Shown here: piece by piece, positions 1 to 11,061 of the stretch | Layout of the letters: every line of letters starts with the position of its first letter | How positions within the stretch are numbered: position 1 is the first letter of the stretch | Source: Aquabacterium sp. | Lineage (GTDB): Bacteria > Pseudomonadota > Gammaproteobacteria > Burkholderiales > Burkholderiaceae_C | Length of the DNA stretch: 11,061 bases | NCBI GenBank assembly: GCA_046160725.1 | Contig: JBJXHB010000079.1 | Coordinates: 1 to 11,061, forward strand | Reading direction: 5' to 3' | Notes under the pieces: model-generated | Seen by the model: only the letters and a program-made list of their open reading frames with translations | Told to the model about the DNA's origin: nothing | The model's database searches: none | Translations under genes and position numbers: made by a program

Positions 1-763
1 CGCGCCGCATCATCAGCTCGCGGTTGGTGGCGGCGAAGCGCTGGGCCCAGCCCACGGCGCGCACGTAGTCACCGAAGTAGCGGCTGCCCTCCTCGAAGTA
101 GGCCAGGTCGCGGTCCGGCAGGTTGGCGTTGTTGCGAATCGCGTCCTGCTTGGCCAGTTCGATGAACATCGTGCCGATGAAGTTGCCCACGCCGCGCGAG
201 CCCGAATGCAGCATGAACCACACGAAGCCGGCCTCGTCCAGGCAAACCTCGATGAAGTGGTTGCCGGTGCCCAGGGTGCCCAGGTGCTTGAGGTGATTGG
301 TCTTTTCCAGCTTGGGGTAGTCGCGGCAGAGTTCGGTGAATTCCGGATCCAGCTCGGCCCAGGCGGTGTTGACCGCGCCAGGAGGCTTCTGCCAGGCACC
401 CGGGTCGTGGCCGCCGGGCTTGCGCCCGTGCGGCACCGCGCGCTCGATGGCCGAGCGCAGCGGGCCCAGGTTGTCTGGCAGGTCCTCGGCCGTCAGCGTG
501 GTCTTGCAGGCGATCATGCCGCAGCCGATGTCCACGCCCACCGCGGCCGGGATGATGGCCTTGAGGGTCGGGATCACCGAGCCCACGGTGGCGCCGATGC
601 CGAAGTGCACGTCCGGCATCACCGCAACGTGCGGATGGACGATCGGCAGGCGCGCCGCGTTGGCCAACTGGCGCCGCGCCGCGTCCTCGACCGGCACGCC
701 GTGGGTCCACATCTTCAGCGGCACGCCGCCGGGGCTGTCTTCGTGGATGTGGCCTATTTCCAT
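1..763 (-). CDS. rtcB: RNA-splicing ligase RtcB, partial: N-terminal ~254 aa, C-terminus beyond the window. Start ATG is the reverse complement of 761-763.
   Basis: Manual minus-strand translation MEIGHIHEDSPGGVPLKMWTHGVPVE...VMPDVHFGIGATVGSVIPT...GTLGTGNHFIEVCLD...MLHSGSRGVGN. It is colinear with E. coli RtcB (KMWTKGVPVE, MPDVHLGKG, GNHFIE, HSGSRG metal and GTP-binding motifs). AGGA-like RBS (aaggaaa) about 8 nt upstream. Not in the ORF track because it has no in-window stop. Confidence 0.9.
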   Translation of the reverse strand, partial: MEIGHIHEDSPGGVPLKMWTHGVPVEDAARRQLANAARLPIVHPHVAVMPDVHFGIGATVGSVIPTLKAIIPAAVGVDIGCGMIACKTTLTAEDLPDNLGPLRSAIERAVPHGRKPGGHDPGAWQKPPGAVNTAWAELDPEFTELCRDYPKLEKTNHLKHLGTLGTGNHFIEVCLDEAGFVWFMLHSGSRGVGNFIGTMFIELAKQDAIRNNANLPDRDLAYFEEGSRYFGDYVRAVGWAQRFAATNRELMMRR

Positions 764-791
764 GATGTTTCCTTGATGGTCGAGGGATGAC

Positions 792-1934
792 TCAGCCCTT
801 CAGCGTCACCAGCCCGTTGAGCACCTGGTCCAGGCCGCCGAACACGGTGATTTTGTCGATGCGCTCGGCCACACGTTCCAGCGTCTCGAGTTCCTTCATG
901 CGCAGCGCAACGGGGCTGCCTTCCATCACCTTGGCGGTGTTGAGCAGCGATCGCGTCGCCGCGGTCTCCTCGCGACGCCGGATCGCATTGGCCTCGGCCG
1001 CCTTGCCCGCCTCCACCACCTGCGCCAAGATGGTCTTCATCGCGCCGGGCAGCACGATGTCCTTCACGCCCACGCCGACCAGCTGCATCCCGTAGTCCGC
1101 GAGCCTGGTGCTGACCTGGGTGGTCACGATCTCGTCGATCACCGTCTTGTTTTCCAGCAGTTCGTCGAGCGAACGGGTGCCCACGGCCGCGCGCAGCCCC
1201 AGCTGCAGCTCGCGATACAGGTACTCCGCCGGCTGCTGCAGTTCCCCGTAGGCCAGCTGCACGTCGCTGAACCGCCAGGTGGCCGACAGGTTCAGGCGCA
1301 GCGCCACCTTGTCGCGGGTCAGGATCTCCTGCCCCGAGACCTCGATGGTCTGCAGCCGCAGGTCCACGATCTCCACCGCCACCGGGCGCTTGAACTTCCA
1401 GAACGCGTAGGACCCCGGCTCCAGCAGGCGCTCGACCTTGCCGTAGGTCGACAGGATGCCGGCACCGTGACGGGGCACCTGCACCTGCAGCACGCCGGAC
1501 AGGCCCGCCACCGCAGGCTGGCGCTGCTGCGACTGCAGCAAACGCAACAGGACCGGCGCCGGCACCTCGGCCGACTCCGCGATTTCGATCACCTCGACAT
1601 CCACCGCCACGATGCCCTTCCAGTACAGGCGCCGGGTACCCGGCGGCATCACCTCGACCAGCGCGCCGTTCTCGGTGCGCAGGCCGACCTGGTTCTCGGT
1701 GAGTTCCACGCGCAGGAACTCCGCGGCCACGACCGCGGGCTCGCGGGCCAGCAGGTAGTCGGCCAGGCCATGGGTGAACGCGGCTTGCTCCAGCGCGAAG
1801 ATCTTCACGCTCAGATCGTCCATCGGCGCGACCAGCCAATGCGTGCCGGGCTGCAGCACGCGCTCGAAATCGCCATTGCGCAGCAGCAGGCCGCGTTCGT
1901 TCTTCTTCACAGTGACACGCTTGAGCATCTTCAT
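792..1934 (-). CDS. SPFH/band-7 (stomatin/HflK-like, slipin) domain protein, 380 aa. The N-terminal beta-region is duplicated and there is no obvious N-terminal TM helix.
   Basis: Internal start MKMLKRVTVKKNERGLLLRNGDFERVLQPGTHWL of track ORF 792..2363. GGAGAA RBS 5 nt upstream of ATG (reverse complement of 1932-1934). Second SPFH-like N-strand GKVERLLEPGSYAFWKFKRPVAVEIVDLRLQTIEVSGQEILTRDKVAL. C-terminus AQVVEAGKAAEANAIRRREETAATR...KITVFGG is typical of band-7 coiled-coil tails. The stop lies 28 nt upstream of the rtcB start. Confidence 0.85.
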   Translation of the reverse strand: MKMLKRVTVKKNERGLLLRNGDFERVLQPGTHWLVAPMDDLSVKIFALEQAAFTHGLADYLLAREPAVVAAEFLRVELTENQVGLRTENGALVEVMPPGTRRLYWKGIVAVDVEVIEIAESAEVPAPVLLRLLQSQQRQPAVAGLSGVLQVQVPRHGAGILSTYGKVERLLEPGSYAFWKFKRPVAVEIVDLRLQTIEVSGQEILTRDKVALRLNLSATWRFSDVQLAYGELQQPAEYLYRELQLGLRAAVGTRSLDELLENKTVIDEIVTTQVSTRLADYGMQLVGVGVKDIVLPGAMKTILAQVVEAGKAAEANAIRRREETAATRSLLNTAKVMEGSPVALRMKELETLERVAERIDKITVFGGLDQVLNGLVTLKG

Positions 1935-2693
1935 GGTGTTCTCCGGTTGTGGGATGCGTGGGGTGGTCTGGTGACGGTGTAGGTGCCGTACAGCAGCAGC
2001 CGCGGACCGCGAATGCCAGGGCTGGGGCACCAGGGTGTGCCGAGGCCGTCTTCGGTTCGCCGGGTTGCGCAACCCCGCAAGGGGCTTCGCGCCGGGCGAT
2101 GAAGGCCGTCTCGGCTGGCCATGGGCGCCATGCCCCGCTTGCTCGCGGCACAAGCGGCCGCCGCTGATGGGCCGGTGCCCCGCTGCCTTGCGGCAGCCGT
2201 GCAACGTCCCACGTCCGGCGTGGTCTTTCGACCAGCTTCTGGGTTTCAATACCAGGACTTGCAGCGGGGGGTTGTGCCCGCCTTGAACAACGGTTTCAGT
2301 CGTTGTTCGTCTGCAGCTTCGGGCGGTCCGGCATGGACGACACCAACGGGCGGACCCGGGCATCGCCCACCAGCGGGGAGAACCTCACGTTGCAACGAGG
2401 CCCGATCCCCTGGCCTTTCGGCTCTCGCCTTCCTCAGCAGATTCGTGTGTGCCCGGGCCACTCAGCCCAGGCGCGATCCTTTCGGCGGCCGGTTTGACCG
2501 GCACGATGGTTGTTCTGTCGCACGCACTTCGGCTGTGTCCCTGCGCGAGAATCCCGTCGGATGTGGTGTCTCGCTGCACGGGGCCAGGCCCTGGACCGCG
2601 CACATCCCGGGCCACCAACACCTGTCGGCGTGGCCACGGAGTGCAGGGGCACACCCGAAGTGGGGCGATCAGAAAAGCGATCGAACAAAGAAA

Positions 2694-2724
2694 GAGGCCC
2701 GGATCCTTTCGGCATCCGGGCCTC
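2694..2724 (-). terminator. Rho-independent terminator on the minus strand. Perfect 11-bp GC-rich stem (gaggcccggat / atccgggcctc) with a 9-nt loop, then UUUCUUUGUU on the minus strand.
   Basis: Read directly. 2694-2704 pairs with 2714-2724. The plus strand has an A-rich run (aaagaaag) 5' of the stem and no T-run 3', so the terminator is oriented for minus-strand transcripts coming from >2724. Confidence 0.5.
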
Positions 2725-2942
2725 TGCGTACAGAGTGGGAAGGTGCGCGCGAACTAGTGGTGTCCTGCGTGTCCTTCACCCGGAATCGATGGGCCCTGGG
2801 CGCTGCCGCGTGGGCCGACGCCTATTGAGGCAAGGCCCAGCGCAACGCGTGCGACCACACCCCGGCCCTGTGTGGGTGGGTTGGTCCAATGGGCGCGGTG
2901 TGTCTTCACGGTCTGGCTCGGTGGGTCGATTCGGGGCGGACT

Positions 2943-2957
2943 GTAAAGAGTCTTTAC
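2943..2957. promoter_or_regulatory. AT-rich 7-1-7 perfect palindrome GTAAAGA-G-TCTTTAC, 24 nt upstream of the HTH regulator start. Candidate operator overlapping its promoter.
   Basis: Read directly. It is an AT-rich island in 70% GC DNA, immediately 5' of the ATG at 2981. Confidence 0.35.
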
Positions 2958-2980
2958 GCAGCCGTCAACCCCCTGCGAGA

Positions 2981-3394
2981 ATGTTCTTCCCCCTTGTTGT
3001 GGATCGAGCGCGGCGCGTGTCCAACCTCACTGTTGCCAGAAGGCGCAATGCCCTGGCCCTGTTCCAGGACTTCGCCGAGCGCGCGGTAGCCGGCGGCGGG
3101 TCACCGAAGGGGCTGGAGCAGGCCTTCGCGGCCCTGCTGCAGGTCTCGCCCAGCATGTGGAGCCAGGTCAAGTCCGCGCGGCCGATCGGCGACAAGCTGG
3201 CGCGGCAGATCGAGGCCGCCTGCGGCAAGCCATCGGGCTGGCTCGACGAGGAACGCGCGGCGGCCGTGCTCAGCCCTGCCGAGCAGACCTTTCTCGATCT
3301 CGCGCTGGCGGCCTACCGGTCGACGAATGCGCAGGGGAGACGTTCGCTGCGGGCTCAGCTTCAGGCGCTGATGAAGGAGCGCGACACGTCGTAG
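2981..3394 (+). CDS. XRE/Cro-CI family helix-turn-helix transcriptional regulator, 137 aa (phage-repressor-like DNA-binding protein).
   Basis: The C-terminal part of track ORF 2510..3394. The upstream 150 aa are R/G-rich junk, so the start is taken at ATG 2981 (GTG 2999 is an alternative). The HTH signature LQVSPSMWSQVKSARPIGDKLARQIEAACGKPSGWLDEE matches the Cro/CI helix2-helix3 and 'G.R.P...wL' pattern. Confidence 0.55.
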   Translation: MFFPLVVDRARRVSNLTVARRRNALALFQDFAERAVAGGGSPKGLEQAFAALLQVSPSMWSQVKSARPIGDKLARQIEAACGKPSGWLDEERAAAVLSPAEQTFLDLALAAYRSTNAQGRRSLRAQLQALMKERDTS

Positions 3395-3651
3395 CTCATC
3401 GGCAGGTCCTGTGCCGCCACGTGGCCATGGCGTCGTACCCGATTGCCTTCAGGGACGCTTGTTCGGGCGGCGCCTTCGGGCTGTCTGCGGTGTGTCGGGA
3501 TGTCCGCTGTCGTTTCGCTTGACGCATTGGCGCGGCAAGGCCCGGGCCGGCGGGCTTGGCAGCCAGAGTCCGGCGCCCGGCCCTGCGGTCCGGGTGCCCT
3601 GCGATCCTCGGCACGGGGCTTAAAGCATGAGCACTTGGCCCAACCCGGGGA

Positions 3652-3686
3652 CCCCTGCGGCCCCTGCGCCCCTGCGGCCCCTGCGG
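3652..3686. repeat. Tandem repeat, ~4 copies of the 9-nt unit CCCCTGCGG (one copy 8 nt), ending in GGGGG.
   Basis: Read directly at 3652-3690, in ORF-poor DNA between the HTH regulator and the TA module. Confidence 0.6.
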
Positions 3687-3851
3687 GGGCTGTCGAGATC
3701 GGACAACAAATCCGAACCACCGGCAGCCAGATTCAACAGATCGCTATGGTCCAAGTCACGCAAACTGGCCTCCACGAAACCCGGTGCGGTTCACGGCGCC
3801 GGTGCGCCGCAGTTGCAAGCCATCCGAGCGGGCGGCTCATGCCGAGTCAAG

Positions 3852-3880
3852 TTGCGAGGATATATCCATTTCAGTATAGT
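3852..3880 (+). promoter_or_regulatory. Sigma70-type promoter TTGCGA-17nt-TATAGT for the toxin-antitoxin operon. The spacer contains the perfect palindrome GGATATATCC (3858-3867). The -10 ends 6 nt before the toxin ATG, so the mRNA is probably leaderless.
   Basis: Read directly. The 17-nt spacer is exact and there is no SD between the -10 and ATG 3887. The palindrome is a plausible antitoxin autorepression operator. Confidence 0.5.
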
Positions 3881-3886
3881 CACGCC

Positions 3887-4063
3887 ATGAAGGCGATCAC
3901 CTTCCTGGGCAACTCGCTGGCGTGCTTGCGCGATTTCCCAGAGGACGCGAGACAGGACGCCGGTTACGTGCTGCACGCCTTCCAGAAGAAGACCCAGGCC
4001 ACCAGCAAGCAGGACATCGAGATTGCGAGAAGTCGATACACCGAACTGATGCGAGGGCGTTGA
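3887..4063 (+). pseudogene. HigB/RelE-ParE-fold toxin (HI1419 / Gp49-like 'addiction module killer' family) with an in-frame internal deletion. It encodes 58 aa against ~100-115 aa expected.
   Basis: MKAITFLGNSLACLRDFPEDARQDAGY joined directly to VLHAFQKKTQATSKQDIEIARSRYTELMRGR. The conserved N-terminus and the C-terminal 'VYVLHAFQKKTQKT' box are present, but the central beta-sheet core (~45 aa) is missing. The stop overlaps the antitoxin start (ATGA-type overlap at 4061-4065). Confidence 0.6.
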
Positions 4064-4347
4064 TGAAGAAGCGAGACAAGACCTACGCCAGCGTCTGGGA
4101 CGCCCTGGCCGACACGCCCGAGCAGGCGGCCAACCTGCAGGCCAGGGCGGACCTGATGCGCCAGCTCGCCGAGCTGATCCAGGCCAAGGGCTGGAAACAG
4201 ATCGAAGCGGCCGAGCGCTGCGGTGTCACTCAGCCACGCATCAACGATCTGCTGCGCGGGCGCGTGTCGCGGTTCTCGCTCGATGCTCTGGTGAACATCG
4301 CGACGTCGCTCGGGCGGCGCGTGAGCGTGGAGCTCGAAGCGGCCTGA
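4063..4347 (+). CDS. higA: HigA-family / HTH_37-type antitoxin (XRE HTH), 94 aa.
   Basis: MKKRDKTYASVWDALADTPEQAANLQARADLMRQLAELIQAKGWKQIEAAERCGVTQPRINDLLRGRVSRFSLDALVNIATSLGRRVSVELEAA, with the characteristic 'PRI(S/N)DLLRGR...FSLDALV...LGRRV' signature of antidotes paired with Gp49/HigB-like toxins. The track ORF 3922..4347 uses an upstream in-frame ATG. ATG 4063 is preferred because it overlaps the toxin stop. Confidence 0.8.
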   Translation: MKKRDKTYASVWDALADTPEQAANLQARADLMRQLAELIQAKGWKQIEAAERCGVTQPRINDLLRGRVSRFSLDALVNIATSLGRRVSVELEAA

Positions 4348-4386
4348 GCGCAGCAGCGACGCGCTGGCCCTTGCCGCGCAGTCACA

Positions 4387-5364
4387 TCAGGCCAGCGCTA
4401 GGAACACCCCAAACCATCCCCGCTCGTCGGTCCAGTGCTGCACATCCCGCCAGCCCGCGTCGTGCAGCAGGGCCTTGAAGCCGGGCAGCGTCCACTTGTA
4501 CGAGTTCTCGGTGTGCATCCGCTCGCCGGCGGCAAAGGCGCGCTGCCCGCCGTCGAACGACACCGTGACATCACGCCGCGCCTGCAGATGCATCTCGATG
4601 CGCGACTCGGCGGTGTTGAAGAAGGCCACATGGGCCCAGTCACGGACGTGGAAGTCCGCGCCGATCAGGGCGTTCACGTGCTTGAGCAGGTTGAGGTTGA
4701 AGGCCGCCGTCACCCCCAGCGCGTCGTCATAGGCCGGCTCCAGGATGTCGCTAGCCTTGACCAGGTCGACGCCGATCAGCAGCGCGCCGCCGCCGCTGGC
4801 CTCGCGCGCCTCGCGCATCAGGCGCAGCGCATCCTGCGGCGCGAAGTTGCCGATGCTGGAGCCGGGGTAGAAGACCACGGCCGGGCCGCCCGGCAGCTCG
4901 GCCGGCAGCTGCAGGCGCTGCGAGAAGTCCAGCCCCAGGCCCACCATCTCGATGCCGGGATGCTCCCGCGCCAGGCGCGTCACGCCGTCGCGCAGATAGG
5001 CCACCGAGATGTCCACCGGCACATAGCGGCGCGGCCGCATCAGCGGAAACAGCCGCGCACTCTTGGCCCCATCGCCCGCGCCCAGGTCGATCCAGGTCAA
5101 GTCCGTGCCGACCGCCGCGTGCACCGCGGCGGCCATCGCCGGCCCGTGCGCCGCGAAGATGGCGGCCTCGGTGCGGGTCGGGTAGTACTCCGGCAGCTCG
5201 GTGATGGCGTCGAACAGCCGCGACCCCAGCGGGTCGTACAGATACTTGGGAGAAACCCGCGCTGGCGACAGGGCCAGGCCGGCGCGCAGCTCGGCGCGCA
5301 CACCCTCCTGGTCCTCGTGATGCAGCTGGATGAAGCGCGCCGGCGCGACTTGGATGGTGGGCAT
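4387..5364 (-). CDS. egtD: L-histidine N-alpha-methyltransferase EgtD (ergothioneine biosynthesis), 325 aa.
   Basis: Track ORF 4387..5487 trimmed to the internal start MPTIQVAPARF (ATG is the reverse complement of 5362-5364). Sequence shows ...YLYDPLGSRLFDAITELPEYYPTRTE...VDLGAGDG...FYPGSSIGNF...ENSYKWT..., the EgtD/dimethylhistidine methyltransferase fold and length. Confidence 0.88.
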   Translation of the reverse strand: MPTIQVAPARFIQLHHEDQEGVRAELRAGLALSPARVSPKYLYDPLGSRLFDAITELPEYYPTRTEAAIFAAHGPAMAAAVHAAVGTDLTWIDLGAGDGAKSARLFPLMRPRRYVPVDISVAYLRDGVTRLAREHPGIEMVGLGLDFSQRLQLPAELPGGPAVVFYPGSSIGNFAPQDALRLMREAREASGGGALLIGVDLVKASDILEPAYDDALGVTAAFNLNLLKHVNALIGADFHVRDWAHVAFFNTAESRIEMHLQARRDVTVSFDGGQRAFAAGERMHTENSYKWTLPGFKALLHDAGWRDVQHWTDERGWFGVFLALA

Positions 5365-5506
5365 CGGGTTCACTGTAGCGGGGCTTGACCGACCGCCGCA
5401 CGGGTGGATGGCGGCTGAGTTGTAATCTGCGGCCGATGCGCGGCGACCTTCCGTCGCACCGGCCGGTGCCGTCCTTCGTCGTTCCAACCCTGACTGGAGT
5501 TACGCC

Positions 5507-6373
5507 ATGCTCGACCTTTCCCCCTCCCGCACCCTGAAAGCCCTGATGACCCTGGCGCTGGTGGCCATCGGCACGCTGGCGCATGCCCAGGCCGTGTTCC
5601 GCGTCACCACCATACCGGAGGAGGCGGCCACCGAGCAGGTGCGCAAGTTCACCCCGTTGGCGACGTACCTTGAAAAGAAGTTGGGCGTGAAGGTCGAGTT
5701 CACCCCGGTCAGCGACTATCCCGCCGCCGTCGAGGCCCTGGTCAACAAGAAGGTCGACCTGGTCTGGTTTGGTGGCTTCACCCATGTGCAGGCGCAGATC
5801 CGCTCCGGCGGCAAGATCGTGCCGATCGCGCAGCGCGAGGAAGACACCCAGTTCCGCTCGGTCTTCATTGCCAAGACCGACTCCGGCATCAAGACCATGG
5901 CCGACATGAAGGGCAAGCAGGTCAGCTTCGGATCGCAGAGCAGCACCTCGGGCCACCTGATGCCGCGCAGCAACCTGCTGGACGCCGGCATCAACCCGGA
6001 CAAGGATTTCCGCCGCATCGCCTACAGCGGTGCGCATGACGCGACCATCGCCTCGGTGGTCAGCGGCAAGGTCGACGCCGCCGCGCTGGACATCACCGTG
6101 TGGCGCAAGTTCGTGTCCGAGAACAAGGTCGACACCAAGGCGGTCGACGTGTTCTTCACCACCCCCCCGTACTACAACTACAACTGGTCGGTGCATGCCG
6201 ACATGCCCGCCGCGATGCGCGACAGGGTGCAGAAGGCACTGCTGGACCTGGACTCGGCCACGCCGGAAGGCAAGGAGATCCTGCAGTTGAACCGGGCCAC
6301 GCGCTACATCCCGACCAAGGCCGAGAACTACAAGGGCCTGGAGGCCGCCGGCCGCAGCGCCGGGCTGATCTGA
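5507..6373 (+). CDS. phnD: PhnD/PtxB-family periplasmic substrate-binding protein of a phosphonate-type ABC transporter, 288 aa with a signal peptide.
   Basis: N-terminal signal MLDLSPSRTLKALMTLALVAIGTLAHAQA. Colinear with E. coli PhnD (KLGVKVEF..DY.....KVDLVWFGG; anion-binding loop FGSQSSTSGHLMP vs FGNGDPNSTSGFLVP). GGAG RBS at 5496-5499. Confidence 0.85.
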   Translation: MLDLSPSRTLKALMTLALVAIGTLAHAQAVFRVTTIPEEAATEQVRKFTPLATYLEKKLGVKVEFTPVSDYPAAVEALVNKKVDLVWFGGFTHVQAQIRSGGKIVPIAQREEDTQFRSVFIAKTDSGIKTMADMKGKQVSFGSQSSTSGHLMPRSNLLDAGINPDKDFRRIAYSGAHDATIASVVSGKVDAAALDITVWRKFVSENKVDTKAVDVFFTTPPYYNYNWSVHADMPAAMRDRVQKALLDLDSATPEGKEILQLNRATRYIPTKAENYKGLEAAGRSAGLI

Positions 6374-6386
6374 TACCGGGCACCCG

Positions 6387-7223
6387 GTGCAGATCTCGAT
6401 CGAGGCGCTGGACGCCCGGCACCCGGCCGCGCGCGCTGGCGCGGCGCCGGCGCTGCGCGGCCTGGCCCTGACGGTGGCCAGTGCCGAGGCGCTGGCGGTG
6501 ATCGGGCCCTCCGGGGCCGGCAAGACCACCCTGCTGCAGGTCCTGGCCTGCGCGCTGAAGCCCGATGCCGGCCGGGTGGTGGTCGATGGCATCGACCCCT
6601 GGTCGCTGCCGCGGCGCCAGCTGCAGGCGTTGCGCGGGCAGCTGCTGCTGGCGCCGCAGGTGCCGCCGTTGCCGCCCCGGCAGCGCGTGGTGACCTCGGT
6701 GCTGGCCGGCCGGCTGCCGGCCTGGTCGCTGTGGACCAGCCTGCGCTCGCTGCTGTATCCCGTCGACATACCAGCCGCCCATGACGCCCTGGCCCGCTTC
6801 GACCTGGCCGAGAAGCTGTTCGAGCGGGTCGACCGGCTGTCCGGCGGCGAGCGACAACGCGTCGGCCTGGCCCGCACGCTGCTGGCGCCGGCCCGCCTGT
6901 GGCTGATCGACGAGCCGCTGTCGGCGCTGGACCCGACGCGCGCCGCGCTGGCGCTGCGCACGCTGGTGGACGAGGCCCGCGCGCGGCGCGTCACGCTGGT
7001 GGCCACCCTGCACGACGTGCCGATGGCACTGTCGCACTTCCCGCGCATCGTCGGCCTGCGCGACGGCCGCGTGCAGTTCGACCTGCAGGCCGCGGCGGTG
7101 ACGCCCGAGCGCCTGCAGGCCCTGTATGCCCAGCACGAGCACGAGCTGCTGGGTGGGGCGGCGACGGCCTCCGACACCGCCGCCGCGCCGCCGCCGGCAC
7201 CGGTGGTCATGCACTGCCGCTGA
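6387..7223 (+). CDS. phnC: ABC transporter ATP-binding protein (PhnC-like), 278 aa, GTG start.
   Basis: Walker A GPSGAGKTT, ABC signature LSGGERQRVGLAR, Walker B LWLIDEPLSALD, H-loop TLHDV. Starts 13 nt after the phnD stop. Confidence 0.9.
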   Translation: MQISIEALDARHPAARAGAAPALRGLALTVASAEALAVIGPSGAGKTTLLQVLACALKPDAGRVVVDGIDPWSLPRRQLQALRGQLLLAPQVPPLPPRQRVVTSVLAGRLPAWSLWTSLRSLLYPVDIPAAHDALARFDLAEKLFERVDRLSGGERQRVGLARTLLAPARLWLIDEPLSALDPTRAALALRTLVDEARARRVTLVATLHDVPMALSHFPRIVGLRDGRVQFDLQAAAVTPERLQALYAQHEHELLGGAATASDTAAAPPPAPVVMHCR

Positions 7224-7247
7224 GCCGCTGCGCCGCCACCCAGCCGC

Positions 7248-8084
7248 ATGACCGCACCGACGCTGCCCGCCCCGCCCAGCCGCGACCCGGCCTGGGTGTC
7301 GCGCGTCGCCCTGCTCAGCGTGGCGGCGGTGCTGCTGTGGCCGCTGATGGTGGCCACGGAGTTCAAGCCCTGGATCTTCCTGGAGCGGGACAACCTCAAG
7401 GTCACCGGGCAGTTCCTGGCCAGCTTCCTGCCGCCGGCCCACTCGGCCGAGTTCATGGCCATGGTGGCGCGCGAGAGCTGGCGCACGGTGGCCATCGCCA
7501 CCGCCGGCATGACCCTGGCGCTGGTAATCGCCATCCCGCTGGCGGTGCTGTCCGCCCGGGTGCTGTCGGTGTCGGCGCTGTCGGGCCGAATGGCGCGCGG
7601 GCCGACGCTGCTGCGCCAGGCCGTGCGCTGGCTGCTGATCGTGCTGCGCAGCGTGCCCGAGCTGGTGTGGGCGCTGGTGTTCGTCCGCGTGGTCGGCCTG
7701 GGCCCCACGGCCGGCGTGCTGGCCATCGCCCTGACGTATGGCGGCATGCTGGGCAAGGTCTACGGCGAGATCCTGGAAAGCGGCGAGCCCCATGCCACCC
7801 AGACGCTGCTGCGCAACGGCGGCTCGCGCCTGCAGGCCTTCGCCTACGGCCTGCTGCCGCAGAACGCCGCCGAGCTGACCAGCTACACCGTCTACCGCTG
7901 GGAGTGCGCCATCCGCAGCTCGGTGGTGCTGGGCTTCGTCGGTGCCGGCGGGCTGGGCCAGCAGCTGGACAACTCGATGAAGATGTTCAATGGCGGCGAG
8001 GTGCTGACCATGCTGGCCGTCTTCGTCGGCCTGGTGGCGCTGGCCGACCGCGTCAGCGCGGGCCTGCGGCGGGCCCTGGGGTGA
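7248..8084 (+). CDS. phnE: Phosphonate-type ABC transporter permease PhnE (copy 1), 278 aa.
   Basis: Multi-TM hydrophobic protein with the PhnE/PtxC-type EAA-like loop region. Starts 24 nt after the phnC stop. Confidence 0.85.
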   Translation: MTAPTLPAPPSRDPAWVSRVALLSVAAVLLWPLMVATEFKPWIFLERDNLKVTGQFLASFLPPAHSAEFMAMVARESWRTVAIATAGMTLALVIAIPLAVLSARVLSVSALSGRMARGPTLLRQAVRWLLIVLRSVPELVWALVFVRVVGLGPTAGVLAIALTYGGMLGKVYGEILESGEPHATQTLLRNGGSRLQAFAYGLLPQNAAELTSYTVYRWECAIRSSVVLGFVGAGGLGQQLDNSMKMFNGGEVLTMLAVFVGLVALADRVSAGLRRALG

Positions 8085-8088
8085 GCGC

Positions 8089-8925
8089 ATGACGTCGCCC
8101 GCCTCCCCAGCCGGCGCGACGGCGCCGCAGCGCTTGCCGCCACCGCTGTTCAGCGCGCGCTGCCGCGGCTGCTGGTTCACCGCCGCGCTGCTGGTGCTGG
8201 TGGTGGCCAGCTTCTGGACCCTGGACCTGCAGTGGGCGCAGTTCCTGTCCCTGGACGCGGCGCGCAGCATGGGCCGCTTCATCGGCGAGTTCTTCCCGCC
8301 GGACACCAGCCCGGCCTTCCTGCGCCGCGTGGCCATCGGCGCCTGGGAGACGCTGGCCATGTCCGCCTTCGGCACGCTGCTGGCCGCCCTGGGCGGGCTG
8401 GCGCTGGCCCTGCCGGCCAGCCGCCTGTACGACGGCGACGCGGCGCGCGCCCGCGGCGCCACCCGGCTGCTGCTGAACGCGCTGCGCTCGATACCGGAGC
8501 TGGTGTGGGCCGGCCTGCTGCTGATCGCCGCGGGCCTCGGGCCCTTCGCCGGCACGCTCGCCCTGGCCATGCACACCACCGGCGTGCTGGGCCGGCTGTT
8601 CGCCGAGGCCATCGAGAACGCCCCCAGCGGCCCCGGCACCGCGCTGCGCACCCATGGCGTGGGCAACCTGCGGGTGTTCGTCTATGCCACGCTGCCGCAG
8701 GTGTTGCCGCAGCTGATGAGCTACACCTTGTACCGCTGGGAGAACAACATCCGCGCGGCCGCGGTTCTGGGCGTGGTCGGTGCCGGCGGGCTGGGCCAGC
8801 TGCTGGCCTTCCACATGGGCCTGTTCCACATGGGCAAGACCTGCACCATCCTCGGCGCGATGCTGCTGATGGTGGCCCTGGTGGACGCCGCCAGCGACGT
8901 CATGCGGCGCTGGATGGCCCGCTGA
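8089..8925 (+). CDS. phnE: Phosphonate-type ABC transporter permease PhnE (copy 2), 278 aa. A paralogue of the preceding gene, suggesting a heterodimeric permease.
   Basis: Paralogous to 7248-8084 (shared ...SIPELVWAGLL..., ...SYTLYRWENNIRAAAVLGVVGAGGLGQ...). Starts 4 nt after the upstream stop. Confidence 0.85.
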   Translation: MTSPASPAGATAPQRLPPPLFSARCRGCWFTAALLVLVVASFWTLDLQWAQFLSLDAARSMGRFIGEFFPPDTSPAFLRRVAIGAWETLAMSAFGTLLAALGGLALALPASRLYDGDAARARGATRLLLNALRSIPELVWAGLLLIAAGLGPFAGTLALAMHTTGVLGRLFAEAIENAPSGPGTALRTHGVGNLRVFVYATLPQVLPQLMSYTLYRWENNIRAAAVLGVVGAGGLGQLLAFHMGLFHMGKTCTILGAMLLMVALVDAASDVMRRWMAR

Positions 8926-9100
8926 TGCCGACGGCCACGGCGCCGCGCAAGGGCTGCCCCCGATCACCAGGGCCGGCCCGCTGCCGTAACCTCCGGGCCG
9001 CCCCCAGCGACTGCCTGACCATGCCCGACATCTGCATCGGCCCGCCGCCCACCCGCCCGCGAGTCCGCGCTTGAGCGTGCTGGGCCTTCCGCCGCTGAGC

Positions 9101-9439
9101 GTGCCCCAGGCCTGGGCCGTGCTGTCGGTCGCCATCCTGTTCGAGGTCGCCGGCACGACCTGCATGCGGCTGTGCGAGGGCTTCACGCGGCTGACGCCTT
9201 CGGTGCTGATCTTCGTTTTCTACGCCATCTCGTTCGCGCTCAACGTCAGCGTCATCCGGGTCCTGGGCATGAGCGTCACCTATGCCGTCTGGTCGGGCGT
9301 GGGCACGCTGCTGACGGCCTTGATCGGCTACCTGTACTTCAAGGAGCCGGCCACGGCGCTGAAGATGATGTCGGCGGGGCTGATCGTGATCGGCGTGTTC
9401 GGGCTGCATGCGTCGTCGCGCGCGGCGGCGGCTTCCTGA
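9101..9439 (+). CDS. Small multidrug resistance (SMR) family transporter, EmrE/Qac-like, ~112 aa. GTG start chosen; the track start TTG 9071 would add a 10-aa extension.
   Basis: ...AILFEVAGTTCMRLCEGFTRLTPSVLIFVFYAISFALNVSVIRVLGMSVTYAVWSGVGTLLTALIGYLY... is colinear with E. coli EmrE (AILAEVIGTTLMKFSEGFTRLWPSV...AYAIWSGVGIVLISLLSW). With the 9101 start the conserved membrane Glu falls at position 15, against Glu14 in EmrE. Confidence 0.8.
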   Translation: MPQAWAVLSVAILFEVAGTTCMRLCEGFTRLTPSVLIFVFYAISFALNVSVIRVLGMSVTYAVWSGVGTLLTALIGYLYFKEPATALKMMSAGLIVIGVFGLHASSRAAAAS

Positions 9440-9456
9440 GGTCGGGGCCAGAGATC

Positions 9457-10089
9457 ATGGGCGCGATGAGCGACAACGAGTTGTCGATCCAGCGCTACCG
9501 GCACCGCGCCGCGGGCTATGACGCCTCGGCCCGGCTGACCATGCCGTTGCGCGAGCGCGCCATCGCACTGCTGGCGCTGAAACCCGGCGACGTGGTGGTC
9601 GACGTCGGCGCCGGCACCGGCCTGAGCTATGGCCTGCTGCTGGAGGCTGTCGGCCCGGCCGGCCGCGTGCTGGCCTTCGAGCAGAGCCCGGAGATGTTCG
9701 CCCAGGCCCGGGCCCGCGTCGGCCGCGAGGGCTGGGGCGGCCGGGTGGTGCACCGGCTGGGCCGCGCCGAGGACGTGCGGTTCGAGCAGCCCGCCGATGC
9801 CATCCTCTTCAACTACGTGCACGACATCAGCCGCACGCCCGAGGCCGTGGCCAACCTGCTGTCGCAGGTGCGCCCGGGTGGCCGCGTGGCCATGGCGGGC
9901 ATGAAGTTCGTTCCCTGGTGGACCGGGCCACTCAATCTGCTGGCCTGGGCCAAGAATCGCCCCTACAACGCCAAGGCGGCCGACCTGTGGGCGCCCTGGG
10001 ACCATGTGCAGCGCCACTGCGCGCGCTTCGACCGCCAATCCACGCAGTGGGGCATGGGCTACATCGCCCACGGCCGGCTGCCGGGCTGA
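9457..10089 (+). CDS. Class I SAM-dependent methyltransferase, 210 aa. Substrate unknown.
   Basis: SAM motif I VVDVGAGTGLS, followed by the acidic motif II region (VLAFEQSP) and motif III (RPGGRVAM). The internal ATG 9457 of track ORF 9172..10089 is chosen because the preceding SMR gene ends at 9439. Lies 17 nt after the SMR stop and 21 nt before egtB. Confidence 0.8.
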   Translation: MGAMSDNELSIQRYRHRAAGYDASARLTMPLRERAIALLALKPGDVVVDVGAGTGLSYGLLLEAVGPAGRVLAFEQSPEMFAQARARVGREGWGGRVVHRLGRAEDVRFEQPADAILFNYVHDISRTPEAVANLLSQVRPGGRVAMAGMKFVPWWTGPLNLLAWAKNRPYNAKAADLWAPWDHVQRHCARFDRQSTQWGMGYIAHGRLPG

Positions 10090-10110
10090 CCCCTTCCCTG
10101 CGAGGTGAAC

Positions 10111-11061
10111 ATGTCCGCCATCCCCACGCCCGCATCGATGCCGGATGCCCGGTCCCTGCTGGCCGAGCGCTATGCCGCGGTGCGTGGGCAGACCCTGGCA
10201 CTGGCCGAGGGGCTGTCCGAGGCCGACTGCCAGGCGCAGTCGATGGCCGATGCCAGCCCGGTGAAATGGCACCTGGCCCATGTCACCTGGTTCTTCGAGA
10301 CCTTCGTGCTGGAGCGCCACGAGCCCGGCTTCGCGCCGCATCACCCGGCCTTCCGGGTGCTGTTCAACAGCTACTACAACGGCGTGGGCGACCAGCATCC
10401 GCGGCCGCAGCGGGGCCTGGTCACCCGGCCTGGGCTTGCGCAGGTGCTGGCCTATCGCCAGGCCGTGGATGCCCGCATGGCGCAGTGGCTGCGCCAGCCG
10501 GTGCCGGCCGAGGCCGCGGCCCTGGTCGAGCTGGGCCTGCAGCATGAGCAGCAGCACCAGGAGCTGATCCTCACCGACCTCAAGCACCTGCTGTCGTGCA
10601 ACCCGCTGCAGCCGGTGTACCGGCCGGGTTGGCCGCTGGCGCCGGTGGCGCCGGTGGCCATGCGCTTCCTGCCCTCCGCAGGCGGCCGGGTGGCCATCGG
10701 CCATTCCGGCGCGGGCTTCGCCTTCGACAACGAGACACCGCGGCATGACGTCTGGCTGCGGCCGTATGCGCTGGCCAACCGGCTGGTCACGCATGGTGAG
10801 TTCGCCGCCTTCATCGCCGACGGCGGCTACCGCGACCCGCGCTGGTGGTTGTCGGCCGGCTGGGACTGGGTGCGTAACCAGGCCGTGCAGGCGCCGCTGT
10901 ATTGGCGCCGCGAGGGCGACGGCCTGCTGGACTGGAGCGCCTTCACGCTGCACGGCCGGGTGGCCATCGACCCGCATACGCCGGCCACCCACATCAGCCT
11001 GTACGAGGCCGATGCCTACTGCCGCTGGTGGTCGGCGCAGCATCCCGGCACGCCGGCCGCG
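10111..11061 (+). CDS. egtB: Ergothioneine biosynthesis sulfoxide synthase EgtB (DinB_2 plus FGE-sulfatase-like domains), partial: N-terminal 317 aa, continues beyond the window.
   Basis: MSAIPTPASMPDARSLLAERY...SPVKWHLAHVTWFFETFVL...LGLQHEQQHQELILTDLKHLL (DinB metal-binding region), then ...RVAIGHSGAGFAFDNETPRHDVWLRPYALANRLVTHGEF...GGYRDPRWW (FGE-like domain). GAGGTG RBS at 10103-10108. The EgtB vs SenA (selenoneine) subtype is not decidable by eye. Confidence 0.88.
   Translation, partial: MSAIPTPASMPDARSLLAERYAAVRGQTLALAEGLSEADCQAQSMADASPVKWHLAHVTWFFETFVLERHEPGFAPHHPAFRVLFNSYYNGVGDQHPRPQRGLVTRPGLAQVLAYRQAVDARMAQWLRQPVPAEAAALVELGLQHEQQHQELILTDLKHLLSCNPLQPVYRPGWPLAPVAPVAMRFLPSAGGRVAIGHSGAGFAFDNETPRHDVWLRPYALANRLVTHGEFAAFIADGGYRDPRWWLSAGWDWVRNQAVQAPLYWRREGDGLLDWSAFTLHGRVAIDPHTPATHISLYEADAYCRWWSAQHPGTPAA

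Follow-up and report, generated by a model that had tools for sequence, protein, structure and literature searches.

What an SPFH (Band-7) gene is doing directly upstream of rtcB, which encodes an RNA ligase, is the question raised by a contig of Aquabacterium sp. RtcB seals RNA breaks with 2',3'-cyclic-phosphate or 3'-phosphate and 5'-OH ends, and such breaks are left by ribotoxins in tRNA and rRNA. The initial annotation of this DNA regarded the pair as an apparent two-gene operon, considered the coupling unusual and proposed a role in the response to stress or ribotoxins. The window analysed here is the entire 11,061-bp contig. This study revealed that the locus is an ordinary member of a known Band-7/SPFH–RtcB module, in which the usual regulator has been swapped and most of a tRNA-like RNA has been lost.

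The gene pair and its junction

Both genes lie on the minus strand, with Band_7/SPFH at 1934→792 (start ATG at 1934-1932, stop TGA at 794-792, a product of 380 aa) followed by rtcB at 763→<1. The spacer between them (764..791, minus strand), as read from the sequence, is exactly 28 nt, GTCATCCCTCGACCATCAAGGAAACATC, and includes the rtcB ribosome-binding site AAGGAAA (774-768), 6 nt 5' of the rtcB ATG. A promoter scan found no sigma-70-like promoter in this spacer on the coding (minus) strand, and the sole terminator-like match in 1-3450 is located at 836-849 on the opposite (plus) strand, within the Band_7 gene. Given the short gap, the shared strand and the lack of a promoter or terminator between them on the minus strand, the two genes form an operon-like pair that is probably co-transcribed. 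The adjacency first described stands, with the amendments that the strand is minus and that rtcB is cut by the contig end.

As the contig ends inside the gene, rtcB is limited to its N-terminal 254 codons (1..763, minus strand; start codon 763-761), which are free of any stop. The encoded part matches Pfam PF01139 at 218.9 bits (cutoff 27, E 1.9e-64) over profile positions 1-253 of 426, and is 76% identical to the full-length RtcB of the related locus L001. Its motifs D78-I-G-C81, G-N-H169-F and H186-SGSRG align to D-I-N-C, GNHF and HTGSRG of Pyrococcus horikoshii RtcB (1uc2/4dwq). Going by established RtcB structures, D78, C81, H169 and H186 correspond to the N-terminal metal ligands. Sequence 3' of codon 254 lies beyond the contig end, and the C-terminal half of RtcB, with the catalytic His (the RtcB-GMP nucleophile) and the remaining His ligand, falls outside the window.

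Promoter and candidate regulator

The only promoter-like site in 1-3450, where 0.2 would be expected, is a sigma-70-like promoter, TTGACG-17-TACAGT, at 2940..2968 on the minus strand, pointing towards the Band_7–rtcB operon. Its surroundings (2982-2933) show 85-89% identity in L001, L002, L008 and L013. On the plus strand, a divergent small gene (2987..3394, about 135 aa, start uncertain) encodes a protein resembling phage CI-type repressors, with matches to PHROG 12107 'transcriptional repressor' (E=1.5e-10) and PHROG 5736 (E=3.5e-05) and a weak match to the phage repressor CI 7nkv (E=0.017); it has no Pfam match. A CI-like divergent neighbour is kept in about 20 loci without RtcR, and this gene is a candidate regulator in place of RtcR.

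No RtcR was found by tblastn of the whole 11-kb window. A sigma-54 pattern search gave two matches compared with 7.1 expected by chance, neither of them in the right place or strand, and a stricter scan of positions -900..0 upstream gave none, in agreement with the initial annotation, which had seen no sigma-54 -24/-12 element there. Its suggestion that regulation differs from that of canonical rtc operons also holds, since a divergent RtcR and a TGGCACG-N4-TxGC sigma-54 promoter occur in about 55 related loci, whereas this clade has the CI-like gene and the sigma-70-like promoter. What that earlier reading of the upstream region overlooked is the set of RNA components 5' of the SPFH gene.

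RNA elements upstream of the SPFH gene

All of the RNA elements described here lie on the minus strand. Nearest to the promoter is a terminator/attenuator-like hairpin at 2684..2751, read from the sequence as GAGGCCCGGAT..ATCCGGGCCTC then TTTCTTTGTT, which is 80-90% identical in 13 loci and was not called by the simple terminator scan because its loop and bulge exceed the scan rules. It is followed by a conserved structured element of about 150 nt (2525..2671) in which a long stem closes off three internal hairpins; its identity across 12 loci is 80-88%. In the alignment of this element (A6) there are 49 pairs, 96.4% paired (32-49% when slid), with eight pairs changed on both sides (0-2 when slid); since only 10 similar sequences were available, the putative structure is treated as a lead. 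A hairpin-rich conserved 5' leader segment (2324..2486), recognised by alignment and by blastn against L002, L008, L012, L014 and L021 (70-80% identity), has its counterpart in relatives between an HNH gene and the tRNA-like modules.

A structured leader RNA domain (1985..2233), defined as a feature of the module in this analysis, separates the tRNA-like element from the Band_7 ribosome-binding site. It comprises about 230 nt plus a window-specific 53-nt insertion at 2101-2049, and its closing helix pairs 2219-2216 with 1988-1985. Based on RNAalifold and pair counts, the leader alignment (A3) contains 39 pairs with 94.5% of cells paired (31-45% when slid), and 23 of these pairs are changed on both sides, compared with 6-8 when slid and with 0/500 shuffles. 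The window matches the leader at E=8.8e-43 (nhmmer) and its sequence forms 37 of the 39 consensus pairs; the same topology was recovered in distant lineages by a second, independent alignment (A4). Judged from these pairings, the leader appears intact in the window, with strong covariation across the two alignments. It has no Rfam match, and an Rfam search of the whole window at E<=1 was empty.

It is conceivable, at somewhat less than even odds, that this leader represents an undescribed and widespread RNA family confined to the Band-7/RtcB operons of Burkholderiales, Rhodocyclales and Pseudomonas at least, and that it is the conserved RNA component of the module rather than the tRNA-like module alone. 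Its role would then be to sense damage, or else to form the main body of a Y-RNA-like RNA that partners a vault-like SPFH cage. If so, the window is a natural deletion variant whose leader, Band_7 and RtcB have outlasted the tRNA-like module.

A cis-regulatory role for these RNAs appears unlikely. The leader and the tRNA-like RNA would in that case be sensors of RNA damage or translational stress, working for example through processing, cleavage or binding of tRNA fragments, and would control read-through or mRNA stability of Band_7-rtcB, with Band_7 serving only as a generic protein scaffold or chaperone of RtcB. The position of the RNA elements, always 5' untranslated and between the promoter (sigma-54 or sigma-70-like) and the ribosome-binding site, is what such a role calls for, as are the conserved terminator-like hairpin downstream of the promoter in the clade of the window and the retention of the leader where the tRNA-like part is lost. 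However, the closing helix of the leader ends about 50 nt before the ribosome-binding site, which is left uncovered, and there is no terminator downstream of the leader; recognition by tRNA-binding factors, as for YrlA, is moreover suggested by the D- and T-arms, which are invariant in the tRNA-like module.

The degenerate tRNA-like element

In relatives, the tRNA-like (b7a) gene occupies a fixed position at -300 to -420 nt and folds into a covarying cloverleaf whose anticodon is free to vary; there are one or two such genes, the second being a tandem module present in many loci. A covariance model of this gene (R1, 36 relatives) scores only 9.4 bits (E 0.075) at the syntenic position of the window, compared with 50-88 bits in relatives. 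Together with the alignment, this identifies 2251..2323 (minus strand) as a degenerate remnant, consisting of a short stem resembling an acceptor stem, a hairpin of 8 bp and a T-stem GCGGG/CCCGC whose loop is non-canonical, CACAACC in place of the TTCGANT of relatives. The b7a D-arm and the entire upstream tRNA-like module are deleted, leaving a gap of about 100 nt in the alignment, and both Aragorn and Rfam were negative at the remnant. Because of the 9.4-bit score, the missing D-arm and the altered T-loop, the locus is classed as an RNA-degenerate variant of the Band-7 + RtcB + b7a-tRNA module and not as a full member. The remnant was also considered as a functional minimal tRNA-like RNA; a three-way-junction fold is available to it, but its score against shuffles is z=-1.3 and its loop is not a T-loop, and this candidate was rejected as unsupported.

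Enterobacterales loci likewise have no recognisable b7a-tRNA, and no YrlA was found at the gathering threshold beside Band_7 in these loci. Their leader contains a T-arm-like hairpin (seven sequences). The b7a modules themselves match YrlA weakly, at 31-33 bits, under the gathering score of 69.

Many sister loci (L001-L012, L014, L021, L023, L026, L038 and L061) have a tRNA array and an HNH gene. In these the cluster comprises an array of 5-15 tRNA genes, a 191-aa HNH gene, a tRNA-like gene, Band-7, RtcB and a divergent small repressor gene. No HNH gene was found in the window by tblastn with that of relatives, and there is no tRNA gene in 1935-2990. The sole Aragorn call in the window, a tRNA-Ile at 7308-7392, falls within a permease ORF and is probably a false positive.

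Deletions of this kind raise the question of whether the module is being lost, with pseudogenisation beginning at the tRNA-like deletion and the pair having ceased to work in repair. This is considered quite improbable. Degenerate or deleted tRNA-like modules, the missing tRNA array and HNH gene of most sister loci, an RtcB that is fragmentary or absent in L010, L012, L013 and L020, and a neighbouring Gp49/HigB-like toxin gene that is truncated too would all be in keeping with decay. Against this, Band_7 is full length with all 25 invariant family residues, the 254 rtcB codons are stop-free with their metal-binding motifs kept, the consensus leader pairs are retained and the promoter region is conserved, both to the extent given above; the Enterobacterales loci, moreover, keep RtcR, Band_7, RtcB and RlaP although they too are without a recognisable b7a-tRNA.

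The SPFH protein and its neighbourhood

The product of 792..1934 (minus strand) is a Band-7/SPFH ('slipin family') protein recognised by Pfam, AlphaFold and Foldseek. It matches PF01145 (Band_7) at 113.6 bits (cutoff 23.6, E 1.4e-32) over aa 153-323, and is composed of three beta-modules (aa 4-47, 73-117 and 148-191, that is, the SPFH entry beta-module three times), an SPFH core (aa 195-294) and long C-terminal helices (aa 297-361). The AlphaFold model has a pLDDT of 84.7 and an SPFH fold. No hydrophobic or transmembrane segment was detected in the protein (maximum Kyte-Doolittle 19-residue mean 1.37); the membrane anchor that marks membrane SPFH proteins of the stomatin and HflK/C type, slipins in the strict sense, is absent, and the N-terminus consists of two extra beta-modules instead. 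The protein is thus predicted to be soluble, and its earlier description as cytoplasmic and N-terminally duplicated holds because there is no hydrophobic segment and the beta-module is repeated three times.

Foldseek matched the model to stomatin (9z7u/9oh9, E ~1e-15) and HflK/C (7vhq, E ~1e-12), with SPFH cage matches, prohibitin included, ranging overall from 1e-15 to 1e-9 and aligned over 230-280 columns; MVP was also matched, over 407-467 alignment columns spanning the whole length of the SPFH protein. Oligomerisation and RNA binding may be suggested from this fold resemblance, for which TM-scores are about 0.4. The nearest NCBIfam models are HflK/HflC, far under their cutoffs (51 vs 159). 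A reading of the pair as a defence system was dropped because PADLOC found no match for either Band_7 or RtcB.

Of the 78 related loci in Beta- and Gammaproteobacteria with sufficient sequence, 60 encode RtcB directly downstream of Band_7 on the same strand, and the SPFH protein of the window is 49-81% identical to the proteins preceding RtcB in these loci. They include Sphaerotilaceae, Comamonadaceae, Rhodocyclales, Burkholderia, Ralstonia, Pseudomonas, Undibacterium, Enterobacterales, Snodgrassella and Gilliamella. An adjacency this frequent far exceeds chance, rtcB is a recurrent neighbour of this SPFH subfamily, and the association is not confined to one lineage since it spans many genera in two proteobacterial classes. 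Nevertheless, Band_7 is not strictly tied to RtcB, as no RtcB occurs within 5 kb of it in 15 of the 78 loci, and L010 and L012 have RtcB in fragmentary form.

Other genes of related operons include those of the RNA-repair partners RlaP (PF10127) and, between Band_7 and RtcB in L066, an HAD_PNKP phosphatase, as well as a ClpP/NfeD-like protease gene after Band_7 (L005 and L008). In Pseudomonas (L040, L046, L048-L051 and L057) the loci contain RtcR, a sigma-54 promoter, two tRNA-like genes, the leader, Band_7, a zf_Tbcl protein, RtcB and RlaP. The family has 541 cluster representatives at E<=1e-30 and is not phage-borne, as a scan of viral contigs gave one relative only, with an Enterobacterales-like Band_7-RlaP layout.

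A conventional SPFH protein regulating membrane microdomains or proteases, whose position beside rtcB has no functional meaning, is very improbable: its nearest models are those of HflK/HflC, although far under cutoffs, and the protease genes in L005 and L008 recall SPFH-NfeD operons, but the protein has no membrane anchor, the neighbourhood statistics across two classes already contradict the idea, the gene is embedded between RtcR/sigma-54 and RtcB/RlaP in relatives, a PNKP-type phosphatase occurs in the same slot in L066, and the Band-7–RtcB association has been published.

Proposed role of the module

The preferred explanation, to which we assign a probability of roughly 0.6, is that of a Band-7/SPFH–RtcB RNA-repair module in which an SPFH cage and an RNA serve RtcB, with the regulator swapped and the tRNA-like part deleted in this lineage. 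On the minus strand, the unit begins at the sigma-70-like promoter (2968-2940), continues with structured non-coding RNA over about 1 kb and with Band_7, and reaches rtcB after a further 28 nt; related units start with one or two tRNA-like genes and the leader of about 230 nt, and are usually driven by RtcR/sigma-54. The soluble SPFH protein would use its C-terminal helices to oligomerise, forming a ring or cage like those of stomatin, HflK/C and MVP, and together with the co-transcribed RNA may act as a scaffold or cofactor delivering or confining damaged RNA for RtcB. Such a role would be analogous to that of Ro60/Rsr and Y RNA in the rsr-yrlBA-rtcBA operon of Salmonella. In the Aquabacterium lineage, control would have shifted from RtcR/sigma-54 to the divergent CI-like repressor, presumably with de-repression under stress, and the tRNA-like RNA part has been deleted from a unit whose leader, SPFH gene and rtcB are otherwise intact.

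Several observations count against this scaffold explanation. The scaffold model relies on a tRNA-like RNA that is missing from the window, deletion of paFlo8 in Pseudomonas aeruginosa had no phenotype in general assays (PMC13086221), and Band_7 is kept without RtcB within 5 kb in 15 of the 78 loci.

No new kind of system is presented here; rather, this locus and its relatives sharpen the parts list of a predicted RNA-repair module. Control is by RtcR/sigma-54 or by a CI-like repressor with a sigma-70-type promoter; the RNA parts are one or two tRNA-like genes and the covarying leader of about 230 nt; and the proteins are an SPFH protein that is soluble and vault-like, RtcB and RlaP, with end-healing or zinc-ribbon proteins as optional additions. 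The Band-7/RtcB module is widespread and found in pathogens including P. aeruginosa, the Burkholderia cepacia complex, Klebsiella and Proteus. Its natural variants are ready genetic contrasts: this locus and those of Enterobacterales have lost the tRNA-like RNA, other loci have lost RtcB, and in Sphaerotilaceae a tRNA array has been added together with an HNH gene.

Comparison with known systems

The view that the coupling of an SPFH protein to an RNA ligase is unusual finds no support in the literature. A predicted RNA-repair module of Band-7, RtcB and a tRNA-like 'b7a-tRNA' was described by Burroughs & Aravind (2016, Nucleic Acids Res), as cited in bioRxiv 10.1101/312249, and further cases are PaFlo8 (PMC13086221) and the slipin of Anabaena (PMC10272220). 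As far as the module is portrayed in that citation, the window agrees with it in having a soluble Band-7 gene immediately 5' of rtcB on the same strand, from the same orthologous family and with a syntenic upstream RNA region; unlike it, the window has only a remnant of the b7a-tRNA and neither RtcR nor sigma-54. The leader of about 230 nt and, in many loci, the second tandem tRNA-like module were found in this analysis, beside what is portrayed there.

In P. aeruginosa PA14, PaFlo8 (PA14_60630) is encoded inside an rtc locus with RtcR, RtcB and RtcA, and its deletion had no phenotype in growth, virulence, motility, biofilm and oxidative-stress assays (PMC13086221, 2026). By locus layout the two are alike, each having an SPFH gene in an RtcB locus, whereas the PaFlo8 locus has RtcR and the window a CI-like repressor with a sigma-70-like promoter instead.

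The RtcR-regulated rsr-yrlBA-rtcBA operon of Salmonella combines Ro60/Rsr, Y RNAs and RtcB/RtcA (PMC7790460). Both arrangements appear to share the logic of an RNA-binding scaffold protein and a tRNA-like non-coding RNA encoded 5' of RtcB, but the scaffold fold is SPFH in the Band-7 module and TROVE in Salmonella, and the window is without RtcR. No Pfam match to a TROVE-domain protein was found among the window genes, and no Y RNA or YrlA in the window (Rfam, E<=1).

A translational-stress regulon of Anabaena comprises a tRNA L-array, an HNH gene (all8564), rtcB (all3526) and a slipin gene (alr0740), repressed by TrcR and induced by translational stress (PMC8421152, PMC10272220), so that a slipin protein is co-regulated with rtcB there (PMC10272220). 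Going by the description of alr0740, sister loci of the window resemble the parts of this regulon but have them physically clustered, whereas the Anabaena genes are dispersed; the window itself has no tRNA array or HNH gene. TrcR is an RHH protein confined to cyanobacteria (PMC10272220), compared with the CI/HTH-like repressor of the window; identification of the divergent gene as a TrcR homologue was rejected, as it matches CI-type repressors, and a functional analogy only is kept. A stress or ribotoxin-response role, as first proposed for the locus, is in keeping with the literature.

Finally, MVP and the SPFH cages (stomatin 16-mer, HflK/C, prohibitin, erlin and flotillin) share an architecture with the protein of the window: beta repeats at the N-terminus, an SPFH 'shoulder' and one long helix. 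At 380 aa it is much smaller than MVP (roughly 860 aa) and has no Pfam Vault or MVP_shoulder match, the MVP resemblance being at fold level only, and it lacks the membrane anchor present in stomatin and HflK/C. As in vaults, the Band-7 module is also associated with a small non-coding RNA.

The Band_7–rtcB gene pair

The pairing of an SPFH gene with rtcB in the window is real and has an explanation already, being a further instance of a known but experimentally uncharacterised module, predicted to comprise Band-7, RtcB and a tRNA-like gene 5' of Band_7, the b7a-tRNA (Burroughs & Aravind, 2016). The Band_7 gene encodes 380 aa on the minus strand (ATG at 1934, TGA at 794-792; Pfam Band_7, 113.6 bits), and its product matches, at 100% identity, an NCBI entry from the Aquabacterium sp. 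MAG of which the window is one complete contig (11,061 bp). A spacer of 28 nt (791-764, minus) holding an AAGGAAA ribosome-binding site leads to rtcB (Pfam RtcB, 218.9 bits), which runs on the minus strand from 763 off the window start, 254 codons with no stops. The initial annotation was right on the 28-nt same-strand adjacency; the strand is actually minus, and the truncation of rtcB was missed. The fragment's D-I-G-C, GNHF and HSGSRG motifs can be aligned with the metal-binding motifs of Pyrococcus horikoshii RtcB. RtcB enzymes join 2',3'-cyclic-phosphate or 3'-phosphate ends to 5'-OH ends. The layout is operon-like: the coding (minus) strand of the spacer showed no promoter-like site, and the sole terminator-like match in 1-3450 lies at 836-849, inside the Band_7 gene and on the opposite strand.

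As had been proposed, the SPFH protein appears cytoplasmic and N-terminally duplicated. It lacks any hydrophobic segment (maximum Kyte-Doolittle mean 1.37), and the SPFH-opening motif xERGxxxxxGxxxxxLxPGxHxxx occurs three times (around aa 12, 82 and 157). An AlphaFold model with 25 diverse relatives as input (pLDDT 84.7) contains three β-modules, an α/β SPFH core (195-294) and long C-terminal helices. Foldseek matches in the PDB fell into two groups, the cage-forming SPFH proteins (stomatin at about 1e-15, then HflK/C, prohibitin, erlin, flotillin and QmcA; 230-280 columns) and major vault protein (E 1e-11 to 1e-8), which gave the longest span (407-467 columns). Since the TM-scores are about 0.4, these matches indicate a likeness in architecture rather than proven homology. 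The family comprises 541 representatives of 50%-identity clusters (E<=1e-30), the majority with a similar layout of about 375-390 aa.

tRNA-like genes and tRNA arrays

The window was compared with 80 loci from species-representative genomes, the search alignment being of 25 diverse family members. Across these loci the tRNA-like gene lies -300 to -420 from the Band_7 ATG. Its D- and T-arms are invariant, its acceptor stem has just 4-5 bp and there is no CCA end. The cloverleaf fold is derived from 36 aligned copies, 11 of its 18 pairs showing compensatory changes, and a covariance model of these copies scored 50-88 bits in almost every locus missed by Aragorn. The "anticodon" is not the conserved feature, because the loops vary freely or, in Burkholderia and Pseudomonas, become GAAA or UUCG tetraloops. 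Two tandem modules are present in many loci, at about -420 and -350 from Band_7 in L040, L046, L048-L051, L057 and L058, and also in L002, L005, L023 and others (about -420). The first of them has a full 7-bp acceptor stem and, in Sphaerotilaceae, an ACCA end and no D-arm. RNase P would be the enzyme expected to mature a tRNA-like 5' end; in an Acidovorax MAG the gene for RNase P RNA (L016, 2219-2654, minus) directly adjoins rtcR, an adjacency that is probably incidental.

In the window, the best covariance-model match (2323-2251, minus) is exactly syntenic and reaches just 9.4 bits (E 0.075). Alignment with 13 close relatives revealed a deletion of about 100 nt, which took the 5' half of the b7a-tRNA and the whole of the first tRNA-like module upstream; in the relatives this module has a 7-bp acceptor stem, a tetraloop hairpin, a T-arm and an ACCA end. 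The remnant T-loop reads CACAACC against TTCGACT, and its folding signal is not significant (z=-1.3). The deletion may be an assembly artefact. A less likely reading would be that the locus as a whole is decaying; the leader RNA is intact although the tRNA-like module is lost.

Arrays of 5-15 tRNA genes occur in sister loci together with a gene for a 191-aa HNH endonuclease, in the same orientation as the tRNA-like gene, Band_7 and RtcB and directly 5' to them (L001 4076-5405, L002 3255-5492, L005, L007, L008, L011, L014, L021, L023, L026, L061, L063, L073 and L075). In the window's close relatives L001-L004, this region upstream of Band_7 consists of 5-14 tRNA genes, the HNH gene and a single, isolated tRNA-like gene. 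Both array and HNH gene are absent from the window and from L013, which is collinear with it and keeps both tRNA-like modules; the window-specific loss is therefore the deleted tRNA-like segment alone, and it is lineage-specific.

Structured leader RNA

The most interesting feature of the locus is a strongly covarying leader RNA. About 240 nt from the tRNA-like gene to the Band_7 ribosome-binding site are conserved and hold a structured RNA of about 230 nt (1985-2233, minus, in the window; about -290 to -5 from the Band_7 ATG in L001-L038, L061 and L065). Two independent alignments of 21 sequences each, A3 (the window with 20 Sphaerotilaceae/Comamonadaceae loci) and A4 (Rhodocyclales, Burkholderia, Ralstonia and Pseudomonas), gave an identical topology. 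The 39 pairs of A3 are formed in 94.5% of cells (31-45% when slid), 23 having changed on both sides (6-8 when slid); for the 34 pairs of A4 the values are 91.5% (34-45%) and 25 (6-14). None of 500 shuffles reached either result. The window forms 37 of the 39 pairs and has a 53-nt insertion. No Rfam family matched the leader, and no published description of it was found. A purely cis-regulatory role for the RNA is a less probable alternative to the joint role with the SPFH protein considered below.

Further upstream, an element of about 150 nt (2671-2525, minus), conserved at 80-88% identity across 12 loci, has a predicted fold in which a long closing stem encloses three internal hairpins. Its pairs are formed in 96% of cells, and eight show compensatory changes (0-2 in slid controls), a moderate support from just 10 similar sequences. 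In relatives this element is flanked by a tRNA-Gly gene and the tRNA array. A second conserved patch is a GC-rich hairpin (2751-2684, minus) that precedes TTTCTTTGTT and resembles an intrinsic terminator or attenuator.

Regulation

In about 55 loci a divergent rtcR gene (PF06956 plus a sigma-54 interaction domain) is accompanied by a TGGCACG-N4-TxGC promoter, 450-620 nt 5' of Band_7 and just 5' of the tRNA-like gene. Neither was found in the window or in about 20 Sphaerotilaceae-like loci, which have in common a small divergent repressor-like gene and a sigma-70-like promoter. The window's copy (2987-3394, plus) occupies the RtcR slot and looks like a phage repressor of the CI type (PHROG 12107, E=1.5e-10; weak CI match 7nkv), with no match in Pfam; it shares its intergenic region with the conserved promoter TTGACG-17-TACAGT (2968-2940, minus), about 220 nt 5' of the GC-rich hairpin. 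The earlier view that a sigma-54 element is lacking upstream and that regulation differs thus holds, and the regulator swap is common to the clade. In L002 and L004 the interval from promoter to hairpin contains a called 54-aa ORF, which has no clear counterpart in the window.

Conservation of the neighbourhood

Amongst the 78 loci with sufficient downstream sequence, RtcB (at least 50% identical to a reference) follows Band_7 on the same strand in 60, lies elsewhere within 5 kb in three and is missing from 15. The gap is below 150 nt in 32 loci, and a single gene intervenes in 27. Inserted genes encode a treble-clef zinc protein (PF13451; e.g., L041 6180-6539) recurring in Pseudomonas and Rhodocyclales, a ClpP/NfeD-like serine protease (L005, 2875-3903, and L008), proteins of unknown function, and a PNKP-type HAD phosphatase (L066, 6239-6712), an RNA-end healing enzyme. 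The RNA-repair partner gene RlaP (PF10127) often follows RtcB. These statistics contradict a meaningless SPFH-rtcB adjacency, which is not confined to one lineage and spans the groups sampled (Sphaerotilaceae, Comamonadaceae, Rhodocyclales, Burkholderia, Ralstonia, Pseudomonas, Undibacterium, Enterobacterales, Snodgrassella and Gilliamella).

Band_7 is also kept where RtcB is fragmentary or absent (L010 6941-7018, L012 6973-7236 with an 87-aa remnant, L013, L020, L079, L080 and L085). RlaP lies immediately 3' of Band_7 in Klebsiella oxytoca (L080), Superficieibacter (L079) and the sole IMG/VR contig (L085).

Other genes in the window

A HigB/HigA-like pair lies at 3887-4063 and 4063-4347 (both plus). 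The Gp49-family toxin, of just 58 aa and matching its profile at positions 61-89 of 90 alone, looks internally deleted. The antitoxin (HTH_37) seems intact and has weak PADLOC PDC-M64 matches. The region 4387-10089 encodes an EgtD-like histidine methyltransferase (PF10017, minus), an SMR efflux protein, a class I methyltransferase and a phosphonate-type ABC transporter (Phosphonate-bd, ABC_tran and two BPD_transp_1). A tRNA-Ile(GAT) called by Aragorn (7308-7392, plus) lies inside the first BPD_transp_1 permease ORF (7248-8084), lacks Rfam tRNA support and is probably a false positive. The ORFs of the final 1 kb or so (10090-11061) had no Pfam match.

Proposed role and comparison with known systems

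The soluble SPFH protein may assemble into a ring or cage. Like Rsr with its Y RNA, it would act together with the co-transcribed RNA as a scaffold or cofactor for RtcB. Expression of the operon in this clade would be switched on by de-repression via the CI-like protein instead of activation by RtcR.

The coupling of SPFH to RtcB had been considered unusual, a view that does not hold, as the pairing is already known. A 2026 study of Pseudomonas aeruginosa SPFH proteins describes PaFlo8 as "embedded within the rtc locus", alongside RtcA, RtcB and RtcR, and reports no phenotype for its deletion in general assays (PMC13086221). In Anabaena, rtcB, the HNH gene all8564, the "slipin family protein" gene alr0740 and the tRNA L-array are de-repressed without the repressor TrcR, and all are induced by translational stress (PMC8421152, PMC10272220). 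The sister loci with a tRNA array, HNH gene, Band_7 and RtcB parallel this cyanobacterial stress cluster of L-array, HNH gene and rtcB.

What the first reader, a model, noticed from the sequence alone, without database searches (positions are those of the whole stretch)
1935..2980. ~1 kb ORF-free, lower-GC, hairpin-dense region containing a repeated GATCCTTTCGGC / GAGGCCCGGATCC motif
In 70% GC DNA, random ORFs are usually long. Here every frame breaks into short low-complexity ORFs, and GC is visibly lower than in the flanking genes. The 9-mer CCTTTCGGC occurs three times (2414-2422, 2478-2486, 2705-2713). The 12-mer GATCCTTTCGGC occurs twice (2475-2486, 2702-2713). GAGGCCCGATCC at 2397-2408 echoes GAGGCCCGGATCC at 2694-2706. 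The region also holds many short GC stems with UUCG/GCAA-type loops, for example the GGGTTGCGCAACCC palindrome at 2062-2075, cccc-GCAA-gggg at 2074-2085, and ccgcttg...caagcgg at 2136-2158. This fits a structured non-coding RNA, a cluster of REP/MITE-like intergenic repeats, or the scar of a decayed mobile insertion upstream of the SPFH-rtcB operon.
Basis: seen in the sequence. Interest (0 to 1): 0.5.

Follow-up and report, generated by a model that had tools for sequence, protein, structure and literature searches.

The report
Collapsed tRNA-array locus with unclassified RNA
The "empty" kilobase upstream of an RNA-repair (SPFH-rtcB) operon is the stripped-down remnant of a tRNA-gene-array island that still holds a small gene, a terminator, a strongly conserved 138-nt pseudoknotted RNA that matches no Rfam family, and a long structured leader.

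Summary
The repeated motifs sit at the stated coordinates. They are not a repeat family, GC is not lower than in the flanking genes, and the region is not ORF-free. In 80 related Burkholderiales loci and 16 metagenome contigs the same interval holds a conserved island, all on the window's minus strand:
- a CI/Cro-like gene facing a sigma70-like promoter that contains a palindrome
- a small ORF followed by an intrinsic terminator
- tRNA-Gly
- a 138-nt RNA ("RNA A")
- 0-21 tRNA genes
- an HNH endonuclease gene
- tRNA-like/YrlA-like modules
- a ~300-nt structured leader, then SPFH-rtcB.

The window is a collapsed version. It has no tRNAs. Only the last ~14 HNH codons survive, and these carry one copy of the motif. 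The tRNA-like core is deleted. The neighbouring leader segment is mutated at otherwise invariant positions, which creates another motif copy. Still intact are the promoter, a 51-aa ORF (2909..2754), the terminator (whose loop is the third motif copy), RNA A (2662..2525) and the SPFH-proximal leader (2233..1935).

RNA A has strong covariation support (95.5% of cells paired, 26 of 47 pairs compensatory, plus a pseudoknot). It matches no Rfam family and was found only in this island. Its function is unknown. Loci that lost the tRNAs keep it, which ties it to the regulatory and RNA-repair part.

The parts
2940..2968 (-). Sigma70-like promoter TTGACG-17 nt-TACAGT that drives the small ORF. It faces away from the CI/Cro-like gene.
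   Evidence: This is the only promoter-like site found in 1700-3300. The same site is found in L002 and L078. It is conserved in 23 aligned loci.
2943..2957 (.). Palindrome GTAAAGAgTCTTTAC between the -35 and -10 elements. Putative operator of the neighbouring CI/Cro-like protein.
   Evidence: Nearly invariant in the alignment. Found by regex in 12 of the 16 metagenome loci that carry RNA A. The operator role is inferred.
2754..2909 (-). Small ORF of 51 aa: MKTHRAHWTNPPTQGRGVVARVALGLASIGVGPRGSAQGPSIPGEGHAGHH.
   Evidence: RBS, start codon (GTG swapped for ATG in some loci), reading frame and stop codon are kept in 33-34 loci, with ORF lengths of 43-69 aa. No Pfam or NCBIfam hit. The peptide is weakly constrained: divergence at codon positions 1/2/3 is 0.42/0.44/0.48.
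2739..2777 (-). Hairpin whose loop holds the stop codon of the small ORF (GAAGG...CCUUC).
   Evidence: Present in the MFE folds of the window, L002, L013, L017 and L078. The AAGG/CCUU to AGGG/CCCU switch seen in the alignment was read by eye and not counted formally.
2683..2725 (-). Intrinsic terminator: stem 2693-2704/2714-2725 (12 perfect pairs) followed by UUUCUUUGUU. Its loop holds the motif copy at 2702-2713.
   Evidence: Inverted repeat I2. The orthologous hairpins are called terminators in L002 and L078. The scan did not call the window copy, probably because its loop is 9 nt. Conserved in all loci.
2525..2662 (-). RNA A, 138 nt. It has a 16-bp closing stem P1, helices P3, P4 and P5-P6, and a pseudoknot (GGUGU in the P3 loop pairs with ACACC).
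   Evidence: CM R1 scores 146.7 bits. On 43 sequences, 95.5% of cells are paired and 26 of 47 pairs show compensatory changes, against 32-52% paired when partners are slid. Fold z = -5.2. No Rfam hit.
2462..2506 (-). Remnant of the 3' end of an HNH endonuclease gene (...NRPPKGSRLG*, stop at 2464-2462). It holds the motif copy at 2475-2486. The deletion junction lies at about 2507-2524.
   Evidence: Alignment with the HNH gene ends of 16 relatives. L002 4915..5490 is an HNH_5 protein. No HNH tblastn hit in the window.
2323..2442 (-). Leader segment 'a', degenerate in the window. It holds the motif copy at 2414-2422.
   Evidence: Conserved in 58 loci. The window deviates at 6 of 36 near-invariant columns, the most of any sequence. 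One deviation is GCTCACAGG changed to GCCGAAAGG.
2239..2307 (-). Leftovers of the tRNA-like module: an anticodon-arm-like hairpin (2286-2307), a degenerate T-arm (2262-2282) and a further hairpin (2239-2256).
   Evidence: Relatives have a mini tRNA-like element plus a tRNA-like element here (ARAGORN and Rfam tRNA, 33-59 bits). The window lacks the D-arm, the first T-arm and the acceptor stem, and no tRNA is called.
1935..2233 (-). SPFH-proximal structured leader (segment 'd'). It runs from GGUCGAAAGACC (2233-2222) through CUGUACGGCACC (1994-1983) to the RBS GGAGAA (1944-1939).
   Evidence: The window deviates at 0 of 30 near-invariant columns among 64 loci. RNAalifold on 36 sequences gives 21 of 32 pairs with compensatory changes and a long-range GCCG/CGGC closure.
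2054..2100 (-). Window-specific 47-nt expansion of a variable hairpin.
   Evidence: Absent from all aligned relatives.
3017..3394 (+). Divergent CI/Cro-like gene (125 aa), the presumed regulator. It lies outside the finding's coordinates.
   Evidence: 2526 homologs, and every one of the 120 listed that carries a name is called 'hypothetical'. No Pfam hit. The alignment profile hits phage CI repressor 7nkv_A at E = 0.0033, and Cro at E = 0.12. It co-occurs with RNA A.
1..1934 (-). SPFH/Band 7 gene (792..1934) and the 5' part of rtcB (about 769 down to 1).
   Evidence: Pfam Band_7 at 1.4e-32. tblastn with L002 RtcB aligns 256 aa. L002 RtcB hits Pfam at 1.6e-128.

Best explanation
The interval 1935-2980 is the non-coding and regulatory head of an RtcB RNA-repair island. 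In relatives this head carries a long tRNA gene array, and here the array has collapsed. Everything is read on the minus strand, towards SPFH-rtcB.

Shown:
- a conserved sigma70-like promoter with an internal palindrome
- a conserved small ORF
- an intrinsic terminator
- a 138-nt pseudoknotted RNA (RNA A), which in relatives sits directly after tRNA-Gly at the head of the array
- a deletion junction with the last ~14 codons of the HNH gene
- a decayed leader segment and fragments of tRNA-like modules
- an intact ~300-nt structured leader that ends at the SPFH ribosome-binding site.

Inferred:
- The CI/Cro-like protein represses the promoter through the palindrome.
- Transcripts that read through the terminator give RNA A and the long leader-SPFH-rtcB mRNA. 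In array-bearing relatives RNase P and tRNA 3'-end processing would excise RNA A as a stable RNA of about 145 nt.
- RNA A acts with the regulatory/repair module and not with the tRNAs. It could be a protein-binding scaffold, or a cis-acting element that keeps RNA polymerase going through the long untranslated stretch.

It reads CC-GAAA-GG on the transcribed strand and arose three separate ways.
For: Architecture:
- blastn of the interval against 80 loci shows the conserved blocks, with 0.7-3.6 kb inserted in relatives between about 2490 and 2525.
- ARAGORN and Rfam find arrays of up to 21 tRNAs exactly there, on the SPFH strand.
- The same order is seen in 16 metagenome contigs.

RNA A:
- Covariation is strong and the pseudoknot has independent compensatory variants.
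- Invariant U.G/G.U pairs fix the strand.
- The plus-strand match scores only 44 bits against 147 bits on the minus strand.

Small ORF and terminator.

HNH remnant and loss of the tRNA-like core.

Decay of segment a against intact segment d.

Promoters:
- Only one sigma70-like promoter lies on the minus strand in 1700-3300.
- No sigma54-like promoter is found anywhere in the window.
- No promoter is found between the terminator and tRNA-Gly in L002 or L078.
- Only about 20 nt separate the end of the T-tract (2683) from RNA A (2662) in the window.

Retention of RNA A without tRNAs: the window, L008 and L028, and L173, L247 and L134.

Published link between long tRNA arrays, an HNH endonuclease and rtcB: PMC8421152.
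Against: - There are no expression data. Read-through of a 12-bp GC-rich terminator is assumed, not shown.
- An anti-terminator pairing between the ORF's HPG codons and the terminator's 5' arm is the best match in only about 9 of 35 loci.
- The small ORF has a low GC3 (0.65, against 0.92 for the SPFH gene) and nearly flat divergence across codon positions. Its product may not matter, or the coding call could be wrong.
- The direction of change (deletion here or insertion in relatives) is inferred from remnants only.
- The window is a whole 11-kb MAG contig, so an assembly collapse cannot be formally excluded.
- The function of RNA A is not constrained by any test made here.
Confidence: 0.72

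Rival explanations
1. The region is a cluster of REP/MITE-like intergenic repeats built around GATCCTTTCGGC / GAGGCCCGGATCC.
For: The 9-mer occurs 3 times against 0.10 expected, and the 12-mer twice against 0.04 expected. RNA A has 16-bp inverted termini, as a MITE would (I1).
Against: - The motif copies map to three unrelated conserved features, and two of them differ in relatives.
- After correcting for post hoc choice the repeat is only marginal, at 4.8% and 10% of simulations.
- The motif occurs nowhere else in the 11-kb window.
- RNA A is single-copy per locus in 62 loci and always sits at the same place.
- RNA A changes by compensatory substitutions and keeps invariant G.U pairs, which is RNA-level selection.
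Confidence: 0.03
2. RNA A is a Y RNA (YrlB-like partner of Ro60/Rsr), as in the Salmonella rsr-yrlBA-rtcBA operon.
For: - It sits in an rtcB island.
- It is 134-166 nt long and has a long stem formed by its 5' and 3' ends.
- It contains GCCGAAG, which fits the GNCGAAN0-1G motif described for bacterial Y RNAs (PMC4201824).
- In relatives the adjacent leader has a weak YrlA-like T-AS-D match (26.5 bits, E = 0.0018).
Against: - RNA A gives no Rfam Y_RNA or YrlA hit even at E <= 10.
- The motif lies on the 3' strand of P1, not near the 5' end.
- RNA A has no T-like or D-like arms.
- No TROVE/Ro60 gene was seen among the tested ORFs of the window or of L002. The neighbouring protein gene is SPFH.
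Confidence: 0.1
3. The small ORF and terminator form a leader-peptide attenuator. Ribosome stalling (translation stress or damaged tRNAs) would suppress termination and switch on RNA A, the tRNA array, HNH and SPFH-rtcB.
For: - The frame, start and stop are conserved while the peptide is weakly constrained.
- The stop codon sits in a hairpin 23-33 nt before the terminator.
- No promoter is detected downstream of the terminator.
- The long tRNA array of Anabaena is induced by translation stress (PMC8421152).
Against: No consistent anti-terminator pairing was found. The palindrome and the CI-like gene point to repressor control, which may be sufficient. There are no transcript data.
Confidence: 0.3
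4. The interval is only decaying debris (pseudogenes) with no function of its own.
For: The HNH remnant, the deleted tRNA-like core and the excess of substitutions in segment a.
Against: RNA A, the promoter, the ORF, the terminator and segment d show no excess change at conserved positions, and they keep their structures.
Confidence: 0.05

Closest known systems
[quoted passage not shown] 2021, PMC8421152; TrcR repressor, PMC10272220)
   Same: Relatives of the window carry up to 21 same-strand tRNA genes next to an HNH endonuclease gene and rtcB. The number of tRNAs varies strongly between genomes. A dedicated repressor-type regulator sits beside the array.
   Different: - The window itself has lost every tRNA gene.
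- The regulator candidate is CI/Cro-like, not the ribbon-helix-helix TrcR.
- The operator is a palindrome, not direct repeats.
- An SPFH gene, a small ORF with a terminator, and RNA A are parts of this island. I did not find them mentioned in the parts of those papers that I read.
Bacterial Y RNAs: YrlA/YrlB in the RtcR-controlled rsr-yrlBA-rtcBA operon (Chen et al. 2014, PMC4201824; Rfam RF02553)
   Same: Structured RNAs encoded between the regulator or promoter and rtcB. In Acidovorax-type relatives an RtcR gene and a sigma54-like promoter precede a leader with a T-AS-D tRNA-like domain that weakly matches YrlA.
   Different: No Ro60/Rsr gene is seen here, and SPFH takes its place. The match is far below the gathering score (26.5 against 69 bits). 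In the window that domain is deleted. RNA A has no YrlA features.
Phage T4 tRNA gene cluster with 'species 1' and 'species 2' stable RNAs (rnaC, rnaD) and the SegB homing endonuclease. The stable RNAs are cited from my own knowledge. SegB is mentioned in PMC8421152.
   Same: A stable RNA of about 140 nt and unknown function, embedded between tRNA genes of an array that also carries a homing-type endonuclease, and presumably released by tRNA processing.
   Different: RNA A was not found in IMG/VR viral contigs that match its two most conserved sequence patterns.
Cis-acting processive antitermination RNAs (HK022 put, Bacillus EAR), cited from my own knowledge
   Same: A compact, pseudoknotted RNA placed at the head of a long operon.
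   Different: There is no homology (no Rfam hit) and no functional test. This is an analogy only.

Membership tests
Any Rfam 15 family (RNA A and the whole interval) | Covariance-model score at or above the family's gathering score | tested here: not met
   0 hits at gathering score in the window. In 1850-3100 at E <= 10 there are only four chance-level hits of 15-17 bits.
Y RNA / YrlA (for RNA A) | Long stem formed by the 5' and 3' ends | tested here: met
   P1 has 15 pairs and is 98.6% paired in 43 sequences.
Y RNA / YrlA (for RNA A) | GNCGAAN0-1G motif near the 5' end (PMC4201824) | tested here: not met
   GCCGAAG is present, but on the 3' strand of P1. The 5' strand reads CACUUCGGGUGUG.
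Y RNA / YrlA (for RNA A) | tRNA-like T and D stem-loops | tested here: not met
   The consensus structure has none. No tRNA or YrlA match over 2525-2662.
Y RNA / YrlA (for RNA A) | Encoded within about 4 kb of a Ro60/Rsr (TROVE) gene | tested here: inconclusive
   No TROVE hit among the ORFs scanned in the window and in L002. Not every ORF or locus was scanned, and the rest of the genome is not available.
YrlA-like leader of SPFH-rtcB | T-AS-D tRNA-like domain that matches RF02553 | tested here: inconclusive
   L045 5605-5664 scores 26.5 bits, E = 0.0018, against a gathering score of 69. In the window this domain is deleted.
Long tRNA gene array (L-array) island | Many tRNA genes in one orientation | tested here: not met
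   The window has no tRNA in 1935-2980. Relatives have up to 21.
Long tRNA gene array (L-array) island | Linked HNH endonuclease gene | tested here: not met
   Only the last ~14 codons remain in the window and there is no tblastn hit. The gene is complete in most relatives.
Long tRNA gene array (L-array) island | Linked rtcB | tested here: met
   The 5' part of rtcB lies downstream of SPFH in the window. RtcB hits Pfam in L002.
REP / MITE-like dispersed repeat | The same element at many places in a genome | not testable with these tools
   The source is an 11-kb MAG contig. Within it the motifs occur only in this interval. RNA A occurs once per locus.
REP / MITE-like dispersed repeat | The repeat unit itself is conserved in relatives | tested here: not met
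   The copy at 2414-2422 is window-specific. The terminator loop differs in relatives.
Rho-independent terminator (2683-2725, minus strand) | GC-rich hairpin followed by a U-tract | tested here: met
   12 perfect pairs followed by UUUCUUUGUU. The orthologs are called by the scan. The window copy was not called, probably because its loop is 9 nt.
RtcR/sigma54-controlled rtc operon | Adjacent rtcR gene and a TGGCAC-N5-TTGC promoter | tested here: not met
   No RtcR tblastn hit in the window. No sigma54-like site with up to 2 mismatches. Both are present in 22 other loci, of which 21 lack the array.

The most novel reading that the evidence does not exclude
RNA A is a previously undescribed class of functional RNA, specific to a Burkholderiales RNA-repair / tRNA-array island. 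It would work as a cofactor or sensor of the SPFH-RtcB system, or as a cis-acting element that carries RNA polymerase through the long untranslated array and leader. The SPFH-rtcB leader would be a Ro-independent relative of the tRNA-like Y RNAs.
Probability: 0.45. Interest if true: 0.7.

Novelty: new variant of a known kind. Interest (0 to 1): 0.6.

Why it matters
The function of long tRNA arrays is still poorly understood. The published link between them, an HNH endonuclease and rtcB rests mostly on cyanobacteria.

This locus family gives a natural series running from 21 tRNAs down to none. The series separates what belongs to the tRNAs from what belongs to the regulatory and repair core. 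The core is a CI-like regulator, a small ORF with a terminator, a strongly constrained pseudoknotted RNA, and a long structured leader in front of SPFH-rtcB.

Three things follow:
- It supplies a well-supported candidate RNA family, with an alignment and model in hand, whose role in RNA repair or array expression can be tested directly.
- It shows YrlA-like tRNA mimicry in rtc operons that have SPFH where Ro60 would be.
- It is a warning that an eye-catching repeated motif can be a coincidence of three unrelated constrained elements.

Tried and rejected
- Rfam at gathering score and at E <= 10: nothing.
- tRNA scan of the window: nothing in the interval.
- Exact-protein look-up of the SPFH protein: not on record.
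- Lower-GC and ORF-poverty claims: rejected by numbers.
- Coding explanation for block 2525-2667: rejected. The block shows covariation and invariant G.U pairs, and in relatives it lies between tRNA genes.
- REP/MITE reading: rejected.
- Viral origin or viral presence of RNA A: no CM hit in 86 IMG/VR stretches that match its two most conserved sequence patterns.
- Anti-terminator between the ORF's HPG codons and the terminator's 5' arm: not consistent across loci.
- Sigma54 promoter in the window: none.
- Promoter between the terminator and the array in relatives: none found.
- Pfam and NCBIfam on the small ORF and the CI-like protein: nothing. My first two scans of the CI-like gene used out-of-frame coordinates (3001 and 3019). 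The true start is the GTG at 3017.
- My first deviation count for segment d accidentally left out the window. It was redone correctly.
- Literature searches for tRNA arrays in these genera, and for T4 species 1/2 RNAs, found nothing usable.
Full report
**What the sequence shows**

The window is a complete 11,061-bp contig of an Aquabacterium sp. MAG. An SPFH/Band 7 gene lies on the minus strand at 792..1934 (Pfam 1.4e-32). Downstream of it is the 5' part of rtcB (256 aa aligned). A 125-aa gene lies on the plus strand at 3017..3394. The finding covers the 1.05 kb between them.

The motif coordinates are exact:
- CCTTTCGGC occurs three times, against 0.10 expected.
- GATCCTTTCGGC occurs twice, against 0.04 expected.

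The motif was chosen after it was seen. In simulations some 9-mer reaches three copies in 4.8% of runs, and some 12-mer reaches two copies in 10%.

- GC is 0.670, against 0.673 for SPFH and 0.678 for rtcB, so it is not lower.
- The longest stop-free stretch is 241 codons, which equals the random expectation of 231 +/- 55. A real small ORF is also present (below).

'Hairpin-dense' holds. Fold z-scores on the minus strand are -3.5, -4.1 and -5.2 for the three parts tested.

**Comparative anatomy**

The SPFH protein recovered 80 related loci, all Burkholderiales (Piscinibacter, Ideonella, Rubrivivax, Aquabacterium, Acidovorax and others).

blastn of the interval against these loci gave three results:
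- Block 2525-2667 is 84-89% identical across genera.
- There are further conserved blocks at 2685-2750, 2933-2983, 1982-2040, 2100-2242 and 2310-2486.
- In many relatives 0.7-3.6 kb is inserted between about 2490 and 2525.

ARAGORN and Rfam show that the inserted DNA is an array of up to 21 tRNA genes on the SPFH strand. An HNH_5 endonuclease gene follows the array, and SPFH is followed by RtcB.

The full island, read towards SPFH, is:
1. A CI/Cro-like gene, transcribed divergently.
2. A promoter with a palindrome.
3. A small ORF.
4. A terminator.
5. A conserved ~130-nt array leader.
6. tRNA-Gly(GCC).
7. RNA A.
8. The tRNA genes.
9. The HNH gene.
10. Leader segment a.
11. Two tRNA-like modules.
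12. Leader segment d.
13. SPFH, then RtcB.

Sixteen metagenome contigs found through a conserved RNA A pattern show the same order.

Twenty-two loci carry a divergent RtcR gene with a sigma54-like promoter. Twenty-one of them, mostly Acidovorax, have no CI-like gene, small ORF, RNA A, array or HNH gene. L036 has RtcR together with the array. All of them share leader segments a and d and the tRNA-like modules.

**The window is a collapsed version**

- It has no tRNA gene.
- Only about 20 nt lie between the terminator's T-tract and RNA A, where relatives have the array leader and tRNA-Gly. The last ~11 nt before RNA A still resemble the 3' end of tRNA-Gly.
- After RNA A, about 20 nt lead into the last ~14 codons and stop of the HNH gene (...PKGSRLG*).
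- The mini tRNA-like element, and the D-arm and acceptor of the second tRNA-like element, are missing. An anticodon-arm-like hairpin and a degenerate T-arm remain.
- Segment a deviates at 6 of 36 near-invariant columns, the most of 58 sequences.
- Segment d deviates at 0 of 30. It carries a window-specific 47-nt hairpin expansion at 2054-2100.

L008, L028 and the metagenome loci L173, L247 and L134 are also array-less, with different junctions.

**The repeated motif explained**

On the transcribed strand all three copies read CC-GAAA-GG.
- Copy 2702-2713 is the loop of the terminator hairpin.
- Copy 2475-2486 encodes P-K-G-S at the end of the lost HNH gene.
- Copy 2414-2422 is a window-specific change of the otherwise invariant GCUCACAGG to GCCGAAAGG.

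The hairpin at 2136-2158 belongs to the conserved segment d structure.

**RNA A (2662..2525, minus strand)**

I built an alignment of 29 sequences and then 43 sequences. It supports these elements:
- P1, a 16-bp closing stem whose sequence is nearly invariant.
- P3, whose loop carries GGUGUUG.
- P4, with an invariant tandem U.G/G.U.
- P5 stacked on the P6 hairpin.
- A pseudoknot between the P3 loop and ACACC, which lies between P5 and P6.

On the 43 sequences:
- 95.5% of cells are paired, against 32-52% when the partners are slid.
- 26 of 47 pairs have compensatory changes.
- No shuffle reaches the observed values.

The pseudoknot keeps complementarity through independent variants: GGUGC/GCACC, GGUUG/CAACC, GGUC/GACC, AAACUG/CAGUUU and AAAGUGC/GCGCUUU. 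L067 and L055 are exceptions.

The G.U pairs, and the score difference between strands (147 against 44 bits), place the RNA on the tRNA/SPFH strand.

In array-bearing loci RNA A begins on the CA of tRNA-Gly's CCA and ends 7-18 nt before the next tRNA. tRNA processing would therefore release it. This is an inference.

Distribution:
- It occurs once per locus, in 46 of the 81 sequences searched (80 related loci plus the window).
- It accompanies the CI-like gene in every locus where that gene was detected. L010 only appears to lack it, because an N-run interrupts it there.
- It matches no Rfam family.
- It was not found in viral contigs that match its two most conserved sequence patterns.

**Small ORF, terminator and promoter**

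The promoter TTGACG-17-TACAGT encloses the palindrome GTAAAGAcTCTTTAC. It is the only promoter-like site found on the minus strand here and in two relatives.

A ribosome-binding site and a GTG start follow (ATG in L017, L019 and L023). The frame then stays open to a stop codon 23-33 nt before the terminator. This holds in all 33-34 loci, with about 15 different ORF lengths between 43 and 69 aa.

The peptide is weakly constrained. It has an N-terminal MK..RTHRP.QG motif and a C-terminal HPGEGSA motif. Divergence at codon positions 1/2/3 is 0.42/0.44/0.48, and GC3 is 0.65. The stop codon lies in the loop of a hairpin. This pattern would fit a leader peptide, but I found no consistent anti-terminator.

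The neighbouring protein has no Pfam or NCBIfam family. Its alignment profile matches phage CI repressor (7nkv_A, E = 0.0033) over the recognition-helix region. This supports the regulator assignment only weakly.

**The SPFH leader**

Segment d folds into a large domain closed by a long-range GCCG/CGGC pairing. In it, 21 of 32 predicted pairs show compensatory changes across 36 loci.

In Acidovorax kalamii (L045) the transcript would start at a sigma54-like promoter next to RtcR. It would contain a T-AS-D domain that matches Rfam YrlA weakly (26.5 bits, E = 0.0018, gathering score 69). This echoes the known rsr-yrlBA-rtcBA arrangement (PMC4201824), but with SPFH in place of Ro60.

The window has lost that domain, has no RtcR gene and has no sigma54-like site.

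**Interpretation and limits**

Shown by the analyses:
- the island's architecture
- the RNA-level conservation of RNA A and of segment d
- the conservation of the small ORF and the terminator
- the remnants and the decay in the window.

Inferred only:
- repression through the palindrome
- read-through of the terminator as the source of RNA A and the leader-SPFH-rtcB transcript
- excision of RNA A by tRNA processing
- any function for RNA A.

RNA A stays intact in loci that lost all tRNAs and the HNH gene. I therefore think it serves the regulatory and RNA-repair part of the island. It may be a protein-binding scaffold or a cis-acting element for transcription through the long untranslated stretch. 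Nothing tested here tells these two roles apart.

Published work links long tRNA arrays to an HNH endonuclease, to rtcB and to translation stress (PMC8421152). An RNA like RNA A was not mentioned in the passages I read.

Noticed in passing
L002 2441-2579, L078 2469-2608 and equivalents (absent from the window): A conserved ~130-nt 'array leader' lies between the terminator and tRNA-Gly. It has three small hairpins, the single-stranded stretch CGCUCUUUAACAAnUUGC, and a long covarying hairpin with the conserved loop GGUACUGGCC. No promoter-like site was detected in it.
   Followed up: partly
L045 5423-5439 and 5605-5701; 22 RtcR-type loci: Acidovorax-type loci have rtcR, a sigma54-like promoter (TGGCACacatcTGGCA) and a leader with a YrlA-like T-AS-D domain plus a tRNA-like element whose 'anticodon loop' is a GAAA tetraloop. 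The protein gene that follows is SPFH, not Ro60/Rsr.
   Followed up: partly
About 250-370 nt upstream of SPFH in most loci (e.g. L002 5688-5754): The tRNA-like element is called by ARAGORN with a different 'anticodon' in almost every genome (Met, Ile, Thr, Val, Cys, Phe, Glu, or undetermined). Its acceptor stem is often truncated (Rfam tRNA model positions 4-67).
   Followed up: partly
L046, L047, L048, L051, L056, L058, L062, L065, L079 (about 270-300 nt upstream of SPFH): The conserved GGTCGAAAGACC hairpin is duplicated 27 nt apart in these loci. It also fits the GNCGAAN0-1G Y RNA motif.
   Followed up: no
L036 (Albitalea terrae): The only locus with both a divergent RtcR gene and the array, HNH gene and RNA A. 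The array module sits upstream of rtcR.
   Followed up: no
L173 and L247 (metagenome): Two copies of the palindromic promoter lie about 2.6 kb apart, with extra DNA between the CI-like gene and the small-ORF unit. RNA A follows the terminator directly and no tRNAs are present.
   Followed up: no
Loci where RtcB starts about 1.9-2.3 kb, not about 1.2 kb, after the SPFH start (e.g. L005, L013, L021, L078): An additional gene of about 1 kb lies between SPFH and rtcB in many relatives. It was not identified.
   Followed up: no
window 3443-4347 (+): A Gp49/HigB-like domain (Pfam 3.4e-08, C-terminal part of ORF 3443..4063) is followed by an HTH_37/HTH_3 protein (3922..4347). This is probably a HigBA-type toxin-antitoxin pair.
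   Followed up: no
window 4387-5487 (-) and 5507-6373 (+): A histidine-specific SAM methyltransferase (Methyltransf_33, EgtD-like, 2.4e-97) and a phosphonate-binding periplasmic protein (2.9e-70).
   Followed up: no
window 7308-7392 (+): ARAGORN calls an 85-nt tRNA-Ile(GAT) here, but Rfam finds no tRNA at gathering score. It is probably a false positive inside coding sequence with very high GC.
   Followed up: no
L010 1859-1940: A run of N interrupts RNA A in this MAG scaffold. This is why the model did not report it there.
   Followed up: yes
RNA A alignment columns 14/220 (A3): One P1 position alternates between U.G (28), C-G (6), U-A (3) and C.A (6). This suggests that a wobble-type geometry is tolerated or preferred there.
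   Followed up: no

What the first reader, a model, noticed from the sequence alone, without database searches (positions are those of the whole stretch)
3852..4347. Defused toxin-antitoxin module: internally deleted HigB-like toxin with intact HigA antitoxin, consensus leaderless promoter and palindromic operator
The toxin ORF keeps the family N-terminus (MKAITFLGNSL..FPEDARQDAGY) and the C-terminal VLHAFQKKTQ box but lacks the central ~45 residues of the RelE fold. The junction ('AGY|VLH') fits a deletion between the short homologous segments 'GYxL' and 'VYVL' of a full-length gene. The reading frame, the 4-nt stop/start overlap and a full-length antitoxin are preserved. Upstream is a near-perfect sigma70 promoter (TTGCGA-17-TATAGT) whose spacer is the palindrome GGATATATCC. 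The ATG lies 6 nt after the -10, implying a leaderless transcript. This looks like a TA locus that lost toxicity by an in-frame deletion while keeping an autoregulated antitoxin.
Basis: partly seen in the sequence, partly recalled or inferred. Interest (0 to 1): 0.5.

Follow-up and report, generated by a model that had tools for sequence, protein, structure and literature searches.

The report
Decayed toxin-antitoxin gene pair
This is a small bacterial toxin-antitoxin cassette in which a 147-base in-frame deletion has removed the core of the toxin while its promoter and antitoxin stay intact, which is an ordinary and already known kind of gene decay.

Summary
The finding is real and its core interpretation holds. 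Window 3887-4063 (+) encodes a 58-aa remnant of a gp49/HigB-type (Pfam PF05973) RelE-superfamily toxin. Window 4063-4347 (+) encodes an intact 94-aa HTH_37/XRE antitoxin.

Intact relatives are 105-108 aa (49 of 80 genome loci found through the antitoxin). The window lacks 147 nt (49 codons). The junction lies between two imperfect in-phase direct repeats of the full-length gene, AGGAYGCCG-NN-TACG, which encode QDAGY and KDAVY. This points to slippage or microhomology-mediated deletion. Three beta-strands and most of the putative catalytic residues are gone.

The promoter (TTGCGA-17-TATAGT, 9/12) is conserved across phyla. So is the 5-7 nt gap from the -10 to the start codon with no Shine-Dalgarno, which supports a leaderless transcript.

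- The stop/start overlap is 1 nt (TGATG), not 4.
- GGATATATCC is a window-specific palindrome. The conserved operator-like element is TATATC-N6-RRTATA, which overlaps the -10.
- The HI1419 and HigA TIGRFAM cut-offs are not met.

About a third of the related genome loci also have dead toxins beside intact antitoxins. Decayed TA loci and orphan antitoxins are well documented, so interest is low. The deletion allele is a singleton from one MAG and could not be checked against reads.

The parts
3794..3851 (+). Upstream edge of the mobile cassette. DNA similarity to related cassettes begins here.
   Evidence: blastn HSPs of the window against L001, L003 and L006-L008 start at 3793-3796. There is no similarity further upstream and no synteny.
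3852..3857 (+). -35-like hexamer TTGCGA
   Evidence: Promoter scan. TTGC is conserved at this spacing in most related loci.
3858..3867 (+). Window-specific 10-nt palindrome GGATATATCC. Its right part belongs to the conserved element and its left GGA does not.
   Evidence: Relatives carry ACG/GTG/TCG/ACA and other bases in place of GGA.
3861..3878 (+). Conserved operator-like dyad TATATCCATTTCAGTATA (TATATC-N6-RRTATA). Its right arm overlaps the -10.
   Evidence: One match in the window and 0.00 expected. The element is present in 58 of 80 genome loci and 43 of 44 viral loci. It is the perfect inverted repeat TATATC-N6-GATATA in 12 and 39 of these respectively. The AGTATA arm, as in the window, is found in 39 genome loci.
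3875..3880 (+). -10 hexamer TATAGT
   Evidence: Conserved as TATA(A/G/T)T in the relatives.
3887..3889 (+). Start codon of the toxin remnant and predicted 5' end of a leaderless mRNA
   Evidence: It lies 6 nt after the -10 with no Shine-Dalgarno. The same gap is 6 nt in 39 and 5-7 nt in 55 of 64 related loci. The transcription start itself is inferred.
3887..4063 (+). 58-aa remnant of a gp49/HigB-type toxin. It keeps helix alpha1, the last beta-strand with the F-x-K box and the C-terminal helix.
   Evidence: Pfam Gp49 positions 61-89 only. Alignments A1, A3 and A4. NCBI names the identical protein a RelE/ParE family toxin of an Aquabacterium sp. MAG.
3954..3968 (+). Deletion junction AGGACGCCGGTTACG, which matches both repeat copies of the full-length gene. 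147 nt (49 codons) are missing here.
   Evidence: The left and right blastn HSPs to L006 overlap at 3954-3968. L006 has CAGGATGCCGGCTACG (left) and AAGGACGCCGTGTACG (right), 147 nt apart.
3974..3997 (+). Retained family-invariant box HAFQKKTQ, which includes the Lys equivalent to the catalytic K92 of S. pneumoniae HigB and K95 of M. tuberculosis HigB-TAC
   Evidence: Invariant columns in A3 and A4. Alignment to 6AF3_A. Residue roles come from PMC9098466. The equivalence is inferred from the alignment.
4054..4057 (+). GAGG Shine-Dalgarno-like motif for the antitoxin, inside the toxin 3' end
   Evidence: Read from the sequence. The motif is kept even in loci that retain only a C-terminal scrap of the toxin: L009, L015, L053 and L064.
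4061..4065 (+). TGATG stop/start junction with a 1-nt overlap
4063..4347 (+). Intact 94-aa antitoxin: an N-terminal presumed toxin-binding segment followed by an XRE-type HTH
   Evidence: Pfam HTH_37, E 4e-26. PDB 2A6C at 1.6e-13 and 6AF3_B HigA at 1e-3. It is 94% identical to the antitoxin of L006, which sits beside an intact toxin. dN/dS against L006 is 0.11.

Best explanation
The locus is a horizontally acquired type II toxin-antitoxin cassette of about 0.7 kb. It has the toxin-first order, a gp49/HigB-type ribosome-dependent mRNase toxin (BECR fold) and an HTH_37/XRE antitoxin. The toxin gene has suffered a 147-nt in-frame deletion.

The deletion joined two imperfect direct repeats that sit in the same codon phase, AGGAYGCCG-NN-TACG, encoding QDAGY and KDAVY. 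This is the signature of replication slippage or microhomology-mediated deletion.

The 58-aa product keeps only the N-terminal helix, the last beta-strand with the F-x-K box and the C-terminal helix. It lacks beta1-beta3 and the conserved Glu/Arg residues, so it cannot form the RelE fold and should be non-toxic (inferred).

The rest of the cassette is untouched:
- a sigma-70 promoter whose -10 lies 6 nt before the ATG, which predicts a leaderless mRNA;
- the conserved dyad TATATC-N6-RRTATA over the spacer and the -10, the likely binding site of the antitoxin dimer for autorepression;
- the antitoxin's own GAGG ribosome-binding site inside the toxin 3' end;
- the full antitoxin ORF.

The antitoxin is therefore probably still made and still represses its own promoter, now without a toxin partner. 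The deletion is probably recent. Whether the antitoxin is now kept by selection (for example as immunity against incoming homologous cassettes) or is simply not yet decayed is open.
For: Shown:
- Family membership and the partial domain.
- Intact relatives are 105-108 aa.
- Exact mapping of the 147-nt gap and its flanking repeats against the closest intact cassette, L006.
- The nearly invariant residues E53, R55, R64 and R70 of the family fall in the deleted part.
- Conservation of the promoter, the dyad and the 5-7 nt gap from -10 to start across the genome loci, and of the dyad in the viral loci as well.
- DNA similarity is confined to 3793-4365, with no synteny and relatives in many phyla and in prophage contigs, so the cassette is mobile.
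- The antitoxin is intact and 94% identical to one paired with an intact toxin.
- dN/dS of the remnant (0.15) equals that of intact-intact pairs (0.11-0.14), as expected if the lesion is young.
- Independent toxin lesions beside intact antitoxins occur in 27 of 76 assessable genome loci, so this kind of decay is common in the family.

From the literature:
- gp49 toxins are ribosome-dependent mRNases with toxin-antitoxin gene order (PMC11980606).
- The catalytic residues of HigB-TAC lie mostly in beta1-beta3, plus K95 (PMC9098466).
Against: - No reads are available. The deletion allele is a singleton: the cluster has one member on one contig, and no junction match was found in the metagenome collection. 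An assembly error or a minority allele cannot be excluded.
- Loss of toxicity, antitoxin expression, operator binding and the leaderless start are all inferred and were not measured.
- The right arm of the dyad in the window (AGTATA) matches the symmetric GATATA at only 4 of 6 positions.
- dN/dS rests on 11 and 22 substitutions and has little power.
- The AlphaFold model of a near-full-length homologue was poor (pLDDT 57). The secondary-structure mapping of the deletion therefore leans on published structures of distant relatives.
Confidence: 0.8

Rival explanations
1. The defused state is selected rather than transient. The antitoxin, with its promoter, is kept as an anti-addiction or immunity gene that neutralises homologous gp49 toxins arriving on prophages or other mobile elements. 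The frame-preserving deletion keeps the operon's translation signals intact.
For: - The cassette family is highly mobile and also occurs on viral contigs.
- Another Aquabacterium MAG carries an intact homologous cassette (L056).
- Several independent deletions remove the toxin but keep the promoter, the dyad and the antitoxin: L010, L039, L049, L050 and L069.
- Antitoxins beside dead toxins are as conserved in the N-terminal segment as paired ones (0.899 against 0.893, p = 0.73).
- The anti-addiction idea is discussed for orphan antitoxins in PMC7192599.
Against: - The 80 loci were chosen for having the best-conserved antitoxins, so intact antitoxins are there by construction.
- The conservation and the low dN/dS are equally explained by young lesions.
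- No second toxin copy can be looked for, because only one contig of the MAG is available.
Confidence: 0.15
2. The 58-aa product has a function of its own, for example as a co-repressor or antitoxin-binding partner that tunes autoregulation, or as a decoy. It would then not be an inert remnant.
For: - The reading frame, the start and the stop junction are intact.
- dN/dS of the remnant is 0.15.
- Other in-frame deletion variants of the same toxin exist in metagenomes: P0002-P0009, P0019, P0021 and P0025.
Against: - The allele is a singleton.
- The other deletion variants all differ in extent, so no common short form is conserved.
- One search returned only proteins of 102 aa or less, so it is enriched in defective forms by construction.
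- Frameshifts, stop codons and an out-of-frame deletion are equally seen.
- The in-frame outcome follows from repeats that are in the same codon phase.
Confidence: 0.05
3. The deletion is an artefact of metagenome assembly or binning, or a rare allele, and the organism really carries an intact toxin.
For: - The sequence is a MAG contig, and the allele is seen once only.
- No junction match was found elsewhere.
Against: - The repeats are only 9+4 nt of imperfect microhomology, far below assembler k-mer sizes, so a collapse is unlikely.
- Comparable lesions are frequent in independent assemblies, including long-read-sized contigs.
Confidence: 0.07

Closest known systems
gp49-family (Pfam PF05973) HigB-type toxin / XRE-HTH antitoxin modules, e.g. 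Streptococcus pneumoniae HigBA (PDB 6AF3/6AF4), Mycobacterium tuberculosis HigB-TAC, HigBA2 and HigBA3, Acinetobacter baumannii HigBA, and Tad-Ata
   Same: - The toxin-first operon.
- The toxin C-terminal box (V)LH.F.K(K/R)TQ and the long C-terminal helix.
- The HTH antitoxin.
- Both genes hit the two chains of 6AF3: the toxin profile at E 4e-4 and the antitoxin at E 1e-3.
- The family description in PMC5906591, PMC9098466 and PMC11980606.
   Different: - Here the toxin lacks 49 central residues (beta1-beta3).
- Sequence identity to the solved members is low and confined to the C-terminal 40 residues.
- The conserved leaderless promoter with the TATATC-N6-GATATA dyad was seen here in the relatives. 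I did not find it described in the papers read.
Degraded chromosomal TA loci and orphan antitoxins, e.g. orphan antitoxins in the Klebsiella pneumoniae complex (PMC7192599) and the decay of chromosomal ccdO157 in E. coli (recalled from memory, not checked here)
   Same: The toxin is inactivated while the antitoxin gene remains intact. The proposed readings are the same: a decaying remnant or an anti-addiction function.
   Different: A different TA family. The lesion here is a clean, mapped, repeat-mediated in-frame deletion with the whole regulatory region preserved.
Closest intact cassette: L006 (JAOUIM010000056.1, Aquincola sp. MAG)
   Same: - 87-93% DNA identity over the whole cassette.
- The same promoter and dyad.
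- The same early stop giving the TGATG junction.
- An antitoxin 94% identical.
   Different: L006 has the full 107-aa toxin and lies in an unrelated genomic context.
NE_1354-like HTH protein of PDB 2A6C (HTH_37)
   Same: Best solved relative of the antitoxin's DNA-binding domain (E 1.6e-13, residues 24-92).
   Different: The chain is 83 residues long and aligns only to residues 24-92, not to the N-terminal segment. The depositors give no function beyond 'Helix-turn-helix motif'.

Membership tests
gp49 / HigB-type toxin (Pfam PF05973, BECR fold, RelE/ParE superfamily) | Sequence match to the Pfam Gp49 profile above the gathering score | tested here: met
   36.2 bits against a cut-off of 23.9, E 6.4e-9, but only profile positions 61-89 of 90.
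gp49 / HigB-type toxin (Pfam PF05973, BECR fold, RelE/ParE superfamily) | Complete domain: beta-sheet core flanked by helices, about 100-110 aa | tested here: not met
   58 aa, with profile positions 1-60 absent. The intact relative L006 matches 3-89. 49 of 80 related loci encode 105-108 aa. The window copy is therefore a remnant of a member, not a functional member.
gp49 / HigB-type toxin (Pfam PF05973, BECR fold, RelE/ParE superfamily) | Catalytic and mRNA-binding residues (HigB-TAC K58, E66, R68, N73, R77, K95, Q98, K99) | tested here: not met
   Only the F-x-K/KKTQ box is retained (window residues 32-37). The family-conserved E53, R55, R64 and R70 lie in the deleted stretch. Residue equivalence is inferred from alignments.
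gp49 / HigB-type toxin (Pfam PF05973, BECR fold, RelE/ParE superfamily) | RelE-like fold of full-length family members | tested here: inconclusive
   The AF2 model of P0030 has pLDDT 57. The top 36 Foldseek hits are nearly all RelE/HigB/ParE/YafQ toxins, but E is 0.019 or higher and TM is 0.38 or lower. The profile search hits 6AF3_A HigB at E 4e-4.
gp49 / HigB-type toxin (Pfam PF05973, BECR fold, RelE/ParE superfamily) | Ribosome-dependent mRNA cleavage and growth inhibition | not testable with these tools
   Needs expression and cleavage assays.
TIGR02683 (toxin upstream of HI1419) | Score above the curated cut-off | tested here: not met
   The window remnant has no hit. The intact relative L006 scores 23.3 bits against a cut-off of 62.85.
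HigA antitoxin equivalog TIGR02607 | Score above the curated cut-off | tested here: not met
   14.8 bits against a cut-off of 47.7. The antitoxin is instead an HTH_37 (PF13744) XRE-type protein, 91 bits.
Type II toxin-antitoxin operon | Adjacent, co-oriented, overlapping small genes for a toxin and a DNA-binding antitoxin | tested here: met
   3887-4063 and 4063-4347 on the same strand with a 1-nt overlap. The same pairing is seen in 49 genome and 44 viral loci.
Type II toxin-antitoxin operon | Autoregulation through an operator in the promoter | tested here: inconclusive
   A conserved dyad TATATC-N6-RRTATA overlaps the -10 in 101 of 124 related loci. Binding was not tested.
Leaderless transcript | Transcription start at or next to the start codon, with no Shine-Dalgarno | not testable with these tools
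   Indirect support only: the -10 ends 6 nt before the ATG, and this gap is 5-7 nt in 55 of 64 relatives. It needs 5' RACE or dRNA-seq.

The most novel reading that the evidence does not exclude
In this widely transferred gp49/HTH_37 cassette family, removal of the toxin with retention of the leaderless promoter, the operator and the antitoxin may be a recurrent and selected outcome. It would turn an addiction module into a stand-alone immunity (anti-addiction) gene against homologous cassettes carried by prophages. The window would be one fresh example, produced at a repeat-defined deletion hotspot.
Probability: 0.15. Interest if true: 0.45.

Novelty: new member of a known kind. Interest (0 to 1): 0.2.

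Why it matters
For this window the result mainly corrects the annotation. The gene NCBI names a 'RelE/ParE family toxin' is a non-functional remnant, and the locus should not be counted as an active TA system.

At family level the comparison gives three usable by-products:
- a precisely mapped repeat-mediated deletion;
- a conserved leaderless promoter and dyad operator that could be tested directly;
- a rough figure that about one third of closely related chromosomal cassettes carry dead toxins beside intact antitoxins.

None of this changes current understanding. Decay of chromosomal TA loci and orphan antitoxins are well documented.

Tried and rejected
- The homologue search with the 58-aa query returned only proteins of 102 aa or less. 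It therefore gave a misleading picture in which nearly every relative carried a deletion, frameshift or truncation. I replaced it with a sample taken through the antitoxin.
- I looked for the same chromosomal locus with an intact toxin. There is no synteny in any of the 85 loci, and similarity is confined to 3793-4365.
- I searched the metagenome collection for the deletion junction (DAGYVLHA, pattern GAYGCCGGYTACGTGCTGCAYGC). The 7 hits are all unrelated membrane proteins.
- The structure prediction of a near-full-length homologue had low confidence (pLDDT 57). The fold search was only weakly indicative.
- dN/dS used to date the deletion or to show selection on the antitoxin had too few substitutions. 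The values cannot be told apart from pre-deletion history.
- Comparing N-terminal and HTH conservation between antitoxins paired with intact and with defective toxins gave no difference. The sample is biased towards conserved antitoxins.
- PADLOC gave only weak hits (antitoxin to PDC-M64C at 6e-7, full-length toxin to NsnC at 3e-4). It was not pursued.
- Rfam found nothing in the window. The single ARAGORN tRNA lies inside a transporter ORF and is taken as a false positive.
- I rejected GGATATATCC as the operator because its GGA is not conserved.

Full report
**What is in the sequence**

The window is the whole 11,061-bp contig of an Aquabacterium sp. MAG. The 58-aa product is in NCBI under the name 'type II toxin-antitoxin system RelE/ParE family toxin'. 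It is a cluster of one sequence on one contig.

The ORF runs from ATG 3887 to TGA 4061-4063. The next ORF starts at ATG 4063 and ends at 4347 (94 aa). The two genes therefore share one base (TGATG), not four. The 4-nt ATGA overlap is seen in relatives that carry one more codon.

TTGCGA (3852-3857), a 17-nt spacer and TATAGT (3875-3880) form the only sigma-70-like site between 3300 and 4700. It matches 9 of 12 positions, against 0.1 such sites expected. The ATG follows the -10 after 6 nt, with no Shine-Dalgarno. GGATATATCC lies at 3858-3867.

**Family**

The 58-aa product matches Pfam Gp49 (PF05973) above threshold, but only at profile positions 61-89 of 90. The intact homologue in locus L006 matches positions 3-89 with 89 bits.

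The downstream protein is an HTH_37/XRE protein (E 4e-26). Both genes hit the two chains of the Streptococcus pneumoniae HigBA complex 6AF3: the toxin family profile at E 4e-4 and the antitoxin at E 1e-3.

The TIGRFAM models for the HI1419-upstream toxin and for HigA are not reached.

According to the literature, gp49 is one of 13 BECR-fold families of the RelE/ParE superfamily. Its members have the toxin-first gene order and act as ribosome-dependent mRNases (PMC11980606; PMC5906591).

**Is it really a deletion?**

My first homologue search was misleading. It returned only proteins of 102 aa or less, nearly all of which themselves carried deletions, frameshifts or truncations.

I therefore sampled the family through the antitoxin. 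This gave 80 loci from species-representative genomes, with antitoxin identity of 70-94%, from Betaproteobacteria, Gammaproteobacteria, Acidobacteriota, Nitrospirota, Desulfobacterota and others.

In 49 of the 80 loci the upstream gene is an uninterrupted toxin of 105-108 aa. So 58 aa is not the normal length.

**Mapping the deletion**

The closest cassette is L006 (Aquincola MAG). It is 87-93% identical in DNA and encodes a 107-aa toxin. The two blastn segments of the window against L006 overlap at window 3954-3968 and are 147 nt apart in L006.

In L006 the full-length gene contains CAGGATGCCGGCTACG (QDAGY) and, 147 nt downstream, AAGGACGCCGTGTACG (KDAVY). The window has a single hybrid copy, AGGACGCCGGTTACG.

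The deletion thus lies between imperfect direct repeats (9 + 4 matching bases) in the same codon phase. This explains why it is in frame, and it points to slippage or microhomology-mediated deletion.

**What was lost**

The family alignment shows nearly invariant E53, R55, R64 and R70 inside the deleted stretch. The invariant LHAF.KK..T box is retained.

In the solved gp49-like toxin HigB-TAC, the catalytic and mRNA-contacting residues K58, E66, R68, N73 and R77 lie in beta1-beta3. K95 lies in the F-x-K box (PMC9098466).

By alignment, the window keeps only the equivalent of that Lys and the C-terminal helix. My AlphaFold model of a near-full-length homologue was of low confidence (pLDDT 57). 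It did place strands at residues 51-57, 62-71 and 74-84. Its Foldseek hits were almost all RelE/HigB/ParE toxins, but weak.

Loss of fold and of toxicity is therefore a strong inference, not a measurement.

**Regulatory region**

Aligning the upstream regions of all the loci shows a strikingly conserved layout across phyla: TTGC..., a spacer containing TATATCC, a -10 of the form TATA(A/G/T)T, then the start codon 6 nt later. The gap is 6 nt in 39 loci and 5-7 nt in 55 of the 64 loci that carry the element. This supports the leaderless reading, although no transcription start was measured.

The conserved element is TATATC-N6-RRTATA.
- It is the perfect inverted repeat TATATC-N6-GATATA in 12 of 58 genome loci and in 39 of 43 viral loci.
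- It has the AGTATA right arm, as in the window, in 39 genome loci.
- In the window it is at 3861-3878, with none expected by chance.

That palindrome is most likely a coincidence built onto a real half-site.

More distant viral relatives (L125-L136) have a Shine-Dalgarno leader. The leaderless form is therefore typical of the closer clade only.

The antitoxin has its own GAGG motif at 4054-4057, inside the toxin 3' end. This motif is kept even in loci that retain only a C-terminal scrap of the toxin.

**Mobility and context**

Similarity to all the relatives is confined to 3793-4365. There is no synteny. The family also occurs in 44 viral or prophage contigs, all with both genes intact.

In the window the cassette sits between:
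- an SPFH/Band 7 gene (792-2363, minus strand), followed by about 1.5 kb without Pfam matches;
- an EgtD-like histidine methyltransferase (4387-5487, minus strand), followed by a phosphonate ABC transporter, an SMR pump and a methyltransferase.

G+C content dips to 0.59-0.63 over the cassette, against about 0.66-0.74 around it.

**How common is this decay?**

Four of the 80 genome loci are cut by contig ends. Of the remaining 76, 27 have a defective or absent toxin beside an intact antitoxin:
- 7 frameshifts;
- 7 internal stop codons;
- 7 deletions that keep the promoter. Examples are L039 (in frame, about 56 aa lost), L050 (a 5-codon ORF), L069 (11 codons), L049 (the antitoxin fused to the leaderless start) and L051 (out of frame);
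- 4 loci with only a C-terminal scrap;
- 2 loci with nothing recognisable.

Because the sample was chosen for well-conserved antitoxins, it cannot show that toxins decay faster than antitoxins.

Antitoxins beside dead toxins are as conserved as paired ones, both in the N-terminal segment and in the HTH.

Between the window and L006, dN/dS is 0.11 for the antitoxin and 0.15 for the toxin remnant. Intact-intact toxin pairs give 0.11-0.14. The simplest reading is that the deletion is young.

**Reality of the allele**

A search of the metagenome collection for the junction found only unrelated proteins. The deletion is therefore known from this one assembly. An assembler collapse across 9+4 nt of imperfect homology is unlikely, but the reads were not available.

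**Verdict**

It is a decayed member of a known TA family. Orphan antitoxins and degrading TA pairs are already described as abundant, and the anti-addiction idea has been raised for them (PMC7192599). Interest is low.

The most novel reading still open is that toxin loss with promoter and antitoxin retention is selected as immunity against incoming homologous cassettes.

Noticed in passing
proteins P0002-P0009, P0019, P0021, P0025; loci L001-L005: Metagenome relatives of the toxin carry many different independent in-frame internal deletions of 4 to about 55 residues. P0019 joins FPEDA|VYVLHAF, close to the window's junction. The nearest metagenome loci carry stops, frameshifts and a 63-nt deletion. 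This list is enriched for defects because the search returned only proteins of 102 aa or less.
   Followed up: partly
L049:3980-4279, L050 about 1610-1630, L069:3963-3998: In three genome loci the toxin is almost entirely deleted, but the promoter and dyad are kept. L049 has the antitoxin fused in frame to the leaderless start (MKRSVPSKAEI...). L050 has a 5-codon ORF (MKGRS*) and L069 an 11-codon ORF, each overlapping the antitoxin start.
   Followed up: partly
L015 about 2460-2617 and L064 about 770-923: The antitoxin, preceded only by a C-terminal scrap of the toxin, lies directly downstream of what look by eye like the ends of other TA genes: a HigA-like tail in L015 and a PIN/VapC-like tail in L064. 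This suggests clustering of TA modules. It was not tested with profiles.
   Followed up: no
window 3652-3686: Tandem repeat CCCCTGCGG x4 (17-nt unit x2, 100% identical), about 200 nt upstream of the cassette and outside the region shared with related cassettes. Its meaning is unknown.
   Followed up: no
window 2363-3850: About 1.5 kb between the SPFH gene and the cassette has no Pfam or NCBIfam match. This includes an ORF ending at 3394, whose C-terminal 134 aa (2990-3391) also gave no match. It may be further decayed or unannotated sequence.
   Followed up: partly
window 7308-7392: ARAGORN calls a tRNA-Ile(GAT) inside the ORF of an ABC-transporter permease (BPD_transp_1). Rfam finds no tRNA there. 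It is taken as a false positive.
   Followed up: partly
window 4361-4398: Perfect 9-bp inverted repeat GCGCTGGCC-N20-GGCCAGCGC between the convergent antitoxin and the EgtD-like gene, overlapping the latter's stop codon. No T-run follows. It lies outside the cassette homology.
   Followed up: no
L104-L117 and L125-L136 (viral contigs): Some prophage copies have an extra GATATAAT half-site upstream of the dyad. Another group has a Shine-Dalgarno leader (GAGGTG) instead of the leaderless layout. All 44 viral copies have intact toxin and antitoxin.
   Followed up: partly
window 3794-3851 and the equivalent region of L001, L003, L006-L008: The 60-100 nt upstream of the -35 are conserved within the closest clade and are GC-rich with internal complementarity (e.g. 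GCCGCCCGAGCGGGC in the relatives). This could be an insulating hairpin or part of the mobile unit.
   Followed up: no

What the first reader, a model, noticed from the sequence alone, without database searches (positions are those of the whole stretch)
4387..11061. Split ergothioneine locus: egtD divergent from an operon-like string phnD-phnC-phnE-phnE-SMR-methyltransferase-egtB
egtB and egtD are normally adjacent (egtABCDE or egtBD). Here 4.7 kb of transport and methylation genes sits between them on the egtB strand, with tight spacing: phnD-phnC 13 nt, phnC-phnE 24 nt, phnE-phnE 4 nt, SMR-MTase 17 nt, MTase-egtB 21 nt. This predicts co-transcription of an ABC importer, an SMR exporter, an extra SAM methyltransferase and the sulfoxide synthase. 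That architecture is not the described egt cluster. It suggests a variant thio-histidine (ergothioneine/ovothiol-like) or seleno-histidine (selenoneine-like; SenA is an EgtB homologue) pathway. The importer would bring in an anionic precursor, for example an oxyanion via the PhnD/PtxB-type binding protein. The SMR pump would export the zwitterionic product, or the EgtB reaction might be coupled to a second methylation.
Basis: inference. Interest (0 to 1): 0.7.

Follow-up and report, generated by a model that had tools for sequence, protein, structure and literature searches.

The report
Selenoneine-linked ergothioneine locus lacking sen genes
This is one copy, missing its three selenium-specific genes, of a gene neighbourhood common in Burkholderiales bacteria that makes the antioxidants ergothioneine and selenoneine; only its small pump plus methyltransferase pair is unexplained.

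Summary
One 145-nt gap between the second permease and the SMR gene was not mentioned.

The "phnD" gene belongs to NCBIfam TIGR04553, the putative selenate ABC binding protein (367 bits, cutoff 250). It is not true PhnD (175 bits, cutoff 261). The EgtB is an ordinary type II sulfoxide synthase. It is not SenA-, OvoA- or OvsA-like.

The layout is not unique. About 160 related loci show two modules that assort independently:
- **egtD plus the ABC importer.** In relatives, senA/senB lie upstream of the binding-protein gene in 32 of 35 loci. The link between sen clusters, egtD and a selenate transporter was already noted by Kayrouz et al. 2022.
- **SMR-methyltransferase-EgtB.** These genes are tightly spaced and also occur without the importer or sen genes.

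In this window, which is a whole 11-kb Aquabacterium MAG contig, senCBA is absent. A degenerate toxin-antitoxin pair and an SPFH gene sit there instead.

The role of the methyltransferase/SMR pair remains unknown. My best guess is tailoring and export of a histidine betaine. Interest is moderate to low: a variant of a known kind.

The parts
4387..5364 (-). egtD, L-histidine N-alpha-methyltransferase (makes hercynine). Likely start is the ATG at 5364; the open frame runs on to 5487.
   Evidence: TIGR03438 355.6 bits (cutoff 290.9) and PF10017 326.7 bits. 68% identical to the egtD of L004, which lies between senA and the binding-protein gene.
5365..5506 (.). Divergent intergenic region between egtD and the binding-protein gene. 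Carries a GGAG ribosome-binding site and a TTGTAAT -10-like element shared with several relatives.
   Evidence: Alignment of 19 homologous intergenic regions. Only the TGTAAT-like element and the Shine-Dalgarno site recur. No sigma-70 consensus hit.
5507..6373 (+). Periplasmic substrate-binding protein of the TIGR04553 family (putative selenate / selenium oxyanion ABC transporter), with a signal peptide.
   Evidence: TIGR04553 367 bits (cutoff 250); PhnD equivalog TIGR03431 175 bits (cutoff 261). Nearest solved structures are PhnD/PtxB-type oxyanion binders. In close relatives egtD is adjacent in 47/57 loci and senA/senB lie upstream in 32/35.
6387..7223 (+). ABC transporter ATP-binding subunit (PhnC-like).
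   Evidence: PF00005 89.6 bits; TIGR02315 163.7 bits, below its 266 cutoff. 73% identical to the L004 orthologue.
7248..8084 (+). ABC permease 1 (PhnE-like).
   Evidence: TIGR01097 199.7 bits; PF00528. 81% identical to L004.
8089..8925 (+). ABC permease 2 (PhnE-like). Marks the end of the block conserved at nucleotide level.
   Evidence: TIGR01097 253 bits. blastn alignments of 5507-8925 to many loci (80-84% identity) stop at about 8890-8930.
8926..9070 (.). 145-nt spacer at the junction between the importer module and the SMR-MTase-EgtB module.
   Evidence: No terminator-like site, no Rfam family, fold no better than shuffles. In relatives this position holds nothing, an overlap, or a pair of YHS-type genes.
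9071..9439 (+). SMR-family small efflux protein (TTG start). Its TM1 motif EVAGTTCM looks EmrE/Qac-like.
   Evidence: PF00893 83.8 bits. PDB: Gdx-Clo 67.7 bits, EmrE 58 bits. Lies next to the MTase in 63/81 related loci.
9457..10089 (+). Class I SAM-dependent methyltransferase of unknown substrate. NCBI calls the start at 9466 (207 aa).
   Evidence: Only generic MTase Pfam hits; best NCBIfam hits are ArsM-like at 44-49 bits, far below cutoffs. Conserved subfamily in 225 species genomes. AF2 model pLDDT 83; Foldseek returns generic small-molecule MTases.
10111..11061 (+). egtB, type II hercynine/cysteine sulfoxide synthase. N-terminal 317 aa, truncated by the contig end.
   Evidence: TIGR03440 376.4 bits (cutoff 360); SenA 259 bits (cutoff 420). 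CthEgtB 6O6L/6QKI/8QF6 about 309 bits versus SenA about 70 and OvsA 73. His ligands and the NSYY motif align.

Best explanation
The window is a sen-less copy of a composite redox/selenium gene neighbourhood found in Comamonadaceae and Sphaerotilaceae (Burkholderiales). It is two modules set side by side, not one new pathway.

**Module 1: egtD divergent from the ABC importer.**
- The importer has a TIGR04553 binding protein, an ATPase and two PhnE-like permeases.
- In relatives this module is bounded on the egtD side by senA and senB-senC.
- EgtD makes hercynine.
- The importer most likely brings in a selenium oxyanion, selenite or selenate. That feeds SenC (selenophosphate), then SenB (selenosugar), then SenA (selenoneine).
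- In this contig senCBA is missing. A degenerate toxin-antitoxin pair and an SPFH gene occupy that side. The sen genes are therefore either elsewhere in the genome or lost.

**Module 2: SMR-methyltransferase-EgtB.**
- EgtB is a normal type II (cysteine-type) sulfoxide synthase. It uses the same hercynine to make the ergothioneine precursor. The C-S lyase is not linked.
- The methyltransferase and the EmrE-like SMR are tightly spaced with EgtB, often overlapping it in relatives.
- They probably methylate and/or export a histidine-betaine product: ergothioneine, selenoneine or a methylated derivative.

**Basis of each step.**
- Shown here: gene identities, family memberships, the modular synteny and its statistics.
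- Taken from the literature: the biochemistry of SenA, SenB, SenC and EgtD.
- Inferred: the importer's ligand, the substrate of the methyltransferase, and the cargo of the SMR.
For: **Family assignments.**

**Full supercluster in relatives.** The order is senC<-senB<- ->senA <-egtD ->SBP-ABC-perm-perm-SMR-MTase-EgtB-(ATP-grasp-like)-YHS-patatin. It appears in L004/L005 and in about 20 genome loci, including an Aquabacterium MAG, L031. In L004, SenA, SenB and SelD pass their equivalog models.

**MTase-anchored survey (82 loci).**
- EgtB directly follows the MTase in 46/68 loci.
- SMR is adjacent in 63/81.
- In long loci, ABC and sen co-occur: 16 with both, 3 with sen only, 0 with ABC only, 11 with neither (Fisher p = 7e-6, not corrected for phylogeny).
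- The median gap from the MTase stop to the EgtB start is about 2 nt. From SMR to MTase it is about 9 nt.

**Binding-protein-anchored survey (80 metagenome loci).**
- egtD is adjacent in 47/57 loci.
- senA/senB lie upstream in 32/35.
- EgtB is present in only 2/28 and the MTase in 3/28.

**Other.**
- The ABC block aligns as a discrete unit at nucleotide level.
- The SMR TM1 motif is EmrE-like.
Against: - No sen gene or remnant is on this contig. The selenium link for this particular organism therefore rests on relatives and on a 'hypothetical equivalog' family name. No TIGR04553 member has a measured ligand that I could find.
- The contig is a MAG fragment. A chimeric join left of egtD cannot be excluded.
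- The methyltransferase shows only generic similarity.
- More distant members of its family sit in unrelated contexts. They are fused to unrelated domains, never to EgtB.
- Some close relatives have the MTase and SMR without EgtB.
- SMR subtype assignment is ambiguous: the best PDB score is to the guanidinium exporter Gdx-Clo.
- The association statistics are not corrected for shared ancestry.
Confidence: 0.7

Rival explanations
1. This is a genuinely new thio-/seleno-histidine pathway. All genes from the importer to EgtB form one operon. The EgtB-like enzyme uses an imported precursor, and the extra methyltransferase performs a second, pathway-specific methylation.
For: Spacing is tight and there are no terminators. 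The MTase and EgtB overlap or nearly abut in 44 of 50 relatives. The same importer-SMR-MTase-EgtB order recurs in about 20 loci.
Against: - EgtB is an orthodox type II enzyme and fails the SenA model.
- True SenA, SenB and SenC sit beside the locus in relatives and already account for selenium use.
- The importer and SMR-MTase-EgtB assort independently.
- The MTase is unrelated to the OvoA/OvsM methyltransferase: no hit to the OvoA chain 8KHQ.
Confidence: 0.08
2. The methyltransferase and SMR form a selenium (or other metalloid) detoxification pair. The MTase would methylate selenide or methylselenol to dimethylselenide or the trimethylselenonium cation. The SMR would expel the cation, balancing the importer.
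For: The best NCBIfam hits of the MTase, though weak, are all ArsM-type or selenoprotein methyltransferases (44-49 bits). JGI annotates relatives as arsenite methyltransferase. The pair lies next to a putative selenium importer and YHS (seleno)protein genes in relatives. SMR pumps take small quaternary cations (established knowledge).
Against: - Scores are far below the ArsM cutoffs, and only one Cys is invariant, unlike the ArsM cysteine set.
- In Polaromonas and Rhodoferax loci the SMR-MTase pair sits with EgtB but without an importer or sen genes within 10 kb.
- The tight spacing is with EgtB.
Confidence: 0.15
3. The ABC system is an ordinary phosphonate or phosphite importer (PhnDCE/PtxABC). 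It lies beside egt genes by accident.
For: The nearest solved structures are cyanobacterial PhnD and PtxB. The permeases pass or nearly pass the PhnE model.
Against: - The binding protein fails the PhnD equivalog (175 bits, cutoff 261) and passes TIGR04553 (367 bits, cutoff 250).
- No C-P lyase, ptxD or htx genes were seen in the loci whose gene calls or ORFs were examined. The family searches covered only the reference proteins.
- Close relatives are flanked by egtD in 47/57 loci and by sen genes in 32/35.
Confidence: 0.05
4. The methyltransferase belongs functionally with the patatin-like lipase and YHS genes, for example in membrane-lipid or other non-histidine chemistry. Its position next to EgtB would then be incidental.
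For: - The highest TM-score in the fold search is to a phosphatidylethanolamine N-methyltransferase of the same size (TM 0.72-0.73).
- Family members are fused to patatin (P0145) and to a MerR-cyclase-YHS protein (P0260).
- In several loci the MTase is followed by the ATP-grasp-like, YHS or patatin gene instead of EgtB.
Against: - EgtB is the immediate downstream gene in 46/68 loci, usually overlapping or within a few nucleotides.
- The fold hits are generic and show only 21-22% identity.
- The fusions are heterogeneous.
Confidence: 0.1

Closest known systems
[quoted passage not shown] 2022, bioRxiv 10.1101/2022.04.13.486033; Nature version recalled from memory)
   Same: egtD lies next to a TIGR04553-type ABC importer. 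In relatives senA and senB-senC lie immediately beyond egtD, in the same lineage (beta-proteobacteria).
   Different: - The window has no senA, senB or senC.
- It also carries SMR, an uncharacterised methyltransferase and a true EgtB downstream of the importer. The paper's main text does not mention these.
- The characterised V. paradoxus EgtD is only about 47% identical to this EgtD, so the model strain's own layout was not verified here.
Two-gene egtB-egtD ergothioneine loci with type II (cysteine-dependent) EgtB, e.g. Chloracidobacterium thermophilum EgtB (PDB 6O6L, 6QKI)
   Same: EgtD and a type II EgtB. The three His ligands and the Tyr-Tyr pair are conserved. There is no egtA, egtC or egtE.
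   Different: The two genes are 4.7 kb apart on opposite strands. They belong to different, separately assorting modules. EgtB is tightly spaced with an SMR pump and an extra methyltransferase.
Phosphonate/phosphite ABC importers PhnCDE / PtxABC
   Same: Same transporter architecture and fold family: one binding protein, one ATPase, PhnE-type permeases. The binding site type is for oxyanions.
   Different: The binding protein fails the PhnD equivalog model. No phosphonate or phosphite catabolic genes are present. The gene context is selenium/histidine-betaine.
Ovoselenol cluster (ovsA-ovsM-senB-senC; PMC11030361)
   Same: A histidine chalcogen pathway that contains a stand-alone SAM methyltransferase beside an EgtB-family enzyme.
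   Different: OvsM is a homologue of the OvoA C-terminal N-pi methyltransferase. This MTase is not. ovs organisms mostly lack egtD, whereas here egtD is present and the EgtB-family enzyme is a true EgtB.

Membership tests
EgtD (L-histidine N-alpha-methyltransferase) | Passes the equivalog model TIGR03438 and Pfam PF10017 over the full length | tested here: met
   355.6 bits against a cutoff of 290.9, profile positions 3-300 of 301. PF10017 326.7 bits.
EgtB, type II sulfoxide synthase | DinB_2 plus FGE-sulfatase architecture, and a score above the TIGR03440 cutoff | tested here: met
   PF12867 and PF03781 both hit. TIGR03440 gives 376.4 bits against a cutoff of 360, although only 317 aa are present.
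EgtB, type II sulfoxide synthase | Three-His iron site and the adjacent Tyr-Tyr pair of the Chloracidobacterium enzyme (residue roles recalled from the literature) | tested here: met
   Alignment to 8QF6/6QKI/6O6L: WHLAH aligns with WHLGH, HEQQH with HEQQH, and FNSYY with FNSYY.
EgtB, type II sulfoxide synthase | Complete C-terminal FGE domain and substrate-binding residues | not testable with these tools
   The contig ends at 11061, about 120 residues before the expected C-terminus.
SenA (selenoneine synthase) | Passes the equivalog model NF041186 | tested here: not met
   259.4 bits against a cutoff of 420. PDB SenA scores about 70 bits versus 309 bits for type II EgtB. The true SenA of L004 scores 445 bits.
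sen cluster (senA-senB-senC) | senA, senB (TIGR04348) and senC/selD present in the locus | tested here: not met
   tblastn of the L004 SenA, SenB and SenC proteins against the window at E <= 10 finds nothing apart from the EgtB paralogy. They are present in relatives.
TIGR04553 putative selenate ABC transporter binding protein | Passes the family model | tested here: met
   367 bits against a cutoff of 250, profile positions 1-265 of 266.
TIGR04553 putative selenate ABC transporter binding protein | Genomic association with selenium-utilisation genes | tested here: inconclusive
   Met in relatives: senA/senB upstream in 32/35 loci, and ABC present only where sen is present in the MTase-anchored set. 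Not met on this contig.
TIGR04553 putative selenate ABC transporter binding protein | Binds selenate or selenite | not testable with these tools
   No ligand data found. The model is a 'hypothetical equivalog'.
PhnD phosphonate binding protein | Passes the equivalog model TIGR03431 | tested here: not met
   175.3 bits against a cutoff of 261.1.
SMR (small multidrug resistance) transporters | PF00893 domain, four TM helices, and the conserved TM1 glutamate | tested here: met
   PF00893 83.8 bits. The Glu in FEVAGTT aligns with E13/E14 of Gdx-Clo and EmrE.
SMR subtype (Qac/EmrE versus Gdx) | Subtype-specific TM1 residues (EVxGTTxM in EmrE, EVVWAIAL in Gdx; EmrE sequence recalled from memory) | tested here: inconclusive
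   The motif EVAGTTCM looks EmrE-like, but the whole-sequence score is slightly higher to Gdx-Clo (67.7 versus 58 bits).
ArsM arsenite methyltransferase | Passes the ArsM models | tested here: not met
   PRK11873 44.6 bits against a cutoff of 263; NF040538 25 bits against a cutoff of 500. Only one Cys is invariant in the subfamily.
OvsM / OvoA C-terminal N-pi methyltransferase | Sequence homology to the OvoA methyltransferase domain | tested here: not met
   OvoA chain 8KHQ is not among the 25 PDB hits at E <= 0.01.

The most novel reading that the evidence does not exclude
The conserved SMR-methyltransferase pair, tightly spaced with EgtB, is a dedicated tailoring-and-export system for histidine-betaine antioxidants. 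One version: a bacterial S-/Se-methyltransferase makes S-methyl-ergothioneine or Se-methyl-selenoneine, and an EmrE-like pump secretes ergothioneine, selenoneine or the methylated product. To my knowledge no bacterial enzyme or exporter of this kind has been described. My searches for papers on one returned no relevant results.
Probability: 0.25. Interest if true: 0.6.

Novelty: new variant of a known kind. Interest (0 to 1): 0.38.

Why it matters
The result corrects a tempting over-reading. This locus is not a new thio- or seleno-histidine pathway. It is a juxtaposition of the known selenoneine-associated egtD/importer unit with an EgtB unit.

Two leads remain.
- **The importer.** The TIGR04553 importer is almost always linked to egtD and senABC. 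That makes it the obvious candidate for the dedicated selenium uptake step of selenoneine biosynthesis, and its ligand has not been measured in anything I could find.
- **The SMR-methyltransferase pair.** A previously undiscussed SMR-methyltransferase pair lies beside EgtB in at least five genera of Burkholderiales. It could be the first bacterial tailoring or export function for ergothioneine-type antioxidants.

Sen-less copies such as this window, L107 and L146 offer natural comparisons. They can show what the importer does when the selenoneine genes are not adjacent.

Tried and rejected
- **Exact-sequence look-ups.** I looked up the window's MTase, binding protein and P0001 to extend the contig. 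None is on record. The contig is only 11061 bp.
- **RNA and signal scans.** The Rfam scan found no RNA family. The promoter scan found no consensus promoter, and the only terminator-like site is on the minus strand inside a permease gene. The 145-nt spacer does not fold better than shuffles.
- **tRNA call.** ARAGORN called a tRNA-Ile inside permease 1. I rejected it as a false positive inside a conserved coding frame.
- **Methyltransferase structure.** The AF2 model and Foldseek search against the PDB gave only generic small-molecule class I methyltransferases and no substrate clue.
- **Domain fusions.** I looked for Rosetta-stone fusions in 1.8 billion representatives. There are no MTase-EgtB or MTase-SMR fusions, only heterogeneous ones.
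- **Context of a more distant MTase relative.** It is unrelated: a metallo-beta-lactamase-fold neighbour.
- **The ATP-grasp-like neighbour in relatives.** It has no solved homologue.
- **Literature.** Searches for a bacterial S-/Se-methyl ergothioneine or selenoneine methyltransferase and for an SMR-ergothioneine link found nothing relevant. One search was badly specified and uninformative.
- **Link to the characterised strain.** I tried to tie the layout to Variovorax paradoxus DSM 30034 through its published EgtD sequence. Identity is only 44-50%, so I do not claim that strain has this arrangement.
- **sen remnants.** I searched the left 4.4 kb for them and found none.

Full report
**1. What is in the sequence**

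The window is a high-GC (65-76%) sequence.

| Gene | Coordinates | Key evidence |
|---|---|---|
| egtD | 4387-5364 (-) | TIGR03438 355.6 bits, cutoff 290.9 |
| Periplasmic binding protein | 5507-6373 | TIGR04553 (see section 2) |
| ABC ATPase | 6387-7223 | PF00005 |
| PhnE-like permease 1 | 7248-8084 | TIGR01097, PF00528 |
| PhnE-like permease 2 | 8089-8925 | TIGR01097, PF00528 |
| SMR protein | 9071-9439 | PF00893 |
| Class I SAM methyltransferase | 9457/9466-10089 | generic MTase families only |
| EgtB, first 317 residues | 10111-11061 | TIGR03440 (see section 2) |

That gap has no terminator-like site, no Rfam match, and folds no better than shuffled sequence.

A homologue search returned a 100% identical methyltransferase from an "Aquabacterium sp." MAG whose longest contig is 11061 bp. 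The window is therefore the entire contig, and nothing beyond 11061 can be read from this record.

**2. Two names need correcting**

The "phnD" product passes NCBIfam TIGR04553, "putative selenate ABC transporter substrate-binding protein", at 367 bits against a cutoff of 250. It fails the PhnD equivalog at 175 bits against a cutoff of 261. Its nearest solved relatives are PhnD/PtxB-type oxyanion binders.

The EgtB fragment passes the EgtB equivalog even though it is truncated: 376 bits against a cutoff of 360. It fails SenA at 259 bits against a cutoff of 420. Scores against solved structures:

| Structure | Bits |
|---|---|
| Type II EgtB, Chloracidobacterium thermophilum | about 309 |
| Type I EgtB | 88 |
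| OvsA | 73 |
| SenA | about 70 |
| EgtB-IV | 64 |
| OvoA | 52 |

The His ligands (WHLAH, HEQQH) and the Tyr-Tyr pair (FNSYY) align with the Chloracidobacterium enzyme. It is an ordinary cysteine-type EgtB, not a SenA-, OvoA- or OvsA-like variant.

**3. Relatives show the real context**

The contexts of methyltransferase homologues were informative at once. JGI metagenome contigs L004/L005 carry this order:

senC(selD)<-senB<- ->senA <-egtD ->SBP-ATPase-permease-permease-SMR-MTase-EgtB-(455-aa protein)-YHS-patatin

In L004, SenA (445 bits, cutoff 420), SenB (424 bits, cutoff 300), SelD (533 bits) and EgtB (541 bits) all pass their equivalog models. The YHS protein passes NF041384, "YHS domain-containing (seleno)protein". 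The 455-aa protein is weakly ATP-grasp-like.

Other MAGs (L001-L003) have only SMR-MTase-EgtB-YHS-patatin, next to PKS/NRPS genes.

**4. Survey anchored on the methyltransferase**

A scan of one genome per species found relatives in 225 species. The 80 loci kept are almost all labelled Burkholderiales or Betaproteobacteria: Polaromonas, Rhodoferax, Rubrivivax, Ideonella, Aquabacterium, Hydrogenophaga, Variovorax, Methylibium and Ramlibacter.

I mapped the L004 proteins onto these loci by tblastn. Across 82 non-redundant loci, including the window:
- EgtB directly follows the MTase in 46 of 68 loci with enough downstream sequence.
- The median gap from the MTase stop to the EgtB start is about 2 nt. 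It is 50 nt or less in 44 of 50 loci.
- SMR is the neighbour on the other side in 63 of 81 loci: 37 co-directional (median gap about 9 nt) and 26 divergent.
- The ABC block is present in 21 of 49 loci with at least 5 kb upstream.

Among the 30 loci with long flanks:

| | ABC present | ABC absent |
|---|---|---|
| sen present | 16 | 3 |
| sen absent | 0 | 11 |

Fisher p = 7e-6. This is not corrected for phylogeny.

Eight loci have egtD<- ->SMR-MTase-EgtB with no importer in between. The Polaromonas/Rhodoferax loci that were read have <-SMR MTase-> (usually followed by EgtB) among unrelated genes.

**5. Survey anchored on the binding protein**

Eighty metagenome loci whose binding protein is 78-91% identical to the window's were mapped the same way.
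- egtD lies divergently within 500 bp in 47 of 57 loci.
- senA/senB lie upstream in 32 of 35. The exceptions are L107, L146 and L157. L107 and L146 have housekeeping genes there.
- What follows permease 2 varies: the ATP-grasp-like gene in 12 loci, SMR in 5, EgtB in 2, YHS in 2, the MTase in 1, and something else in 12.
- EgtB occurs in only 2 of 28 loci and the MTase in 3 of 28.

At nucleotide level, window 5507-8925 aligns as one block at 80-84% identity to many loci. The alignments stop at the end of permease 2.

The importer therefore belongs with egtD and the sen genes. SMR-MTase-EgtB is a second, separable module. The window's "operon-like string" is these two modules side by side.

**6. 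What is special about the window**

Unlike nearly all relatives, the window has no sen genes beyond egtD. A relaxed tblastn finds no remnant. The left 4.4 kb instead holds:
- an SPFH/Band-7 (HflK-like) gene, 792-2363 (-);
- about 1.4 kb with no recognisable family;
- a short Gp49/HigB-like ORF, 3888-4063 (58 aa, apparently internally deleted);
- an HTH_37 antitoxin-like gene, 4064-4347.

None of these is shared with any of the 165 loci. The sen genes may be elsewhere in the genome or lost, or the MAG contig may be chimeric at this point. I cannot tell which.

**7. Mechanism**

*Established in the literature.* EgtD makes hercynine. SenC makes selenophosphate. SenB makes a selenosugar. SenA couples the selenosugar to hercynine to give selenoneine. 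[quoted passage not shown]

*Inferred here.*
- The importer supplies a selenium oxyanion. I suggest selenite is at least as likely as selenate, because the fold family binds phosphite-like anions. That point is my own reasoning and is untested.
- EgtD feeds both SenA and the type II EgtB.
- EgtB makes hercynylcysteine sulfoxide. No C-S lyase gene is linked.

*The methyltransferase.* It is a well-folded class I enzyme (pLDDT 83). PDB sequence and fold matches are generic. It is not ArsM and not OvsM-like (for OvsM).

*The SMR.* It has the TM1 glutamate and an EmrE-like EVAGTTCM motif, although Gdx-Clo scores slightly higher overall.

*The pair together.* Given the tight spacing with EgtB, I favour methylation and/or export of a histidine-betaine product, at roughly 0.3 probability. 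The alternatives are selenium methylation and efflux, or a role with the patatin and YHS genes.

*Cautions.*
- Family members are fused to patatin or to a MerR-cyclase-YHS protein, never to EgtB.
- A more distant relative sits in an unrelated context.
- I found no paper describing such a bacterial methyltransferase or exporter.

**8. Comparison with known systems, and verdict**

The egtD/importer half matches the published sen-associated neighbourhood. The EgtB is a standard type II enzyme. The transporter is a PhnCDE-type machine with a different predicted ligand.

The new elements are the conserved SMR-MTase-EgtB module and this sen-less copy.

I could not confirm that the experimentally studied Variovorax paradoxus strain has this layout. 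Its published EgtD is only 44-50% identical to the EgtDs found here.

The finding is real but much less exotic than proposed. It is a variant of a known kind, with moderate to low interest and one worthwhile lead: the methyltransferase/SMR pair, together with the unmeasured ligand of the importer.

Noticed in passing
window 3888-4347: A toxin-antitoxin-like pair lies exactly where relatives have senA. The Gp49/HigB-like ORF is only 58 aa; its sequence reads as if the middle of the toxin were deleted. It overlaps (TGATG) an HTH_37 antitoxin-like gene of 94 aa.
   Followed up: partly
window 792-2363 (-) and 2400-3880: An SPFH/Band-7 (HflK-like) gene is followed by about 1.4 kb with no family hit. 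ORF 2510-3394 matches nothing in Pfam, and its C-terminal 137 aa match nothing in NCBIfam. This left flank is shared with none of the 165 related loci and has lower GC (0.65-0.69) than the transporter genes (0.72-0.76).
   Followed up: partly
window 7308-7392 (+): ARAGORN calls an 85-nt tRNA-Ile(GAT) inside the conserved permease-1 reading frame. This is almost certainly a false positive.
   Followed up: no
L004 11970-14842; also L031, L037, L047, L064 and many of L089-L158: A trio of genes is a more constant downstream partner of the sen/egtD/importer unit than EgtB is. The trio is a 455-aa ATP-grasp-like protein (no PDB homologue, only weak Pfam/NCBIfam hits), a YHS-domain (seleno)protein family member (NF041384) and a patatin-like lipase. 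It is probably what lay beyond 11061 in the window's genome. Its function is unknown.
   Followed up: partly
L034, L045, L050, L054, L057 (about 8600-9900): In several relatives a convergent pair of YHS-type genes sits between permease 2 and the methyltransferase, sometimes replacing the SMR gene. This is the same junction as the window's 145-nt spacer.
   Followed up: no
P0145, P0260: Members of the wider methyltransferase family are fused to a patatin domain (P0145) or to MerR, an adenylate-cyclase regulatory domain, a cyclase and a YHS domain (P0260). These are the same partners seen as neighbours in the supercluster.
   Followed up: partly
L056, L035, L077, L072, L140, L141: Some superclusters lack EgtB, so the MTase is followed directly by the ATP-grasp-like gene. 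L056 also lacks senA while keeping senB and senC. Module content is fluid among close relatives.
   Followed up: no
L063, L070, L076, L038 (Variovorax/Comamonadaceae MAGs): These show a rearranged version: <-SBP egtD-> patatin-> <-SMR MTase-> EgtB-> <-senA senB-> ... senC->. Here senC is only about 32% identical to the L004 SelD-type SenC, and an extra 1.2 kb lies between senB and senC.
   Followed up: no
Supplement of 10.1101/2022.04.13.486033 versus all loci: The EgtD cloned from Variovorax paradoxus DSM 30034 is only 44-50% identical to every EgtD in these superclusters, including those from Variovorax MAGs. This suggests two distinct EgtD lineages in this group.
   Followed up: partly

What the first reader, a model, noticed from the sequence alone, without database searches (positions are those of the whole stretch)
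9457..10089. Small stand-alone SAM methyltransferase wedged between the SMR pump and egtB
EgtD already supplies the three N-alpha methyls. A second 210-aa class I methyltransferase, 21 nt upstream of egtB, suggests an extra methylation not present in the canonical pathway. Two possibilities are imidazole N-methylation (as done by the C-terminal MTase domain of OvoA in ovothiol synthesis) and S-methylation of the thiol/thione, which would give S-methyl-ergothioneine. Either would make this a chemically distinct product cluster.
Basis: inference. Interest (0 to 1): 0.55.

Follow-up and report, generated by a model that had tools for sequence, protein, structure and literature searches.

The report
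Uncharacterised methyltransferase partnered with ergothioneine synthase EgtB
A small, previously unstudied methyltransferase gene sits in one operon with a drug-pump-like exporter and the key ergothioneine-forming enzyme, and this partnership is conserved in many freshwater and soil Burkholderiales, so the cluster probably makes or handles a methylated relative of the antioxidant ergothioneine.

Summary
Window 9457-10089 (+) is a real 210-aa class I SAM methyltransferase gene (GC3 0.93, dN/dS about 0.2-0.35, more than 1600 homologs). It lies 17 nt after an SMR gene and 21 nt before a type II egtB.

In 80 Burkholderiales genomes, EgtB-II lies directly downstream in 45 of 68 informative loci and an SMR directly upstream in 61 of 79. 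The MTase-EgtB pairing also holds for homologs of only 46-54% identity.

Three natural indels make the MTase the hub between EgtB and the pump:
- egtD|egtB with or without an SMR-MTase cassette.
- SMR|senA with or without an MTase-EgtB pair.
- EgtB with or without the MTase.

In relatives the operon is part of a selenoneine plus ergothioneine island (senC-senB-senA-egtD-ABC-SMR-MTase-egtB).

The enzyme belongs to no characterised family. It is not OvoA/OvsM-like, EgtD, ArsM, UbiE or PIMT. Fold searches do not discriminate; the top hit is PmtA.

Best reading (about 0.4): it methylates an ergothioneine-type betaine, and the pump exports the product. Main rival (about 0.2): it supplies hercynine in place of EgtD. 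The substrate is untested.

The parts
9457..10089 (+). Class I SAM-dependent methyltransferase, 210 aa (the finding). Member of an uncharacterised EgtB-linked clade. Signature residues are K166, N167, N171, T196, Q197 and M200, on top of the family-wide Y14, Y21-D22, H122-D123 and P180-W181.
9071..9439 (+). SMR-family exporter (start codon uncertain; the Pfam match begins at residue 14). It has the EmrE-type E-V-A-G-T-T motif rather than the Gdx E-V-V-W motif, although overall it scores slightly closer to Gdx-Clo. It is adjacent to the MTase in 61/79 related loci.
10111..11061 (+). 5' part (317 codons) of a type II EgtB sulfoxide synthase, cut by the contig end. It carries the YY, R..R and H-x-x-Q-H motifs of EgtB-II.
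4387..5487 (-). EgtD, histidine N-alpha-trimethyltransferase. The listed 366-aa ORF is probably over-extended at its 5' end; relatives are 320-331 aa. It is divergent from the ABC operon.
5507..6373 (+). Periplasmic binding protein of a PhnD-like ABC system, family TIGR04553 ('putative selenate ABC transporter substrate-binding protein'). First gene of the apparent operon that ends with SMR-MTase-EgtB.
6387..7223 (+). ABC transporter ATP-binding protein (PhnC-like)
7248..8925 (+). Two PhnE-like ABC permease genes (7248-8084 and 8089-8925)

Best explanation
The gene encodes a dedicated small-molecule methyltransferase of the ergothioneine pathway.

It is transcribed with, and often translationally coupled to, an SMR-type exporter upstream and a type II EgtB downstream. 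I propose that it takes the thio-imidazole betaine made by EgtD + EgtB (ergothioneine, and probably its selenium analogue selenoneine where sen genes are present) and methylates it with SAM. The thione sulfur/selenium is the chemically easiest acceptor, which would give S-methyl-ergothioneine / Se-methyl-selenoneine. A ring nitrogen or the carboxylate are alternatives. The product would be the cargo of the adjacent SMR pump.

Shown:
- The gene is real and under purifying selection.
- It has a class I methyltransferase fold.
- It sits in an operon-like arrangement.
- Its linkage to EgtB-II is ancestral and widespread, and its linkage to the SMR is widespread within the crown group.
- It is gained and lost together with either partner.

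Inferred: the substrate, the acceptor atom, and the idea that the pump carries the product.
For: - **Linkage to EgtB.** EgtB-II is immediately downstream in 45/68 genome loci. It has the same position next to 46-54% identical homologs in two other synteny contexts (L092, L117, L120). On the MTase tree the EgtB-adjacent state covers the whole clade, including the deepest branches.
- **Tight spacing.** MTase-to-egtB gaps run from a 4-nt overlap to 34 nt.
- **Indel a.** L095 (egtD|egtB) and L069 (egtD|SMR-MTase-egtB) are colinear at 81-84% nucleotide identity and differ by a 1.1-kb SMR-MTase cassette. The MTase is therefore an add-on to a locus that already has EgtD and EgtB.
- **Indel b.** Variovorax sp. 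PCZ-1 has SMR|senA with neither MTase nor EgtB. A syntenic contig has MTase-EgtB inserted there.
- **Nonsense alleles.** Both MTase copies with a nonsense codon (L074, L089) lie in loci that lack EgtB.
- **Linkage to the pump.** An SMR is adjacent in 61/79 loci. It has the EmrE-type binding-site motif. EmrE is reported to export the betaine glycine betaine (PMC13300293, citing Bay and Turner 2012).
- **Retention beside EgtD.** EgtD is present within 10 kb in all 18 sen-containing islands that also keep the MTase. The two are therefore not treated as redundant.
- **Known products without known enzymes.** S-methyl-ergothioneine and Se-methyl-selenoneine are known natural metabolites. No paper in the searched library names an enzyme that makes them.
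Against: - No biochemical evidence exists. Sequence and fold do not reveal the acceptor atom. The top structural neighbour is the phospholipid N-methyltransferase PmtA, followed by a mixture of O-, C-, N- and S-methyltransferases.
- About a third of loci (24/68) keep an apparently intact MTase with no adjacent egtB. 6 of 31 well-flanked loci have neither egtB nor sen genes within 10 kb.
- In sen-less loci EgtD is almost never nearby (1/13). It never directly follows EgtB in 39 MTase-EgtB loci. By contrast it is adjacent in 33/42 MTase-less EgtB-II loci. That pattern also fits displacement of EgtD.
- S-methylation would abolish the thione redox chemistry, so the benefit to the cell is unclear.
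- Cell extracts of a sen/egt-carrying Variovorax were reported to contain ergothioneine and selenoneine, with no methylated forms mentioned. Only pellets were analysed, and I could not check whether that strain carries this MTase.
Confidence: 0.4

Rival explanations
1. Non-orthologous replacement of EgtD. The small methyltransferase makes hercynine (or another N-alpha-methylated histidine) for the EgtB encoded next to it. MTase-EgtB would then be a self-sufficient two-gene ergothioneine module, analogous to the canonical EgtD-EgtB pair.
For: - In 42 MTase-less EgtB-II loci EgtD is adjacent in 33. In 39 MTase-EgtB loci EgtD never follows EgtB, and the MTase holds the upstream position.
- EgtD is within 10 kb only when sen genes are present (18/18 against 1/13). 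It behaves as part of the sen module.
- MTase-EgtB moves as a unit.
- The best structural neighbour, PmtA, performs three successive N-methylations to a quaternary amine. Phosphoethanolamine N-methyltransferases are also among the hits.
- The partner EgtB keeps the hercynine-type EgtB-II motifs, so it needs a betaine from somewhere.
Against: - L069, L059 and L085 are compact egtD|SMR-MTase-egtB loci that hold both methyltransferases. L095 is the same locus without the cassette.
- All 18 sen islands keep EgtD beside the MTase.
- EgtB persists without the MTase and without an adjacent EgtD in related loci (L098, L101, L103). EgtD can also sit away from EgtB (L177). A distal EgtD is therefore a realistic source of hercynine.
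- There is no similarity to the EgtD family.
- The link to the SMR is not explained.
Confidence: 0.2
2. A methylate-and-export detoxification pair, SMR plus MTase, acting on something other than ergothioneine. Candidates are excess selenide or other chalcogen species (as TehB, TPMT and ArsM-like enzymes do) or an unrelated toxic compound. It would sit near egtB only because both belong to a stress or selenium island.
For: - The SMR is the most frequent neighbour (61/79). SMR-MTase pairs persist alone in Polaromonas/Rhodoferax-type loci.
- The island is rich in selenium-related families: SelD/SenC, SenB, SenA, the TIGR04553 transporter and the YHS (seleno)protein family NF041384.
- The weak best NCBIfam matches are to ArsM-type models, and JGI labels homologs 'arsenite methyltransferase'.
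- A distant MTase-patatin fusion lies behind an RND efflux pump.
Against: - The deepest MTase-EgtB pairs (L092, L117, L120) have no SMR and no selenium genes, so the EgtB link is older than the SMR or selenium link.
- Seven well-flanked loci have MTase-EgtB with no sen genes.
- MTase and EgtB are co-gained or co-lost in Variovorax while the SMR stays.
- ArsM scores are far below cut-off (44.6 against 263 bits). Only one cysteine is conserved, and only within the crown group.
Confidence: 0.15
3. Carboxyl O-methylation used as a transient ester, with BioC/BioH-like logic. The enzyme esterifies a pathway acid (hercynine, ergothioneine or a lipid-linked acid) to give a true cation for the SMR. A neighbouring esterase would reverse the step.
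For: - A patatin-like esterase/lipase is present in 31/47 long loci.
- An alpha/beta-hydrolase esterase sits just upstream in Polaromonas-type loci.
- A distant homolog is fused to a patatin domain.
- Fold neighbours include several O-methyltransferases (RebM, TM0748, the Rv0187-type and the phosphonate O-methyltransferase DhpI).
- There are weak BioC model hits.
Against: - Patatin stays in Variovorax sp. PCZ-1, where the MTase is absent.
- The esterase adjacency may be plain synteny. It is missing from L092, L117 and L120.
- No such ester of ergothioneine or hercynine is known to me.
Confidence: 0.08

Closest known systems
OvoA C-terminal methyltransferase domain / stand-alone OvsM (ovothiol and ovoselenol pathways)
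   Same: A SAM methyltransferase genetically coupled to a DinB+FGE-type sulfoxide or selenoxide synthase, tailoring a thio- or seleno-histidine. OvsM is likewise a separate gene next to senB/senC-type genes.
Canonical two-gene egtD-egtB (type II) ergothioneine cluster
   Same: The window has EgtD and EgtB-II above the curated cut-offs. EgtB keeps the EgtB-II composite motifs.
   Different: EgtD is not next to EgtB. An ABC transporter operon, an SMR and the extra methyltransferase lie between them. Among 42 other EgtB-II loci, 33 have EgtD adjacent and only 1 has this methyltransferase.
[quoted passage not shown]
   Same: Relatives of the window carry senC-senB/senA/egtD and the same TIGR04553 transporter directly upstream of SMR-MTase-egtB.
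   Different: The window itself has no sen genes. The preprint text has no occurrence of 'methyltransferase', and a search of its supplementary text for 'methyltransferase' and 'SMR' found nothing.
PmtA, bacterial phosphatidylethanolamine N-methyltransferase (PDB 8ys9)
TmtA/GtmA-type thiol S-methyltransferases and bacterial Se/Te/As methyltransferases (TPMT, TehB, ArsM)
   Different: 14% identity to TmtA. ArsM scores 44.6 bits against a cut-off of 263. The cysteine set of ArsM is absent.

Membership tests
Class I (Rossmann-fold) SAM-dependent methyltransferases | Glycine-rich motif I, an acidic residue after strand 2, and a seven-stranded alpha/beta fold | tested here: met
OvoA methyltransferase domain / OvsM | Sequence homology to the OvoA C-terminal N-pi-methyltransferase domain | tested here: not met
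OvoA methyltransferase domain / OvsM | The partner synthase makes 5-thio- or 5-seleno-histidine from free histidine, and the genome usually lacks egtD | tested here: not met
   The partner is EgtB-II (309 bits to C. thermophilum EgtB, 73 bits to OvsA, 52 bits to OvoA). EgtD is present in the window.
EgtD / Methyltransf_33 histidine N-alpha-methyltransferases | Match to PF10017 / TIGR03438 | tested here: not met
   No PF10017 or TIGR03438 hit for the 210-aa protein. The window's true EgtD is at 4387-5487.
EgtD / Methyltransf_33 histidine N-alpha-methyltransferases | Hercynine-forming activity (works like EgtD) | not testable with these tools
   Only indirect context evidence, which points both ways.
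ArsM arsenite methyltransferase (the JGI label of homologs) | Score above the curated model cut-off, and the conserved As(III)-binding cysteines | tested here: not met
   NF008823 scores 44.6 bits against a cut-off of 263, covering the Rossmann core only. There is one conserved Cys (C188), and it is not conserved in the wider family.
UbiE/MenG quinone C-methyltransferases (the JGI label of some homologs) | Score above the equivalog cut-off | tested here: not met
   Best UbiE models score 26 bits against cut-offs of 216-378. Pfam PF01209 scores 23.4 bits, just above its cut-off of 20.1, and covers the core only.
Protein-L-isoaspartate O-methyltransferase (PCMT) | Full-length match to the PIMT equivalogs | tested here: not met
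   Pfam PF01135 scores 39.7 bits but covers only profile positions 64-170 of 210. NCBIfam PIMT models score 22-30 bits against cut-offs of 159-282.
TmtA/GtmA thiol S-methyltransferases | Specific structural or sequence similarity beyond the common fold | tested here: inconclusive
Type II EgtB (partner gene) | DinB+FGE domains, the TIGR03440 score, the Tyr-Tyr and Arg..Arg motifs and H-x-x-Q-H, and closest similarity to C. thermophilum EgtB | tested here: met
   Motif definition taken from 10.1101/2024.04.10.588772. The C-terminal N-F-F motif could be read only in full-length relatives, because the window copy is truncated.
sen selenoneine cluster | senA, senB (TIGR04348) and senC/selD present | tested here: not met
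   The window has no tblastn hit at 1e-10. The feature is met in relatives: L001 SenA 445 bits, SenB 424 bits, SelD 533 bits.

The most novel reading that the evidence does not exclude
The 210-aa enzyme is a hercynine synthase unrelated to EgtD. MTase-EgtB would then be a convergent, self-sufficient route to ergothioneine in Burkholderiales that lack egtD, breaking the rule that every known ergothioneine or selenoneine pathway starts with an EgtD-family enzyme.
Probability: 0.2. Interest if true: 0.8.

Novelty: new variant of a known kind. Interest (0 to 1): 0.6.

Why it matters
Ergothioneine and selenoneine are widely studied antioxidants. Their methylated forms (S-methyl-ergothioneine, Se-methyl-selenoneine) are measured in humans, animals and fungi, yet none of the papers I searched names an enzyme that makes them.

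[quoted passage not shown] It could instead produce a new ergothioneine derivative, or be a second, EgtD-independent entry to the pathway.

All three outcomes can be tested with one purified protein and a three-gene expression construct. The result would also tell annotators how to name about 1,600 proteins (E <= 0.001) that are now labelled 'arsenite methyltransferase', 'UbiE' or 'class I SAM-dependent methyltransferase'.

A bacterial ergothioneine-type exporter would also interest groups engineering production strains.

Tried and rejected
- **OvsM/OvsA (ovoselenol).** I tested whether the pair is OvsM/OvsA. Rejected: the synthase is EgtB-II (309 bits to C. thermophilum EgtB, 73 bits to OvsA), and OvsM is described as OvoA-domain-like, which this protein is not.
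- **Profile search of PDB sequences.** No characterised close relative.
- **Domain fusions of distant homologs.** Heterogeneous: MEDS/kinase, DUF5994, MaoC, PRC, GNAT, patatin, MerR-cyclase-YHS. None is fused to EgtB.
- **Riboswitch or other RNA element.** No Rfam match, even at E<=1 in the window. No promoter-like site was found, and the single terminator-like site lies on the minus strand.
- **Literature.** Searches for a bacterial ergothioneine or selenoneine S/Se-methyltransferase, MmtA, and methyltransferases in sen clusters found nothing relevant.
- **Other methyltransferase types next to stand-alone EgtB-II genes.** None found.
- **Whether genomes with MTase-EgtB but no nearby egtD lack egtD altogether.** I could not answer this.

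Full report
**1. What is in the window**

The 11,061-bp window is a whole contig of an Aquabacterium sp. MAG; the NCBI protein for the gene in question is 100% identical (P0001). Gene content from Pfam and NCBIfam scans:

| Coordinates | Strand | Gene |
|---|---|---|
| 792-2363 | - | SPFH/Band-7 protein |
| 3443-4347 | + | Gp49-like toxin plus HTH antitoxin pair |
| 4387-5487 | - | EgtD (TIGR03438, 355 bits) |
| 5507-6373 | + | PhnD-like binding protein, TIGR04553 'putative selenate ABC transporter' (367 bits) |
| 6387-7223 | + | ABC ATPase |
| 7248-8084, 8089-8925 | + | Two PhnE-like permeases |
| 9071-9439 | + | SMR protein |
| 9457-10089 | + | The 210-aa methyltransferase |
| 10111-contig end | + | EgtB (TIGR03440, 376 bits on 296 of 413 model positions) |

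From 5507 onward all genes are co-directional, with 4-145 nt between them. No terminator-like site lies on that strand.

**2.

- The frame 9457-10089 has GC3 of 0.93, like its neighbours. pN is well below pS against three homologs.
- The protein has the GxGxG motif and passes four generic Pfam methyltransferase models.
- AlphaFold gives a confident Rossmann-type model: pLDDT 82.7, pTM 0.83. The only weak segment is a lid-like stretch around residues 150-175.
- The stated gaps are exact: 17 nt after the SMR gene and 21 nt before egtB.

**3. What family it is, and is not**

No curated family claims the protein.
- The best NCBIfam matches are 45-49 bits to ArsM-type models with cut-offs of 263-460. 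UbiE and PIMT models are weaker still. All matches cover only the SAM-binding core.
- PDB sequence and profile searches find only generic relatives such as RebM, 3dh0 and phosphoethanolamine N-methyltransferases.
- Structure therefore confirms 'small-molecule class I methyltransferase' but does not reveal the acceptor atom.

**4. The partner synthase**

The EgtB fragment scores 309 bits to the type II EgtB of Chloracidobacterium thermophilum. It scores 88 bits to type I EgtB, 73 to OvsA, 70 to SenA and 52 to OvoA. It carries the Tyr-Tyr, Arg..Arg and H-x-x-Q-H motifs, and full-length relatives also carry the N-F-F motif. These define EgtB-II in the composite-motif scheme of the ovoselenol paper. 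It should therefore use hercynine and cysteine.

**5. Family size and range**

- The methyltransferase has 1,636 relatives at E <= 0.001 among 90%-identity clusters. The top 120 are all 67-83% identical.
- In the 50%-identity representative library, 68 clusters reach 1e-30 and 739 reach 1e-10.
- A scan of one genome per GTDB species found relatives in 225 species. The best 80 are all Burkholderiales: Polaromonas, Rhodoferax, Variovorax, Hydrogenophaga, Rubrivivax, Ideonella, Aquabacterium, Methylibium and Ramlibacter.

**6.

I mapped reference proteins onto the 80 genome loci with tblastn.
- EgtB-II is the immediate downstream gene in 45 of 68 loci with enough downstream sequence.
- An SMR gene is immediately upstream in 61 of 79 loci (35 co-directional, 26 divergent).
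- Of 31 loci with long flanks: 22 have EgtB adjacent, 18 have senA/B/C within 10 kb, 23 have the SMR, and 6 have neither egtB nor sen genes.

More distant homologs:
- A 46% identical homolog (P0129, L092) and 49-54% identical ones (L117, L120) also sit directly upstream of EgtB-II, in other synteny contexts.
- A 50% identical homolog sits next to a metallo-beta-lactamase-fold gene, and a 52% identical one has no such neighbour.

On a neighbour-joining tree of the methyltransferases, the EgtB-adjacent state covers the whole clade, including its deepest branches. EgtB-less loci are scattered inside it. The SMR is confined to the crown group. MTase-EgtB is therefore the ancestral pair, EgtB has been lost (or moved) many times, and the SMR joined later.

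**7. Three natural indel comparisons**

- **(a)** L095 (egtD|egtB) and L069 (egtD|SMR-MTase-egtB) align at 81-84% nucleotide identity on both sides. They differ by a 1.1-kb SMR-MTase cassette.
- **(b)** The isolate Variovorax sp. PCZ-1 has ...egtD-patatin-SMR|senA-senB..., with neither MTase nor EgtB. A syntenic metagenome contig has MTase-EgtB exactly between SMR and senA. A Variovorax MAG that has lost EgtB carries a nonsense codon at the invariant L31 of the MTase. The only other nonsense allele (at Y170) is also in an EgtB-less locus.
- **(c)** L098 has EgtB alone where L117 and L120 have MTase-EgtB, in the same synteny but at about 70% protein identity.

The methyltransferase is thus the hub: it travels either with the synthase or with the pump.

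**8. The wider island**

In relatives (for example L001, a 476-kb JGI contig) the operon continues a large island. Its gene order is:
- senC (SelD, 533 bits), senB (TIGR04348, 424 bits), senA (NF041186, 445 bits) and egtD;
- the TIGR04553 ABC system, then SMR, MTase and egtB;
- a 455-aa ATP-grasp-like protein, a YHS (seleno)protein-family lipoprotein (NF041384, 110 bits) and a patatin;
- a VTT-FAD disulfide reductase, DUF547, Pyr_redox_2 and DUF3047.

[quoted passage not shown] Its text has no occurrence of 'methyltransferase', and a search of its supplementary text for 'methyltransferase' and 'SMR' found nothing. The window itself has no sen genes; a toxin-antitoxin pair and an SPFH gene lie where relatives have senA-senC.

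**9. Before or after EgtB?**

Evidence for a step before EgtB (hercynine supply):
- In 42 EgtB-II loci found independently of the MTase, EgtD is adjacent in 33, this MTase in 1, and neither in 8.
- In 39 MTase-EgtB loci, EgtD never follows EgtB. EgtD lies within 10 kb in 18/18 loci with sen genes but in only 1/13 without them.
- The top fold neighbour makes a quaternary amine.

Evidence against it:
- Compact egtD|SMR-MTase-egtB loci hold both methyltransferases, and the cassette-less version exists.
- All 18 sen islands keep EgtD next to the MTase.
- EgtB genes of the same lineage persist with neither the MTase nor an adjacent EgtD (L098, L101, L103).
- EgtD can sit far from any EgtB (L177), so a distal EgtD is realistic.

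The hub position between a synthase and an exporter is what one expects of an enzyme that converts the pathway product into the exported species. I therefore favour tailoring (0.4) over EgtD replacement (0.2).

**10. The pump**

- Overall the SMR is slightly closer to the guanidinium exporter Gdx-Clo (68 bits) than to EmrE (59 bits).
- At the binding-site motif, however, it has E-V-A-G-T-T. Gdx-Clo has E-V-V-W in the alignment. EmrE has E-V-I-G-T-T; that sequence is from my own knowledge.
- EmrE exports quaternary ammonium cations and is reported to export glycine betaine (PMC13300293, citing Bay and Turner 2012).
- Hercynine, ergothioneine and their methylated forms are all trimethylammonium compounds. 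That this pump carries one of them is an inference.

**11. Chemistry**

These points are inference.
- The thione sulfur (or selenium) of ergothioneine (or selenoneine) is the most nucleophilic site.
- S-methyl-ergothioneine and Se-methyl-selenoneine occur in mammals, fission yeast and mushrooms (papers listed). I found no enzyme assigned to their formation.
- Ring N-methylation, which would parallel ovothiol, or carboxyl O-methylation cannot be excluded. O-methylation would give a true cation and would fit the recurrent esterase/patatin neighbours and a distant MTase-patatin fusion.
- Family-wide invariant residues Y14, Y21-D22 and H122-D123 sit where class I enzymes bind SAM and activate the acceptor. 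Residues specific to the EgtB-linked clade (K166, N167, N171, T196, Q197, M200) lie in the lid and the C-terminal hairpin. They are the obvious candidates for substrate recognition.

**12. Verdict**

The gene is real, and its link to egtB is real, ancient and repeatedly reshuffled as a module. The specific analogies (OvoA-like, TmtA-like) are not supported by sequence or structure, and the substrate is unknown.

The cluster is a new variant of the known ergothioneine/selenoneine gene clusters. It contains an uncharacterised enzyme family that current annotation misnames.

Noticed in passing
window 5507-8925; also L177 5397-8840: The PhnD-like ABC system annotated as 'putative selenate transporter' (TIGR04553, 367 bits) is divergently paired with egtD even where no sen gene lies within 9-10 kb (the window itself and L177). 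Its ligand may therefore relate to the histidine-betaine pathway rather than, or as well as, selenate.
   Followed up: partly
window 3443-4347 and 792-2363: Relatives have senA-senB-senC upstream of egtD. In the same position the window has a Gp49-like toxin / HTH antitoxin pair and an SPFH/Band-7 gene, plus ORFs with no family match (2121-3394). This looks like a replacement or rearrangement of the sen module.
   Followed up: partly
L001 11970-19659 (relatives; beyond the window's end): These genes are conserved downstream of egtB: a 455-aa ATP-grasp-like protein with no Pfam family, one to three YHS-domain lipoproteins of the '(seleno)protein' family NF041384, a patatin-like hydrolase, a VTT(DedA)-FAD disulfide reductase fusion, DUF547, Pyr_redox_2 and DUF3047. 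None has an assigned role in ergothioneine or selenoneine metabolism.
   Followed up: partly
L074 1329-1931; L089 843-1457: Two MTase copies carry single in-frame stop codons, at the invariant L31 and Y170. Both are in loci that lack egtB. One (L089) comes from the same MAG as an intact SMR-MTase-egtB locus (L030). These could be decay after loss of the partner, or MAG sequencing errors.
   Followed up: partly
L175 and L176 (Variovorax-type islands): A Fer4 protein plus an 880-aa molybdopterin oxidoreductase lie next to the ABC system (a possible selenate or other oxyanion reductase). SelD is fused to a Pyr_redox_2 domain (about 760 aa) in place of a plain senC.
   Followed up: no
P0165 (L179 2413-4023); P0247: Distant homologs of the MTase (37-41% identity) are fused to a patatin domain (downstream of an AcrB-type RND pump) and to MerR + adenylate cyclase + YHS domains. 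Patatin and YHS are also encoded next to the MTase in the island.
   Followed up: partly
L007 9057-9935; L015, L024, L052: In Polaromonas/Rhodoferax-type loci an alpha/beta-hydrolase esterase (BD-FAE/COesterase) is the gene just upstream of (SMR)/MTase, beside a PhyH-family dioxygenase gene in L007. It could be plain synteny or a functional esterase partner.
   Followed up: no
window 9071-9439: The SMR is intermediate between subtypes. It is slightly closer overall to the guanidinium exporter Gdx-Clo than to EmrE, but it has the EmrE-type E-V-A-G-T-T motif. Its start codon is uncertain, and a 145-nt gap precedes it (8926-9070).
   Followed up: partly
window 9172-10089 and 4387-5487: The mechanical ORF list extends the MTase frame upstream to a GTG at 9172, across the SMR gene. 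That start is not credible. The 366-aa egtD ORF (TTG start) is probably over-extended, because relatives are 320-331 aa and the family match begins at residue 64.
   Followed up: yes
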